Of a stretch of DNA of 64,000 nucleotides, positions 1-64,000 are shown piece after piece. Position 1 is the first letter of the stretch, and every line of letters starts with the position of its first letter. The notes below the pieces were generated by a model. It did no database searches. It was not told the DNA's origin and worked only from the letters and a program-made list of their open reading frames with translations. This stretch comes from Candidatus Poribacteria bacterium (GTDB lineage Bacteria > Poribacteria > WGA-4E > GCA-2687025). The stretch covers positions 2,752,001 to 2,816,000 of the forward strand of contig OY762492.1 of assembly GCA_963665845.2 (NCBI GenBank), in the 5' to 3' direction. Position numbers and translations under genes: made by a program.

Positions 1-3000
1 CCTTCACCTTCCCCCATTGCGTCAGCAGGTCCTGATCGCCCGCCGGTTTCACCTCAACGATCTCGCTCATGGAGCTGCGGTTCATGGTGCCGAGGTTTTC
101 CAGCCTGTAGTAGTACGTTTTTTGAGCCTCCGCCGTCTCGTCCGTCGTTTGATACGCGATCGGATCGTCGGAGTAGGGTCGGTAGGAGGCGCGCATCTTG
201 TCGGGAACGGGCGCGAACGGTCCGTCCGGCGATTCTGAACGCAGGATCCGCCATCCGATATTGCCGCGCTCCTGCGTCGATGTCCACTCTATGATCAGAT
301 CGCCGGCGAGCGTCCATTTCGCCCGCAGATCTTCGATGGCGCTGGGAGGCGGCATTTGAAACGGCGCGATGCCGCTTCGCCTCGAATCGCCGAGGCCGGT
401 TGTCCAGTCGGCGCGGTGTATCGTGTACGGCGTGTCCCAAACAAAGAGCCGCCCCCCGATCTCAGGGAAGTTGATCGGATCGTCCGGGTCCGCCTCTTCG
501 CGGAATGTGCCGGCAATCAGCTCGGCGGTTCCGTCGCCGTCCAGATCGGCAAGCGTCGGGCTTCCGAAAACGCCGACCGGCAGCGCGGCGAAGTCGAAGA
601 TGGAGCCGTCTGCCTCGATGAAATAGACGACGCTGCCGTAGTTCCGTCCGTAATTTCCGACCGCGATGATTTCAGACGCGCCGTCGCCGTCCAGATCGGC
701 AAGAAGCGGCGTCGACTGTCCATAGGAGGAGAGCGGTATCGGAAACGGCTCCATTTCGGTTCCGTCGGCGTTCCATACATAAAGGTAGCTGTCCCTGTCC
801 ATCGCGGCAATTTCAGATTGTCCGTCTCCGTCGATGTCGCCGACGCTGACGGGGGAGTTGATGTTGTTGATAATCGGCGCGGGAAATCCGCTTTCGATAT
901 TTGAAACCGCGCTGACTGCCGAAATTCCGCTAAAGGTTCCGTTGCTGAGAAAGGCGAAGAGAAGCGACATGTCCTTGTCGTCCAGCATGGCGAGCATGGG
1001 CGCCGCCTGCGAATTTGGGCCGGTTTCATATTCCAACGGGTATCCGTTGCGCAGCTCAAGGTTTTCATCCCAGCTCAAGACGGGACCGCCGTATGAGGTC
1101 TGGTAGATTTCAATTTTGCCGTCTAGGTTGATGTCGCCGGCAATCGGCGCTGTGTACACATTCACATCGCCCATCTCAATCGGGAAGCCTTGAATCATGT
1201 CTCCGTCCGCTTCAAAAGCGTACACGCCGGGCGCCTCGTCGGAGGCGGAAACAAGGATTTCCAGACCTGGATCCTCGTCAATGCTGGCGAGGGTCGGGTT
1301 GGATAGAATGACGCTGGCCGTTTCGGCGGGGAAGCCTGGTCGGAGAACTCCGTTGGACGACCAGACATAAACCCTCCGATCCGCAGTCGCAACAATTTCC
1401 ATCGTTCCGTCTCGATCCAGATCGCCGACCGCGACGGAGCCGATAATCGGCGCGCCGACCGTCTGCGGCCAACCCGGCAGCATCTCGCCGTTCGCATCGA
1501 ATCCGTAGACATTTCGGTCGTATCCGCCGACAAAGATTTCGAGCCTGCCGTCTCCGTCAATATCGACCGCGGCGGGCGATGTGATGATGTCGTCTTCAGT
1601 TTCAAACGGAAACCCTTCGCGCACAACAAGGCTGCTTTGAGGCATATTGGGCGTTGGACGCGGACGCGCAAGAACAGGGTCGGAATAGGAGCCGATCAAT
1701 CCGTCAAGGAGTATCGGAGCGACCGCAAAATAGTAGTCAACCCCGTTTTCCATCCCTTCAAGTATGATCCAGTTGTTTGGAGTCGCGAGGGGGTTCTCCA
1801 GATTTTCAGGGTCATTTCCCCATAGAATGCTGTACCCCGCCGTTCCTTCGATGGTGTCCCAGTTCAGCTCAACGCCCCCGTTCAGATTCGTCACCTCAAT
1901 GTCTCGTATCGGTCCTGCAACGGCTTCGCCTTCGACCAGGGTGATCGCCTGGGAGGGGGGGCTTGCTTGTCCGGCGCTGTTGACGGCGCGCACCCGATAG
2001 ACGCGCGCGTTGTCGTCCAGATCGGAGATCGGATACGGCGGCGCCGAAGCGTCCCCAACCGTCTCGCCGTCCGCCTCAATGCGGTAGGTCAATCCGCTCT
2101 CTTCGTTCGGCGTCCATGTCAGCGAAGCGGAGCTGCCGTCCACCTCCGCGGCGACGCCGGTCGGCGGACGCGGCACGTCTAGAAACTGGTAGGCGTCAAT
2201 GAGTCCATTGCCGTATTCAGGCGTCCATGCGGCGTCCCTTCCGGCGCCGCGCGCCCGTTCGAGAGCCTCCACCTGGGTTGTCCTCGGACTTTTTTGAAGC
2301 AGCATGGCGGCAAGTCCGCTCACATGCGCCGCGGCAAGGCTGGTTCCCGCGTTGATCGAGTTGCGTCCATCCGCCGTCTGCCGAAAGGGATGGAGTCGGT
2401 CAACTGCATGCTGCGAAAAAGGAGAGACGATGATTCTTCCCGGCGCCATGATGTCCGGCTTTTCTCCGCCGTCGGTTCGCGGCCCGATGCTGGAAAAGCC
2501 GGAGCGCGTTCCAAAATCCTCCGGAAACGAGGTGATCACATAAAAACCTTCCAGCGTCTGCCAGATGTTGCGGGTGGAGACGGAGCCGACCGCGATGATC
2601 TCATCAGCGTCGGCAGGCGCGGCGACCATGTAATTGCCGTCAGGGACAACCGACTGCGGATCGTTCGGAACATGGACGAATCTTGAGCGTATGGCGTATA
2701 GATGCATGACGCCGTCGCCCTGCAGCTCAATCACATACGGATTTTGGCTGATGTGAATGCCAAGGTTTCCGAATTGACGGTATGAGACGATCATGCGGTT
2801 GAGGTCCGAGTACAACGGGCTTGGGGCATCGTGACTGAAGTTGATCAGCAGGTTTTCTACAGGACCTTCAGGAACCCAGAAAATTTTATCGTCCCCTGGC
2901 TCCGCCAGCTCAAACCCGAAGGAATCATGCCCGCCGTCGTCGGTCGGGAAAAGCGCCTGGGCGGAGATGCTGCTGCTGGAGGGCGACCATCCTTCCACAA

Positions 3001-4075
3001 AGAAACTGTTCGAGCCGAAATACGGCTGCACATAAACACGTTTCGGCGGATCGCCGGCTTTCAGTTCGATGTACGCATGGGCGTTGTCGTCGCCGCCGTT
3101 GCCTGCCGCTGCGACCATGACTCGCCCAGGGCGCGCGCGCGCGAGCGTCTGGAGCGCTTCTTGCAGGGGACCGCGCCCGTCGAGAGGCACGAGGCCTCTG
3201 TATCCGAAACTGATATTGAGAACGCAAGGCATGTTGAGCTGCTGCGCTTTCCCCATGATGAAGTTGGCGGCGTCCAGAACGTCAGCGGTGAAATAGCTGG
3301 TTCGTACGGCGATGATGCCCGCCTTCGGAGCGACGCCGACATAACGCGGCGAGGAATTCCCCTCGGGCGTCTCTCCGTCGTCAACGCGCCCGTTGCCCGC
3401 GGCGGCGCCGGCGAGGGCGGTGCCATGCCCAGAACGGTCGATCAGATCGGCAACCCCGGCGTTGATGTCCGCCTGCGTCCACTCGGTGCCGTAGGTGAAC
3501 CCTTCGGGGATGCGCTCCGCCCGCGTGTTGATCTGATCCCATGCGGCAAGGACGCGCGTGGCGCCCGTTTCCGTTTTGAAACCTGGATGGTAAAGGTCAA
3601 GCCCTGTGTCGATAAATCCGATGACCGCATTCTCGCCGGTGATAGCGGGGTCGGCGAGATGAAGCTGGTCGGCGCCGATGGCGGGTACGCTGATGTCCAG
3701 CGACGGCGCCATCGGTTCCACTTTCCGCGGCCCTTCAAGATAAAGCAGCTCCGGGGCGGACGCCAGCGCGGAAAGACGATGCGGCTCTATCTCAAGCGTC
3801 GCAATGCTGCCGATGATCGAGTTGATGCGGACGCCGTACCGCTGGAGCGAACGCGGGTCGCCCGCCGTTTTCACAATCACAGGCATCCGCCCGTTCCGCG
3901 TCATACCTTTTAAAAGCTGCGCGCGGTCAAGGCGCGAATCGCGCTCCGCATGCAGAAGCGTATGCAGCATCGGATCGATTTTGCGCCGTTCGTCGATGGT
4001 CAGCGAAGCCGCGGCGGCGGTAAAGGCGAATACGCATAAGGTTGCAGTCAACAAAGCAGTCGATCGTGTTCGCAT
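1..4075 (-). CDS. Secreted S8 (subtilisin-family) serine peptidase with a probable FN3-like segment and FG-GAP/VCBS-type repeats; 3' end runs off the window
   Basis: Hand-translated in parts; absent from the ORF track. ATG at 4075, signal-peptide-like MRTRSTALLTATLCVFAFTAAAAS. Catalytic motifs VIGFIDTG (Asp), GHGTALAGAAAG (His), AGTSLAAAHVSG (Ser). Repeats such as AVDIDGDGRLEIFVG and VGDLDRDGTMEIVA. The same frame at position 1 reads LLTQWGKVK. Confidence 0.88.
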   Translation of the reverse strand, partial: MRTRSTALLTATLCVFAFTAAAASLTIDERRKIDPMLHTLLHAERDSRLDRAQLLKGMTRNGRMPVIVKTAGDPRSLQRYGVRINSIIGSIATLEIEPHRLSALASAPELLYLEGPRKVEPMAPSLDISVPAIGADQLHLADPAITGENAVIGFIDTGLDLYHPGFKTETGATRVLAAWDQINTRAERIPEGFTYGTEWTQADINAGVADLIDRSGHGTALAGAAAGNGRVDDGETPEGNSSPRYVGVAPKAGIIAVRTSYFTADVLDAANFIMGKAQQLNMPCVLNISFGYRGLVPLDGRGPLQEALQTLARARPGRVMVAAAGNGGDDNAHAYIELKAGDPPKRVYVQPYFGSNSFFVEGWSPSSSSISAQALFPTDDGGHDSFGFELAEPGDDKIFWVPEGPVENLLINFSHDAPSPLYSDLNRMIVSYRQFGNLGIHISQNPYVIELQGDGVMHLYAIRSRFVHVPNDPQSVVPDGNYMVAAPADADEIIAVGSVSTRNIWQTLEGFYVITSFPEDFGTRSGFSSIGPRTDGGEKPDIMAPGRIIVSPFSQHAVDRLHPFRQTADGRNSINAGTSLAAAHVSGLAAMLLQKSPRTTQVEALERARGAGRDAAWTPEYGNGLIDAYQFLDVPRPPTGVAAEVDGSSASLTWTPNEESGLTYRIEADGETVGDASAPPYPISDLDDNARVYRVRAVNSAGQASPPSQAITLVEGEAVAGPIRDIEVTNLNGGVELNWDTIEGTAGYSILWGNDPENLENPLATPNNWIILEGMENGVDYYFAVAPILLDGLIGSYSDPVLARPRPTPNMPQSSLVVREGFPFETEDDIITSPAAVDIDGDGRLEIFVGGYDRNVYGFDANGEMLPGWPQTVGAPIIGSVAVGDLDRDGTMEIVATADRRVYVWSSNGVLRPGFPAETASVILSNPTLASIDEDPGLEILVSASDEAPGVYAFEADGDMIQGFPIEMGDVNVYTAPIAGDINLDGKIEIYQTSYGGPVLSWDENLELRNGYPLEYETGPNSQAAPMLAMLDDKDMSLLFAFLSNGTFSGISAVSAVSNIESGFPAPIINNINSPVSVGDIDGDGQSEIAAMDRDSYLYVWNADGTEMEPFPIPLSSYGQSTPLLADLDGDGASEIIAVGNYGRNYGSVVYFIEADGSIFDFAALPVGVFGSPTLADLDGDGTAELIAGTFREEADPDDPINFPEIGGRLFVWDTPYTIHRADWTTGLGDSRRSGIAPFQMPPPSAIEDLRAKWTLAGDLIIEWTSTQERGNIGWRILRSESPDGPFAPVPDKMRASYRPYSDDPIAYQTTDETAEAQKTYYYRLENLGTMNRSSMSEIVEVKPAGDQDLLTQWGKVK

Positions 4076-4170
4076 GAGGTCTCTCAATCTTTTCGATGTT
4101 CAGAGCGGACGCGCTCCTACCCGTTAAAATACATCATACACGATTCTCTGTCGAATTGCGACATGAGCGG

Positions 4171-4470
4171 GTAGTACGCTCATACGGGAATATTCGCGGC
4201 GCCGCGTCCGATGCCCCCTTGAAAAGGGGGGCTAGGGGGTTTAAAGCGCGCGCCGCGTCCGATTCCCCCCTTGAAAAGGGGGGCTAGGGGGGTTTAAAGC
4301 GCGGGCGCGCCGCCTCTGGATTCCCGCTTGCGCGGGAATGACGCGACGTGCAGACGGACGTTTAGGGTGAACGCGGATGTTTTCTGCCGGGACTCTGGAT
4401 TCCCGCTTGCGCGGGAATGCATGCCCTCGCGGGCATGTCCCCGTGAAAACGGGGAAGCGGGGGACAGCCT
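4171..4470. repeat. Composite intergenic repeat cluster: two CCCCCTTGAAAAGGGGG palindromes and two ATTCCC-N8-GGGAAT palindromes
   Basis: Palindromes near 4214 and 4265, and at 4320-4339 and 4399-4418. The leader AGTACGCTCATACGGGA(A)TATTCGCGGC recurs near 25977. Confidence 0.9.
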
Positions 4471-4523
4471 GGTTGTTGACGCCGTCTTCTCCAAAACCGG
4501 CAAGCGCCGCGCCGCGCGCGCTG

Positions 4524-4529
4524 TATAAT
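4524..4529 (+). promoter_or_regulatory. Putative -10 box for a leaderless dprA transcript
   Basis: TATAAT lies 7 nt upstream of the ATG at 4537, with no Shine-Dalgarno sequence between them. Confidence 0.5.
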
Positions 4530-4536
4530 AGAAACC

Positions 4537-5505
4537 ATGCGAGCAACAGAGATCGACGAGCAAACGGCGCGCGCCGCCCTCGCCTCCACGCGGGGCGTCA
4601 ACCTGCGCCTGTTCAACCGCCTCATGCGCCGTTTCGGAAGCGCGGCGGAGGTTCTGCGCGCCGACCCCGCCGACCTGCTTTACACAGACGGCGTATCCAA
4701 TCGGCTGGCGCCGCGCATTGCCGAACGCTTTCGACGGGCAGGCGCCGTCTCGGCGCGCGCCGCTTATCTTCAAAACCTCGGATTTCAACTGGTCACCGGC
4801 GCCGACCCCGCCTATCCTGACGCGCTGCGCGATACGCCGAACGCCCCCGCCATGCTCGCCGCAAGCGGACGACTGTATTTTCCGAACCGCTCGGTCGCCA
4901 TCGTCGGACAGCGGAATCCGTCCAAACGCGGGCGCGAAGCCGCCCGATTCGCCGCCGAAACCGCCCGGCAACTTGGATGGTGCGTCGTGAGCGGGCTGGC
5001 GCTCGGCATTGACACCGAGGCGCATCGAGCCGCGCTCCGCGTCGGCGCTGACGCCTCCCCCGAACCCGCCACCATCGCCGTTCTTCCGTCCGATCCGATC
5101 GCGATCTACCCGCCCCGGCGGAAGCCGTTAGCCGATAAAATCGCCGAAAAAGGGCTGCTCGTCTCCGAGCATTTATGGGGCGAACTTCAACGCTGGATGT
5201 TCGTTCAGCGCAACCGCATCATCAGCGGTCTGTGCCGCGGAACGCTCATCATCGAAGCGGGAGAGCGGGACGGCGCGCTTCACACCGCCCGTTTCGCCGC
5301 GAAGCAGCGGCGCTCCGTCGCGGTGTGGGACTGGTCAAAAGCGCCGAATCGTTCCTTCGGCACAGCCGCCCTTGAACATTCCGGCATTTCCGCCTATCAT
5401 AAAAAAACGCTGCATCGTTGGTTTACCCGCTTGGAGCAGGGAGGTCCGTATTCCGAGATGGCGCTGTTTGAAAACGAGGTTGCATTCGACATTCAGTTGC
5501 GGTAG
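4537..5505 (+). CDS. dprA: DNA-processing protein DprA (Smf)
   Basis: Motifs VAIVGQR, VVSGLALGIDTEAHRAAL, FVQRNRIISGL and IEAGERDGALHTA. Confidence 0.92.
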   Translation: MRATEIDEQTARAALASTRGVNLRLFNRLMRRFGSAAEVLRADPADLLYTDGVSNRLAPRIAERFRRAGAVSARAAYLQNLGFQLVTGADPAYPDALRDTPNAPAMLAASGRLYFPNRSVAIVGQRNPSKRGREAARFAAETARQLGWCVVSGLALGIDTEAHRAALRVGADASPEPATIAVLPSDPIAIYPPRRKPLADKIAEKGLLVSEHLWGELQRWMFVQRNRIISGLCRGTLIIEAGERDGALHTARFAAKQRRSVAVWDWSKAPNRSFGTAALEHSGISAYHKKTLHRWFTRLEQGGPYSEMALFENEVAFDIQLR

Positions 5506-5942
5506 GCTATGCTTGTTTACAACGCTGGGCGGAACGTGTAAAATGCGCTTTACACCGCCCGCCCGCTTTGGTATAGTGTCGGGGCGGTCGGCGCTGCGCG
5601 GCGTTGAAACGCCGCAGTTGCGTTTTGTTTTGAGTTTGTGTAAAGTAACGGCGCTGCGGTTCATAAGTTGACACGGCGCGAAAAGACAGGCAGGATATGG
5701 TTTGCGGGGCGCGGCGCCCCGCGCGGAAGATGGATAGATTTTATGAAAGTTGCTTTCTTTCAGCGTCAACGGAAGGAGGCTCATCTTTAGAATAAGGCGG
5801 CTTCGTTCGGCAGCCCGCGCGTCGGGCTTCTCGGCGAAGCGGACGCCTGTTGGATGACATCACCTGAAAGATTCGGTAGAATCGTCATGTTCAACCCATC
5901 AGTAGATGGAAACGGAAACAACCAAAGGAGTTGAGGATCATC

Positions 5943-6584
5943 ATGAACAAATCATTGCGTTGGCTCTTCCCGATTGCGGCGCCGATCTTGGCGATTTCCA
6001 TGACGGCTTTCATGGCAGCCTGCGGCGGCGACGACCCGCCCGACACCACGGCCGCCGTTCTCCAATCGCCGGCTGACGGCGCGACCTTCGCTCAAGGCGC
6101 AACGGTCACGCTCCAATTCGACAAAAATCCCGGCACGGTCACCGTCAACGGAAACGCCACGGAAGGCTCCGGCAGCCGCCGCACCTTTACGGTAACGGAG
6201 GCGACCAACAACATCCTCTGGGACAACGGAGGATCTGCGACGCTCACCTTCACGCTGACGGAGCCTGACACCACGCCGCCGTCGCTCACGTCATCCACGC
6301 CCGCCGACGGCGCCACCGGCGTGGACCCAACCGTCACCAGCACGAACGGCGTCGTGCTTGAGTTCGACGAAGCCATCTCCAAAGCGGAACTGACGCTTTC
6401 CAAGGACGGCGACGACCAGGGATGGAGAAGCTCGATTGAGGGTTCGACCGTAACGGTCGTCGCCACCGGGGGCGCCGGACTGGTGAACGAAACGACCTAC
6501 ACGGTTTCCGGCTCGGTGGAAGACGCCTCCGAAAACTCGACCGACGTGAGCATCTCCTTCACGACGAAGGCGAAAGACGACTAA
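5943..6584 (+). CDS. Lipoprotein with bacterial Ig-like (SbsA/Big_5-type) domain
   Basis: Lipobox FMAA-C. Thr-rich beta protein with DTTPPSLTSSTPADGATGV...VLEFDEAI. Confidence 0.75.
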   Translation: MNKSLRWLFPIAAPILAISMTAFMAACGGDDPPDTTAAVLQSPADGATFAQGATVTLQFDKNPGTVTVNGNATEGSGSRRTFTVTEATNNILWDNGGSATLTFTLTEPDTTPPSLTSSTPADGATGVDPTVTSTNGVVLEFDEAISKAELTLSKDGDDQGWRSSIEGSTVTVVATGGAGLVNETTYTVSGSVEDASENSTDVSISFTTKAKDD

Positions 6585-6682
6585 GAATCGCGCGGCGTAG
6601 AGCGTCAGCTCCGCCGCCTATACAACTCAACTGCTCGGCGCGTTCATCGTCTCGGTGGACGCGCCTTTCTTCTTTAAAGAGA

Positions 6683-6838
6683 CGCCCGATTCCCCCTTGA
6701 AAGGGGGCGGCATCCGATTCCCCCCTTGAAAAGCGGGCGGCGTCCGATTCCCCCCTTGAAAAGCGGGCGGCGTCCGATTCCCCCCTTGAAAAGCGGGCGG
6801 CGTCCGATTCCCCCTTGAAAAGGGGGCTAGGGGGGTTT
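6683..6838. repeat. Tandem array of about five 30-bp units (GTCCGATTCCCCCCTTGAAAAGCGGGCGGC) between convergent genes
   Basis: Directly visible near-identical units, ending in the full GGGGGCTAGGGGG form. Confidence 0.92.
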
Positions 6839-6867
6839 TGCGCGGCGACAGCGATGCCTTAGCGCGC

Positions 6868-8148
6868 TCAAAAGCGGTTCGCAAACCGAATGTCCAGCGC
6901 CGCAAACCGCCCCCGCGCCAGCCGCACATAGATTCCGTTCTCCAACGCAAACCCGTACCCGCCCGACAATTTCAACCCGACCCCCGAAGCGGCCGCCGCG
7001 TCCATAAAAAAGAGCGCGTAAAGGTTCAGCGGAAACCCCTCAAAAATGCGCAGCCGGTATTCGCCGTTGAATAAAAGGCCGCGGTCGGCGCGGAATTCAT
7101 GCAGCGCATACCCCAGCAGCGAACCGGAGCCGCCGAAGATGAAACGCCGCTGGACGGGAACCTCCCCAAACGCCGCCTCTCCTTTGAGCCGAAGCAGCAA
7201 TATGTCTCGGTCAAAATCGCGCCGAAGACGCGCCCCCGCCGCCGCCCGCGACACGGCAAAATCGGAACCGAGAAGAGGAAGAGCCTGCTCAAACTCAACA
7301 AAAGAAGCCCAGTCAGGATACAGATCGTAATCGTAACGCAGGCGAAAACCGACATAACGCCCCTCGTCTATCGGCGCAATCGGATATTTTCGGGAGCGCC
7401 ATCGAAAAAGGCTCCAGTCGGTCGTCTTCGGCAGGCTTAGATGCCGTTCCGCCGTGATGTTGAACCGCGCGGCGTGGATGCCGTCGTCTATCAGCATTTC
7501 CGCGCCGATGTTGGAGCCTGTGCGCTCATAAAAATCCCGAAACTCATGCCCGAACAGCAGCGCCATCGCCTCCTGCTCCATCGGGTTCGGCGCCTCTCCG
7601 CGGTCGCGCGGGTCGGCGATGCGGCGTTTCTCCGCGGTCGCGTTCAGTTCGACGCCGAGTCTCCGCAGCAGGTTGACGCGCCCGCCCCATCGGTGGAGCC
7701 AACGCTTGCTTGAGAAGCCGTATGCCGCTTCAACATAAAGCGCGCCGTACGGCTCTTCTCGATGCGACCGCCGGCGCGTCCATTCCAGCCGCGCGCCGAG
7801 ATGATAGCCATGCGCGCGGTTGAACCCGTTCGCCGGCAGCATGTCCAGCTTGTTGATCGGATATTCTTTCACGGTCACCACGGCGACGCGCCGCTCGTCC
7901 TCCTCGGTCTTGATCTCCCATTTCACCTCTTCAAACGGCAGAACCGATTCCATCACGGCGACAGCGGTCTCAAAATGGTCAGGTCCGAGGCCGATGGCGT
8001 TCCGTATCTCAAAGGCGGAGATGAGGCGGTTGCCCTCAATGCGTATTTCATCGATCGGGTTGCCCGCGTCGTCGACAAAGCGCGTTTGCGCCGACGCGCT
8101 CGTCAGCGTCAAAGCGAGCGCGGCAAACATGGCTGCCGTAAATCGCAT
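6868..8148 (-). CDS. Omp85/BamA-TamA family outer-membrane protein with one POTRA-like domain
   Basis: Signal peptide; IDEIRIEGNRLIS POTRA-like start; FIFGGSGSLLGY barrel motif; terminal Phe. Confidence 0.72.
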   Translation of the reverse strand: MRFTAAMFAALALTLTSASAQTRFVDDAGNPIDEIRIEGNRLISAFEIRNAIGLGPDHFETAVAVMESVLPFEEVKWEIKTEEDERRVAVVTVKEYPINKLDMLPANGFNRAHGYHLGARLEWTRRRSHREEPYGALYVEAAYGFSSKRWLHRWGGRVNLLRRLGVELNATAEKRRIADPRDRGEAPNPMEQEAMALLFGHEFRDFYERTGSNIGAEMLIDDGIHAARFNITAERHLSLPKTTDWSLFRWRSRKYPIAPIDEGRYVGFRLRYDYDLYPDWASFVEFEQALPLLGSDFAVSRAAAGARLRRDFDRDILLLRLKGEAAFGEVPVQRRFIFGGSGSLLGYALHEFRADRGLLFNGEYRLRIFEGFPLNLYALFFMDAAAASGVGLKLSGGYGFALENGIYVRLARGRFAALDIRFANRF

Positions 8149-8213
8149 GCAATTTCCAAAGAAGACGTTCTTATTTTGCGGTATGATATTCTAACACACG
8201 CAGGAGTTTGAAC

Positions 8214-9173
8214 ATGAGAGCGTTGGTTACGGGCGGGTCCGGCTTTATCGGCTCCGAGGTCGTGAAACTGCTGATAGAGCGCGGGGACGCCGAAGCGTCC
8301 ATCTTTCAACGCGGCGGACTGCCGCCCAAACTGGAGCCGTACGCCGACAAGATAACATGTTACCGCGGCTCGGTCGGCAACTACTCGCATGTGTTGAACG
8401 CCGTTCAGCAGAGCCGCGCCGACATTCTTTTTCATTTGGGCGCGATGCTCTCCGTCCCTTCCGAAGCCGACCACTCAACCTCCATTCAGACAAACGCGGT
8501 CGGCACGTTTTATGTGCTGGAGGCGGCGCGCCTGTTCAATGTGCAGAAGGTTATTTTCGCCAGCACCTTGGCGACCTTCGGGCTGGATATTCAGGAGCCG
8601 GTCATCGGGGACGCCTCCGTTCAGCGCCCGACGCTGATCTACGGCGCGACAAAAGTGTTCGGCGAACTGCTTGGACATTTCTACCGCCGGAAATTCGACA
8701 TGGATGTGCGCGGCTTGCGCTACCCGTCCGTTGTCGGACCTGGCGTTGCGAGCCCTGGGATCGTTCAGTACACCTCCTGGGTCATCGAAGAATCGGCGAA
8801 GGGGAACCCGTTTTCGATCTGGCTCAAACCGGAAACGCGCCAGCCGATCGTGTACTATAAGGACGCCGCGCTTGGAACGATCCAGCTCGCCGAGGCGCCG
8901 CGCGAGGCGATTCAGACCGTCTACTACCTGATCGACGGCGCGAAGCCGACCCCAAGCGCCCAGCAGATCGCCGACGCTGTACGCAAACGGCTGCCCAGCG
9001 CCGACATAAACTTTGACGTGGACGAAACGCTCCAAGCGACCATTGACCAGTTCCTGCGCCCCATCGACGACAGCCGAGCGCGCGCGGAATGGGGATGGAA
9101 CCCAAAATACGATCTGGACGGCATGGTGGACGACTTCATCGCCGAATGCAGACGCGCAGCGGAAACGGACTAA
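8214..9173 (+). CDS. NAD-dependent epimerase/dehydratase (extended SDR, threonine-3-dehydrogenase-like)
   Basis: TGGSGFIG Rossmann motif and YGATK catalytic motif; AGGAG RBS. Confidence 0.88.
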   Translation: MRALVTGGSGFIGSEVVKLLIERGDAEASIFQRGGLPPKLEPYADKITCYRGSVGNYSHVLNAVQQSRADILFHLGAMLSVPSEADHSTSIQTNAVGTFYVLEAARLFNVQKVIFASTLATFGLDIQEPVIGDASVQRPTLIYGATKVFGELLGHFYRRKFDMDVRGLRYPSVVGPGVASPGIVQYTSWVIEESAKGNPFSIWLKPETRQPIVYYKDAALGTIQLAEAPREAIQTVYYLIDGAKPTPSAQQIADAVRKRLPSADINFDVDETLQATIDQFLRPIDDSRARAEWGWNPKYDLDGMVDDFIAECRRAAETD

Positions 9174-9176
9174 CCC

Positions 9177-10991
9177 TTGGACCATCTCGACCAATACGAA
9201 GAGCATGAACTGACGAAGGTCTACGACCGCGAGATCGTCAAGCGGCTCATCGGCTACATGAAACCGTACACAGGATCGCTCATGCTGGCGCTGGCGTTGA
9301 TTCTGGTAGGCGAAGCGGCGCGCAACTCAACCCCTATCGTCGCCAAATACGCCATTGACCAGTTCATCAAGGGGGATCGGATGGAGGGGCTGGACCCCGC
9401 GGGCGTCTTTTTGGCGATGCGCTGGGTTTTGCTGCTTTATTTCGGCCTCTTGGCGGCGGACCTCTCATGCTCCTTTCTGCGCTCCTATGTGACCAAGATG
9501 ATGGGGCAGCGGATCATGCGCGACATGCGCCGTCAAATCTTCCGCCATATCCACCGCCTCCAGAACGCCTTTTTCGATAGAACGCCTGTCGGAAAACTGC
9601 TGACGCGGGTCATGAACGATGTGGCGGCGCTGGACGAGCTGTTCTCGGAGGGGCTGGTGGACGCCATCGGAAGCCTCGCCGGGCTGACCTTCATCGTCGC
9701 GGCGATGCTCATTGTGAACTGGAAGCTGGCGATTGCCGCTCTGTGCGTCCTTCCGATCATCGCGGTCGGGACGGCAGTCTATCAGATCTTGTCTAGAAAA
9801 GTGTTTCGGGAATGGCGCCGCCAACTCTCGCAGCTGAACGCTTTCATGAACGAGCGGATCGGCGGACTCACAACGGTTCAACTTTTCAACCGAGAAAAAG
9901 CGACCAACGAACGATTCCAAAATGTGAACAGCGGTTACCTCTCCGCCGCCTTGCGCGTCGTCACGGCGATGGCGATGTTCGGACCGATGATCGAACTGGC
10001 GGGCGGGCTTGCCACAACCGCCATCATCTGGCATGGCGGCGGACAGGCGCTTCAAGGCATCACAACGCCGGGGGAACTGTATGCGTTCCTGATCTGGGGG
10101 CAGCGGCTCTTTTGGCCCCTGCGCCGCCTCAGCGCTCAATACACAACGCTGCTGATTGCGATGGCGTCCTCCGAGCGCATCTTCACGATCCTGGACGCCG
10201 AGCCTGAAATCCAAACGCCGGCTGAAGCGGCGCCCGTCCCCGCGTTTCAACATGCGATTGAGTTCAAAAACGTCGGCTTTGCCTATGAAGAGGGCGTGGA
10301 CGTCTTAAAGAATGTGAACCTGACGATACGCAAGGGGGAGCGCATCGCGGTCGTCGGCGCGACAGGCTCCGGCAAGACGACGCTCATCAACCTCATGTGC
10401 CGCTTTTACGACATACAGCGGGGCGAAATTCGGTTTGACGGCAAAGAGATTCGGACGCTGAATCTGGAAGATTTGCGGCGGCGCATCGGCATCGTTCAGC
10501 AGGATGTGTTTCTGTTTTCAGGCAGCGTCAAGGAAAATATCCGCCTCGGCTCCAAAGAGATTTCGGACGAAGAGGTGGAGCGCGCCGCCGAGGTCGTTCA
10601 GGCGGATAGATTCATCCGCGCGCTGCCGGGCGGCTACGACGCGCAGGTGAACGAAGGCGGGCTTTCCTTTTCAAGCGGACAGAAGCAGCTGATCGCCTTC
10701 GCGCGCGCCCTCGCGTTCAACCCCGACATACTCATTCTAGACGAAGCCACCTCCTCCATCGACACCGAAACGGAGGCGCATATCCAGACAGGGCTGAAAC
10801 GGCTGCTGGAAGGGCGCACCTCCATCATCATCGCGCACCGCCTCTCGACGACGCAGGATGTGGACCGCATCGTCGTTCTCCACCGAGGCGAGATACGCGA
10901 AATCGGAACCCACTCGGAACTGATGCGCCAAAAAGGCATCTACTACCGCCTGACGCAGCTGCAATACGAAGATTGCCATGACTGGCATTGA
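9177..10991 (+). CDS. ABC exporter, fused permease/ATPase (MsbA/MdlB-like)
   Basis: N-terminal TM helices; Walker A GATGSGKT, signature FSSGQKQ, Walker B ILILDEATS, IAHRLS. Confidence 0.93.
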   Translation: MDHLDQYEEHELTKVYDREIVKRLIGYMKPYTGSLMLALALILVGEAARNSTPIVAKYAIDQFIKGDRMEGLDPAGVFLAMRWVLLLYFGLLAADLSCSFLRSYVTKMMGQRIMRDMRRQIFRHIHRLQNAFFDRTPVGKLLTRVMNDVAALDELFSEGLVDAIGSLAGLTFIVAAMLIVNWKLAIAALCVLPIIAVGTAVYQILSRKVFREWRRQLSQLNAFMNERIGGLTTVQLFNREKATNERFQNVNSGYLSAALRVVTAMAMFGPMIELAGGLATTAIIWHGGGQALQGITTPGELYAFLIWGQRLFWPLRRLSAQYTTLLIAMASSERIFTILDAEPEIQTPAEAAPVPAFQHAIEFKNVGFAYEEGVDVLKNVNLTIRKGERIAVVGATGSGKTTLINLMCRFYDIQRGEIRFDGKEIRTLNLEDLRRRIGIVQQDVFLFSGSVKENIRLGSKEISDEEVERAAEVVQADRFIRALPGGYDAQVNEGGLSFSSGQKQLIAFARALAFNPDILILDEATSSIDTETEAHIQTGLKRLLEGRTSIIIAHRLSTTQDVDRIVVLHRGEIREIGTHSELMRQKGIYYRLTQLQYEDCHDWH

Positions 10992-11004
10992 CATTCCGCG
11001 CCGC

Positions 11005-11303
11005 TGGTCGTCCCCCGCTTCCCCGTTTTCACGAGGACATGCCCGCGAGGACATGCATTCCCGCGCCCTCATAGCCTGCCCCCGTGAAAACGGGGGTCAT
11101 TCCCGCGTAAGCGGGAATCTTAGGCGCCGCAGACGACGTCCGCATTTGCCGAAACCGTCATCCTACCATGCGTCATTCCCGCGCAAGCGGGAATCCAGAG
11201 GCGGCACCCTCCCTTTAAAACCCCCCTAGCCCCCCTTTTCAAGGGGGGAATCCAGAGGCGCCTCGCCCTTTAAAACCCCCCAGCCTCCTTTTCAAGGGGG
11301 GAG
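11005..11303. repeat. Composite intergenic repeat cluster
   Basis: ATTCCC-N8-GGGAAT at 11099-11118 and 11175-11194; two reversed CCCCTTTTCAAGGGGG units. Confidence 0.88.
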
Positions 11304-11374
11304 ATTACAATGTCGGCATTGACATTCTGCGCCGTCCGTTTCATGATAGGCGAAGGTTTTAGAGAAAGGGACTT

Positions 11375-12196
11375 ATGGCGAACACAGCCCCGCTCGTTGA
11401 ACTCTTTAGCATCGGCACCGAGCTTGTTTACGGACAGATACATGACACGAACTCATTCTGGATGGCGAAGGAGATTGTGGCGCTCGGCGCGCGGGTGCGC
11501 CGCATCACGCAGCTGATCGACGACCCCGAGGAGATCAAGCAGGCGTTTCAAACGGCCGTCGACCGCGAAACGGACCTGGCAATCTGCTCCGGCGGCCTGG
11601 GACCGACGCCGGACGATCTCACCTCCGAAATACTGGCGGAGATCGCAGGCGTCAACTCCGTCCCGCATGAAAATGTGATCGAAGATTATATGACGCGGCG
11701 CGGCGTTCCCAGCCGGGAGGAGATGAACCCGAACCTGGTGCGCATGGCGACCGCGCCGACAACCGCCCGCTGTCTGCTGAATCCAGTCGGCTGGGCGCCA
11801 TGCATCGCGCTGGATGTCGGACAAACAACCTTTTTAGCGCTGCCGGGTCCGCCGCGCGAGATGGAGGCGGTCTTCAAGCGGCATGTGGCGCCGTATATCT
11901 CGGAACGGTACGAACGGCGTTCGGCGGCGCAGCGGGTGCTTATCAACACGCATGAGTCGTCTGTCGCGCCCTATTTTGAGGAGCTGAAGGCGCAATTCCC
12001 CGGCTCCTATATGAAAGGGTATATAGCAGATCAGTCGACCCCCGGCTGGCTTCCGGTCGACATCGTCGCGGTCGGGGAGACCTCGCAGGAGGCGCATGAA
12101 ACGCTGCAAGCGATCATCGACGCGCTGCGCAAAAAGGTGGAGCAGATCGGAAAGACGGTGACCGTCTCCCCCGGTTCCATAGAGGAGATGGAGTAG
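11375..12196 (+). CDS. CinA-like molybdopterin-binding-domain protein lacking the C-terminal PncC domain
   Basis: Motifs IGTELVYGQIHDTNS, SGGLGPTPDDLT and LPGPPREM. Confidence 0.85.
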   Translation: MANTAPLVELFSIGTELVYGQIHDTNSFWMAKEIVALGARVRRITQLIDDPEEIKQAFQTAVDRETDLAICSGGLGPTPDDLTSEILAEIAGVNSVPHENVIEDYMTRRGVPSREEMNPNLVRMATAPTTARCLLNPVGWAPCIALDVGQTTFLALPGPPREMEAVFKRHVAPYISERYERRSAAQRVLINTHESSVAPYFEELKAQFPGSYMKGYIADQSTPGWLPVDIVAVGETSQEAHETLQAIIDALRKKVEQIGKTVTVSPGSIEEME

Positions 12197-12249
12197 GGAA
12201 GGCTGGATGGGGGAAGGCGCCTTCCCCCAGCTCGCCGCTTCATGGCGTT

Positions 12250-13707
12250 TCATTCATCGCCGCTGTCGTCTTCCTCCTCGTCTTCGCCGTTTGGCGGCTG
12301 CCGTTTCAGACGCTCCTGTTCGTCGAAGCGGCGGAAGACCTGCTCAACCTCCTCGCGCGAATGGCGCTTGCGGACGGCGTTGTAAGCGTCCTGGGCGCGC
12401 TGGGCGTCGCCCGACTTGGCGAAGGCGCGCGCCATGCCCAACAAGGCGTTCATGTAGCCTTCGGGCGTCGCCTCGGAGAGACCGTACTCCATCTCAAACG
12501 CATCTTGGTACGCCTTGGCGAAGTCGGCGTATGCCGTCGCCATGTCCATTTCTGCGCCGGTTGGAGGCGCGCTTTCAGGGCGCGGGGCGTCTGGATGGTC
12601 AGGCGGCGGAGGAGCGCCATGCGGCTCGTCCAGGGCAGATCCATGGGGATGACCATGAGACGGCGCGCTCGGAGCGGTTGGCGTCTGCTTTGCCGCCGCG
12701 TCCGGCCCCCGTTCCTCCCAGATGGACGAGTAGTTCCGCTCTCCTATGAACATCAAATTCATATAACTGCCAACATTCCGTTCACGCGGACCATGCCCAT
12801 GCGGGTGTCTCAGCTCATTCGGCGGCCCTGAAAGCATCTTCCCAAAATGGCTCTCGTCATACCCGGCGCCGAGAAGATAATGCATCGCCGCGATGTCCTG
12901 CATATCCAGCCGCTCGTAGGAGACGGCAAGATTTTCATGCAGTTCCCAATTTGAATGCGGACCTTCATCCGGCAGTAAACGCTCCAGGGCGGCGATGACC
13001 TCCTCCGGATGATCTCGCGTCAAGGCCAAAGTTGCAATGCCCATTGTGTCCGGATCGTCCGAGTACAGCTCCATGAGTCTCCGAGAGATCTCAATCCTGT
13101 CAGTCTGCGATCCGGTCCCCGAGAAGAGCTTCACGAGCAGGGCTTCGCGCGAGGTCGGATCTTTTGCCAGGACGCGGTCGGCGTATTCCACAGCATATTT
13201 CTTCTCTGGAATCCAAGGCCAATCGGAGGAAAAAGAAAGCGGGGAGAAACCGTGGTATTGGAGCAGATGCTTCGCGGCGGTCAGGTCATCCATCCCTTCC
13301 ACCAGTATCTCGATCACTTCTGCCGGAGTTTCTTTATCAAACGTGACGGAAGTGGATCCGGTCAGCTCACGCAGCTTCTCCATCGCGCGCCTTTCTTTAT
13401 CCATAAAGTCGCGATTCATGGAGATTTCCGGGCTGAATCCCGAATCATGGACATGCGCCCCACTGTCGGGCGCGGCGCCTTCCGCCGGAGATGTCCCATC
13501 AGGATCGTCCGCGCCGCGTATTGTTGGATCGCCGGCGGAGACCCCGCCCTCGGTGGAATGTCCGCCCGACTCTACGCTTGGAGCCGAATCTGCCGGCGGC
13601 TCCGCCGCGCGGCGGGCGGCAAAAAACGCCAGCGCCGCCAGCAAAACGGCGCCGACCAACAGCGCGAGGCGCGCCCTGCGGCGTGATGAGCGTTGCGTCG
13701 TTTTCAT
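12250..13707 (-). CDS. Membrane-anchored hypothetical protein with TPR-like helices, Pro/His-rich linker and acidic tail
   Basis: Basic N-terminus plus hydrophobic helix; 485-aa ORF; ends EDEEEDDSGDE. Confidence 0.7.
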   Translation of the reverse strand: MKTTQRSSRRRARLALLVGAVLLAALAFFAARRAAEPPADSAPSVESGGHSTEGGVSAGDPTIRGADDPDGTSPAEGAAPDSGAHVHDSGFSPEISMNRDFMDKERRAMEKLRELTGSTSVTFDKETPAEVIEILVEGMDDLTAAKHLLQYHGFSPLSFSSDWPWIPEKKYAVEYADRVLAKDPTSREALLVKLFSGTGSQTDRIEISRRLMELYSDDPDTMGIATLALTRDHPEEVIAALERLLPDEGPHSNWELHENLAVSYERLDMQDIAAMHYLLGAGYDESHFGKMLSGPPNELRHPHGHGPRERNVGSYMNLMFIGERNYSSIWEERGPDAAAKQTPTAPSAPSHGHPHGSALDEPHGAPPPPDHPDAPRPESAPPTGAEMDMATAYADFAKAYQDAFEMEYGLSEATPEGYMNALLGMARAFAKSGDAQRAQDAYNAVRKRHSREEVEQVFRRFDEQERLKRQPPNGEDEEEDDSGDE

Positions 13708-13780
13708 CGCCTTGACCGACCCAAGTTGTTAAGCGCGTCTAGGAACAGCATAACGCCTCGGCGTTAGCGCCGCAAGCCGC

Positions 13781-13830
13781 TCACTCCTCCTCGCCGCTGT
13801 CGTCTTCCTCCTCGTCTTCGCTGTTTGGGG
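13781..13830 (-). pseudogene. 3'-end remnant of a paralog of the 12250..13707 gene
   Basis: Encodes PNSEDEEEDDSGEEE-stop versus PNGEDEEEDDSGDE-stop; the DNA is nearly identical to about 12250-12295. Confidence 0.75.
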
Positions 13831-14010
13831 AATCGGACGCCGCGATGGGAAAAGGCGTCGTCAACCAGGTCGTCCCCCGCTTCCCCGTTTTCACGAGGAC
13901 ATGCCCGCGAGGACATGCATTCCCGCGTAAGCGGGAATCTTAAGGCATCGCAACGGCTGCGCCTGTCCTCTAAACCCCCCCTGGTTCCCCCCTTTTCAAG
14001 GGGGAATCGA
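13826..14010. repeat. Composite repeat cluster overlapping the rdgB 3' end
   Basis: ATTCCC-N8-GGGAAT at 13919-13938; CCCCCCTTTTCAAGGGGG near 13990. Confidence 0.88.
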
Positions 14011-14605
14011 ACGCCGCGCGGAGCGGTTTTTCTAGCCGCTTGAGCGCGTCGGCGCGGTGGCTGACGCGGTTTTTCTCCGCCTGCGGAATTTCCGCCATCG
14101 TCCGCCGGTACGTCGGCAGCCAGAACACAGGGTCGTATCCGAAGCCGCCGCTCCCTGCAGGCGCCTCGGCGATAATGCCTTCGCAGACGCCGCGCGCCTC
14201 CGCGAGTATCTCGCCGCCGCGCGCCAGAACCATGACGCACACAAAGCGCGCCGTCCGCTTCTCAAACGGGACGCCCATTGTCTCGCGCAGCAGTTTCTGG
14301 ACGCATTCTTCGGAGGAGGCGCCTTCGCCTGCATACCGCGCCGAATGGATGCCGGGGCGTCCGTTCAGCGCGTCCACTTCTAAGCCGGAGTCGTCCGCGA
14401 GAACGCATCCGTCCTCCGACGACGAGACGGCGAGCGCCTTGATACGCGCATTTTCAAAAAACGAATCCCCATCCTCCACCGGAGACGGAATATGCGGCAG
14501 GTCCCGCAAGGTTTGAATCTCAACGGGAGTAATCCCAAGAGCCGTCAGTATCGCCTCGATCTCATCCCGCTTATGCAGGTTGGAGGTCGCTAGAGTGAAC
14601 CGCAT
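13970..14605 (-). CDS. rdgB: Non-canonical purine NTP pyrophosphatase (RdgB/HAM1)
   Basis: Motifs LATSNLHK, SFFENARIKA, DDSGLEVDALNGRPGIHSARYAG, GFGYDP and SHR; follows rph. Confidence 0.95.
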   Translation of the reverse strand: MRFTLATSNLHKRDEIEAILTALGITPVEIQTLRDLPHIPSPVEDGDSFFENARIKALAVSSSEDGCVLADDSGLEVDALNGRPGIHSARYAGEGASSEECVQKLLRETMGVPFEKRTARFVCVMVLARGGEILAEARGVCEGIIAEAPAGSGGFGYDPVFWLPTYRRTMAEIPQAEKNRVSHRADALKRLEKPLRAAFDSPLKRGEPGGV

Positions 14606-15368
14606 GGGCGTTTTCTAAAAACATCTTGCGCAGCATATCGATGAGCAGGCGGTTTCCCTTCACGGCGAGATTCAGCATTTCGTTCATCTGTCCCCGTGTG
14701 AAGGGCGCCGCCTCCGCCGAGCCTTGTATTTCAATGAACGCGCCGCCGCCGGTCATGACGACGTTCATGTCCACCTCGGCGGAGGAATCTTCTTCGTACG
14801 GCAGGTCGAGAACAGGGTTGCCGTTCACGATGCCGACGCTGACCGCCGCGGCGTAATCTTTGACCGGAAAGCCGTCTCGAAAGCCCCCTTGTTCGCGCAG
14901 CGTTTCGCATGCGTCCATGAACGCGGCGAACGCGCCGGTGATGGAGGCGCAGCGCGTGCCGCCGTCCGCCTGGAGAACGTCGCAGTCGAGCCAGAAGGTG
15001 CGCTCGCCGAGCAGCGATGTGTCAACGACCGCGCGGATCGATCTGCCGATGAGCCGCTGTATCTCCTGCGTTCGCCCTGATACGCTTCCTTGCCGTCCGT
15101 CGCGCGAAGTGCGGTCTGGCGTGGAGCCGGGCAGCATGGCGTATTCGGCGGTGATCCATCCCCCTCCCCCTTCGAACTGAACGAATCTGGGGACGCGCTC
15201 TTCGATGGAGACGGCGCATAAAACGCGCGTGTCGCCGACATCTATCAGGGCGGATCCTGCCGCGAATTTTGCATATCCGCGCTCAATCTTGACCGGACGC
15301 ATCGCGTCGTTTGCCCGTCCATCTTTGCGGTGAAATGCCGGGCGATGTTCATCAAGTTTGGCGGTCAT
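14571..15368 (-). CDS. rph: Ribonuclease PH
   Basis: Motifs WITAEYAMLP, GRTQEIQRLIGRSIRA and DCDVLQADGGTRCASITG. Confidence 0.97.
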   Translation of the reverse strand: MTAKLDEHRPAFHRKDGRANDAMRPVKIERGYAKFAAGSALIDVGDTRVLCAVSIEERVPRFVQFEGGGGWITAEYAMLPGSTPDRTSRDGRQGSVSGRTQEIQRLIGRSIRAVVDTSLLGERTFWLDCDVLQADGGTRCASITGAFAAFMDACETLREQGGFRDGFPVKDYAAAVSVGIVNGNPVLDLPYEEDSSAEVDMNVVMTGGGAFIEIQGSAEAAPFTRGQMNEMLNLAVKGNRLLIDMLRKMFLENAHAVHSSDLQPA

Positions 15369-16819
15369 CTCCGTTTCTTATCGTCATCGTCGTCGCTGGA
15401 GCTGGACGAGGAAGCGGCGCCTCTCGACTTGCCGGAGCTAGACGAGGAGCTGGACGCGCTGGAACGCGGCTTAGAGGAGCTGGAGCTGGACGACCTGCTC
15501 GAAGACGAGGCTGCGGGTCGAGTCCTTTCCTCCTGCGGCGTGTAGGTACGCGACCGCGTATACGGCGAAGAGGTCCGAGAGTCATCGGAAGACCTGGACG
15601 AAGGCGCATAACGCGAATAGTCGATAGACCGGCGCGTCGGAGAGGTGGAGGATCGGCTGCCGGTGGACGCCGCGCCTCGGTTCTTGAGGCCGGTTGAGTA
15701 GCCGGACGTGAGCGAGCGGCGCTGCGTTGAAACAGACGAGCGGCGTTTCTCCGAGTAAGCGCCCGCAATCTGCGTCGACGGCGTCGGCGATGTCCGATAA
15801 GCGGAGAGCGCCTGCCGAACCGACCCGATGTCTCTTGAACGCACATCGGCGTTTCGCCCGCGCTCATAGGAGCCGCGGACCGAGTTCAGCTGCGTCGTCC
15901 ATCGGTTGACGGGGCGGTACCGGTTCGTTTGCGCCGGGCGGTACACATTGTATCGGTCGTATCGACCGTATCCGTATCGGCGGGATGAGTAGTAGTTGTT
16001 GTAGTAGCCCCTCCACCGCCGGTTGATTCCGATATAAACGGAGTCGCTGACGGGAAATTCCCAGTACAGATAGTATCCGTAGTCGGTCGGGAAGTAGAAG
16101 TTGGAGCCGTAAAGCGAGTGGTACCCGTAGGCGTTCCATGGGGCGTACCGGTAGCCTGGGACGTGTCGGCGGATCACATTCGGGCGCAGCTCGCGCGTGA
16201 AGGTTTCGACCTCGATATAATCGATGTCGATGCGGTTGGCGCCGTCGGCGACGATGTGAAGTTCCAGCAAGCCTTCAGGGTTGACGTACCGGTCGGCGGG
16301 TATTTCAAGTGTTTCGGACCGCCGGTCGGATCGGAGAAGGAACGTGTCGCCTTGGAGCGCTTCGTCGAGGTTGTCGCCGCCGCTTTCGTCGCTGCGGATC
16401 CATGCGCGTCCGGCGATGGCGTAGTCTCGGTTGAGATCGTGGGCGCGTCCATCGCCTTCATACCGTATTTTGATTTTGATCTGCCGCGTTCCATACGGAA
16501 TGTCGAACAGATAGACGGCGCTGGCGATGCCGTATTCGTAGTTGTCAGGCTCCATTCCGCCGGTCGCCCATGCGGCGACGCGGATGCCTCGATCAAAGGC
16601 GGGGCTGAGAGTGACGGTGGCGTTGCCGCGCTCAATCCAGTTGTCCAGTTCGGCGCCGGCTCGGCGCTCTCGGCTGAGTCGTTCGGGGGCGTACCGGTAA
16701 TCGTAGTCGTAGTAAGAGGATCCGTAGAGGTACGGGTTGGCGATGGCAGCGGCTCCCCATGCGGTCATGAGGGCGATGGCTGCGGCAAAGAGGGTTGCGC
16801 GCGTCGCGGTTGTTTTCAT
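15365..16819 (-). CDS. Secreted hypothetical protein with Tyr-rich segment and Ser/Arg-rich low-complexity tail
   Basis: GGAG RBS before MKTTATR at 16819; signal peptide; stop overlaps the rph start (ATGA). Confidence 0.72.
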   Translation of the reverse strand: MKTTATRATLFAAAIALMTAWGAAAIANPYLYGSSYYDYDYRYAPERLSRERRAGAELDNWIERGNATVTLSPAFDRGIRVAAWATGGMEPDNYEYGIASAVYLFDIPYGTRQIKIKIRYEGDGRAHDLNRDYAIAGRAWIRSDESGGDNLDEALQGDTFLLRSDRRSETLEIPADRYVNPEGLLELHIVADGANRIDIDYIEVETFTRELRPNVIRRHVPGYRYAPWNAYGYHSLYGSNFYFPTDYGYYLYWEFPVSDSVYIGINRRWRGYYNNYYSSRRYGYGRYDRYNVYRPAQTNRYRPVNRWTTQLNSVRGSYERGRNADVRSRDIGSVRQALSAYRTSPTPSTQIAGAYSEKRRSSVSTQRRSLTSGYSTGLKNRGAASTGSRSSTSPTRRSIDYSRYAPSSRSSDDSRTSSPYTRSRTYTPQEERTRPAASSSSRSSSSSSSKPRSSASSSSSSSGKSRGAASSSSSSDDDDDKKRR

Positions 16820-16874
16820 GGTCGTTCTCCTAAGTGCGCTGTCTCTTCTTGAAACGACAGCGCGGCATGCAGGT

Positions 16875-16991
16875 TTACATACGGAAGATTCGCTTGAAGA
16901 AAAATTTCGCCGCTTTGGAGCCAACGCCGGCGAACAGATTGGCAACCGCCATGGTCGCAGCCAGCACGATGAACCGCAGTAAGGTCGGCAT
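16875..16991 (-). CDS. Small 38-aa hydrophobic/cationic peptide MPTLLRFIVLAATMAVANLFAGVGSKAAKFFFKRIFRM
   Basis: GGAGG RBS 7 nt before the ATG; TTGACC-N17-TATTAT promoter upstream; below the ORF-track size cut-off. Confidence 0.6.
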   Translation of the reverse strand: MPTLLRFIVLAATMAVANLFAGVGSKAAKFFFKRIFRM

Positions 16992-17014
16992 AAGTGATCC
17001 TCCATTTACGTTCT

Positions 17015-17043
17015 ATAATAGTATGCCATGCGGATGGGGTCAA
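17015..17043 (-). promoter_or_regulatory. Putative sigma70 promoter
   Basis: TTGACC (17043-17038), 17 nt spacer, TATTAT (17020-17015). Confidence 0.55.
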
Positions 17044-17083
17044 GCGCAAGCTCCTGACGGCAGTCTCTATATAGGGCGGCTCG

Positions 17084-18631
17084 TCATTCCCACTCGATTG
17101 TCGCGGGCGGCTTGGAGCTGACATCGTAACAGACGCGGTTGATGCCGACCGCCTCGTTGATGATGCGGTTGGAGACGCGGGCAAGCAGATCATACGGCAG
17201 CGGATGCCAGTCGGCGGTCATTCCGTCCAGGCTGACGACAGCGCGCAGAACGGCGGCGTTCTCATAGGTGCGCGCGTCGCCCATGACGCCGACGCTCCGC
17301 ACCGGCAGCAGCACCGTCAACGCCTGCCATATCTCGTCGTATAAACCCGCCGCGCGCAGCTCCTCAATAAAAATCGCGTCCGCCTTCCGCAAGACGGACA
17401 GCCGCTCCTTCGTCACCTCGCCCAAGATGCGCACCGCCAATCCTGGACCGGGAAACGGATGCCGCCCCAGCGCTTCTTCAGGCAGACCAAGCTCCCTGCC
17501 GACCGCGCGCGCTTCATCTTTAAACAGCTCCCGAAACGGCTCAATCAGTTGAAAACGCAAACTCTCCGGCAAACCGCCGACATTGTGATGCGTCTTGATG
17601 GTGGAGGAGGGACCGACCGCCGAGACGCTCTCGATCACGTCAGGATAAAGCGTCCCCTGCGCCAGATAATCGATCTTGCCGAGATTTTCCAGCTCCGACT
17701 CAAACGCTTCTATAAACGCGCGTCCAATGGCGCGCCGCTTTTCTTCAGGATCCACGACCCCTTTTAACGCGGACAAGAAACGCTCCCCGGCGTCCACAAC
17801 GCGCAGATCAATTCCGAGCTGGTCTCGGAACATAGAGGCGACGCGCGGCGTTTCGTTCAGCCGCATCAAGCCGTTGTCGACATACACGCAGACCGCCTTG
17901 TCCCCGACCGCCCGCCGCAGCAGCGCCGCCAGAACGGTCGAATCGATCCCGCCGCTGACAGCGCAGAGAATGCGCTTGCCGTCCGTTTCGGCGCGTATCT
18001 CTTCGATGCGCGACTGCACAAACGACTCCATCGTCCAGCGGGGCGGGCATTTGCAGATGTTGAGCGCGAAGTTGGACAGCAGCTGTTTGCCCTGTTTTGT
18101 GTGGACGACTTCAGGATGAAACTGAAGCCCGAACCGCCGCCCCTCTTCGTCCGCCATCGCCGCGACAGGCGAATTGTCGGAACGGGCGACGCCGCGAAAC
18201 CCGTTCGGCGGCGTCAAGATGCGGTCGCCATGGCTCATCCACACCTGCAGATCGGGTCCGGCGCCTTGTGTGAGCGGCGTTTGCGCCTCAACGCGCACCT
18301 CGGCATGTCCAAACTCGCGCGCCTGCGACGGCGCCACCTCTCCGCCGAGAAGATGCGTCATCAGCTGCATGCCGTAGCAGATGCCGAGGACAGGCGGTCC
18401 GTCGGTCAGCAGTTGGGTTGAGATGGAGGGCGCGCCGTTTTCATAAACGCTGGCGGGTCCTCCTGACAGGATGATGCCGCGCGGCTGTCGACTCAACAGC
18501 TGTTCAGCGTCCGCATGATGCGGCGCGATTTCGCAGTAAATGTTCAACTCGCGGATGCGCCGCGCAATCAGCTGCGTCGTCTGCGAACCGAAGTCAAGGA
18601 TGGCGATGCCGTCTTGAAGCAAGCCGCTCAA
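17084..18631 (-). CDS. guaA: GMP synthase (glutamine-hydrolysing)
   Basis: Motifs ILDFGSQTTQLIARR, LGICYGMQ, QFHPEV, SGGIDS, RHPFPGPGL and KPPATIEWE. Confidence 0.98.
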   Translation of the reverse strand: MSGLLQDGIAILDFGSQTTQLIARRIRELNIYCEIAPHHADAEQLLSRQPRGIILSGGPASVYENGAPSISTQLLTDGPPVLGICYGMQLMTHLLGGEVAPSQAREFGHAEVRVEAQTPLTQGAGPDLQVWMSHGDRILTPPNGFRGVARSDNSPVAAMADEEGRRFGLQFHPEVVHTKQGKQLLSNFALNICKCPPRWTMESFVQSRIEEIRAETDGKRILCAVSGGIDSTVLAALLRRAVGDKAVCVYVDNGLMRLNETPRVASMFRDQLGIDLRVVDAGERFLSALKGVVDPEEKRRAIGRAFIEAFESELENLGKIDYLAQGTLYPDVIESVSAVGPSSTIKTHHNVGGLPESLRFQLIEPFRELFKDEARAVGRELGLPEEALGRHPFPGPGLAVRILGEVTKERLSVLRKADAIFIEELRAAGLYDEIWQALTVLLPVRSVGVMGDARTYENAAVLRAVVSLDGMTADWHPLPYDLLARVSNRIINEAVGINRVCYDVSSKPPATIEWE

Positions 18632-18710
18632 CGCGCGCCTCCTCCCAGCGTCAGGCTGAATAAAAAAGAGATGATAGCGCCAATCCGCCGGCGCGTCTAG
18701 ACTTGCGCGC

Positions 18711-18882
18711 CTGACCTCACGTCTTAAGTTGGGACATTGAACTGACGACCGCTCTATTCATGGGAAAAAGGCGCCGCCAACCAGTTCGTCATTCCCGCGC
18801 AAGCGGGAATCTTAAGGCATCGCAGCCGCCGCGCCCATCCTTTAAACCCCCCTAGCCCCCCTTTTCAAGGGGGAATCGGACG
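18711..18882. repeat. MITE-like left end plus dRS3-like and GC palindromes
   Basis: CTGACCTCACGTCTTAAGTTGGGACA start shared with 36379 and 52149; ATTCCC-N8-GGGAAT at 18791-18810. Confidence 0.85.
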
Positions 18883-19746
18883 CGCCTCCGCGCTCATCGA
18901 TAACCGTTCGGCGCGGTACTCTAGGTACCGTCGAATGCGCTCTTTCGTCTCCTCTTCCGCCTGCAAACCTTCGAGCAGCTGTTCAATCCAATCTAAAAGC
19001 CGCGCGCGCGCCGTTTCCAAACCCATCGCCTGAAGCTGCGCATGCGCTTCCTCTCCCGCCTCAAAATCGATGCCGGCGGCGGGATTCAGCGCGCCGTTCA
19101 TGAGCGCCTGATCAACCGCCTCATCCGCCTCCATGACGCGGCAAAGCGCCTCGCGCAGCCGACCCTGCGGAAACGCGCGGAATAGAAACGCCCGCGCCTC
19201 AAAGCAGAGCAGCGCCTCCAACGCAAAACGCGCGTCCGCCATCGAAGCGACAGGGCGCGGCGCGTCCAAAGGGCGCATATCGGGCGGAAGCGACCGATAC
19301 GCGATAAGCCCCTTCAGCAGCTGTCCCAACCGATGCTGTTCAACAGCGTTCAGATAGCTTCTGTCCTCGTTCGGCGGCGGCATTTGGAGCGACGTTTCCG
19401 TTTCTTCCGCCATCTGTTCGAGCCGCGTCAAAATTTCGGTTCCCGCGCGGGCAAGCTTCGCGGCTCCGATTTCAGCCGCCAGACGCGCCGCCCGCTCCAT
19501 CTCTCCTTCGGCGGCGCGTTCCAAGCCGAGGCTCGCCGCGCGCGCCGTATCGAACAGCGCTTGCGCCCGTCCGCTCGGCGAGGGGTCTTTCATGACGGTT
19601 CGGAAGAGGCGTTTGCTCGCCGCCTGCGTCAGTTGGCGCCAAAATGTTTCAGCCGCCGTCGGCTCCATTCGGCTGACCGCCTTAAACAGAAACAGCTCGG
19701 GTCCGCCGCGTTGGATCTGCGCGAGAGCGCCGCCGGTTTGCGTCAT
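18865..19746 (-). CDS. Helical hypothetical protein (possibly the C-terminal half of a DUF6178-like protein)
   Basis: 293-aa ORF coupled to the upstream gene by an ATGA overlap; the family resemblance is from memory only. Confidence 0.6.
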   Translation of the reverse strand: MTQTGGALAQIQRGGPELFLFKAVSRMEPTAAETFWRQLTQAASKRLFRTVMKDPSPSGRAQALFDTARAASLGLERAAEGEMERAARLAAEIGAAKLARAGTEILTRLEQMAEETETSLQMPPPNEDRSYLNAVEQHRLGQLLKGLIAYRSLPPDMRPLDAPRPVASMADARFALEALLCFEARAFLFRAFPQGRLREALCRVMEADEAVDQALMNGALNPAAGIDFEAGEEAHAQLQAMGLETARARLLDWIEQLLEGLQAEEETKERIRRYLEYRAERLSMSAEARPIPP

Positions 19747-20492
19747 TTCGATCTTTTCGGCGAATACAGCAGGTCGTTCAGCCGGTCCGCGTTTCGACGC
19801 GCTTTTTCGCGCCGCTGGGTTGCGTCCTCTTTTTCATATTCGTTCTCTTCGGCGTCCTCCTGCTCGTGGCTGAGAATGCGCATCACATCCAGAAAGATCT
19901 CCGGGTCGCTCATCCAGAGCATGTCGGCGATCATATACGCCTGCTCGTCGCCGCCGAAGTCGATATTTTCAAGGCTGATGAGGCCGACATCCAGCATGAG
20001 ACGCCCCCCGCCGCCGGGAAGCTCCACCCGCCCCCGCAGCAGCTCCGCCAGCAGGTCCGTGTCCAACCCGGACAGGATGCCGGACAGCTGATCCGGCTCC
20101 AGCTCTGTCAGCTCGGCGACCCACATTTCAGCCGTTTCGCGGTCGACCGCGCCGCCATGGACTGCCGTTCGCTCAAACATCTCCCCGAACTGTTCCGGGG
20201 TGACGGCGGAAAGGATGCCGCATGCCAGCCCTGTTCCGACGTACGGGCTGACGATTTCGACAAGGCTTTCGACGCGGCTGGAACGCACCAGGTCGGTTCC
20301 GTCCGGCACGAGATAGTACAGCTCCTCGCGGACGCGCGGATCGGAGGTCGATTCAATGACCGCGAGCTGTTCGGGCTGCGAGAGCTGTTGAAACGCCGCG
20401 GTCGCCTCGCCTGAATTGAGCGACAGAAGCTCCTGACCAGTAGGAAGCCGCTTGAGAGATTTGCTTCGGAAGAGATCTAGTCCGTCGCGCAC
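19743..20492 (-). CDS. Acidic helical hypothetical protein (possibly the N-terminal half of a DUF6178-like protein)
   Basis: GTG start after GGAGGG; 249 aa; upstream consensus-like promoter. Confidence 0.65.
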   Translation of the reverse strand: MRDGLDLFRSKSLKRLPTGQELLSLNSGEATAAFQQLSQPEQLAVIESTSDPRVREELYYLVPDGTDLVRSSRVESLVEIVSPYVGTGLACGILSAVTPEQFGEMFERTAVHGGAVDRETAEMWVAELTELEPDQLSGILSGLDTDLLAELLRGRVELPGGGGRLMLDVGLISLENIDFGGDEQAYMIADMLWMSDPEIFLDVMRILSHEQEDAEENEYEKEDATQRREKARRNADRLNDLLYSPKRSK

Positions 20493-20543
20493 CGCCCTCC
20501 CCTTTATCGAGTGATCAAAGGAATCTCGCTTCGTTTTTTAGAA

Positions 20544-20572
20544 AGGATACTCCGCGCGGCGCCGTATGTCAA
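20544..20572 (-). promoter_or_regulatory. Putative sigma70 promoter
   Basis: TTGACA-N17-TATCCT on the minus strand. Confidence 0.55.
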
Positions 20573-20654
20573 CGTTGGCTTCACCGAGGTAGTCTCTACA
20601 GGCGATGACGAAAATCCTGTTTGAGTTGTGCTCATCGCGATTCCGCGCACGGAA

Positions 20655-20885
20655 CTAAAACCCCCCCAACCCCCCTTTTCAAGGGGGAGTCCAGAAACCG
20701 CGCCCCAACCGCTGTTATTGGGCTATTCGTTCCCCGCTTCCGCGAGGACATGCATTCCCGCGTAAGCGGGAATCCAGAGTTTTCCAGACAGCCTCCGCAT
20801 TCCAGAAACGACTTTAAAATCAAGATCATCGCCTATAGAGACAGTATTCACCGACCTTACGCCTAAAGTTTGAACATCATGCCGT
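20655..20885. repeat. Composite intergenic repeat cluster
   Basis: CCCCCTTTTCAAGGGGG; ATTCCC-N8-GGGAAT at 20754-20773; degenerate MITE end CCGACCTTACGCCTAAAGTTTGAACA at 20851. Confidence 0.82.
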
Positions 20886-21027
20886 CTAAATTCCGTTGCC
20901 GCGCGATGCCGTCGTCTTCAGCCGCCGTTTGCCAAAATTTTCCATTGTAAAAACGCGGCGGACATGGAATAATATCTGTGTCGGCAACAGCGCGCTCACA
21001 GACTGGCGACGAATGAAAGGATCAAGC

Positions 21028-22185
21028 ATGGCGAACGTTATCTCGGGGCTGCAAGACGTCGCGCTCACCGAATCGAAAATATGCAGAATCGATGGCTCCG
21101 CCGGCCATCTTATCTACCGCGGATACGACATACGGGACCTGGCTCAAAACGCAACTTTTGAAGAGACGGCATATCTGCTCTGGTCGGGCGACCTGCCGAC
21201 GCGCCCGCAGCTGGACGCGCTGAACGCGCAGCTTGCCGCCGAGCGCGGCATTGACGAGAACACTTATCGGCTCATCGCCTCTTATCCCAAAACAGCCCCG
21301 CCGATGGACGCGCTGCGCACATGCGTCTCCCTGCTCGCCAGCGCCGATCCGGAGATGGAGGACAACTCCAACGAAGCGAACCTGCGCAAAGCGGTTCGGC
21401 TCACCGCCAAGTTTCCGACCATTCTCGCCGCTGTCTACCGCCGTTCAAACGACCAGGAGCCGGTTCCGCCGCTCAAAGACGGCAGCTCCGCCGCCAATTT
21501 CCTTTATATGCTCAGCGGCGAGGAGCCGGATCCGTTCGTCGCGCGAACGCTGGACGCCGCGCTGACGCTCCACGCCGAGCATGGAATGAACGCTTCCACC
21601 TTCTCGGCGCGGGTCACCTGCGCGACCCTGTCCGATATGTACGCCGCGGTCACATCGGCGCTTGGAACGCTCAAGGGACCGCTTCACGGCGGCGCGAACG
21701 CGATTGTGCGCGCGATGCTTGAGGAGATAGGGGCGCCTGAAAACGCCGGGCAGTATGTGAAGGAGACGCTTGCGGGCGACCGCGTCGTCCCAGGTCTCGC
21801 GCCGAAACGCATACCGGGCTTCGGCCACCGCGTCTATACATCGTATGATCCGCGCGCGGCGGTCTTGCATGGGATGTCGGAGACGCTCGGAAAACGCGCG
21901 GGCGAAACGGTCTGGGTGGACATCTCCGAGGCGGTTGTGGCGGCGTGCGAAAAGGCGGGTCTTTATGAAAAAGGCGTCTATCCGAACGTCGATTTCTTCT
22001 CGGCGTCCGCCTATACGACGATGGGCATCGATGTTCCGCTCTTCACGCCGGTGTTTGCGCTGGCGCGCATCACGGGCTGGACGGCGCACATCATTGAACA
22101 GCACAACGACAACCGACTCATACGCCCGAAAGCGGTCTATGTCGGCGAAGAAGGGCGGGTCGTTCAGCCGATTGAAAAGCGGTAA
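21028..22185 (+). CDS. Citrate synthase / 2-methylcitrate synthase family
   Basis: Motifs LIYRGY, HAEHGMNASTF, GPLHGGAN, PGFGHRVY, YPNVDF and LIRP. Confidence 0.95.
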   Translation: MANVISGLQDVALTESKICRIDGSAGHLIYRGYDIRDLAQNATFEETAYLLWSGDLPTRPQLDALNAQLAAERGIDENTYRLIASYPKTAPPMDALRTCVSLLASADPEMEDNSNEANLRKAVRLTAKFPTILAAVYRRSNDQEPVPPLKDGSSAANFLYMLSGEEPDPFVARTLDAALTLHAEHGMNASTFSARVTCATLSDMYAAVTSALGTLKGPLHGGANAIVRAMLEEIGAPENAGQYVKETLAGDRVVPGLAPKRIPGFGHRVYTSYDPRAAVLHGMSETLGKRAGETVWVDISEAVVAACEKAGLYEKGVYPNVDFFSASAYTTMGIDVPLFTPVFALARITGWTAHIIEQHNDNRLIRPKAVYVGEEGRVVQPIEKR

Positions 22186-22234
22186 AGCCGACAGAAGACG
22201 CGGGGGATGACATGAGCAAATCGGGGAGGAAACG

Positions 22235-23044
22235 ATGCCGCATTTAACGGAACTGGGAGCCGGTTTGTTTTCATCGAATCTGGTTGAACAGGCGCCGATT
22301 GCATTGCTCAAGCCGCTCAACGCCTTGACGCCAAAGAGATATTCCTCGGAAGACGGCGCCGACCTATCAGAATTCGACTCCGAATTGAAAAGCGCGGCGG
22401 CGGCGCTTTGTCAGGCGGCGGCGGATATTTTGAGGGGAAAAGAAGCCGACGCCGTACCCGAATACAAAGCGGCGATTCAACATTCTAACGCGGCAATTCG
22501 GCTGGCGGAGCGGATCGATTTTGTAGAAAAGGCGGAGGCAGCGTCAGCAAGCCTTTACTATTTACGCGGGCTTGCTGCGTTGACGATGATCGCGATAGAG
22601 AACGGCTCCGCCGATCTGAATGCGGCGGTTGCAGACCTTGCCAAGTCGGCGGAGCTGAATCCCATTGCGGAAACCTATCTGCGCTTGGGCGAAGCGCATG
22701 CCTATGCGGGCAATCTGGACGCCGCGGTTGAATGCCTTGAAAAAGCGACCGATTTGGACATCTATTGCGCCGAAGCGTTTCTCCTAAAAGGACTTGTCCA
22801 CGAAGCGAGAGGCGACGAGGACGACTATCATGACGAAATCTACACGGCTCTTTGTCTAGACCCTGGTCTTTACAGGGAAGAGTTTGAGCCGGTCATGAAA
22901 GAAGCGCGGGAATGGGAAGAGAAATGGGACAAGACGCTGCAAAGCCCTGAATCGATTGCAATGCTGCAGGCATGGGCAGAAAAATCGAAGAGGAACGAGA
23001 GCAGATATGAAGAAACAGAGCCGTCCATTTCCAAGGACGGTTGA
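22235..23044 (+). CDS. TPR protein with C-terminal antitoxin-like tail
   Basis: TPR motifs (AETYLRLGEAHAYAGNLDAAVECLEKA); tail EEKWDKTLQSPESIAMLQAWAE; TGATG overlap with a toxin gene. Confidence 0.8.
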   Translation: MPHLTELGAGLFSSNLVEQAPIALLKPLNALTPKRYSSEDGADLSEFDSELKSAAAALCQAAADILRGKEADAVPEYKAAIQHSNAAIRLAERIDFVEKAEAASASLYYLRGLAALTMIAIENGSADLNAAVADLAKSAELNPIAETYLRLGEAHAYAGNLDAAVECLEKATDLDIYCAEAFLLKGLVHEARGDEDDYHDEIYTALCLDPGLYREEFEPVMKEAREWEEKWDKTLQSPESIAMLQAWAEKSKRNESRYEETEPSISKDG

Positions 23045-23331
23045 TGCGATCTAGACAGAACTCGGATTACTGGAACGAATACAACCGCCTACCGAAGACG
23101 ATACAAAAGCGGGCTGAAAAAGTCCTACGCTTATTTGACGACAACCCGCAGTATTCCAGCCTTCATTTTAAGCAAGTCGCCCCCTACCTGTATTCTATAT
23201 GGATCAACCGAAAATACAGAATTCTCGGACATTTGGAAGAAACCGCCGATGGCGAAGGCATCGTGTGGTACTGGACAGGGCCGCATGATCCGTACGAAAA
23301 AGAAATACGGAAATGGAATCGATCGCTCTGA
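23044..23331 (+). CDS. RelE/ParE-superfamily toxin
   Basis: About 95 aa: YWNEYNRLPKTIQKRA...NPQYSSLHFKQV...SIWINRKYRILG...VWYWTGPHDPY, matching the usual FxxxPxHPSLxFK...YRALG...WxWIGxHxxY pattern. Confidence 0.85.
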   Translation: MRSRQNSDYWNEYNRLPKTIQKRAEKVLRLFDDNPQYSSLHFKQVAPYLYSIWINRKYRILGHLEETADGEGIVWYWTGPHDPYEKEIRKWNRSL

Positions 23332-23354
23332 ATCCTTTTGAGGAGCGGCTCGTT

Positions 23355-23520
23355 CCTCCTGAAAAGGGGCTAGGGAGGTTTAACAGACCTTATGTCTTTA
23401 GTTGGCACATTCCGTCTGGTGAACGCGGACGGTTTCAGCGGCGCCTCTGGATTCCCGCTTGCGCGGGAATGACGAGATGGGGCGCGCGGGAATGACGAGA
23501 TGGGGCGCGCGGGAATGGCG
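23355..23520. repeat. Composite repeat cluster with short tandem GCGCGGGAATGACGAGATGGGGC units
   Basis: MITE-like end at 23384; ATTCCC-N8-GGGAAT at 23451-23470. Confidence 0.82.
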
Positions 23521-23557
23521 GGCGCGCCGCTTGATCGCCGGCGCGCCCCCCCAGCCT

Positions 23558-24451
23558 CTATGAATTCGCCTGACACCGCCGAAGATGCACATTCTTGGGC
23601 GTCTCCTCAACGCCTTTCCACGCATACGGATCGATGCCCGCGACGGGGACGATGCATCGATGGTCGGCGGTGGCGGGGCGCTCTCCTTGACGAATGCTCC
23701 ACGGCAGCAGCGACCAGGCGTTGCAGTAATGGTTCACCAGGACGCGCCGATAGGTATCCCCGCGGTTCTTGCGCGAGCGATGCAGCAGATACCCGTTGAA
23801 AAAGACAAGCGTCCCTGCAGTCGCCTCCACCGGAACCTCCTGCGTCTCGTCAAACCCGTAGCTCTCCGGGGTGAAATCGAACTCGTCAGGGTTCTCATGC
23901 GCGCGCTGCGGATATAGATACCCTTGCCGATGCGATCCTGGGACGACCCACAGGCAGCCGTTTTGGATCGTCGCGTCGTCCAGCGCGATCCAGGCGCCGA
24001 TGAGCGAGCGGTCGCGCGTCGGGATGTAGATCTCGTCCTGATGCCACGCCTGACCCTGAAAGCCCGGCGGCTTCACAAACAGCATCGACTGCATGCATTT
24101 GACGCTGCCGTCCCAATACGGCACATGCGCCGCCGTCAGCTGGCTCAACGCGCCGCATATCTTTGGATGCTTCACATACTCCAGCATGACGGGGCTGACA
24201 AAATGCGGCTGATGGATGCATAAGATGTCCGCCAGCGCCTCCTCGTCGGTCGTTTCGTCGGGGAGCGGCGGCATGGCGTCGCATGGATAGCCGCCGCGCG
24301 CCAGGTATGCCGTGTCCGCGCGCAGCTCCTCCACCTCCGCCGCCGTCATGAGATTCGGCGCCGCATAATATCCGTTCTCAACAAAAAACTGCACATCCGC
24401 CTCTGACAGCGGCTTCGGCGTCTCGATCAAGGGGGTTTCCGCGATGGCCAT
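23558..24451 (-). CDS. Phytanoyl-CoA dioxygenase (PhyH) family Fe(II)/2OG oxygenase
   Basis: Motifs QAWHQD, WIALDDATIQNGCLWVVPGSH and LLHRS. Confidence 0.92.
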   Translation of the reverse strand: MAIAETPLIETPKPLSEADVQFFVENGYYAAPNLMTAAEVEELRADTAYLARGGYPCDAMPPLPDETTDEEALADILCIHQPHFVSPVMLEYVKHPKICGALSQLTAAHVPYWDGSVKCMQSMLFVKPPGFQGQAWHQDEIYIPTRDRSLIGAWIALDDATIQNGCLWVVPGSHRQGYLYPQRAHENPDEFDFTPESYGFDETQEVPVEATAGTLVFFNGYLLHRSRKNRGDTYRRVLVNHYCNAWSLLPWSIRQGERPATADHRCIVPVAGIDPYAWKGVEETPKNVHLRRCQANS

Positions 24452-24532
24452 CCGTCTCTCCTTAATATAAAACAACAGCGCGGGCGCGGAGAGGCTGCCG
24501 ATACAGCCCCTCCCGCGCCGAATGAAACGCGC

Positions 24533-24862
24533 CTAGCCTTCCAGCGCCGCGTCAATCTTTTCGGTCAAAACCTCCTTCGGAACGGCGCCGACCACCTGCT
24601 GCGCCACCTCGCCGTCTTTGAAAAGAAGCAAGGTTGGAATGCCGCGCACCTGATAACGCATGGCGACGCTCTGGTTGTCGTCGACGTTCACCTTCGCCAC
24701 CTTCAGCCGCCCGTCGTATTCCTCCGCCAAAGCGGACACGATCGGCGCGATCGCCTTGCAGGGTCCGCACCACGGCGCCCAGAAATCGACCAGCGCCGGG
24801 ATGTCGCTGTTCAGAACCTCCTCCTCAAACGCTTCGTCGGTCAGCTCAAGAACTTCCGCCAT
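24533..24862 (-). CDS. trxA: Thioredoxin
   Basis: VDFWAPWCGPCK; 109 aa. Confidence 0.96.
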   Translation of the reverse strand: MAEVLELTDEAFEEEVLNSDIPALVDFWAPWCGPCKAIAPIVSALAEEYDGRLKVAKVNVDDNQSVAMRYQVRGIPTLLLFKDGEVAQQVVGAVPKEVLTEKIDAALEG

Positions 24863-24888
24863 CTGTTTTTCCTTTCAAAAAATCGGCG

Positions 24889-25884
24889 TCAAGCCGACAC
24901 AAACTGATCGTTCTGAATGAACACCGCCTTGCCGCTCTCCATCGACCGCGTCGCGGCGACCATCAACTTCTGCGTCTTGACCGCGTCGGCGTACGGCGCG
25001 AGTATCTTGGAGTCGTCGCCGCTTTTGACCGCGTCGATGAAGATGCGGTCTTCTTGCTGGTACGGGTTCACCGTGCTTTTGATCTCCTCGCGGTTGCCGC
25101 CGCTGATGAGCGTCGCCTGCCCCTGCGTGATGTCCGCCGCCAGATTCTTGCCGAACACCTCAATCTTGACGCGCCCCCAGCCGGACAGACAGCAGGCGGA
25201 CTGAATGTTCGCAATCGTGCCGTTGTCGAAGGCGATGTTGACGAAGCTGATGTCTTCGACGTCGTAGTTGGGAACCTCGGTCATGCCGCCTCTTGCCGCG
25301 ACCGCATGAACGCTCACCGCTTCGCCGCGCAGCAGGAATCGGCATACGTCGAACACATGCGTTGTCTGCTCAACGTGCTGTCCGCCGGAGAGTTCCTTGA
25401 CGCGCCACCAGGGCGTCCCTGGCATGCCGCCCATCCATGCGCCGAGGGCGCCGAGGACTTTGAAGTCGGTCAAGCGTTCGCGCGCTTTTTGGATCGCGTC
25501 GCTGTACCGCCAGTTGTAGCCGACGCTGGTGAGAACGCCTGTTTCGGCGACCTTGTCGCGGACGGCGAGCGCGGAGGCGATGTCCGCGTCGATCGGTTTT
25601 TCGATGAAAAGCGGGATGCCGCGCTCAAGGGCTGCCAGTTCAGGCTCTCCATGCGCGAAGGGCGGGAGGCAGACATAGACCGCGTCCAGCTCCTCTTTTT
25701 CGAGCATTTCCTGAAAATCGGTGTACGGGTTTCCGCCGAAGTCGTTGGCGCGTCCTTCGGCGCGTTCCTTTGCCACGTCGCACATGGCGGCGAACTCAAC
25801 GTCGTCAAAATTGCGCAGGTTTCCGAGGTGGTTCCCGGCGATCCCGCCGGCGCCGATAAACCCAACGCGCACTTTGTCTGCCAT
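24889..25884 (-). CDS. Gfo/Idh/MocA family oxidoreductase
   Basis: Motifs VGFIGAGGIA, EKP and VGYNWRY. Confidence 0.92.
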   Translation of the reverse strand: MADKVRVGFIGAGGIAGNHLGNLRNFDDVEFAAMCDVAKERAEGRANDFGGNPYTDFQEMLEKEELDAVYVCLPPFAHGEPELAALERGIPLFIEKPIDADIASALAVRDKVAETGVLTSVGYNWRYSDAIQKARERLTDFKVLGALGAWMGGMPGTPWWRVKELSGGQHVEQTTHVFDVCRFLLRGEAVSVHAVAARGGMTEVPNYDVEDISFVNIAFDNGTIANIQSACCLSGWGRVKIEVFGKNLAADITQGQATLISGGNREEIKSTVNPYQQEDRIFIDAVKSGDDSKILAPYADAVKTQKLMVAATRSMESGKAVFIQNDQFVSA

Positions 25885-26049
25885 CGAACATCTCCTCAAG
25901 GGAAAGGTTGCATTTTCATATGTAAGCGTATCGTATCAGGTTTTTGGGTTGAGGTCAAGCGGCATCGCCTGAAGGCAGTACGCTCATACGGGATATTCGC
26001 GGCGGCGCGTCCGATTTCCCCTTGAAAAGCGCCAGGGGGTCGCCTGCCG

Positions 26050-27471
26050 CTAAAACAGACCCTGCTGCATCCGCTTGCCCGTATAGGGGTTCGTCATGGG
26101 CGGGAGGGGGCAGGGGCGGTTGTTGAAATAGTCGTCCATCGACCAGAGAAGCAGCCGCTGATACGATTGACCGCGGACGACGATCGTACCCTGCTCCACA
26201 GCGCGCGACTTGGCGTCCGGCGACGCGACAGGATCCAATGTGATGAAACGTCCAATTGCCGCCTCATCGCTGTTGATGACGCCGATAAAGTCGCGCAGCG
26301 CGCCGGCGGTGAACTTTCCGCCCTTCACCTGCGCCAGCGCGAGACGCGAGTCCCAGTCGTCCGGCTCGTCATACAGCATGCCGCGACCGTCCACGCCGCC
26401 GTCCGCCACCTGCTTCGTGTTCGGCGCGAAGCCTGGGAGGCGCGTCACCGCCCATGACTCAAACTCAAACGGCTTCTCGCGCGCCAACTTGCGCGCCGAC
26501 TCCAGATCAGCGGGAATCCCCTTGACAGGAATCGACTCGTCCTGCAGCCGCTGCCGGACGAGATCGATGGCGAAGGAGCTGATGTCGACGCCAGCCCAGC
26601 GGCGGTTGAGACGGCGCGCCGCTTCCACCGCTGTGCCGCAGCCGCAAAACGGGTCCAGGACAATGCCGCCTTCGTTGGACGACGCCTCAATAATGCGGTT
26701 TAACAGCGCCAGCGGTTTCTGCGTCGGGTAGCCTAAACGCTCTTTGGACGCCGGCTGAAGACACGGCAGGCTCCAAACAGCGTCTATCTTTTTGTCAGTG
26801 GAGATTCTATACATCAGGTTGCCGTCGGCATCCCGTTTATTTTTCAATACCCCGTCCACATTGACCCGTTGAAGTTGCTTTACCGGCTTATCGCGCAATT
26901 CGCGCAGGGGCTGAAACGAATAATCGGCGCCCTTGGAATAGAACAGAATCTGATCGTAATTTCTGCCAAATATCCGTTTGCCCGCTGAATATTTGTTGTA
27001 GTAGTGCCAGACGATCTCGTTTCTGAAATTCTCCTTGCCGAAAATGGCGTCCATAAAGATTTTAAGATAGTGGCTGGCGGTCGGGTCGCAATGGAGGTAG
27101 ATGGAGCCTGTCGATTTCAGGATACGGCGCATTTCCTCTAGACGCTCCGCCATGTAGGTCAGGTACGCCAGCATTCCGCAGCGGCCGAGTATGCGGCGCA
27201 ACCCGAGAATCGCGTCATGCGCGAGGCGTCCGGGCGCGTTTTCAAACTCCGCATACCGCTTCGCTGCGGCGGCGTCCCAGCTCCATGTGTCGTTGAAGGC
27301 GCGGTATTGCGCTTTTCCGTCGCCTTTATCGCTGAAGAGGACGTTGTAATTCGCGTTGGAATTGAACGGCGGGTCGAGATAAATCAGGTTGACGCAGTCC
27401 GATTCCCACTCGCGCATCCAGTCTAGGCAGTCGCCGTAGTAGAGGGTGTCGGGGTTGAACTCTTGCGCCAT
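26050..27471 (-). CDS. N6-adenine/N4-cytosine DNA methyltransferase (beta class) fused to a C-terminal Mrr-like PD-(D/E)XK domain
   Basis: LIYLDPPF precedes YPTQKP and VLDPFCGCGT; the C-terminus has FEFESW...DGGVDG...AQVKGG. Confidence 0.88.
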   Translation of the reverse strand: MAQEFNPDTLYYGDCLDWMREWESDCVNLIYLDPPFNSNANYNVLFSDKGDGKAQYRAFNDTWSWDAAAAKRYAEFENAPGRLAHDAILGLRRILGRCGMLAYLTYMAERLEEMRRILKSTGSIYLHCDPTASHYLKIFMDAIFGKENFRNEIVWHYYNKYSAGKRIFGRNYDQILFYSKGADYSFQPLRELRDKPVKQLQRVNVDGVLKNKRDADGNLMYRISTDKKIDAVWSLPCLQPASKERLGYPTQKPLALLNRIIEASSNEGGIVLDPFCGCGTAVEAARRLNRRWAGVDISSFAIDLVRQRLQDESIPVKGIPADLESARKLAREKPFEFESWAVTRLPGFAPNTKQVADGGVDGRGMLYDEPDDWDSRLALAQVKGGKFTAGALRDFIGVINSDEAAIGRFITLDPVASPDAKSRAVEQGTIVVRGQSYQRLLLWSMDDYFNNRPCPLPPMTNPYTGKRMQQGLF

Positions 27472-27579
27472 GGTCCGCCTTTCGCGCGATTCCTGTTTGC
27501 CGTTTTGAGCAGTATGGCAAAGGCGGGCTGTTTGCGCAACTGCTTGCCTTCCGGACGCCGGACGGACGCTTCGGGGTTT

Positions 27580-28887
27580 CTAAGATTCCCCTCTGCTAGC
27601 CCGCTCAAGTTCTTCCGCTTTTTCGCGGTCTTGTCTGGCTTTTTCATGCTCGCCTATTCTGCCGTAAGCTAAGCTGCGATTTTTATAGGCGTCAGTATAG
27701 TTTGGGAAGATTTCTATGGCTTTGCTCAAGTTCACTATCGCCGCATCAAAGATGTTCAGGGCGATAAAAACGCGGCCACGGTAGTAATAGGCTAGTGCGT
27801 TAACGGGTTGGAGCTCTATCGATTTTGTCAAATCCTCCAATGATTTGCTATATTCTTCTTTATTAAAGTGGGCGATTCCGCGATTGGTGTAAGTATTGGC
27901 ATTATTCGGATCAATTCCGATCGCTATATTTAGGTCAATGATTGCCTTGTCATATTCCTTTTGATTGGTGTAGGCAAGACCGCGATTGGTGTAAGTATTG
28001 GCATTATTCGGATCGATTTCGATCGATATGTTTAGATCAATGATTGCCTTATCATATTCACCTTTATAGTTGTAAGCGAGACCGCGATTGTTATAGGCTG
28101 CGGCGTCGCGCGGACTTAGTTTAATCGCACCATTATAGTATTCAATCGCCCCATCATAATTTCCTCGAGCGTAGCAAGCAAAACCTCTATAGAACTTTGT
28201 ATAGTAGTCTCCATGATGATCTTGATAGTAAATAAAGCCATGAAGATCATTATACATTGTTTCTTTAGTGATCCCATGATATTTTTCCAAGTATGTCAGT
28301 ATCGGCACTTTAAGGACAGCTGGGATAGTGACAATATCCTCAACCTTTGGCTCAATATAGCCTTTAGGCGGTCTCACGAATACGCTTTTCTGCGCAATGA
28401 CGCGACGCTGTGGATTCTGAGGGGTTGCGATCATGTTGATTATCGCGTCCCTTTTCTGCAGGATAATTCGACCTTCTTCGCTATAATCTCGATCGCATGC
28501 GAAGAAAAGCGCACTGCGGTAATCGGTCGTGAAGTCGATCAGATTCGTCTTGCCGCCGTAATGTTGGATCTGCGTCAGAATTTCAAAATCGTCCGGGTTT
28601 TCCATACCGTACATGCCAAATCTTCGTTGCGGACGCCCTATATGCCTTTTGGCTCCATCTAACATCTCTTTTTGGACTTGTTCTATATCAAAACCAGGGC
28701 CCTCCTCCTCCCTAAATTCGTAGTCGCGCCAAAGCCTCGACGAAACCTCTGTACGGTACTTACCTTTATGGTCTTTATATCTGGATTTCGTTTCGCCGCG
28801 GAAGATGTAGCCGCCGCCCGACGACCTGATCTCAATATCGGCGATGATGTCCTCAATGGTTTTCGGTTCAGTTTTCTGATCGCTCAT
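27580..28887 (-). CDS. FRG-domain protein with C-terminal TPR array
   Basis: YIFRGE, QHYGGKTNLIDFTTD, ALFFAC, QKSVF; about six TPRs (YNNRGLAYNYKGEYDKAI); visibly AT-rich. Confidence 0.88.
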   Translation of the reverse strand: MSDQKTEPKTIEDIIADIEIRSSGGGYIFRGETKSRYKDHKGKYRTEVSSRLWRDYEFREEEGPGFDIEQVQKEMLDGAKRHIGRPQRRFGMYGMENPDDFEILTQIQHYGGKTNLIDFTTDYRSALFFACDRDYSEEGRIILQKRDAIINMIATPQNPQRRVIAQKSVFVRPPKGYIEPKVEDIVTIPAVLKVPILTYLEKYHGITKETMYNDLHGFIYYQDHHGDYYTKFYRGFACYARGNYDGAIEYYNGAIKLSPRDAAAYNNRGLAYNYKGEYDKAIIDLNISIEIDPNNANTYTNRGLAYTNQKEYDKAIIDLNIAIGIDPNNANTYTNRGIAHFNKEEYSKSLEDLTKSIELQPVNALAYYYRGRVFIALNIFDAAIVNLSKAIEIFPNYTDAYKNRSLAYGRIGEHEKARQDREKAEELERASRGES

Positions 28888-28929
28888 GTTCGTTCGCTCC
28901 CTGTTGGTTGAGTTTCTGCCACGCTGAAT

Positions 28930-28958
28930 AATGTACCGCGTCCGTCGGCGAATGTCAA
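28930..28958 (-). promoter_or_regulatory. Putative sigma70 promoter for the FRG-TPR gene
   Basis: TTGACA-N17-TACATT. Confidence 0.55.
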
Positions 28959-28969
28959 CCTTAAATATG

Positions 28970-29212
28970 CGAACGCGGACGGTTTCTGCGGCGCCTCTGG
29001 ATTCCCGCTTACGCGGGAATGACGGCGAGAGGATGCGGACGGGATAGCCGAACGCGGACGGTTTCTGCGGCGCCTCTGGATTCCCGCTTACGCGGGAATG
29101 ACAAGGAAGGGGCGGGAATGACGACGAGGGGGCGCGGGAATGCATGCCCTCGCGGGCATGTCCTCGCGGAAGCGGGGAAGCGGGGGACGGCGGGAAGGGC
29201 GGGGCGGGAATG
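28970..29212. repeat. Composite repeat cluster with a duplicated unit of about 52 bp
   Basis: GAACGCGGACGGTTTCTGCGGCGCCTCTGGATTCCCGCTTACGCGGGAATGAC occurs twice. Confidence 0.9.
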
Positions 29213-29280
29213 GCGATTTTGCGCGCGGCATGCAAATCTCAACCGAAACGGGTATCATGGGGCGTCTATGGAGGAGCGGA

Positions 29281-31512
29281 ATGAAAGCGAATATCGAACT
29301 CAACGGCGGCAACCTTGCGCTGCAAATCGACCCGCAGGGCAGAATCACGCAGTTGACCTATCGACCGACGAACGAAAGTCTCTTGGCGGGGGAGGCGCCG
29401 ATGCTGCAAATCGGCGTCGGCGGCGAATTTCATGCGCCTGTCAGCGCCGAAGCGGCCGAGGACGGAACCGTCCATTTCGACTTTGGCGCGACGCTGATTG
29501 CCGTTCAGGCGGACAGCAGCGAGACCCATCTGCGCCTAGAAATGGTCGGTATTCAGGGCGCGACGCCTGAAGCGGCGCAATGGGGTCCCTTCAAAACGAA
29601 CGTCCAAGGCTCCATCGGCGAGACGGTCGGCGCCGCGCGGGGAGAGGCGGTCGCCGTCGGCATACAGGCGCTTTCCATGCAAACCGCCGGCGGACACATC
29701 GGCTGCGGAACTGGACATCATGAACACGCCGCCGCCGAAACGGAACAGGGCGCCGACCTGCAGGCGTATGCGCGCGAAGCGGACGGCGGGCTGATTGGTT
29801 CCAAGATCGCGCTGTTCGCATGCCCGCGCGGCGCGGCGCTGGAAACGATCGGACAGATTGAGCTGGCGGAGGGGCTGCCGCACCCCGTTTTAGACGGTGA
29901 ATGGACGAAAACGGCGCAGCATGCGCGCGAAGCGTACATGATCGCCGGTTTTAGCGAAGTGAATCTGGATGAGCTGATCGAATACGCGCAGAGGGCGGGG
30001 CTGCGGTATCTTTACCATGGGCATCCGTTTGCGACTTGGGGCAGGTTTCAGCTCGGCGCCGGCTCCTTTCCTGACGGCGACGAGAGCCTTATCCGCTGCA
30101 GCCGGCGCGCCGCCGAGAAAGGCTTTCGGCTGGGGCTTCACACGCTGACGAACTTTATCACGACGAACGATCCGTATGTGTCGCCGACGCCCGATCCGCG
30201 CTTGAGAAACCCTGAAGGCGCGCGTCTCGCGGCGGACATCGGCGCGGAGGCGGCGGAGATTCCGGTTGACGACGCGGAGCCGTTTAAAGAAAAAGGCGCT
30301 CTCTCCGCCGTTCTAATCGGCGAAGAGATTGTTCAGTATCAGGAAATCGACGAAAGCGGCGCGCCAAAACTGGTCGGATGTCAACGCGGGGCGTTCAACA
30401 CGCAGGCGGCGGCGCATGCGTCAGGCGGGCGGGTCGGCAAGCTGATTGACCATCCCTACCGCGTCTTCTTTCCCGACCTTGAGATGCAGGATGAGATGAT
30501 CGACCGCCTCGTGGAAATCTACAACAAGGCGGATATTCGGCAGATCTCTTTTGACGGCTTGGAAGGATGCGAGCGGACTGGGCATGGCGCCTACGCGCAT
30601 CATCGGTTCGTTCAGCGGTTTTATGACGGCTGCGAGGGCGAGATCGTGAACGACGCGAGCCGCCTGCTCCATTACAACTGGCATATCCACACGCGCATGA
30701 ACTGGGGCGAGCCGTGGGGCGCCGCCATGCGCGACGGGATGCCTGAATACCGTTTTAAAAATCAAGCGTATTTTGAGCGCAACCTGTTTCCGCCGATGCT
30801 GGGATGGTTTCAGTTGCGTCTGGCGGGCGGAAATGTGCCTGCCACCTCCCGCTCCGATATGGAGTGGGTGTTGGCGAAGGCGGCTGGCTACAACGCCGGC
30901 TTTTCCATTGCAACGGGGCTGGACGCGCTGCGCGGCAACGGACAGACCGACGCCATACTGGAAGCGGTCCAGCAGTGGGAGGCGGCGCGCCATCAACATG
31001 CGTTCACCGACGAGCAGCGCGAACGGCTGCGCGATCCGAGCGTCGAGTTTCAGCTGCGCGCCGAGGAGGGCGGATGGCTCCTGCGCCCCGTCATGATCAC
31101 GCCTGCGCATACATTTGAAAAGGAGGAGCGGCAGCCGGGCGAGCCTGACCATGCAGAATGGAATGTCGAGAACCCGTATGAAGCGCAGCCCGTTCAGGCG
31201 ATGTTTCGCGCGGCGGCAGGCTCCGTCCAAAACATACGGCTGGAGATCGGTTTTCAGTCGATACAGATTCCATGCGCGCTGGAAACGGGGCAGTATCTGA
31301 TCATAGACGAAGCGGACGGCGCGCGCCTCGCCGACGCGAACTGGAACGACCTGGGAACCGCCCCGTTGAACGGCTCCTTGCCGGCGCTTGCTTCTGGGAA
31401 CAATGCGGTCCGCCTCGCCTTTGAGGGCGCCGTCTCTTCCGCGGTGGAGGCGGTCTTTACGGCGGTCGGCGCGCCCGAATCGATTCCTCAACAAGAAAAG
31501 GACCTGCGATGA
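29281..31512 (+). CDS. Large hypothetical protein, possibly glycoside-hydrolase-like
   Basis: GAGGAG RBS; about 743 aa; TIM-barrel-like pattern (GLHTLTNFI, ISFDGLEG, NWGEPW). Family not recognised with certainty. Confidence 0.62.
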   Translation: MKANIELNGGNLALQIDPQGRITQLTYRPTNESLLAGEAPMLQIGVGGEFHAPVSAEAAEDGTVHFDFGATLIAVQADSSETHLRLEMVGIQGATPEAAQWGPFKTNVQGSIGETVGAARGEAVAVGIQALSMQTAGGHIGCGTGHHEHAAAETEQGADLQAYAREADGGLIGSKIALFACPRGAALETIGQIELAEGLPHPVLDGEWTKTAQHAREAYMIAGFSEVNLDELIEYAQRAGLRYLYHGHPFATWGRFQLGAGSFPDGDESLIRCSRRAAEKGFRLGLHTLTNFITTNDPYVSPTPDPRLRNPEGARLAADIGAEAAEIPVDDAEPFKEKGALSAVLIGEEIVQYQEIDESGAPKLVGCQRGAFNTQAAAHASGGRVGKLIDHPYRVFFPDLEMQDEMIDRLVEIYNKADIRQISFDGLEGCERTGHGAYAHHRFVQRFYDGCEGEIVNDASRLLHYNWHIHTRMNWGEPWGAAMRDGMPEYRFKNQAYFERNLFPPMLGWFQLRLAGGNVPATSRSDMEWVLAKAAGYNAGFSIATGLDALRGNGQTDAILEAVQQWEAARHQHAFTDEQRERLRDPSVEFQLRAEEGGWLLRPVMITPAHTFEKEERQPGEPDHAEWNVENPYEAQPVQAMFRAAAGSVQNIRLEIGFQSIQIPCALETGQYLIIDEADGARLADANWNDLGTAPLNGSLPALASGNNAVRLAFEGAVSSAVEAVFTAVGAPESIPQQEKDLR

Positions 31513-33674
31513 TCGTCGAAACGTTGTTGACCGTTATGATGTCGGCGTCGGACGAGATCGAAAACCATACCGCCGAGCTGCTGGAGCGGGTTGAAACGAT
31601 AGAGATACCGTCGGGCGCGCTGCCCGGCCCGTTTGTGTTGACGAGCGAGCGCGCCTTTGCGGTAGCGGCGGCGCAGATCTCCGCGAATCTGTGGGAGCCG
31701 GCAGCGGCGGCCGTCTTGGCGGAAAAGGGCAGAGCCGCCGCCTTCGGACACGGCGCCTATCTGAACCCTGCTGGCGGACAGCTGTTGCTGAACGCTGTCC
31801 GATGGACGTCCAACGGACGCGGGGGGAAGGTCGCCGTCGTTCAACGGGCGCGTCGACAGGGAACGACCCCGCTCGTCCAATACTTAAAAGAGAACGGCGT
31901 TGAAACGGCGCATGCGGCGCGCGTCTCGGCGCTGAATCGCCTCAACAACTATGCGGCGCTGATTGTGGACGCGCATGAGCTGAACGACAGAGAGATCGGC
32001 GATGTCCGCGCCTATCTGGAATCGGGCGGCGGGCTTGTGACGGCAGGTCTCGCATGGGGCTGGCTTCAGCTGAACCCCGGCAAGACGGTTCATGAACACC
32101 CTGGAAACAGGCTGCTCGGCAGATACGGGCTGCATTGGGGAGACGGGTATGTGCGCCAGGCGGCAATTCAACCGGGCATGGAGCGGCTGCATGCGCTTCG
32201 CGCGTTGGAGGTTTTGAATGCGGACGGCGCTTCTCCCGACCAGATACGGCAGGCGTCATGGCTGATCGCGCGGGCGATGCGCACCGTCTCTCCCGATGAC
32301 GCCGCCTTCAATTCAAAAGTGGACAAGCTGATCGGAGAGGCGCCGACATTGCCGAAGCCGGACGCGCCGCTGAAACCGAACCAGCCGCGCGATATATTGT
32401 CCCTGACGCGCGACATGATTCATCTGGAACAGACGCCGCCGCAGCAAGTCAAGCCTCATCCCGCCGCCGAATTTTTCCCAGGCGCCGTCCCCGACGACGC
32501 GCCGACCGCTCCCCCGACGGCGATCTCGGTACGCCTAAGTCGGCATGGGTGGCGCAGTACAGGTCTTTACGCGCCGCCGGGCGCGCTCATTGAAATTGAA
32601 ACGCCGCAGGAGGCGGTCGACATCGGGCTAAAAGTCCGCATCGGCGCGCATACCGACAAGCTGTGGAACAAGCCTGAATGGAGGCGCGCCCCGCAGATTG
32701 CAACCGCTGAAGCGATCCAATCGGAGACGACCTATACGGCAAACGCTTTCGGCGGTCTCATCTATATTGACGTCCCGCGCGAACAGCCTGAAAAGACGGT
32801 TGAGGTTGTCGTCAAAAACGCCGTCCATGCGCCGTATTATGTCCTTGGCGAAACCAATCTAGACGAATGGCGCGATACGATTCGGCATTCTCCTGGGCCG
32901 TGGGCGGAGCTGGAGGCGGAGCATCTCATTTTGACGGTACCCTCCTCGGCGGTGAGAGAGCTAGAGAACCCTGACGAGACGATGCGGTTCTGGAGCCGCG
33001 TCATGGACGCATGCGTCGATCTGGCGTCCGAGCCTGCGCCGAGGAAACGCCCTGAACGGATCGTTCCCGACACGCAGATTTCGGCGGGATACATGCACGC
33101 GGGCTATCCGATCATGACGCATCTGGATGTGGCGGAGCGGTCGCTGGACCCTGCGCAGCTGATGAAAGGCAGCTGGGGGCATTACCATGAGCTTGGGCAT
33201 AACTTCCAAGCGCGCAACTGGACATTCAACGGGACGGTGGAGGTAACCTGCAACCTGTTCACGCTGTATGTGTATGAAAAGGTGTGCGGCATACCGCTGC
33301 ATGAGGCGCGCGACGTTCTGACTGAAGAGGCGATCATTGAGGCGGCGCGGCGGCATGCCGAAGAGGGCGCGCCGTTCGATGTATGGAAATCGAACCCGTT
33401 TCTCGCGCTGGCGATGTATGCGCAGATGATCGATGAATTCGGCTGGGGCGCCTTTAAAGAGGTGTTTGCGGGATACGACGCGCCCATCCGCGGCGACGAG
33501 GAACGGCGCGACGAATGGATGACCCGGTTTTCTAAAAATGTCGGGCGGAACCTCGGACCGTTCTTTGAGGCGTGGGGCGTCCCGACCTCGGAGGCGGCGC
33601 GCGAGTCGCTTCAGGATATGCCTGTTTGGCTGCCGGCGCCGTTCCAAGAAAACGCGGCAGGAGGGAACGACTGA
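31509..33674 (+). CDS. M60-family (enhancin-like) zinc metallopeptidase
   Basis: Motifs WRSTGLYAPPG, PWAELE, HELGHN (HEXXH) and EVTCN. Confidence 0.92.
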   Translation: MIVETLLTVMMSASDEIENHTAELLERVETIEIPSGALPGPFVLTSERAFAVAAAQISANLWEPAAAAVLAEKGRAAAFGHGAYLNPAGGQLLLNAVRWTSNGRGGKVAVVQRARRQGTTPLVQYLKENGVETAHAARVSALNRLNNYAALIVDAHELNDREIGDVRAYLESGGGLVTAGLAWGWLQLNPGKTVHEHPGNRLLGRYGLHWGDGYVRQAAIQPGMERLHALRALEVLNADGASPDQIRQASWLIARAMRTVSPDDAAFNSKVDKLIGEAPTLPKPDAPLKPNQPRDILSLTRDMIHLEQTPPQQVKPHPAAEFFPGAVPDDAPTAPPTAISVRLSRHGWRSTGLYAPPGALIEIETPQEAVDIGLKVRIGAHTDKLWNKPEWRRAPQIATAEAIQSETTYTANAFGGLIYIDVPREQPEKTVEVVVKNAVHAPYYVLGETNLDEWRDTIRHSPGPWAELEAEHLILTVPSSAVRELENPDETMRFWSRVMDACVDLASEPAPRKRPERIVPDTQISAGYMHAGYPIMTHLDVAERSLDPAQLMKGSWGHYHELGHNFQARNWTFNGTVEVTCNLFTLYVYEKVCGIPLHEARDVLTEEAIIEAARRHAEEGAPFDVWKSNPFLALAMYAQMIDEFGWGAFKEVFAGYDAPIRGDEERRDEWMTRFSKNVGRNLGPFFEAWGVPTSEAARESLQDMPVWLPAPFQENAAGGND

Positions 33675-34180
33675 TGCGCATGAAGACGCTGGCGCTGCTG
33701 TCGGCGCTTCTGTTCGGGTGGATGGCGGGCTGCGGCGAAGACGACGCGCCTGACCCGACAAACAATTTGCCCATCGCCCCCGATTTCACGCTTCAATCGG
33801 CGGAGGGCGAGGCGGTTTCTCTCTCTGACTATGCTGGGCATGTTGTGTTCATCAACTTCTGGGCGTCCTGGTGTCCGCCATGCCGTATCGAAATGCCGCA
33901 TCTGCAGGAGCTGTATGAGGCGTACGTCGATCAGAACTTTGTGATACTGGCGGTGTCGCTGGACGATCCGTTTGAGCCGGACGCGACCGATTTCGCGGCG
34001 GAGCTGGGGTTGACGTTTCCCATTTTAAAAGGGACGGCTGAAGTGAACCAAGCATACGGCGGCATTACGGCGATACCGACCACCTTTGTCATCAACCGCC
34101 AAGGGCGGATCGCCGAGACGCTGATTGGAGAGCAGCCGTATGAGGTTTTTGAAGCGGCGCTGCTTCGGCATATAGAATGA
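33674..34180 (+). CDS. TlpA/ResA-type thiol-disulfide oxidoreductase lipoprotein
   Basis: Lipobox MAG-C; APDFTL, NFWASWCPPC, IPTTF. Confidence 0.92.
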   Translation: MRMKTLALLSALLFGWMAGCGEDDAPDPTNNLPIAPDFTLQSAEGEAVSLSDYAGHVVFINFWASWCPPCRIEMPHLQELYEAYVDQNFVILAVSLDDPFEPDATDFAAELGLTFPILKGTAEVNQAYGGITAIPTTFVINRQGRIAETLIGEQPYEVFEAALLRHIE

Positions 34181-34191
34181 AAGGGAAACCG

Positions 34192-34752
34192 ATGCGGCTT
34201 TTCATCATCGGCGCGTTTGCCGCGCTGATTGTCTCGGCGGGCGGGTGCAGTTCGCCAATGCCCATCAACGAGCGCTTTATTCAACAGAACCCGAAGCGCC
34301 GTCCGGCGGAGAAGATGATCCAACGACTGGAGGCGGACGAATACTTTCCCGCTCCAGATTTCACGCTTGAATCGGCGGAGGGGAAGCGGGTCTGGCTTTC
34401 CGACTACGACGGGTATGTTGTGTTCGTCAACTTTTGGGCGGCATGGTGTCCGCCATGCCGCATCGATATGCGGAATCTTCAGACCTTGTATGAAAAATAC
34501 GCCGACCAAAAATTCGTTGTCCTAGCAATTTCGATGGACAAACCGTTCAGCCCTGCCGCCCCCGCCTTCGCCAAACAGCTCGGCATCACTTTTCCGATCT
34601 TGGAATCGACGAGGAGAGTGAACGAAGTGTATGGGGAATTCAACGCTGTGCCTGTTACCTTTGTCATCAACCGAGATGGGCTGGTCGTGGAGATCCTCTC
34701 CGGAACGCATCCATTAGGCGTCTTAAGAACTGCGGTTCTGCGGCTATTATGA
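34192..34752 (+). CDS. Second TlpA/ResA-type lipoprotein
   Basis: Lipobox AGG-C; NFWAAWCPPC, VPVTF. Confidence 0.9.
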   Translation: MRLFIIGAFAALIVSAGGCSSPMPINERFIQQNPKRRPAEKMIQRLEADEYFPAPDFTLESAEGKRVWLSDYDGYVVFVNFWAAWCPPCRIDMRNLQTLYEKYADQKFVVLAISMDKPFSPAAPAFAKQLGITFPILESTRRVNEVYGEFNAVPVTFVINRDGLVVEILSGTHPLGVLRTAVLRLL

Positions 34753-34771
34753 AGAAAAGAAAGGAAAACTG

Positions 34772-35029
34772 ATGCGGCTTCTCATCATCGGCGCGTTTGC
34801 CGCGCTGACATTCTCGACTATCGGGTGCGGCTCATGGACGCTGCTGGACGACAGCCTCACCTTGGAGATGCGCCCTGACGACGCCTCCATTCGCCGAAGC
34901 CTGAAACGGGACGCCGCGGGGCAGATGATACGGCGTCTAGAGGCGGTCGAATCGCAAACGGACGAGTCGCTCAACCCGAACAACCGAGCCGGCGCCAATT
35001 GCGTCGGGGGCGTATGCGTCATCTTTTAG
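34772..35029 (+). CDS. Small lipoprotein with C-terminal CVGGVC motif
   Basis: Lipobox TIG-C; 85 aa; AAGGA RBS; leader nearly identical to that of TlpA-2. Confidence 0.75.
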   Translation: MRLLIIGAFAALTFSTIGCGSWTLLDDSLTLEMRPDDASIRRSLKRDAAGQMIRRLEAVESQTDESLNPNNRAGANCVGGVCVIF

Positions 35030-36096
35030 CGGCGGCGGTTCTGACGCTCCTTGCGCCGGCGTCGGGCGCGCAGTTCGCCGCCTCGCTCCAAACGCTGCTC
35101 GAATGGAACGACCATATCGAGTTTGGAATCAGCGTCGACCCTGAAACCGTCACAGAATCCAGCTCAACGGGGCAGCTGATTGGTTTACGCGCTTCGTTGT
35201 CCGCGCCGATAGAGTATCGACGGGGAGGCGGGCGGTTTCAATGGCGCGCCGCCTTTGCGCCCTCGCTGGACGACTACGCGGGCGAAGACGGCTTTTTAGA
35301 TCAGTTTGACGCGCGCCTTTTTCCGCTGGACGCTTCGGTTGAATTTCGCCCGCGCGATTCTTTGCCGGCGCTGCGATGGCGCGCCTCGGCGCAGCGGCAG
35401 GAGCGCTCCAACGAACTCTACGACAACTGGAACGCCTCCACCGAATTGGGAATCGGAAACCTGCTCTCGTATCAGTATCGGCGGCGGCTTTACGACGACT
35501 CGGTTGAACGGGAGGATTACCTGCTCATCAGCTCCGTTCAGCATCAGCTCCAGACAGGGTTTCAGATCATCACCCGAAGAGAAGCGCGCCTCAAAGCGAC
35601 GTACGCCTTTCAACGCGAGCAATACGGAACGAACCTGCATCCGCTGCTGCGCGGCGTCGCCCTAGGCGTCAAGGAAGGGTTTCGGCGGGTCGACAGGCGG
35701 CATCAGAGCAGCCTTGAAGCGGCGGCGCTGCTTGGGCGCAGCTGGCTGCTTCGGCTGAACGCCTCGGCGATGCGCGCCGACTCGAACGCCGCTTTTTACC
35801 GCTTCACAAACGGAAGCGCCGGCGCGACGCTGTTTTGGGGAACCTCCTCAAGCCGATGGGCGCGGGCGCAAGCGGTTCACGGATGGACATGGTTTGCCGA
35901 GCGCGGCGCTCAAGAACGGCGGATTGACACGGCATGGCAGCTGAATTTGGACGGCGAATGGCCGCTTTACCGCTTCTTGTCGGCAAACGGCGCCGTCCAA
36001 CTGCGCATCAACCGCACCAACGACGGGCGCGAGGCGCTGCGCTTCCTGAACCACACGCAGCAGATCTACAGGCTCGCGCTCACAGCGAGGCGGTGA
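35014..36096 (+). CDS. Putative outer-membrane beta-barrel protein
   Basis: Signal peptide; alternating aromatic/polar strands; start overlaps the upstream gene. Confidence 0.62.
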   Translation: MRHLLAAAVLTLLAPASGAQFAASLQTLLEWNDHIEFGISVDPETVTESSSTGQLIGLRASLSAPIEYRRGGGRFQWRAAFAPSLDDYAGEDGFLDQFDARLFPLDASVEFRPRDSLPALRWRASAQRQERSNELYDNWNASTELGIGNLLSYQYRRRLYDDSVEREDYLLISSVQHQLQTGFQIITRREARLKATYAFQREQYGTNLHPLLRGVALGVKEGFRRVDRRHQSSLEAAALLGRSWLLRLNASAMRADSNAAFYRFTNGSAGATLFWGTSSSRWARAQAVHGWTWFAERGAQERRIDTAWQLNLDGEWPLYRFLSANGAVQLRINRTNDGREALRFLNHTQQIYRLALTARR

Positions 36097-36114
36097 GTTC
36101 AGACGGCTTGCCCC

Positions 36115-36312
36115 TTAGGTATGCGCATGCTTTTTAGGCATGCGCATACTGCGCATACTAAGGGGCTGCGCGGCTCGTCTATCCGTCATGTCATAGCTTG
36201 CGGGAGTAATAGAGAGCCGCGCAAGCAGGGCAAAAAGGACCGGACGCTCTATGAACAGATGCCGTATTCTGTTGCAGAATACGAGTAGGGAGATCCTGTC
36301 CATCTTGCCCAT
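36115..36312 (-). CDS. Small 65-aa ORF (or structured RNA) with its own promoter
   Basis: AGGAG RBS; TTGACA-N17-TAGGCT promoter at 36366-36338; 3' end lies in a long inverted repeat. Confidence 0.45.
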   Translation of the reverse strand: MGKMDRISLLVFCNRIRHLFIERPVLFALLARLSITPASYDMTDRRAAQPLSMRSMRMPKKHAHT

Positions 36313-36378
36313 GTTCTCCTGAAAGAAGAACGACATAAGCCTAACACAGACGGATGGAGCTGTCAACTTTAGATTTCT

Positions 36379-36566
36379 CTGACCTCACGCTGAAAGTTGG
36401 GAGATTTGAACTGACGACCGCTCTATTCATGGGAAAAAGCGCCGCCAACCAAACCGTCCCCCGCTTCCGCGAGGACATGCATTCCCGCGTAAGCGGGAAT
36501 CCAGAGGCGTTCCAGAATCGTCAGCGTTCGCCAGGCGGAATGTCCTAACTTAAGACGTGAGGTCAG
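36379..36566. mobile_element. MITE-like element with terminal inverted repeats of about 26 bp
   Basis: CTGACCTCACGCTGAAAGTTGGGAGA ... TGTCCTAACTTAAGACGTGAGGTCAG; internal ATTCCC-N8-GGGAAT at 36481. Confidence 0.75.
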
Positions 36567-36573
36567 CAGACCT

Positions 36574-36750
36574 CCGACCTCATGCTGAAAGTCGGGCATC
36601 ATGTCGAAAGACTGCGATGAACTGCGGAAAATCTGCCGCATAACTCGCCGTCATTCCCGCGCAAGCGGGAATCTAGAGGCGCCGCAGAAACCGTCCGCCT
36701 TTGCGATAAGACGTCATGCCGACATGTCCCAACTAAAGCCGCAAGGTCAG
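36574..36750. mobile_element. Second, tandem MITE-like element
   Basis: CCGACCTCATGCTGAAAGTCGGGCA ... TGTCCCAACTAAAGCCGCAAGGTCAG; internal palindrome at 36653. Confidence 0.68.
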
Positions 36751-36760
36751 ATACCGCTCA

Positions 36761-36790
36761 TTGACATCAACCAGCGCCAGCATATATAAT
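36761..36790 (+). promoter_or_regulatory. Consensus sigma70 promoter
   Basis: TTGACA-N18-TATAAT upstream of the second TPR-antitoxin gene. Confidence 0.7.
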
Positions 36791-36821
36791 GTATGCAGTA
36801 AAGAAAAGAAAGGACGCGCGC

Positions 36822-37625
36822 ATGCTTGATCTTAGGACGTCAGAAGACGGTCGGCTGTCGATTCATTTCGGCAATTTTGCCGAGAGCGTCCGGAAGATTG
36901 GCGAGGCGGCGGATTCGCTTGCCGTTCATTTGGACTCTTCCGTCGACACGAAGGAGGAGCTGCGCGCGGCGATGTTAAGCGTAAGTGAAACGTTTCGCGC
37001 AGCCATGGAAAACATTGCCGATATTCGTATGTGCTGCCGATTGCTTAAAAAGGCGCATGAACATTACAGCGAAGCGATTCGTTTGACAGCGAAGGCTGAC
37101 CTGGGGGAGGCTGCGCATGCCGCGCCGGCGAATCTCTACCATTGCCGCGGCATTGTCGCTTTGATCCTGTACTGGTTGAAGGGGGATATTACGGACGCTC
37201 TTAACTCCGCAACTTCGGATTTCGCCAAATCGGTTGAATTGAATCCCGCGGCTGAAACATACACGCGCTTGGCGGAGGCGCATGTCGAAGCGGGCGACCT
37301 GGACGACGCTATGGAGAACGTTGAGAAAGCGATCCGCCTTGACATCGATTACGCCGAGGCGTACCTCTTGAAAGGACTCATCCACCGAGCAAGAGGCGAA
37401 GAGGACGACGCGCACGAAGAGATCTTTGAGGCGATTTCTCTCAACCCCGATCTTTACAGAGAAGAGTTTGAACCGATCATGGAAGCAGAGAGAGAATCGG
37501 AAGCGGTCTGGGACGAGTTGTTCAGCCGGCCCGAATCGCAGGAGCTTCTGAAAAAATGGGGCGAAGAAGCGTTGGAGGCGCATGACGCCGGCAAAACGAA
37601 GCCGATCGTCTTCAAGGACTCGTAA
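36822..37625 (+). CDS. TPR protein with C-terminal antitoxin-like tail; paralog of 22235..23044
   Basis: Shares AKS.ELNP.AETY.RL.EAH...LYREEFEP.M with the paralog; tail ESEAVWDELFSRPESQELLKKWGEEALEAHDAGKT. Confidence 0.8.
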   Translation: MLDLRTSEDGRLSIHFGNFAESVRKIGEAADSLAVHLDSSVDTKEELRAAMLSVSETFRAAMENIADIRMCCRLLKKAHEHYSEAIRLTAKADLGEAAHAAPANLYHCRGIVALILYWLKGDITDALNSATSDFAKSVELNPAAETYTRLAEAHVEAGDLDDAMENVEKAIRLDIDYAEAYLLKGLIHRARGEEDDAHEEIFEAISLNPDLYREEFEPIMEAERESEAVWDELFSRPESQELLKKWGEEALEAHDAGKTKPIVFKDS

Positions 37626-37665
37626 ATACGACAAGCAAATCCTCAAGTATAAGCGGTCAAGATAA
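37621..37665 (+). pseudogene. Probable C-terminal remnant of a deleted RelE/ParE toxin gene
   Basis: Reads RKYDKQILKYKRSR-stop, against the intact toxin end DPYEKEIRKWNRSL-stop. Confidence 0.55.
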
Positions 37666-37820
37666 CGCTTCCGCTTTGCGCGGCAGCCCGCTGATTCAGA
37701 TCGTCCGCCGGAATGTCCCAACCAAAGAAAAGACGCTTGGTCAGAATCAAAATCCTGACCAAGCGTACAATCCTGCGCTATTATTCAAAATGAACGCGCC
37801 CCGCGAGCGAAAGGATATGT

Positions 37821-40232
37821 ATGCGTTTCAGCGTCGATTGGCTCCGAGAGTATGTGCAAACGGAACGCCCGCCGGAAGAGTTAGCCGCCCAGCTCACCAT
37901 GCTGGGGGTTGAAGTGGAGCGCGTTTTTCCGTTTAGCGCGCCCATGCCGACCCTCGCCGCCGGGCGCATCGAATCGATGTCGCCGCATCCGAACGCGAAA
38001 AACCTGTCGCTGTGCCTCGTCAACGCGGGCGCGGAGCCGGCGCAGGTCGTCTGCGGCGCGCCCAACGCGCGCCCAGGCATCACGGCGCCGTTCGCGCCCG
38101 TCGGCTCAACGCTCCCGAACGGCGGCGCCATCCGCGCGGCGGACATACGCGGCGAAACCTCCCACGGCATGCTCTGCTCCGAAAAAGAGCTGGGCATTTC
38201 CGACGACGCCGATGGACTCATGGAACTCCAAAACGCCCCGCCGGGAACGCTCCTGTCCGAGCCTCTCGGAATGAACGACATCATCATGGATGTCAGCGTC
38301 ACCCCGAACCGCCCCGACTGTTTGAGCGTCACCGGCATCGCGCGGGAAATCGCCGCAAGCGATCGGCTCTCGCTCATAACGCCGACTGGGCGGCTGACCG
38401 AAACGGATCCGCCCGTTGAGCAACGCGCCGCGGTGGAGATCCATGACCCTGACCTTTGTCCGCGGTATGCCGCGCGGGCGGTACTGAATGTGCGCGTCGG
38501 CCCCTCGCCCATGTGGATGCAGCGGCGCCTTCGCAGCGCCGGCATGCGCCCCATCAACAACATCGTTGATGCCACCAACTTCGTTCTCATGGAGACGGGG
38601 CATCCGCTTCATGCCTTCGATCTGGCTTTGCTGTCGGAAAACCGCATCGTTGTGCGGCGCGCGCGTCAGGATGAAACGCTCCTCACCCTAGACGGCAAGG
38701 AACGCGCCTTGAATGAGAACATGCTTGTCATCGCCGACGCTGAAAAAGCGGTCGCGCTGGCGGGAGTCATGGGCGGCGCCGACTCTGAAGTGAGCGGAAA
38801 CACAACCGACATCCTTCTTGAAAGCGCCTATTTCGACCCTGTCAACGTGCGGCGAACCTCCAAGGCGCTCGGCTTGCAAACGGAGGCGTCCTACCGCTTT
38901 GAACGCGGCGCGGACCCTGAAGCGGCTCCGCGCGCTCTCGACCGAACGGCGCAGCTGATCGCCGAAATCGCCGGCGGAACCGTCTGCAAAGGAATCATTG
39001 ATTGCCATCCGAAGCCGGCGCAGCCTGTACGCATACGTTTACGGCAGAAACGGGCAAACGCGCTCCTGGGAGCCGATATATCAACCGAGGAGATGCGCGG
39101 CATCTTGACGCGGCTGGGGTTTCAGGTGTCCGGCGAAGAGCCGCTCGAAGCGGTCGCGCCGACCTTCCGCCCCGACATCGAACGCGAGGTTGACCTCATC
39201 GAAGAGGCGGCGCGCGTGTACGGATACGACAAGATACCCGCCACGCTGCCGCTCGAAACCGCCTCGCCGAAGCGGAACGAGGAACTTGCCCTGCATCTGC
39301 GCGTCGGCGGCATCATGCGCAGGCACGGACTCAACGAAGCGGTCAACATGGCATGGCTTCCGAAAGACGCGCTGGACGCGATACGCCTGTCCGATGACGA
39401 CCCGCGCCGCCGGCAGATCGCCTTGAAAAACCCGATGACGACCGACATGGCGGTCCTGCGCTCAACGCTGCTGCCGAGCCTCTTGGAGAACATCGCGCGA
39501 AACAGCAGGCGGCAGGTGAACCGAGCCAGGCTCTACGAACTGCAGCGCGTCTTCACGATCGACAAACGTAACGGCGAAGAAGAACCGCGCGAACGATGGG
39601 CGCTCGGCGGCGCCCTCTGGGGAGACGACCCGAATCGATGGACGGAGCCGACGCGCCCGCTCGATTTTTACGACGCGAAAGGCGTTGTGGAAACGCTTAT
39701 GGATGAACTCGGCATCGACAACTGGCGGCTAGAGCGGGGCGTTCACCCAGGTTTCCATCCGGGCAGGTCCGCCCAGCTTTTCATCGACGAAACCGCTGTC
39801 GGCGATCTGGGCGAGGCGCATCCCGACGTCATGGACGCATACGATTTGCCGGGGCGCGCCTATCTGTTTGAGATCGATATGGAAGCGGCTGCCGCCTTCG
39901 CCCAACTGGAGCGGCTGATGGAGCCGCTTCCGCAGTTCCCTGGCGCGGCGCGCGATCTCGCTGTCGTGGTGGATGAAGGGATTCCCGCCGAAGCCGTTCT
40001 CCGCGCCATCCATGATCTACCGCAAGAAAGCGCGGACGGAATCGCCCATTCCGCCCGTCTATTTGATCTGTACACCGGCGAAGGGGTCGGCGAGGGCAAA
40101 AAAAGTCTCGCGTTTGCGCTCTTTTTCCAAAAAAGCGGCGGCACCTTGACCGACCAAGAGATCGAAGAGGCGATGGAACGCATCCTGCAGACGCTGAAGC
40201 GGGAGCTGAACGCCGAACGGCGCGCCTCATGA
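37821..40232 (+). CDS. pheT: Phenylalanyl-tRNA synthetase beta subunit
   Basis: Motifs MRFSVDWLRE, VVCGAPN, TPNRPDCLS, RFERG, DLIEE and GKKSLA; 803 aa. Confidence 0.97.
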   Translation: MRFSVDWLREYVQTERPPEELAAQLTMLGVEVERVFPFSAPMPTLAAGRIESMSPHPNAKNLSLCLVNAGAEPAQVVCGAPNARPGITAPFAPVGSTLPNGGAIRAADIRGETSHGMLCSEKELGISDDADGLMELQNAPPGTLLSEPLGMNDIIMDVSVTPNRPDCLSVTGIAREIAASDRLSLITPTGRLTETDPPVEQRAAVEIHDPDLCPRYAARAVLNVRVGPSPMWMQRRLRSAGMRPINNIVDATNFVLMETGHPLHAFDLALLSENRIVVRRARQDETLLTLDGKERALNENMLVIADAEKAVALAGVMGGADSEVSGNTTDILLESAYFDPVNVRRTSKALGLQTEASYRFERGADPEAAPRALDRTAQLIAEIAGGTVCKGIIDCHPKPAQPVRIRLRQKRANALLGADISTEEMRGILTRLGFQVSGEEPLEAVAPTFRPDIEREVDLIEEAARVYGYDKIPATLPLETASPKRNEELALHLRVGGIMRRHGLNEAVNMAWLPKDALDAIRLSDDDPRRRQIALKNPMTTDMAVLRSTLLPSLLENIARNSRRQVNRARLYELQRVFTIDKRNGEEEPRERWALGGALWGDDPNRWTEPTRPLDFYDAKGVVETLMDELGIDNWRLERGVHPGFHPGRSAQLFIDETAVGDLGEAHPDVMDAYDLPGRAYLFEIDMEAAAAFAQLERLMEPLPQFPGAARDLAVVVDEGIPAEAVLRAIHDLPQESADGIAHSARLFDLYTGEGVGEGKKSLAFALFFQKSGGTLTDQEIEEAMERILQTLKRELNAERRAS

Positions 40233-41221
40233 ATGCAGACGCGATTCGCGCCTTAGGAGAAGAGATTCAGGAGGAGAGCCGCTATCTGCGCGATATGACC
40301 GCCGAAATGGAGCGCGTCATCGTCGGACAGCGCGGCATGGTGGAGGGGCTTCTGACAGGGCTGCTCGCGGACGGGCATATACTCCTGGAAGGCGTCCCAG
40401 GACTGGCAAAGACGACCGCTGTGAAGGCGCTGGCGGGCGCGGTTCAAACGCGGTTTCAACGCATTCAATTCACCCCTGACCTGCTCCCGGCGGACATCGT
40501 CGGCACCGTTATTTTTAACCAGAGCGACGGGACGTTTCGCGTCAAGAAGGGTCCGCTCTTTGCGAACATCGTTCTGGCGGATGAGATCAACCGCGCGCCC
40601 GCCAAGGCGCAGTCGGCTCTCTTGGAGGCGATGCAGGAGCGGCAGGCGACCATCGGCGAGGAGACCTTCCCGTTGCCGCGCCCGTTTCTGGCGCTGGCGA
40701 CGCAGAACCCGATCGAGTCGGAGGGGGCGTATCCGCTTCCGGAGGCGCAGCTGGACAGGTTCATGTTCAAACTGCGCGTGCCGTACCCGTCCAGAGAGGA
40801 AGAGATGCATATCTTAGAGCGCGAAACAGGCGAGGAACGGGCGGAGATACGTCCAGTCGCCTCAATGGAGCGGCTGCTGCAATCGCAGGCGACCGTAAGG
40901 CGCGTCTATATGGACGAGCGCATTCGGGAGTATATTGTCGACCTGATACGCGCGACGCGGGAGCCGTCGGCGGTCGGGCTTGAGCGGCTGGCGCCTCTCA
41001 TTGAGTACGGCGCGTCGCCGCGCGCGGCGATCTACCTCGCCCTCGCCTCCAAAGCGCGCGCCTATATGGAGGGGCGCGCCTATGTGATCCCAGAAGACGC
41101 GCAAGCGGCAGCTCCCGACACGCTGCGGCACCGCCTCATCCTGTCCTATGAAGCGGAGGCGGAGGAGGCGGAGCCTGATGAGATTTTAGAGCGGATCCTG
41201 CGCGCGGTTGAGGTACCATGA
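40229..41221 (+). CDS. MoxR-family AAA+ ATPase
   Basis: Motifs LEGVPGLAKT, RIQFTPDLLPAD, LADEINRA and ATQNPIE. Confidence 0.95.
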   Translation: MNADAIRALGEEIQEESRYLRDMTAEMERVIVGQRGMVEGLLTGLLADGHILLEGVPGLAKTTAVKALAGAVQTRFQRIQFTPDLLPADIVGTVIFNQSDGTFRVKKGPLFANIVLADEINRAPAKAQSALLEAMQERQATIGEETFPLPRPFLALATQNPIESEGAYPLPEAQLDRFMFKLRVPYPSREEEMHILERETGEERAEIRPVASMERLLQSQATVRRVYMDERIREYIVDLIRATREPSAVGLERLAPLIEYGASPRAAIYLALASKARAYMEGRAYVIPEDAQAAAPDTLRHRLILSYEAEAEEAEPDEILERILRAVEVP

Positions 41222-42081
41222 ATGAAGAGCGCGCCGTATCGTTGGAAACGCTGCGCAGCGTCCGGCGCATTGAGTTTGCCGCGCTCCGATTTGCGAATCA
41301 TCTCCACGCCGGCGATTACGCCAGCGTTTTTAAAGGGCAGGGCATCGAGTTTGCCGACGTCCGCCGATACGAATCGGGCGACGACGCCCGCGCCATCGAC
41401 TGGAACGTCACTGCCCGTCTCGGACAGCCCTACATCAAGCGGTATGTGGAGGAGCGGGAGGCGGTCGTCATGCTTCTCGCCGACGCAAGCGGATCGACGC
41501 GGGTCGGCTCGCGCGAGCTGAAAAGCCGCCTGTGCGCGGAGGTGTGCGCCGCGCTTGCGCTCGCGGCAGCCAAAAACAACGACAAGACGGGACTCATTCT
41601 TTTTACCGACCGGATCGAAAAACATATCCCCCCGCGCAAAGGGCGGCGCCATGCGCTCCGCATCGCCCGCGAAATGCTCACATGCCGACCGACAGGGAAC
41701 GGCACCGATCTGCGTCCGCCGCTGGAGCTGTTTGCCCGCGTCTGTCGACGGAGAAGCGCCGCGTTTCTGCTCAGCGATTTCTATGCGGACGGATACGAAG
41801 CGGCGCTGAAGGCAACCGCTTCGCGCCATCGAATTTTGGCGGTGGAGATACGCGATCCGCTGGAACGCGCCGTGCCGAAGGTCGGGTGGGTGCGCTGGAA
41901 AGACGCCGAGAGCGGTACCGTCAAAACATCCGCCCAGACGCGCCTGACAGCGCGCCAAGACCGAGAACGCGACGCGCTGTTCAAACGTCTGCGCATTGAC
42001 TGCGCCCGTCTGGAAACGGGACGCTCATTTGTTGAGCCGCTTCTCGGTCTCTTCCGCCGAAGCGAACGGCGGAGAACATAG
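41218..42081 (+). CDS. DUF58 family protein (MoxR partner)
   Basis: FKGQGIEFADVRRYESGDDARAIDWNVTAR; LSDF. Confidence 0.92.
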   Translation: MNEERAVSLETLRSVRRIEFAALRFANHLHAGDYASVFKGQGIEFADVRRYESGDDARAIDWNVTARLGQPYIKRYVEEREAVVMLLADASGSTRVGSRELKSRLCAEVCAALALAAAKNNDKTGLILFTDRIEKHIPPRKGRRHALRIAREMLTCRPTGNGTDLRPPLELFARVCRRRSAAFLLSDFYADGYEAALKATASRHRILAVEIRDPLERAVPKVGWVRWKDAESGTVKTSAQTRLTARQDRERDALFKRLRIDCARLETGRSFVEPLLGLFRRSERRRT

Positions 42082-42094
42082 CGCGCCTCTCATC

Positions 42095-42120
42095 GTCATT
42101 CCCGCTTGCGCGGGAATGAC
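42095..42120. terminator. Isolated dRS3-like hairpin between convergent genes (possible terminator or stabiliser)
   Basis: GTCATTCCCGC-TTGC-GCGGGAATGAC, a perfect 11-bp stem with no U-tract. Confidence 0.45.
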
Positions 42121-42140
42121 AACACCCGAAAGCGGGTGGG

Positions 42141-44745
42141 CTAGGGGCGGCTTGAAACGCGGTTGAAATCCCAGAGCAGCATGGAGCCGTCTAGGCTTCC
42201 GCTCACGAGCCGCTGTCCGTCCGACGAAAACGCGGCGCCCATGACAATTTTCCCATGTCCTTTGATCTTATGGACAAGCTCGTGTGTCTTGATGTCCCAC
42301 ATCCAAATCGTCTGGTGGAAGCTGGCGGCGAGAGTCTGTCCGTCTGGGTTGAACGCTAGGGAAGTGATCCCGTCGTAATCCCCCCAATCCGTTTTGCCCT
42401 CCAATGGATAGGTTTGGAGAAGCGCGCCTGTGGACGCATCCAAAAGGGCTACGGCTTGTCCAAAGGTTCCAACGGCGATCGTCTTTTGATCAGGCGAGTA
42501 CGCGACGCTTCTTAACGAACCCTGCTGCGGGTTGATTGTTTTGAGCATCGTTCCCGTACGGACATCCCAGATGCGCAGCGTCCCCGAGCTGACGGTCGCG
42601 GCATTTTTTCCGTCCGGCGAAAACGCCGCGCCGCTGACGACATGCGCATGCCCTTCGAGCGTATGGAGATGCGTACCTGCGCGGGCGTCCCAGATGCGCG
42701 CCGTTTTGTCATCGCTGCCGCTGATAAGATATTGTCCGTCCGGCGAATACGCGACGATATTGACCCTGTCCCCATGACCTTCTAGTAGATGCAGCAGCGC
42801 GCCCGTCTTTATATCCCAAATCTGCGCGTCGTATGAGCCGCCGGCAATTGTTTTTCCGTCCGGCGAATAGGCGACCGTATTGACTGTCCATGTGATGACT
42901 CTCGATGCGTCGATGAATTTTCTAAGAAGCGCGCCGGTACGGGCGTCCCATACCTTGACCGCGCTGCTTTCTGCGCTGGCAATTGTTTTTCCGTCCGGGG
43001 AATACGCGACCGCATAGACTTCGCTATAGAAGCCGCTTGCATAGCCTCGTATCGTTCGCAGCTTCTTTCCCGTCCAGACATCCCAGATATGAATCAAGCC
43101 GTCCATACTTAAGCTTGCAAGTTTATTCCCGTCCGGAAAATAGGCGACATTCCAAACGTCGCTCTTCCCCGTCTCAATTTTGAGGAGAAGGCTGCCTGTG
43201 AAAGCGTCCCAAATCCGTATCTCTTCGCCGCCGCCCGTTGCGATGAACTGCCCGTTCGGAGAATACGCGGCGTCGTTGACTCGCATGCCCTTTTCCCCAA
43301 TGGAGAAAAGAAACGATTTGGCGTCAACATCCCATATGCGTACTGTTCTGTCCTTAATGTCGCCCACGCTTGCAAGCGTCCGCCCGTCCGGCGAGAACTC
43401 CATAGACTCAACCTGATCGGCATGCCCCCGAAGCGTATGCAGCGACTCCGCCTTCTGAACATCCCATAGTTCTATGCCGTTGTTTCGCATTCCAGAGGCG
43501 AGGATGGTTCCGTCCGGACTAAAGGCGATCGCCATGGACGCGATCCGTCCATTCATTGAGCGCTCACTAGATTTGAGCTTCTTGATCAGCGCGCCTGTGC
43601 GGGCGTCCCATAGCCGTACGTACCGTTGAAAAGAGGCATGTCCGGCGCTGGCGATGACGGCGCCGTCCAGCGAATAGATCACATGGTCGTCGCTATATTC
43701 GCGCCGAGGAAAGGTATCGTCTTTGAGCGTTCGCAGCTTCTTGCCTGTGCGAACATCCCAAATCCAAATCAAGCTGCCCCATCCTTTCTGACCTACAGTT
43801 GCGATGGAGCTGCCTGTCTGGAGAAAACGCGGCGGACCGCATTTCATAAGCGTCTATCCGCAGCAGCGCGGTTTCTTTTCCTGTTTCCGCGTCATGAAGC
43901 CAGACGCCCGCGCCGCCGGAGGAGGCGAGCGTCTTGCCGTCCGGCGAAATGGCGATATGCCGCGCATTTCCTTTCCCGAACCGAGCGACTGCCCCCTCCG
44001 GCAGATTCCATTGAGAAAGCGCGCGATACTTCTCCGCGCGGACGATCCGCCCCTCCGCCTGCTCCATCAGCGGCTTCAACGCGCTTGACGGAACGGCATA
44101 ACTGGTCAGTTTGCCGTCCAAAAAGGCTTGGCTCGCGATCCCTACCGCTTCGCCTTGTTTGTTGAAAACGGGCGCGCCGAGGATGTCGAGCGGTAGCGCC
44201 GGCGCCTCGATGATCGTCTCGCCGCGGGAACCTGTCCGCGTCTTGCTGAACTCCGCCTTTGAGACCTTGATCTTCCCCTTTTCTCCGATGGCGGCGGCGT
44301 AAAGCGGGTCGCCCGCTTGAAGCGCGCCGATCTCCCCAAGCGGCAGAGCGGGGGCGTCATGCGTTGAGACGCGCAGAATCGCCAGATTCCGCTCATCGTC
44401 TATCGCGGCGATCGATTCAACAGAATGGATACGGTCGTCTCCCGCGAGGCGCAAGTAAAGACGCGGCAGATGGCCGACGAGGCGGTAATCGACCGCAATC
44501 AGCCCGTCTCCGACCGCAAAGCCTGTTCCGACAAATTTTGGAAAGACTCTGTTGTTTAAGATCTGCGCCGTCGATGAACGCGCCTTTTTGGAGATACGCG
44601 CTTTGGTTCCGCATCCGAATGCGCAGACGGCGAGAAGCGCCGCGGCGATCCATAGAAGCGGGAAGATTCGGCGGTTGTTCATTAAACGCGCTCCTGTGCA
44701 GGCTGCATGCAAGGGCATTTTAAGGCGGATGAGGGTCGGCGTCAA
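42141..44745 (-). pseudogene. Lipoprotein with degenerate trypsin-like domain plus WD40 repeats, split by a +1 frameshift near 43815
   Basis: ORFs 43693..44745 and 42141..43847 join as AAFSPD-GSSIATVG if the base at 43815 is removed; many (A/E)(Y/F)SPDG..(L/I)AS..WD repeats. Confidence 0.82.
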
Positions 44746-44818
44746 GAGATCAAATCATTGCCTCAACAAGTTTTTGGCGTTATCATATGCAGCGTAAGCA
44801 AATCTTGCTGACGGAGAT

Positions 44819-45868
44819 ATGATGAAAACGCGCGCCCCGCTTTTGCTGATCAGTTTGTTTCTCCTTTCCGCCGCCGCTTTTGGCGGCGACTCGCGCGAAG
44901 GGTTTTATGTTCGTTTGGGTCTGGGACCGAGCTGGTTTGAGGAGATCAAACAGGAACGCGAAATGCCCGACTTTCCTGCGCTGCCGTACGGCTCGCCTGA
45001 GATGAACCGCTATCAGCGGCTGAACGTCGAAGAGGGCGGCTTGGGCGAGGCGTCCGTAGGCTACAGCTTCGGCAATCAACGATTCGAACTGATGTTTTCC
45101 GGCGCCCAGGCGAATCTATGGAGCGACGGCGGCGTTGTCTACTATGAGGGCGCTCCGCTCGCTGACAGCAATTCCGACAGCCCGTACGAACACAACTCGG
45201 ACAGCCCGCCGTACGAACACAACTCGGACAGCCCGCCGTACGAACACAACTCTGACAGCCCGCCGTACGGATACGGGAACTGGTCTTCCTACACCTACTT
45301 TGAAGACCTGACGATTCATACGTTGTCGCTCAACTTTTACTACGATTTTCCGTCCAAGCGGAGCCGCGTCGTTCCGTATCTCGGCTATGGAGCCGGCGCC
45401 GCGTTTGTCGATATTCCAGGGCGTCAACATGTTTCATGGAACGGCCCTTGGTACGGCGACGAGCCGACGCCGGAGCCGATGCCGACAGAGCCTCCTTATG
45501 ACGACAACGGCAACGACAGCGGCAACAGCAGCGAGGGCGACGGCAGCGGCGACAACGGCGGCGACTATCGAGACGATCCGCCGCCGACGCAACCAGGCTG
45601 GCCCACCCCTTACTACGCTGATCGGGCGATTGACCTGTCAGGCGCTTCCTTTATGAGCGCGTTCTACGGCGGCGTCGAATACCGCATCGTTTCAGACCTC
45701 TATTTAGGCTTTCGCCTAGGATACGTCTATATCGGCGATGTAGAAACCGAGGATGAGCGGTACGACGACCGATTTCCGTTCGGCGGATTTCGCGGCGGCA
45801 GAGATATGGAGATCAGCGGACTCAGTCATTGGTCGGCGGTTTTGACGCTTCGGCTGCTGCGTTTGTAG
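44819..45868 (+). CDS. Outer-membrane beta-barrel protein (OmpA/opacity-porin-like) with repeat-expanded loops
   Basis: Signal peptide; GFYVRLGLG, SVGYSFG, LNFYYDF, PYLGYGAG. Confidence 0.78.
   Translation: MMKTRAPLLLISLFLLSAAAFGGDSREGFYVRLGLGPSWFEEIKQEREMPDFPALPYGSPEMNRYQRLNVEEGGLGEASVGYSFGNQRFELMFSGAQANLWSDGGVVYYEGAPLADSNSDSPYEHNSDSPPYEHNSDSPPYEHNSDSPPYGYGNWSSYTYFEDLTIHTLSLNFYYDFPSKRSRVVPYLGYGAGAAFVDIPGRQHVSWNGPWYGDEPTPEPMPTEPPYDDNGNDSGNSSEGDGSGDNGGDYRDDPPPTQPGWPTPYYADRAIDLSGASFMSAFYGGVEYRIVSDLYLGFRLGYVYIGDVETEDERYDDRFPFGGFRGGRDMEISGLSHWSAVLTLRLLRL
45182..45268 (+). repeat. In-frame 27-bp VNTR (YEHNSDSPP x3)
   Basis: CCGTACGAACACAACTCGGACAGCCCG repeated three times. Confidence 0.92.
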
Positions 45869-45899
45869 CTTTCAGCGCATGTGAAAAGGGAGTTCTGGC

Positions 45900-46415
45900 A
45901 TGTCTGAAAAAGAGAGGCCTGTTCGCATGGAGCCGCTGGCGATGCGCCATGCTCCAGAAATTCAGCGTTATGTCTCCGACCCTGCCATACCCGCCATGAT
46001 GGATAATATCCCGCATCCGTACCCGCCCGACGGCGCGGCAGAGTATATTCGCCGGAACATGCGCCGTCAGGCGGAAGGAAAATCTTGGACATACGCGGCG
46101 ATGGTCGGGTCGGATCTGGTCGGAGTATGCTCCATTCGTTTGGAAGACGAAAACGTTCCGGTTCTGGGATACTGGATCGGAAAGCCGTTTTGGGGGCGCG
46201 GTTACGGCTCTGCGGCGGCGAAGCTTGCGCTGAAACGCTTTTTCTCGGAGACCGACTATCGCGCAGTCTGGGCGGCAAGCCATGCGCGCAATCCCGCCTC
46301 GATCCGCATACTGGAAAAATGCGGCTTTCAGCGAATCGAGGCAGAAGAGAGCGCCTTTCGATCAGGGCATGATCCAAGCGTCTATTTCAAGCTGGAGCGG
46401 GACTGGTTCGTCTGA
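45900..46415 (+). CDS. GNAT N-acetyltransferase (RimJ/RimL family)
   Basis: LGYWIGKPFWGRGYG; NPASIRILEKCGF. Confidence 0.92.
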   Translation: MSEKERPVRMEPLAMRHAPEIQRYVSDPAIPAMMDNIPHPYPPDGAAEYIRRNMRRQAEGKSWTYAAMVGSDLVGVCSIRLEDENVPVLGYWIGKPFWGRGYGSAAAKLALKRFFSETDYRAVWAASHARNPASIRILEKCGFQRIEAEESAFRSGHDPSVYFKLERDWFV

Positions 46416-46523
46416 ACCCGCTTTATTCGCGGCAATGGCGTTTGATCGGATGATGCGTCTTTTAAGATTCCCGCTTACGCGGGAATGACGACCAAATAAA
46501 TGTCTCCGCATGGGCGTACCGCC

Positions 46524-48446
46524 TTATTCTTCGTCCGCCTGCAGCTGCGCAAGGACGGAGATGTCCTCCAGCGTGTCGATGTTGCCGAGGCTAGGGTCGT
46601 TCGCGGCGACCTTCCGAAGCAGGCGGCGCATGATCTTTCCGCTGCGCGTTTTTGGCAGGGCGTCTGTGAAGCGTACCGTTTTCGGGCGCGCGAATCGTCC
46701 GATCTCTTTGGAGACCTGATCAACGATCTCTGCCTTGAGCGCGTCCGATTTTTCAACGCCGCCGATGAGCGTCACGAAGCAGACCAGCGCCTCCCCGGTG
46801 ATCTCGTCCGGCGTCCCGATGACGGCCGACTCGGCGACAGACGGATGGCCGACCAGCGCATGTTCAATTTCTGCCGTTCCGAGCCGATGTCCGGAGATGT
46901 TGACCACATCGTCCACCCGACCGAGTATCCAGAAGTAGCCGTCTTCGTCTTGCATGGCTCCGTCGCCGGCGAAATAGGCATGCGGCACCGTCTCCCAGTA
47001 CGATTCGCGGAACCTGTCAGGGTCGCCGTAGATGGTGCGCATCATGCCCGGCCAGGGATGCTGAACGACCAGAAGCCCCTGTTCGCCTTGCGGGACCGCC
47101 TCGCCCGTTTCGGTCACGATGGCGGGTTCAATGCCGAAGAAGGGAAGCGTCGCGCTGCCGGGCTTCGTTGAAACGGCGCCCGGCAACGGCGTTATCATGA
47201 TGCCGCCCGTTTCCGTTTGCCACCAGGTGTCGACGATGGGGCAGCGCTCCTTTCCGATGACGCGATGGTACCAGAGCCACGCTTCCGGGTTGATCGGTTC
47301 GCCGACGGTGCCGAGCAGCCGCAGGCTTGACAGGTCATGCCGGTTCGGGTATTCGTCCCCCTGTTTCAAAAAGGCGCGGATGGCGGTCGGCGCCGTGTAA
47401 AAAATGGAGACGCGGTGCCGCTCAACGATGTCCCAGAACCGCGCCCAGTCGGGATAGTTCGGCGCGCCTTCAAACATGAGCGCCGTTGCGCCGTTGGCGA
47501 GCGGCCCGTAGACGATATACGAATGCCCGGTGATCCATCCGATGTCGGCGGTGCACCAGTACACATCTTCGTCTTTCAGGTCGAACACATATTTGGTCGT
47601 GTGGGCGGCGTACACCATATATCCGCCGAGGGCATGGAGAACGCCTTTCGGCTTGCCGGTGGAGCCGGAGGTGTACAGAATAAAGAGCGGATGCTGCGCG
47701 TCCAGCGGCTCGGCGGGGCAGTCGGCGGAGGCGTCAGCGACGGCGTCGCTCCACCAGACGTCGACCTCGTCGTTCCATTCGATCTCATTGCCGCACCGCT
47801 TGAAGACGACGACGCGCTCAATGGTTGGGCATGCGTTGTCGGCGAGCGCTTCGTCAACCGCTTTTTTGAGCTCGATGACGCGCCCTCGGCGCCATCCGCC
47901 GTCGGCGGTGAGAACCGCTTTGCATTCGGCGTCGTTGACGCGGTCGCGTATCGCCTCGGCGCTGAATCCGCCAAAGATGACCGAATGCGTGACGCCGATG
48001 CGCGCGCATGCCAAGAGCGCGATCGCCAGTTCAGGAACCATCGGCATGTAGACGGCGACGCGGTCGCCTTTTTCGAGACCGAGGTTTTTGAGCGCGTTGG
48101 CGAATTTGCAGACTTCGCGGTGGAGCTGCAGGTAGGTGAGCGTTTGAGTGTCGCCCGGCTCCCCTTCAAAAATGATGGCGGCTTTGTTCTGCGTCGGCGT
48201 TCCGAGGAACCTGTCGAGGCAGTTGTAGGCGATATTCGTCTTCGCGCCGACAAACCATTCCACCCATGGCTCGTTCCATTTTTTGACGTCTGTCCATTTT
48301 TCGTGCCAATGAAACTGCTCGGCAACCTCCGCCCAGTAGGTTTCGGGGTCGGCGATGGAGCGCTCATAGACGCTTCGGTATTCGTCCAGGCTTTTGATAT
48401 GCGCGTTGCCGCTGAAGTTTTCGGGCGGGTCGAATCGCTGCGCCAT
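46524..48446 (-). CDS. acs: Acetyl-CoA synthetase
   Basis: Motifs [30 protein letters not shown] and [12 protein letters not shown]. Confidence 0.97.
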
Positions 48447-48549
48447 GCGGGTCGTCCTTTCTGAACGGTATCGGCTGTATGTCGGGAGGGATTATAGGGG
48501 AGATGGGCGGGGGGCGCAAGCGTTTTTGGATTTTCCCCGCCGTTTGCCT

Positions 48550-49032
48550 CTAAGAATTGAACGCGCGAGACAACGGATCGCCGCAGCGGAGAGTCCGCAC
48601 TTTTTCTCTGTATTTTCCTAAGATCACGCTCATTCTGCTCAGGATTTTCCGCTGATGTTTATCCATCTTGATGCAGGCAAACACTGGACGGAAGCGCACA
48701 TCATGGCTATTAAGCGCTTTGGGCGGGATCAGGCGTTTCGCGATGTCCGCTCCGCTTTGAAGCTGGCCGGCGATTTTGGACGCTTTGCCGTTGCCGACTT
48801 TAAACTCCATTGGCGCAACCCAAACCTCATTAGCGGAAGGCTCGCTGATGAAGAGGTAGTCGCATTTTTCGTCGGCTTCGCTGTAGCCGGGCGATTGTTT
48901 ATGCTCTGTATCGATGATAAGGCGGTTGCCGCTCATGCCGTCAAGAGAGACGCTGCATTTATCCTTGCTGCAGCTCGTTGCGACGCATGCGTCCGGCGTC
49001 TTTTTACGGGCGGCTTTCAGGACGCAGCTCAT
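48550..49032 (-). CDS. Small basic PD-(D/E)XK-like protein, partner of the upstream ATPase
   Basis: ATGA overlap with the ATPase stop; CDYLFI...PMEFKVG...QLQSG. Confidence 0.68.
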   Translation of the reverse strand: MSCVLKAARKKTPDACVATSCSKDKCSVSLDGMSGNRLIIDTEHKQSPGYSEADEKCDYLFISEPSANEVWVAPMEFKVGNGKASKIAGQLQSGADIAKRLIPPKALNSHDVRFRPVFACIKMDKHQRKILSRMSVILGKYREKVRTLRCGDPLSRAFNS

Positions 49033-50510
49033 CGAGTTTCGTTTCTCTCGATCTCGCTGGAGATATTCGCCCATCGATTGTGGAGATCTGCCGCCACTTG
49101 GCTGTAACCTTCCGTGTCAAAGCCGATTTCGGGATCGAACGGCAGCTCCCGAACGACGGATCCGCCCCTCTCTTGATCGTGTTGGAATGTCCAGACGCCC
49201 AACTCTTCCGGTTTCATTGACGCCTCCCCGCGTTGTTCTTCAGGCAATTTAGATTCCAAGACAATATTTTGTAACGCTTCCACGATCCACTCGCTGTGGG
49301 TCGTAATGATGATTCGGACGCCCGCGTTGACAGCCTTCGCCAGCTCGCGGATGACAGCAGCCTGCATTTCAGGATGCAGATGCGCTTCAGGCTCCTCAAT
49401 GATGAGCGTATCGCCCGGCTGAACGACATAGCGCAGATACAGAACCAAGGGCGCAAGTTCCGAGATCATGGACGCTGTGTTCATGAGCGGCAAGTCCCGA
49501 TCCCAGCTGTCGGGGCGGAAAACAAACGACGGATACATGTTGGGAACCGGCGATCCCTTTAAATTGATTGACCCGCGCAGCACATTTTTTTCGAGGCTTT
49601 TGGCTAACTTAATGGTTTCCTCCCTTGATCCTGTTCGTTTTGGCAGTTTCTCAATTAACATCAGCGTCGTGAGAAAATCGGCTAGAATGCCGTTGAGCGT
49701 CGGCAACTGGGGAGACGGGCGTATGCCGGCAAAGGCCGCGCTTTGAATTACTGCGTTCGTGACAACATGGTGCGCATGTATGATTCCAGTGCGCGCTGCC
49801 GGAAGATAATGCGCAGGATCGCTCAAAGATCCCGGTATATTTGGGTACATAATTTCTATAACTTTTTTTTGGATCGCATAATAAAAATTTGTATGCATTT
49901 CTTCAGAATTCATAAGTTCGAATATAGCGCGAAACAGCGGAATATCTCCGACACGCAGCCGCGTTAGGTCTGGAATGGAAGCGTTTATAGTGGGCGTTTC
50001 GTCAATTTTAAAGCGATACTCAAACGGAGATTCTTGGTCAAACCCTAGTTTCAACGAGATTTCTGCAGATAGGCTTTTTGGAAAGCGAACCAATGAATCA
50101 AGCGCATTGACGCCATAACACCGCAGCATACTTTCCTTAAAATGCCCATCCCAGAACTCGTTTGGATGAAACCAACGACGAGCCTTTTCAGCGATGTCGT
50201 TAGGGAGCGGCTTATTAAGATCGTCTATAGTTGAATTCTGAAGCATCCATTCGTAGATACGCCCTATATCGCTTTCAGTTATGCTCAGCACATCGCCAGG
50301 TTTTAAATCAGATGGTAAAGAAAGTAACAAAGAAAAATCTTTGTCGCTATCGAAAAAGCGGTGAAGCGCGTAAATGAGCGTCGCCAGATACGATTTCCCC
50401 GTATTGCTCGGTCCGATAAACACGGTCAGCGGGCGCAGATCCACTTTCCCCTCGGCGATCGGCCCGAAGTCTTTCACCTGCAGCGTCAGCTTTTCAGAAT
50501 CGCCCGACAT
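49029..50510 (-). CDS. ABC-type ATPase (AAA_15/AAA_21 family)
   Basis: VKDFGPI, Walker A GPSNTGKS, Walker B IIEEPEAHLHP, ITTHS; AT-rich central part. Confidence 0.9.
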   Translation of the reverse strand: MSGDSEKLTLQVKDFGPIAEGKVDLRPLTVFIGPSNTGKSYLATLIYALHRFFDSDKDFSLLLSLPSDLKPGDVLSITESDIGRIYEWMLQNSTIDDLNKPLPNDIAEKARRWFHPNEFWDGHFKESMLRCYGVNALDSLVRFPKSLSAEISLKLGFDQESPFEYRFKIDETPTINASIPDLTRLRVGDIPLFRAIFELMNSEEMHTNFYYAIQKKVIEIMYPNIPGSLSDPAHYLPAARTGIIHAHHVVTNAVIQSAAFAGIRPSPQLPTLNGILADFLTTLMLIEKLPKRTGSREETIKLAKSLEKNVLRGSINLKGSPVPNMYPSFVFRPDSWDRDLPLMNTASMISELAPLVLYLRYVVQPGDTLIIEEPEAHLHPEMQAAVIRELAKAVNAGVRIIITTHSEWIVEALQNIVLESKLPEEQRGEASMKPEELGVWTFQHDQERGGSVVRELPFDPEIGFDTEGYSQVAADLHNRWANISSEIERNETR

Positions 50511-51892
50511 GCGCTATCCTCCCTTGAAACGACCCGACCGATTAAAGTATGCGGCGTGGAATCCACAATCACAACCTCAACGATTTCCCCAATCTCCGCC
50601 CTGCCTTTCGGAAAGACGCATGTTTTGAAATCGTCCGTTTTGCCGAAAAGGTCGTCTCCGCTTCTCTTTGAGACGCCTTCCGCCAACACTGCCGCCGACG
50701 TCCCGACCTTCGAGGCGTAAATCTCGGCGGAGACGCTCTCCTGCAGCGCGATGATCCGTTTCAGCCGTTCAATCTTTTCCGCCTCCGCGATGTCGTCCGC
50801 ATACCGCTTCTGCGCGACCGTCCCGCCCCGTTCAGAGTATTTGAACATAAAGGCGCCGTCGTACCGGACGCGCTCCATGAGCCTGTAGGTCTCCTCAAAC
50901 TGCGCCGCCGTCTCGCCCGGAAAGCCGACGATGATGTCGGTCGTGATCGCGGCGCCTGGGACATTGGCGCGCAGCTTTTCCACCACCTCCATATACTCCT
51001 TGACCCGGTAGTCGCGCCGCATGCGCGTCAAAACTTCGTCCGAGCCGGACTGAAGCGGCAGATGAATATGGCTGCACACCTTCCGATTGGAACCCATGAC
51101 GCGGATCATGGCGTCGGTCGCGTCGGACGGATGCGGCGAGGTGAAACGAATGCGTTCGATGCCGTCCACCTCCGACGCCGCTTCCAGCAGATCGGCAAAG
51201 TCATGCCGCCCGTCATGGTAGCTGTTGACGGTCTGACCTAGGAGCGCGATTTCTTTGACGCCGCTGTCCGCCAGCCGCCGCGCCTCCTCCACCACCTTTT
51301 CCAGCTGGACGCTTCGCTCGCGTCCGCGCACGAACGGGACGACGCAGAACGCGCAGAATTTGTCGCAGCCGCGCTGTATCGTGAGCCATGCCTTGACGCC
51401 TTCGGCGCGGACAGGCGCGATGTCGGCGTAATCTTCGAGCGGGTCTAGGCGCGTGTCGATATAGGGCGCGCCGCGCGCGTTTTCAATCGCTTCGGGCAGG
51501 TTGCGGTAGCTGTCCGGACCCATCACAAGGTCCACATACGGGGCGCGCTCGGCGATCTGATCGGCGATGCGCTGCGCCATGCATCCGCAAACGCCGAGGA
51601 TGAGATCGGGGCGTTTTCGCTTCAGGCTTGAAAGTTCGCCGAGACGCCCGAAGACGCGCTCCTCCGCCTTTTCGCGTATGGCGCATGTGTTGAGTAGGAT
51701 GATGTCGGCGCGGCGCATCTCCGTTTCGGCGCTGTAGCCCGCGCCGGCGAGAATCGACGCGATCACCTCCGAGTCGCTGACATTCATCTGGCAGCCGTAG
51801 TTCTCGATATAAACGCTGCGGTTCCGAAACGGCGTCAACGTTTCAGGCGCGATCGGGTCGGCAACGGCGGCGAGCGGAAGCGGTTGTTTCAT
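50486..51892 (-). CDS. miaB: tRNA-2-methylthio-i6A37 synthase MiaB
   Basis: YGCQMN, NTCAIREKAE, radical-SAM motif CDKFCAFC, TDIIVGFPGET, C-terminal TRAM domain. Confidence 0.95.
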   Translation of the reverse strand: MKQPLPLAAVADPIAPETLTPFRNRSVYIENYGCQMNVSDSEVIASILAGAGYSAETEMRRADIILLNTCAIREKAEERVFGRLGELSSLKRKRPDLILGVCGCMAQRIADQIAERAPYVDLVMGPDSYRNLPEAIENARGAPYIDTRLDPLEDYADIAPVRAEGVKAWLTIQRGCDKFCAFCVVPFVRGRERSVQLEKVVEEARRLADSGVKEIALLGQTVNSYHDGRHDFADLLEAASEVDGIERIRFTSPHPSDATDAMIRVMGSNRKVCSHIHLPLQSGSDEVLTRMRRDYRVKEYMEVVEKLRANVPGAAITTDIIVGFPGETAAQFEETYRLMERVRYDGAFMFKYSERGGTVAQKRYADDIAEAEKIERLKRIIALQESVSAEIYASKVGTSAAVLAEGVSKRSGDDLFGKTDDFKTCVFPKGRAEIGEIVEVVIVDSTPHTLIGRVVSREDSACRAILKS

Positions 51893-51981
51893 GTTCAGCC
51901 TTCACATGTGCTGCGGGTAAAAAGCATGCGCCTCATGAATTATAAGGCGGATCGGCTGCGTACGGCAAGATGTTTGGTTTT

Positions 51982-52149
51982 CTGACCTCACGCTTAGAGC
52001 TGGGACAATTCTGGTTGTGAACGCGGACGGTTTCGAGGTTGACTCTGGATTCCCGCTTACGCGGGAATGACGGCTTGGTTGGCGGCGCCTTTTTCCCATG
52101 AATAGAGGCTTTGGTCGTTCAGCTGTCCCAACTTTATGCATGAGGTCAG
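51982..52149. mobile_element. MITE-like element
   Basis: CTGACCTCACGCTTAGAGCTGGGACA ... TGTCCCAACTTTATGCATGAGGTCAG; interior is the reverse complement of the 18711/36379 type. Confidence 0.78.
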
Positions 52150-52165
52150 TGATGACACGGGTCGG

Positions 52166-54109
52166 TTATTTTAGCCGTTCAATGCGCGCTTTGATCCAGT
52201 CCGCCAGCTCTTCGTCGTCCATACGAGCGGCGTTTGGAAATTCGCGGCGGAGCCAGAGTCTCTGCGCCGCGCTCGATTCGGCGGCAGAGAGCGTTTCCTG
52301 GGCGGCGCCCCGCCCCTTCTCCATATCGCCCAGCTCTTCATAGAGGCGGCTCAACAGCAGCCGAGCGGCTGCCATGCGCGGCGATCTTGGACGATCCGCC
52401 AAAAACTGCGTCAACAGCTGAACGCCGACGCGCGGGTCCGCCGTCCGCTCAATTTGAATGCGCGCCATCGAAAACGCGGCATGGTCGGCGGGCGATTCCT
52501 CATACCCGCCGGGCAGAAAGGTCGGCTGCTGCGGCGCTTTCTGCGCGCTCTCAAACGCCTCCCGCGCCTGCGCATACTGCCCCTGACGGCGGTAGATTTC
52601 CCCGACGAAACAGTACGCCTCCGCCGTCTCAACCGACAGCGGCGCCTGCTCAATCAAACGAAGCGCGGCGTCCAAAGCCGACTGGATGTCCTCCATTCGC
52701 CCCATATAGATCGCGACGATGCTCAGCATCGCCTGATTTGACCATGGGCGCGCATGGTCGCCGGACTCCGCCGCCGCATGGTACAGATCCAGCGCTTTTT
52801 GATCCTCCTGAAGATGCTCATACAGCTTTGCCGCCCGTATCTGCGCCCTTGCTCTCGCGGCGGGGTTGTCGCTGTTTAATGCCAGGCGCATATGCGCATC
52901 GATCTCTGTCAAGGCGCGGAATCTCGGCAGCAGCTCCATCGCGCGGACGCTCTCCTCCGTCTGACGAAGGCTTGCGGACGCCTGGCGAAGCTGCTGCAGC
53001 GCCTCCCCATACTCTCGGTTGTCCGCCATCTGCAGCGCCCGGGCGACGGTCGCTTCCATCGGCGCGCGTTCCATCGTCGTCAACTTGCGCTCAATCTTCG
53101 CCGTCAGCTCCTCAATGCCGGCGTTTCTTGCTGCAAACGCGATGTCGTTCAGGTCGACAGGAACGTCGGCGTACAGCCCTGTATCCAGAAAAAGCCTATA
53201 GTAGACCGCCGCCTGATCCATCTGCCCCAGCCGCTCATGGCAGACGGCGCGCAGATACGCCGCTTCTGGACGCTTCACAAAGGTGGGGCGTTCGTCCAGC
53301 AGTTTGGACAGCGCCGCCAGCGCTCGAATCGGTTCGTTCTGCGCGAGATAGATGCGCCCCAGCTGAAACAGCGCCGCCGTGTCGAACCAACTCGCCGGGT
53401 ATGTTGCGGCGACCCGTTCAAACGCCTCCCGCGCCTTCTGATAACGTCCGCCGCGCAGATGAATTCGCGCCACGCGGTAGAGCGACTCCGGCGCCCGTTC
53501 ATGATTCGGATAGGTCTCGATGAACGCGGTATGCTGTTCCGCCGCCGTTTTCGGGCAGTTCAGCTCCTCGTACAATTCCGCGATGATAAAGGTGTATGCG
53601 GCGCGTTCGCTCATCGTCTGCGCCCGTTCGATCTCGGCGCGGTAGTGGCGCAGCGCCTGCAGCTCCAGGATGCGCTCTTTCGCCTGCGAATAGTACGGGC
53701 TGTTGCGTACCGCCGTCTCCGCCAGCAGGTCGTATTCCTGTTTTGCCCGGTCGAAATCGCCTGTTTTGGTGAACATCTCCGCTTTGTTCAGCTGCGCTTG
53801 GAGCGCGTCGGTGGAGCGCGGCGACTCGGAGCGCTCTATGATGGCGTCATACGTCTTGACCGCCGTTTTCGGCATGTTCAGTTCGGACGCGAGCTGCGCC
53901 TTTTGAAAAAGAAGCGAAATGCGCGTGTCGGGGTCAGATTCAAAACGCAGCTGCTCCTCAACCTGACGGTACGCCGCGCGGTAGTCCGGCGGGGAAGCGG
54001 CGGCAGAAACCGCCCACCCGACGCAGAACGCGAACAGAAAGATCGCCGCCTGCGCCGCTTGCCGCTTCGGTTGAAAGGTTAAGGCTGCTGCGAAGCCGGC
54101 AATAAAAAT
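52166..54109 (-). CDS. Exported multi-TPR protein (CpoB/BamD-like repeats); start codon uncertain
   Basis: Hydrophobic signal-like stretch, then repeats such as YPNHERAPESLYRVARI and YPASWFDTAALFQLGRIY. The frame is open to 54433 but that overlaps the upstream gene. Confidence 0.78.
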   Translation of the reverse strand: MFIAGFAAALTFQPKRQAAQAAIFLFAFCVGWAVSAAASPPDYRAAYRQVEEQLRFESDPDTRISLLFQKAQLASELNMPKTAVKTYDAIIERSESPRSTDALQAQLNKAEMFTKTGDFDRAKQEYDLLAETAVRNSPYYSQAKERILELQALRHYRAEIERAQTMSERAAYTFIIAELYEELNCPKTAAEQHTAFIETYPNHERAPESLYRVARIHLRGGRYQKAREAFERVAATYPASWFDTAALFQLGRIYLAQNEPIRALAALSKLLDERPTFVKRPEAAYLRAVCHERLGQMDQAAVYYRLFLDTGLYADVPVDLNDIAFAARNAGIEELTAKIERKLTTMERAPMEATVARALQMADNREYGEALQQLRQASASLRQTEESVRAMELLPRFRALTEIDAHMRLALNSDNPAARARAQIRAAKLYEHLQEDQKALDLYHAAAESGDHARPWSNQAMLSIVAIYMGRMEDIQSALDAALRLIEQAPLSVETAEAYCFVGEIYRRQGQYAQAREAFESAQKAPQQPTFLPGGYEESPADHAAFSMARIQIERTADPRVGVQLLTQFLADRPRSPRMAAARLLLSRLYEELGDMEKGRGAAQETLSAAESSAAQRLWLRREFPNAARMDDEELADWIKARIERLK

Positions 54110-54729
54110 GTCGGCGCGCTTGAGGAAGCCTGTATGATCGACTCGCGCTCCTTCGCCGCGATCTGGGACGCCCAGAGATGCGGCTGCCCTGAAGCGGCAA
54201 TCTCCTCGTAAATCGGCAGCGCCTTCGCCGCGTCTCCCCTGCCATGCTGAATCAAGCGGGCGTTTTCGATATTGCGCTTCAGTTCCACCTGCAGATAACG
54301 TTCCTGCCGATTGACGCTCTCCTGCTGCGACCATGCATTCAATTCCGTTATGTCGGTTTCGTACGACCTGGTTCCATAAACAAACGCTGCAATGAGAGCC
54401 GCGGCCGCCGCGCACGCGCCGACCTTCAACCAAAGCGGCGTTTTGAAACGGCGCTGATTGCCCGATAGCTGATGGGGCGGTCGGCGCTCCGCTTGTACGC
54501 AGATGTCTTTCAGCGCCTCGTTCAGCTGCGGCAGCGCCTCCTCCAGCTCATTCGCCGGCAGCGCCTCCAGCATACGTCTGTCCAGCTCGCGGCGCCGCTC
54601 CTCCGCAAGACGCGCCAGTTCATCGTTCATCATGAGCGCCGCCTCTACCTGCCGACTCTCTTCCTCGTTCAACAAACCTTGAAGATACTGATCAATCAAA
54701 AACTCGCTATCGCCGCTTGGTTTGTCCAT
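54079..54729 (-). CDS. Putative transmembrane anti-sigma factor
   Basis: Directly after the ECF sigma; LIDQYLQGLLNEEESRQVEAAL N-terminus and a single TM helix. Confidence 0.78.
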   Translation of the reverse strand: MDKPSGDSEFLIDQYLQGLLNEEESRQVEAALMMNDELARLAEERRRELDRRMLEALPANELEEALPQLNEALKDICVQAERRPPHQLSGNQRRFKTPLWLKVGACAAAAALIAAFVYGTRSYETDITELNAWSQQESVNRQERYLQVELKRNIENARLIQHGRGDAAKALPIYEEIAASGQPHLWASQIAAKERESIIQASSSAPTFLLPASQQP

Positions 54730-54765
54730 ACGGCCTCCTTTGAGAAACGCCCGTTTGAATGCGGC

Positions 54766-55440
54766 TTATATTTCGTTGCGGTCGCGCATCGGCTGCAGGA
54801 CTTTGCGCAGCTTGGCGAGCGCCCGAAAGAGATGCGCCTTTGCGGTGCCTTCCTTGACGCCCATCTTCTCCGCCGCCTCCCGCACCTTCAAACCGCCGAA
54901 ATGGTGCAGATTCACGATCTCGCGCTGACGCTTCGAAAGCGACGACATCGCATTCTGAATCAGCTCTCTGCGCTCGCGGGCGATCGCCATCGCCAACGGG
55001 TCGCTTGACGGACGGCTGCAAATCGGCTCCGGGACGCCTGAATCGGGATCGTCCAGCGACTCGGTGCGCCGCCGCGTCTGCGCGCGGTGATGATCAATGC
55101 ATAAGTTGCGCGTGATCGCATAAACCCAGGTGTACCATTTTGCGGTCGGCTTCCATCGCGGGAGCGCTTTATAGGCGCGTATAAACGCCTCCTGCGTGAT
55201 GTCCAGCGCGTCCTCGCGGTTCTTTGTCTGCTGATAAGCCAGCGCGTAAATCCGCGTTTGGTAACGCTTCACCAGAACGTCAAACGCGCGCGTGTCGCCT
55301 GACTGCGCAATCCGGACCAGATCGCGGTCCTCCGCTTGGTCTAAATCGACAACCTGTTTTTCTTCCGCCTTTGCTGTCAACGCCGCGGTGATGGAGCTGG
55401 ACATGTTCAACCTCTCATGGAGCCGTTCTATGATCATCAT
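54766..55440 (-). CDS. ECF (sigma-70 group 4) RNA polymerase sigma factor
   Basis: GDTRAFDVLVKRY, DALDITQEAF, WVYAITRNLCID, EAAEKMGVKEGTAKAHLFRA. Confidence 0.94.
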   Translation of the reverse strand: MMIIERLHERLNMSSSITAALTAKAEEKQVVDLDQAEDRDLVRIAQSGDTRAFDVLVKRYQTRIYALAYQQTKNREDALDITQEAFIRAYKALPRWKPTAKWYTWVYAITRNLCIDHHRAQTRRRTESLDDPDSGVPEPICSRPSSDPLAMAIARERRELIQNAMSSLSKRQREIVNLHHFGGLKVREAAEKMGVKEGTAKAHLFRALAKLRKVLQPMRDRNEI

Positions 55441-55551
55441 AGCCTATAACGACGCGGCGCGGCAACCGGTTGACGCAAATATCCCTTTTTTACGGGATTC
55501 GGTCAAGATTCCCGCGCGTTTTACCGCAAGGGCGGGAAGGACGACGCGTGA

Positions 55552-55652
55552 CGCGGCGCCTCTGGATTCCCGCTTGCGCGGGAATGACGAGGAGAGGGGC
55601 GGAAATGACGAGGAGAGGGGCGGAAATGACGAGGAGAGGGGCGGAAATGACG
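55552..55652. repeat. dRS3-like palindrome followed by three 21-bp tandem units
   Basis: ATTCCC-N8-GGGAAT at 55566-55585, then GACGAGGAGAGGGGCGGAAAT x3. Confidence 0.9.
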
Positions 55653-55669
55653 ATGCGCGCCTCCCGTTT

Positions 55670-56146
55670 TTACTTGTCAAAACGTCTCAACTCCTCGTTC
55701 ATGGATCGGTTTTCCGCGCGCTTCTTGATGGCGTCGCGCTTGTCGTATTGCGCCTTGCCCGCGGCGAGCGCGATCTCCACCTTCACCAGACCGCGTTTGA
55801 GATAGACGCGCGTCGGAACGATGGTGCGCCCCTTCAGCGTCGTCTCCCGGTACAGCTTCGCAATCTCGCGCTTATGCAGCAGCAGGCGGCGCGGGCGCTC
55901 CGGCTCATGGTTGAAATGCGTCGCCGCGCCGTACGGGCTGATATGCATCTTCATGAGGTCTGCTTGCCCGTTGCGAATGAGCGCATAACTGTCGGTCAGG
56001 TTCACCTTGCCCTCCCGTATCGACTTCACCTCCGAGCCGAGGAGCGAGATGCCCGCCTCCAACCGGTCAGACAGATGGTATTCATACCGGGCCTTGCGGT
56101 TCACCGCGACAACCTTGACGCCCCCGCCGCCCTTTGCGTTACGCAT
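55670..56146 (-). CDS. smpB: SsrA-binding protein
   Basis: NRKARYEY, EAGISLLGSEVKSIR, LLLHKREI, GKAQYDKR. Confidence 0.97.
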   Translation of the reverse strand: MRNAKGGGGVKVVAVNRKARYEYHLSDRLEAGISLLGSEVKSIREGKVNLTDSYALIRNGQADLMKMHISPYGAATHFNHEPERPRRLLLHKREIAKLYRETTLKGRTIVPTRVYLKRGLVKVEIALAAGKAQYDKRDAIKKRAENRSMNEELRRFDK

Positions 56147-56147
56147 C

Positions 56148-57425
56148 TTATTCCGCGCCGTCCTTCAAAAACAGCTCCACAACAGGAACGGCAACATCCG
56201 GACGCTGCACAGGCAGATCCAACGTCAGCGTTCCTTCCTTGCCGCGTATCGTCATATACTGGGCGGCGGCGTTCGGGTCCAGCTGGCGGTATCCAAGCTC
56301 CGAGGCGTCGTTCAGCAGCTGCGCGTATTCAACCCGCCCCGACAATCCGTCCAGATGAACATGCTTGAAGGGCCAAGAATACAGATGAAGGTAGAGGCGG
56401 TTGCCGTTCTGCGTGTAGCGCGCGTCCGCCGGGGGCGTGAATCGGCTCGGTCCGCATCCGTAGATGGAGCGGCTGTGCGTACGCATCCAGGCGCCGATGT
56501 CCCGCAGGCGTTCCACGGCGCGCGGCTCAAATTCGCCCCTGCCGTTCGGTCCGACATTCAACAGCATGTTCCCGTCCTTTGAGACGGCGTCGATGAGCAT
56601 CTGTATCAGCATGTCGGACGACTTCCAGTCCAGGTTGTCGCGGTGATAACCCCAGCTGCCGTTCAGCGTTTGACACGCCTCCCAAACGACAGGCTTGCCG
56701 TCCACCGTCATGCCTTCGCTGGGCTGGTACTGTTCAGGCGTTGTTAGGTCGCCGCCGATCTCCAGGCGGTCGTTCACCAGGATATGCGGCTGAAGTTCGC
56801 GCGTCATCGCCAAAAGCCGTTCCGAGTCCCACTCCTCTTTGCCTTTGCCCTTCGCCCAGCCCCAGTCGGCATGCGAATAGGAGTAGTCGAACCACATGAT
56901 GTCGACGCGCCCAAAATTGGTCAGCAGCTCGCGCGACTGGTTGTGCAGATATTCGCGGTAGACGGCGATGTCCCGCCCCTTCTGCGCCTCGCGGAACTCC
57001 ACATTGCCGCGCATCGGATGCAGCCCGTCGATCGGATACTGCGGATGATGCCAGTCGATGAGCGAATGGTAAAAGCCCGTCTTCAAACCCTCCGCCTTGA
57101 ACGCCTCCGCCATCGGCGCGATCAGATCTTTTCCATGCGGAGTGTTGGTCGACTTGTAGTCGGTGAATTCCGAATCCCAGAGGCAGAATCCGTCATGGTG
57201 CTTTGTCGTGACGACAAAGTATTTCATGCCCGCGTTTTTCGCTTCCGCCGCCCAGACCTTCGGATCGTACAGGTCGGGGTCGAATCGGTCGAAATATTTC
57301 CGGTAGTTTTCAACGCTGATCTGCTCCCTGTTCATCACCCACTCATGCCGCGCCGCCAGCGAGTAAATGCCCCAGTGAATGAACAGCCCGAATCGGTCAT
57401 GCGTGAACCATGCCGTGTCCGGCAT
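56148..57425 (-). CDS. Alpha-L-fucosidase (GH29)
   Basis: RFGLFIHWGIYS, TTKHHDGFCLWDS, IMWFD, LLNVGP. Confidence 0.95.
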   Translation of the reverse strand: MPDTAWFTHDRFGLFIHWGIYSLAARHEWVMNREQISVENYRKYFDRFDPDLYDPKVWAAEAKNAGMKYFVVTTKHHDGFCLWDSEFTDYKSTNTPHGKDLIAPMAEAFKAEGLKTGFYHSLIDWHHPQYPIDGLHPMRGNVEFREAQKGRDIAVYREYLHNQSRELLTNFGRVDIMWFDYSYSHADWGWAKGKGKEEWDSERLLAMTRELQPHILVNDRLEIGGDLTTPEQYQPSEGMTVDGKPVVWEACQTLNGSWGYHRDNLDWKSSDMLIQMLIDAVSKDGNMLLNVGPNGRGEFEPRAVERLRDIGAWMRTHSRSIYGCGPSRFTPPADARYTQNGNRLYLHLYSWPFKHVHLDGLSGRVEYAQLLNDASELGYRQLDPNAAAQYMTIRGKEGTLTLDLPVQRPDVAVPVVELFLKDGAE

Positions 57426-57442
57426 CTCGTTCTCCTTTCAAA

Positions 57443-58198
57443 TTATGCGGCGCCGACGAGGTGATTCCACATCTCGCGGCGCAAACGTCGCTCCTTGTAA
57501 TGGTCCGACTGCCCGTTGATCGTCGCCCTTCCGCCTAAGACGGCCATCGCTTGGGCGGCGCCGGCGGGGTCATGGTTCCAGTTGGGGCGGGTCGGTTCGC
57601 TCGCTCTGTTGAAGAGAAATTTGAGCATATACCGCGTTTTGTTTCCGCAGTTTCGCGTCGCGGCATGCCAGATGTCGTAATGGACGATGGCGACCGTCCC
57701 CGCCTCGCACACAAGATCAACCTGATCGCGGAAGTTCGCATAGGACGCCATGCGGTCCGTCGGCGCGTTTCTAAAATGCGTCCCCGGCACCAGCGAGGTG
57801 GGACCCAGCTCATGCGGCGTGTCCTGCGGATAATAGAACCCAAGACAGACGCGCACCTGATGATGCCGCTGATTCACCCCGTCCTGATGCCAGCCCTGGC
57901 TGCGCGACCCCGGCGGATTCACATGGCAATGGCGGTGTCCGCTCATCGTGAAATCGCCGCCCAAGAGGCTCGCCAACGCCCCCTTCACGACAGGATGATC
58001 CCAGACATCATGCAGCTTGGGGACGCGCTCCAGGATCGCGTCGCCGGGGTTGCCTTGGGAGGTGGCGGCGGCGCATTCTTCATAAACCTGATCATTGAAC
58101 CCGTCTGGAAAATCGGGCTTGAAGACCAGATAACCGCGCACCACAAACTCCGCCACCTGCGCGTCGGTCAAGAGATGGTTCTGATACTCTTCAGCCAT
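57443..58198 (-). CDS. PhyH-family dioxygenase
   Basis: QGWHQD, YYPQD, GPTSLVPGTH, IWHA. Confidence 0.88.
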   Translation of the reverse strand: MAEEYQNHLLTDAQVAEFVVRGYLVFKPDFPDGFNDQVYEECAAATSQGNPGDAILERVPKLHDVWDHPVVKGALASLLGGDFTMSGHRHCHVNPPGSRSQGWHQDGVNQRHHQVRVCLGFYYPQDTPHELGPTSLVPGTHFRNAPTDRMASYANFRDQVDLVCEAGTVAIVHYDIWHAATRNCGNKTRYMLKFLFNRASEPTRPNWNHDPAGAAQAMAVLGGRATINGQSDHYKERRLRREMWNHLVGAA

Positions 58199-58583
58199 CG
58201 TACTCCTCCATCTTCTGCAGTGTGAATTCGTAACCGAGCAGATCGATCTCCGTGTCGTCGAACGGGGCGCGCTGGTCAGGAAAATGGATGATCTGCCAGC
58301 CGTCGATGACCGCGTCCTTCACCGTCCGATAGGGCCATTCCCGCTCCGTCGGCTCAATCTGGACATGGTCGCCTTTCACCGGCTCATGGAGAGCCATCGC
58401 CAGCGTCTGCGATTGAATGTTCGGCGTCGCCGCGTGAAGATACAGCAGCCGTTGCCGCTTCTGTCTTGGTCGAGACGCCAGCTCTGTCAGCGCGTCTATG
58501 TCCGTTTCCGTCAGGCTGCCTTCGCGCAGTTTCGCCTTCGCCTCCTCCGCCCATTGGATAACATCTTCTTTCAAAGCGCCCAT
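58191..58583 (-). CDS. Hypothetical protein coupled to the PhyH gene
   Basis: AGGAG RBS before MGALKED; stop overlaps the PhyH start. Confidence 0.7.
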   Translation of the reverse strand: MGALKEDVIQWAEEAKAKLREGSLTETDIDALTELASRPRQKRQRLLYLHAATPNIQSQTLAMALHEPVKGDHVQIEPTEREWPYRTVKDAVIDGWQIIHFPDQRAPFDDTEIDLLGYEFTLQKMEEYDG

Positions 58584-58615
58584 GCTCGTTTCTCCTGTGG
58601 AAGCGCGCTCAACCT

Positions 58616-59041
58616 TCACCCTGCGGCAAGAATTTCAGCGACCGCTTTAAAACCGCGGCGGAACACGTCGTTGGCAATCAGGTCGACCGTCTCCGCTTCG
58701 TCGCCTGTCGCGTCAAAATCCGCCGTCCAGTGAATGACGGAGCCGGCGCCGTTCTCATCCTCATAGACGCTCAAGGTTGCCGTGTAATTTTCAACCGGCA
58801 TGACGCCGCCGGTGATCGCGTAGGTGTAGGTTCGGCGGGAATTGCTGAACTCGTCCAGCCGCTCAATGACATGTCCGCCGTCATGCAGCTCCAGGTCTCG
58901 TATGATGTCGTTGCCGTCCTCAATCGCCTCGCTCTTTGCGACGGCTGGATGCCAGCTCGGCAGGCAATGGTAACCGCCGACGATTCCCCATACCGCGTCC
59001 GCGGGGGCGTCCAGTTTCATGCTTACAGCCACTTTTGCCAT
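58616..59041 (-). CDS. SRPBCC / polyketide-cyclase-dehydrase family protein
   Basis: DAPADAVWGIVGGY..LPSWHPAV, VIERL, YTYAI; GAGGA RBS. Confidence 0.88.
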   Translation of the reverse strand: MAKVAVSMKLDAPADAVWGIVGGYHCLPSWHPAVAKSEAIEDGNDIIRDLELHDGGHVIERLDEFSNSRRTYTYAITGGVMPVENYTATLSVYEDENGAGSVIHWTADFDATGDEAETVDLIANDVFRRGFKAVAEILAAG

Positions 59042-59292
59042 TCGGTTCCTCTCTGTGGATAGGCTCCGTTCCATGCGTGTCGTCTGTTTATGATGGCACA
59101 TTTCGGCTTGCGCCGCAAGGCGCCGATCGCCCCCTGTAAGAAACGCTGCGCCTCCCCATCCTGGCAATCTTTTCAATCCTGAAAATCCTAGTTCAGACGG
59201 ACGCCTTGACCGCCGCCCCCGCTTCTGCAATGCGCAGCGGGATGCGGTAACATACGTTATCAGAGAGGCGTTCCTTAAACGAGAAAGGGCGG

Positions 59293-59823
59293 ATGAGCAT
59301 GGCGCGATACGAAAACGATCCAAACCTCGCCGATGTGAAAACGGAACTCATCGGCAAAATCCACGAAGTGTCGAGCGGCGTAGCGAAAGTCGCCACGGAC
59401 CAGAAGCAGATCTTCAAGTACATTGACAAGACCAGAGCCGACCTCGTTGACCTCATTGACAAGGTCAAAAACGCGATGCTTGTGGAAATTGCGCAACTCG
59501 AAACCAAGGTGGAGTCGCTCGAAGCCGAAATGCTTGCGAGATTTGCGCAACTCGAAGCCGAGATGGCCGAAATGCTTGCGAGAATCGCACAACTCGAGAG
59601 CGAATTCGAGGCGTTCAAAACCGAGATGCGCGCCGAATTCGAGGCGTTCAAAACCGAGATGCGCGCCGAATTCGAGGCGTTCAAAACCGAGATGCGCGCC
59701 GAATTCGCCGCGTTCAAAGGCGAGGTGGTTGAGAGGTTTGACGGGGTTGAAGGCGCGCTTGTCTTGATCGCAGACGCGCTCAACATCGGAGACGCGGTAC
59801 GGACGCAACTAGCGCAACAGTAA
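59293..59823 (+). CDS. Coiled-coil protein with 11-residue repeats
   Basis: EFEAFKTEMRA x3, preceded by AQLE..-type degenerate units. Confidence 0.75.
   Translation: MSMARYENDPNLADVKTELIGKIHEVSSGVAKVATDQKQIFKYIDKTRADLVDLIDKVKNAMLVEIAQLETKVESLEAEMLARFAQLEAEMAEMLARIAQLESEFEAFKTEMRAEFEAFKTEMRAEFEAFKTEMRAEFAAFKGEVVERFDGVEGALVLIADALNIGDAVRTQLAQQ
59602..59700 (+). repeat. In-frame 33-bp perfect tandem repeat x3
   Basis: GAATTCGAGGCGTTCAAAACCGAGATGCGCGCC at 59602, 59635 and 59668. Confidence 0.95.
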
Positions 59824-59895
59824 GCCGCGCCGGAATCCAGAGTTCAGCCAAAGACGGCCAACCCCGCGGAAACCCCCCCCATCCCCCCTTTTCAA

Positions 59896-60920
59896 GGGGC
59901 TATATTCCTAGATAGCCATTTGCTGTCGTTTCTCGCCGCCCTCTCCTTTCAGATCCGCAAAGGTGAGACGCTTGCCGACCATGCGCGGAATCAGTTTGCC
60001 GAGAGTGTCCAGGCTGTTGTCGATGCCAACATTGAAACGATACACGAATTCGCTGACATATAAACCCAGATGTTTAAACGACATGAAATGGTAAACGCCG
60101 CGGTACCCGCGTTTTAACACGGCCCAGAACGACTCGATGCTGTTGGTGTGAACATCGCCGCGAACATACTCGCCTTTCTGATGCTCCACAACCGCATGCG
60201 TGTATTCCAGCATGCCCCTGTAGGTCGGAAGAGCGTCGGTAAAAATGGACGATCCGCGCGCCACATTCGCCCTTACAGCGTCATGCAGCGTTTTCTTTTT
60301 CATATTGTCCAGCAGAAACGCGCGGATCTCGCCGTTCCTTTGACGCATGCCCATCACGGGCTGTTTGCCCCCGGTTCCGCTTCCGACGCGCAGGCGCTTC
60401 TTCTTATGCTTGTTTTTCTCCTGGTTCCGCCGATGTAGGTCTCGTCCATCTCCACGATGCCGCTTAGCATTTCGTCGTCGCTCACCATTGCGGCTCGAAT
60501 GCGGTGGCCTAGGGACCATGCCGTCTTCTGCGTCGTTCCGATCTTTTTTGCCATCTCAACGCTGGAGATGCCCATGCGCGAGGTATGCATCAGGTAAATC
60601 GCTAGGACCCACTTGCGCAGCGCTAACCTGCTCTCCGCCATCAAGGTTTCGGTCCGGACGCTAAAATGCTTGCGGCAGGTTCGGCAGCGAAACGGCATCG
60701 GTTTCGCATTTTGGACGCGCATCGTGTTTTTGGAGCCGCATTTGGGACAGCATCTGCCGTCTGGCCAGCGATGCTGCTCAAAGAACCGCGCGGCTGCTTT
60801 CTCGTTTGGAATCTGCTCGAATAAATCGTAAAGGCTGCTAAACTGCATCGGATCGCTCCTTGTGCCATGACTAGCATGTATACTAGCGCGAAACGCGAGG
60901 TTAGTTAAGTAAATAGCCCC
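59896..60920 (-). mobile_element. IS1595-family insertion sequence, about 1025 bp
   Basis: Imperfect TIRs GGGGCTATATTCCTAGATAGCC / GGGGCTATTTACTTAACTAACC (16 of 22 match); transposase stop lies inside the TIR. Confidence 0.88.
59908..60848 (-). pseudogene. IS1595 (ISXO2-like DDE) transposase, frameshifted near 60423
   Basis: Zn ribbon CPKC...CRTC and VEMDETYIGG in one frame; IFTD, HTNSIESFWAVLKRG and YVSEFVYRFN in the other. Removing 2 nt restores GGKEKNKH. Confidence 0.88.
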
Positions 60921-61120
60921 CTTGAAAAGGGGGGCTAGGGGGGTTTAAAGACGGGCGCGTTGACGTCTGATTCCCCCCTTGAAAGGGGGGCTAGGGGGGT
61001 TTAAAGACGGGCGCGTTGACGTCTGATTCCCCCCTTGAAAAGGGGGGCTAGGGGGGTTTCCACGGGCGCGTTGACGTCTGATTCCCCCTTGAAAAGGGGG
61101 GCTAGGGGGGTTTCCACGGG
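60916..61120. repeat. Tandem array of four units of about 55 bp built on the GC palindrome
   Basis: CCCCCTTGAAAAGGGGGGCTAGGGGGGTTT...CGGGCGCGTTGACGTCTGATT repeated. Confidence 0.92.
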
Positions 61121-61137
61121 CGCCGGTTGCGCTTAGA

Positions 61138-61234
61138 TTTGAACTAAGATGGAAGGATGATGAAGATTGCCAAGAGCGCCGCTCACGGGAATTTTCTTGG
61201 CAATCTTTTCAATCTTGGCAATCCTAGTTCAGAC
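61138..61234. repeat. Inverted repeat made of 9-bp-periodic AATC(C/T)T units; a single arm also occurs at 59161-59198
   Basis: TTGAACTAAGAT...GATTGCCAAG pairs with CTTGGCAATCTTTTCAATCTTGGCAATCCTAGTTCAGAC. Confidence 0.75.
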
Positions 61235-61382
61235 GACAACCGCGGCGGCGATGCCTTAAGATTCCCGCTTACGCGGGAATGACGACCCGCGGGGCAACAG
61301 GAGTCAACCTTTAGGGCGGTTGATACGTTTATATAAGCGGCATACAAGAAACGACGCGCTGCCGAGAGGCAAGAAAGGAATC

Positions 61383-64000
61383 ATGATGAAATCGTACACT
61401 GCAGTTGCGCTTACGGCGTTGACGCTGGTCGGCGCTGCCGCTCCTTCTCAAATAACGCCTGTCGCCACATACGGCGAAGGTCGGTCGTTCGGCGGCAGTT
61501 TTGCCCTGCATGAGATCGTCCTAGGCGACGCAAAGCCGCAGCTGAAGGCGATTCAGGAGGCGGCGCTCGCGGCGTATCATACGCTCATTTCAGAAGCGCC
61601 CGATTCTAAATATCCGAAAACGGCGCCGGTTACGCTCATCACGGCAGGCGCCAATATCGGCGATGTCCAGATCGACCGCGAGAAAACGGCGGAATATCTA
61701 GAAAACGGCGGCATGCTCATCATCGACTGCCGCGATCAGAAGGCAAGTGAAAAGATGCGCGGATGGCTTCAAAGCGTCGTCCCAAACCGCCCGCTCGTCC
61801 GCGTCCAGTTCGACACAGCCGTCGGGGAATGGATACACCATGTGGACAAACGCTTCATCGACTCGCCCCGTCGTCATCACATGACCCAAACCTCCGCAGA
61901 TGTCATTAAGGCGGACGGAAAGATACGCGCGGCGGTCTTCCAGAGCGGCGGGCATGGCTTTATGGCGGAGACGCTGGCTATATCGGCGGCTCTGCGGTCG
62001 CCTCATCGGCGCGTTTTGCCGGCGCCGCCCGTGCAGGTGTCGGCGAAGCGGTCCAAAAACCATCTGATTGTTGAAGCGACGGTTCCTGACGGAACAAAAT
62101 ATGTGAATCGAATGCGCGCCGTCCTGTACGGCGTGGACGGCAAGGAGCTGGCGCGCGGATCAAAGGCGGCAAAACGGGCGGGCGGGTCTTGGACGCTGCG
62201 CCTCAAAGCGTCCATCAAGGACAAGCCGTTTCAACCGAACATGCTCTGGGCGCGCGTGGAGGGAATGGGACCGGCGCCGTATCGCGGCACATTTGCCATG
62301 TCGGAGCTGATCGGATCGATTCGGGCGGAGCTGAAAGGTCAAACGACATGGATCGCCGGCAGTCCGGCGGAGGCGCGCGTCTTCGTGAAAGACAATCAAG
62401 AAAGCCCGTATGAGAACGCGAATGTGTCCGCCGAGGCGTCGCAGAACGGCAAAACGCTTGCGGAAGCGAAGGCGACGACCGGCGCGGACGGATCGGCGCG
62501 TTTGCGGTTTGAGCTGCCGGAAGACGCGCAGGGGGATGTTCAGCTGCGCGTTCTCGTCCGGACAGAGAGGGGGGACGAGGAGCTGACCTCGGAGATGCGC
62601 ATCGAGGCGCGGCAGAAGATCATGTTGACGATGGACAAGCCGACCTATCAGCCGGGTCAACGAATGCGCCTGCGGGCGTTGTCGCTGCGCGCGGGCGACC
62701 TTCAGGCGCAGGGCGGCGGCTCCGTCGTTTTTGAGGTGGAGGATTCGAAGGGGAATAAGGTTTTCAAGCGCGAGGCGGAACGCAACGAGTTCGGCGTCGC
62801 GTCAGCGGAGTTTCAGCTCGCAAGCGAGGTGAACATGGGAACCTACACGGTTCGCGTCATCTCGGACGGTCAGACGGAGGAGAAGTCGGCGTCGGTTGAA
62901 CGGTATGCGCTGCCGAAGTTCAAGGCGAAGCCGACGCTGGAGCGCGCGTACTACCGCCCCGGCGAGACCGTTTCTGGAACGGTGCAGGCGGACTATTTCT
63001 TCGGAAAGCCGGTGTCGGAAGCGACCGTCAAAATCGCCGCCTCCAAGTTCGACACGGGCTGGGACGAGTTTGCAACGTTTGAAGGCAAAACGGACGAATC
63101 GGGCGCATGCGAGTTTGAAATGCAGCTGCCGAAGCTGTTTGCGGGTCTGCCGTTGGAGCAGGGCGACAGCTTCGCCCTCTTTTCGGTGACCGTAACGGAT
63201 GGAGCGGGGCAGTCTGAATCGACATCGGTATCGGCGCCGGTTGTGGAGACGCCGTTGAGCGCCGTTCTTCTGCCCGAAAGCGGGCGGTTGATTCCGAATG
63301 TTGAAAATGAGATTTACGCCGTGATCTCCTACCCTGACGGATCGCCGGCGGAGCGGGTGAAAGCGTCGTTGACTCTCGGCGGCGACACCAAAACGGCGGA
63401 GACCGACAGCATGGGTTCCGCCCTGTTTCGCTTAACGCCAAACGAAGCGGCGGAGGCGCGCCTTGAAGCGAAAGACGCGGCGGGAAACGCCCTTTCAAGA
63501 ACGATCAACCTTGAGACGGAAACGGACGCGCTGCTGCTTCGACCCAATCAAGCGCTTCTCAAGGCGGGCGATCGGCTGGAGATGACCGTCTTTTCGCCGG
63601 ACAAAACGGGCTGGGTTTATGTGGACGCGATACGGGAAGGGCAGACGATCTACGCTACGGCGGCGGAGCTGAAAGGAGGACGCGCCCAGGCGGCGATGCC
63701 GGTCGGCCCGGGCGATTTCGGCTCCTTGACGCTCCACGCCTACCAGACCTTTCCAGACGGACAGATACGCCGCGACACCCGCCGCGTCTTTGCGTCCCCG
63801 GCGGACGACCTGACGATCGAGATTCGCCCTGATCAGAACGTCTATCTGCCGGGCGAGGAGGCGCAGATCGATTTTCAGGTCAAGAACCGAGAAGGCAGCC
63901 CCGTCTTCGCCGCGCTGGGCGTTCAGATGGTGGACGAGGCGGTGTTCGCGCGGGTGGAGGCGCAGCCGGGGTTTGAGCGGGTCTTCTTTTTACTGGAAAA
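61383..64000 (+). CDS. Alpha-2-macroglobulin family (MG2-domain) secreted protein; 3' end runs off the window
   Basis: Hand-translated in parts; absent from the ORF track. AAGGA RBS, signal peptide MMKSYTAVALTALTLVGAAA; in-frame LTMDKPTYQPGQ, VERYALPKF, ADYFFGKPV, VYLPGEEA, VQMVDEAVFA. Confidence 0.88.
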   Translation, partial: MMKSYTAVALTALTLVGAAAPSQITPVATYGEGRSFGGSFALHEIVLGDAKPQLKAIQEAALAAYHTLISEAPDSKYPKTAPVTLITAGANIGDVQIDREKTAEYLENGGMLIIDCRDQKASEKMRGWLQSVVPNRPLVRVQFDTAVGEWIHHVDKRFIDSPRRHHMTQTSADVIKADGKIRAAVFQSGGHGFMAETLAISAALRSPHRRVLPAPPVQVSAKRSKNHLIVEATVPDGTKYVNRMRAVLYGVDGKELARGSKAAKRAGGSWTLRLKASIKDKPFQPNMLWARVEGMGPAPYRGTFAMSELIGSIRAELKGQTTWIAGSPAEARVFVKDNQESPYENANVSAEASQNGKTLAEAKATTGADGSARLRFELPEDAQGDVQLRVLVRTERGDEELTSEMRIEARQKIMLTMDKPTYQPGQRMRLRALSLRAGDLQAQGGGSVVFEVEDSKGNKVFKREAERNEFGVASAEFQLASEVNMGTYTVRVISDGQTEEKSASVERYALPKFKAKPTLERAYYRPGETVSGTVQADYFFGKPVSEATVKIAASKFDTGWDEFATFEGKTDESGACEFEMQLPKLFAGLPLEQGDSFALFSVTVTDGAGQSESTSVSAPVVETPLSAVLLPESGRLIPNVENEIYAVISYPDGSPAERVKASLTLGGDTKTAETDSMGSALFRLTPNEAAEARLEAKDAAGNALSRTINLETETDALLLRPNQALLKAGDRLEMTVFSPDKTGWVYVDAIREGQTIYATAAELKGGRAQAAMPVGPGDFGSLTLHAYQTFPDGQIRRDTRRVFASPADDLTIEIRPDQNVYLPGEEAQIDFQVKNREGSPVFAALGVQMVDEAVFARVEAQPGFERVFFLLE

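Follow-up and report, generated by a model that had tools for sequence, protein, structure and literature searches.

The type II toxin-antitoxin (TA) pairs RelBE, YefM-YoeB and DinJ-YafQ have a partner gene that precedes and overlaps the toxin gene, a toxin of RelE fold, and a basic toxin accompanied by an acidic helical tail. The gene pair analyzed here is alike in all these respects, and it differs from type II RelE/ParE pairs in that the partner is enlarged to 150-350 aa by TPRs and has no recognised DNA-binding domain. The nearest concept is that of the multidomain Panacea (PanA) antitoxins, which combine a globular accessory domain, hypothesised to sense, with exchangeable neutralising elements for different toxins (PMC10440598); the main text of that paper does not mention TPRs, and in our case a TPR array, variable in length and so far confined to Poribacteria, takes the place of that domain. 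According to the available text of the respective reports, antitoxin-linked sensing of phage proteins releases the toxin of CapRel SJ46 (PMC11578894), and phage sensing via antitoxin-linked parts frees the toxin in HigBAC/CmdTAC (10.1101/2024.02.24.581848). The likeness to these systems is conceptual and no homology is claimed: CapRel SJ46 is a toxin-antitoxin fusion, TAC uses a separate SecB-like chaperone, and sensing, shown for both, is something that we only infer for the TPR heads. For most TA families, the question of what triggers the toxin is open. We found no description of TPR-fused antitoxins in the literature searched, with supplements (e.g. NetFlax and the 2009 surveys) and subscription papers outside its scope, nor in the available text of 10.1101/2023.12.08.570793, PMC4963859, 10.64898/2026.05.29.728809 and PMC12988326. 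The TPR-headed pairs are real and conserved, and they are apparently an undescribed variant of type II TA systems.

The window (the whole 64-kb stretch of DNA analyzed) lies in a 3.98-Mb Candidatus Poribacteria genome (G000, 89.96% complete), and a congeneric sister genome (G001) served as the main comparison. Behind a ribosome-binding site read from the sequence (GGGGAGG, 22223..22229, plus strand), P0001 (22235..23044, plus strand) encodes a TPR-headed candidate antitoxin of 269 aa, recognised by its ORF, profile, predicted structure and dN/dS. Its stop codon overlaps, as TGATG, the ATG of P0002 (23044..23331, plus strand), a 95-aa RelE/YoeB-fold toxin-family gene of PF24732 according to profile, predicted fold and dN/dS. 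The ORFs and a TPR_8 match at residues 145-175 that barely exceeds its threshold (25.9 bits against 25.7) bear out the overlapping TPR and toxin-family genes described by a sequence-only reading of this DNA, and the adjacency is kept elsewhere, the pair being syntenic in G001 with both genes intact. It is flanked by housekeeping genes, with a citrate synthase gene upstream (21028..22185, plus strand, 49-nt gap), also adjoining in G001, and, from gene context, a PhyH-family dioxygenase gene downstream (23558..24448, minus strand). The GC content was 54% for P0001, 47% for P0002 and 62% for citrate synthase. A promoter and terminator scan at the locus stayed at chance level. Contigs from RNA libraries overlap parts of the locus including the P0001/P0002 junction, which is not proof of transcription, and close-relative contigs (about 98% alike, two RNA-library runs of one study) are without 23185-23554, so that the 3' half of P0002 is missing. 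Just 3' of P0002 lies a high-copy palindromic repeat (23386-23500), and similar repeats occur genome-wide.

The RelE/ParE character attributed by eye to the small ORF was upheld by both profile and predicted structure. P0002 scores above the PF24732 ParE_like cut-off (31.8 vs 24.4 bits), and its model (pLDDT 94.7) matches YoeB/RelE/YafQ structures first and ParE-type chains lower. The predicted structure gave a Foldseek E of 1.5e-5 to a YoeB-type chain and a best Z of 10.7 against RelE (rmsd 2.2, 80 aligned); Z ranged from 9.4 to 10.7 for RNase-type chains and reached up to 8.6 for ParE-type ones, the fold as such not fixing the activity. Five residues that are invariant in 33/33 aligned relatives (L40, R59, W75, G79 and H81) are kept in P0002, and position 53, an Arg in 25 of the 33, is a Trp. 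The closest PDB sequence match for the toxin subfamily had only an E of 0.027. A kinship of the toxin family with Synechocystis RelNE is a possible lead. Experimental work on a PF24732 ParE_like toxin with a partner of about 70 aa was not found in the literature, and with an E threshold of 0.001, neither the flagged pair nor three paralogous proteins and two small-pair proteins matched a system model of PADLOC 2.0.

In the predicted structure of P0001, residues 1-40 have low confidence, TPR helical pairs extend over about 41-212, and two tail helices follow (215-236 and 238-261). The best Foldseek matches were consensus TPR proteins, and the model forms a TPR superhelix of 34-residue helical repeats. 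The last two TPR units (residues 145-212; 22667..22870, plus strand), delimited by profile and groove conservation, are nearly invariant among the orthologues of P0001, and in the last unit conserved hydrophobic residues occupy groove positions 5, 6 and 9. Across paralogues, the second-last unit had a raised groove entropy (2.73 vs 1.91 bits), with no clear rise in the last one (1.78 vs 1.51 bits). We looked for positive selection or hypervariability in the TPR grooves of orthologues and paralogues and saw none. Profile searches with P0001 gave no RHH, HTH, AbrB or Phd match, and no export signal was evident by eye in the N-termini of the TPR proteins.

The end of P0001 (residues 213-269; 22871..23041, plus strand) is an acidic antitoxin-like tail according to profile comparison. 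Small stand-alone partners of about 70 aa precede the PF24732 toxin across Poribacteria, and two profiles built independently, one from 20 TPR tails and the other from 26 such partners, aligned at 96.3% (E 1.8e-9, HHalign), compared with at most 1.2% for five natural decoy helical profiles used as a control. This homology at the family level supports the proposed fusion of a TPR module to the partner family of the PF24732 toxin. The resemblance to an antitoxin tail proposed in the sequence-only reading stands for the family and is weak for the flagged tail, which aligned with the small-partner profile at 3% when taken singly and at 28% when combined with its orthologues. The P0001 tail also escapes the small-partner HMM, which detects 6 of the 12 G000 paralogues at E<0.01; it is without the family Gly (present in 28/30 aligned rows), retains the conserved Trp231, is divergent in its distal part, and is 28-48% identical to its paralogues over the tail region. 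It is a divergent member, tied to the small partners only via its paralogues, and its core is 89% identical between G000 and G001. A paralogue search located the gene whose tail had been judged clearer (36789..37625, plus strand, start perhaps 36822); the tail is indeed canonical, but this gene has lost its toxin, of which DNA alignment shows a remnant of the last ~13 codons (37626..37665, plus strand). Median net charges were -7 for the tails and +8 for the toxins.

The small partner family itself is widespread. A mixed tail profile matches 146/176 genomes of the phylum, the PF24732 toxin follows the matched gene in 24/29 matches (28 fetched loci), and the pair of small partner and toxin is also found on a cyanobacterial plasmid. 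At 27 fetched PF24732 loci outside the genus, the upstream gene encodes 66-105 aa in 22 cases and a longer non-TPR protein in 4; none carries TPRs and one is broken. The 26 small partners gave no RHH, HTH, AbrB or Phd match and no named domain, nor any convincing PDB or NCBIfam match, and the atlas matches were 71-72-aa clusters without a name and generic TPR clusters. We infer the label "antitoxin" for this family from position, size and charge. Assignment to PF09720 Unstab_antitox was rejected, the likeness resting on one weak match among the 26 (E 0.01; 16.3 bits, below the cut-off of 23.3), which is a lead only. Since the profile alignment begins at residue 13 of the small partner, most of it may survive inside the TPR fusions; moreover, no DNA-binding family was matched by its first ~30 residues, and the predicted HTH antitoxin is kept whole in the TPR-UPF0175 fusions described below. 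The suggestion that TPRs had replaced a DNA-binding N-terminus is therefore not sustained.

Other long partners exist. Seven matches to longer forms of the small partner (among only 7993 candidates scored) included none with TPRs, and they mostly look like read-through or miscalled starts. Partners of about 100 aa with an extra N-terminal domain before the same tail were noticed at L016, L019, L021, L024 and L025; this domain is HicB-like by eye, and that of L016 has no Pfam match. In three other genomes, G004, G005 and G014 (L015, L030, L032, L033, L048, L049), the same toxin family follows non-TPR proteins of 160-230 aa, which are a second, separate enlargement of the partner.

We counted 12 TPR+tail genes in G000 and 11 in G001. 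Those of G000 precede an intact toxin (7), a frameshifted toxin (1) or the 13-codon remnant (1), or stand alone (3); in G001, 5 have an intact toxin, 4 a damaged one (frames read by eye) and 2 are alone. A toxin or its remnant is found directly behind 18 of the 23 genes, and at 11 of the 23 loci the toxin is broken or lost while the TPR frame remains open. The TPR-toxin adjacency is not due to chance, because all ParE-like genes of G000 (8/8) follow such a TPR protein. A survey of related genomes, as the sequence-only reading had proposed, showed that the pairs recur in G001, and with 24 candidates scored per genome, full-length TPR+tail genes were present in 2/176 Poribacteria genomes, namely G000 and G001, and not found in the 174 others. 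With only these 24 candidates scored, the result for genomes beyond the genus is to be read as "not found". When two partial matches were examined, neither had a tail. Among longer matches to the tail profile, 34/34 carry TPRs, and all 4 that bear an organism name come from Poribacteria; a profile search of 1.84 billion proteins gave a convincing tail in 0 of the 150 matches listed, which were dominated by long TPR arrays and are uninformative on range. In the toxin tree, the 13 TPR-linked toxins lie on one side of a branch with support 85/88, and the tree neither shows nor rejects a single origin for them. Most other G001 copies (L113-L117, L037) have left and right flanks that map to different places in G000, and this suggests rearrangement at or near the cassettes. 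There are also 3-4 tail-less TPR paralogues (L046, L047, L042:5862-6428, L036:2713-3297); three of the four retain the last few tail residues after an internal deletion.

The flagged pair is one case of a phylum-wide habit across several TA families, wider than was seen from this locus. TPR proteins precede 13 of the 15 toxin genes found in G000, and 19 of its 53 TPR frames (locally built profile) end in antitoxin-type tails. UPF0175/COG2886 has been described as a small HTH antitoxin with a PIN (DUF3368) partner, in a paper whose main text does not mention TPRs (PMC2701414). The second TPR-headed TA family of G000 matches these models: each of the four UPF0175 antitoxin domains is fused to TPRs, and in three cases a DUF3368-type PIN gene comes next. 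This pair also matches PADLOC PDC-S70, a candidate system of a class mostly lacking validation according to the available text of its report (PMC12988326). Small UPF0175 genes are common in other Poribacteria and long forms also occur; 20 long ones fetched from 20 other genomes, chosen for length, were TPR fusions without exception, 17 with a DUF3368-type PIN match next, and the repeat number ahead of the tail varied from 2 to 21. G000 further has four PF01850 PIN genes above cut-off, two after TPR proteins and two after proteins of about 180 aa. The tails before these genes, named in no library, are presumably VapB-like, judging by position; among 61 genomes, the combination of TPR with such a tail was found in G000 only. 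The ~180-aa non-TPR proteins (L050:3391-3924 and two paralogues) have no Pfam match and are related to the C-terminal part of the TPR protein at C1:3493599. In G000, no match to ParE_toxin, HicA, Phd, BrnT, Gp49 or DUF433 was found, and none to HicB above cut-off (seven families searched).

Sequence comparison also indicates that TPR heads have been swapped between unrelated tails. One TPR+tail gene shares its tail with a paralogue (97.7% identity) and its head with a PIN-linked protein (79-82% identity), and another head is 86% common to a ParE-type and a PIN-linked protein. In 8 fetched TPR-rich clusters, restriction genes neighbour TPR arrays that are joined to TIR, FRG and TaqI_C domains. 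The window holds an FRG-TPR gene (27580..28890, minus strand), in which TPRs are fused to another island domain, and, from gene context, a DNA methylase gene beside it (26050-27471; together window 26050-28890); genes of the FRG-TPR and TIR-TPR kinds are met repeatedly in the islands of Poribacteria. In two genomes, the gene of a single TPR protein lies between an upstream BrnT gene and a downstream Fic/Doc gene and overlaps both, and the protein possibly serves two toxins. At these loci (L141:6289-7884, L145:4903-6501; also L148:1948-3458 and L142:10184-11535), the TPR protein is slightly extended at its N-terminus and ends in an antitoxin-like tail (Doc-type).

We consider it probable that the locus has a type II TA architecture in which a TPR module is fused before a putative toxin-neutralising tail. 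The acidic tail would wrap the basic toxin and silence a RelE-like mRNase, which is predicted to cut mRNA and stop translation; binding of a foreign (phage) protein to the TPRs would shift or destabilise the tail and free the toxin. TPRs sense phage proteins in Avs systems. Gating by a TPR sensor is plausible from genomic context, and the head may act as an exchangeable protein-binding trigger that would free the toxin on infection, a role favoured because of the recurrent fusion to unrelated tails, the swapping, the purifying selection and the defence-island company. Counting against it are the near-invariant orthologous TPRs, the conserved hydrophobic last groove, the loose repeat number, the loss of toxins while TPR frames persist, the tail-less paralogues and, for the flagged pair, the lack of a PADLOC match, the position between housekeeping genes, the divergent tail, the Trp at a mostly-Arg position of the toxin and the close-relative contigs that lack half of that toxin. 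The full sensor-gated mechanism is a tentative proposal, to which we give somewhat less than an even chance. Nearly as likely as the sensor role is a passive head acquired by recombination: TPR arrays would proliferate in Poribacteria, recombine in defence islands and so be picked up by antitoxin tails, and the head would only stabilise, solubilise or oligomerise the antitoxin and sense nothing, a reading that we regard as a serious possibility without favouring it. Poribacteria are rich in eukaryote-like repeats, as stated in the available text of PMC8163846, a TPR profile gives 37-507 first-look candidates per genome, the repeat number varies from 2 to 21, and the conservation and hydrophobicity of the last groove would fit self-occupation. 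Selection bears on both sides of this question. Between G000 and G001, dN/dS was 0.38 for P0001 (CI 0.26-0.55), 0.37 for its TPR part (CI 0.23-0.58) and 0.34 for P0002 (CI 0.20-0.62), and the value of 2.0 over the last 18 codons comes from too few sites; the pair, including the TPR part, is under purifying selection, which speaks against a merely passive head, while values of 0.37-0.5 compared with 0.10 for the adjoining citrate synthase would suit one. Also speaking against such a head are the fusion to at least three to four unrelated tails, the defence-type domains as the other fusion partners identified in islands, and the failure to find a small stand-alone version in G000.

Two further explanations were weighed against the trigger role. 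The family may derive from a TA system while the flagged copy is decaying or co-opted, with a weak or inactive toxin and a TPR protein kept for itself. The divergent tail without the family Gly, Trp53 in P0002, the deletion of the toxin 3' half in the close-relative contigs (two runs, one study) and the frequent loss of the toxin among paralogues would fit; we nevertheless hold it to be improbable, as two species keep both genes intact and in synteny, the toxin has a dN/dS of 0.34 (CI 0.20-0.62) and retains 5/5 invariant residues, and the tail core is 89% identical between the species. Alternatively, the head could be a eukaryote-like host-interaction module that the TA part keeps in the genome or for which it reports host contact. 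Sponge symbionts are enriched in TPR proteins and in TA genes, two enrichments reported separately, and according to the available text of PMC8163846 such repeats may modulate host cells. This explanation is the least probable in our view, given that the N-termini show no obvious export signal on visual inspection and that the island neighbours are restriction and TIR genes. An antitoxin must moreover stay in the cytoplasm with its toxin. Extending the trigger role to a modular immune kit, in which interchangeable TPR sensor heads, recombined onto RelE-like, two PIN-type, Doc and perhaps BrnT tails and onto TIR effectors, would act as phage sensors gating toxins, goes further, and we consider it rather unlikely as a whole.

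Natural matched sets are available here, in which one tail and toxin occur both TPR-headed and unheaded and one head occurs on different tails, and they make the idea that the accessory domain is a sensor directly testable by swaps. The findings suggest that many TPR genes of sponge symbionts counted as host-interaction factors are antitoxins or defence-island genes. TPR-headed antitoxins are likely to be missed by TA finders tuned to small proteins. If the immune-kit reading were true, part of the "eukaryote-like" TPR repertoire would consist of phage sensors, and some of these would be single TPR proteins holding two toxins.

Arrayed TPR-antitoxin/toxin pairs were also observed elsewhere in G000, at L050 and L043 (C1:1671000-1694500) and at L051 (C1:1299500-1311500), where they alternate with large genes resembling those of restriction-modification systems and with one resembling a transposase gene. 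At C1:2848256-2850064 of the same genome, a weak PIN-like gene lies behind an ATPase-like gene.
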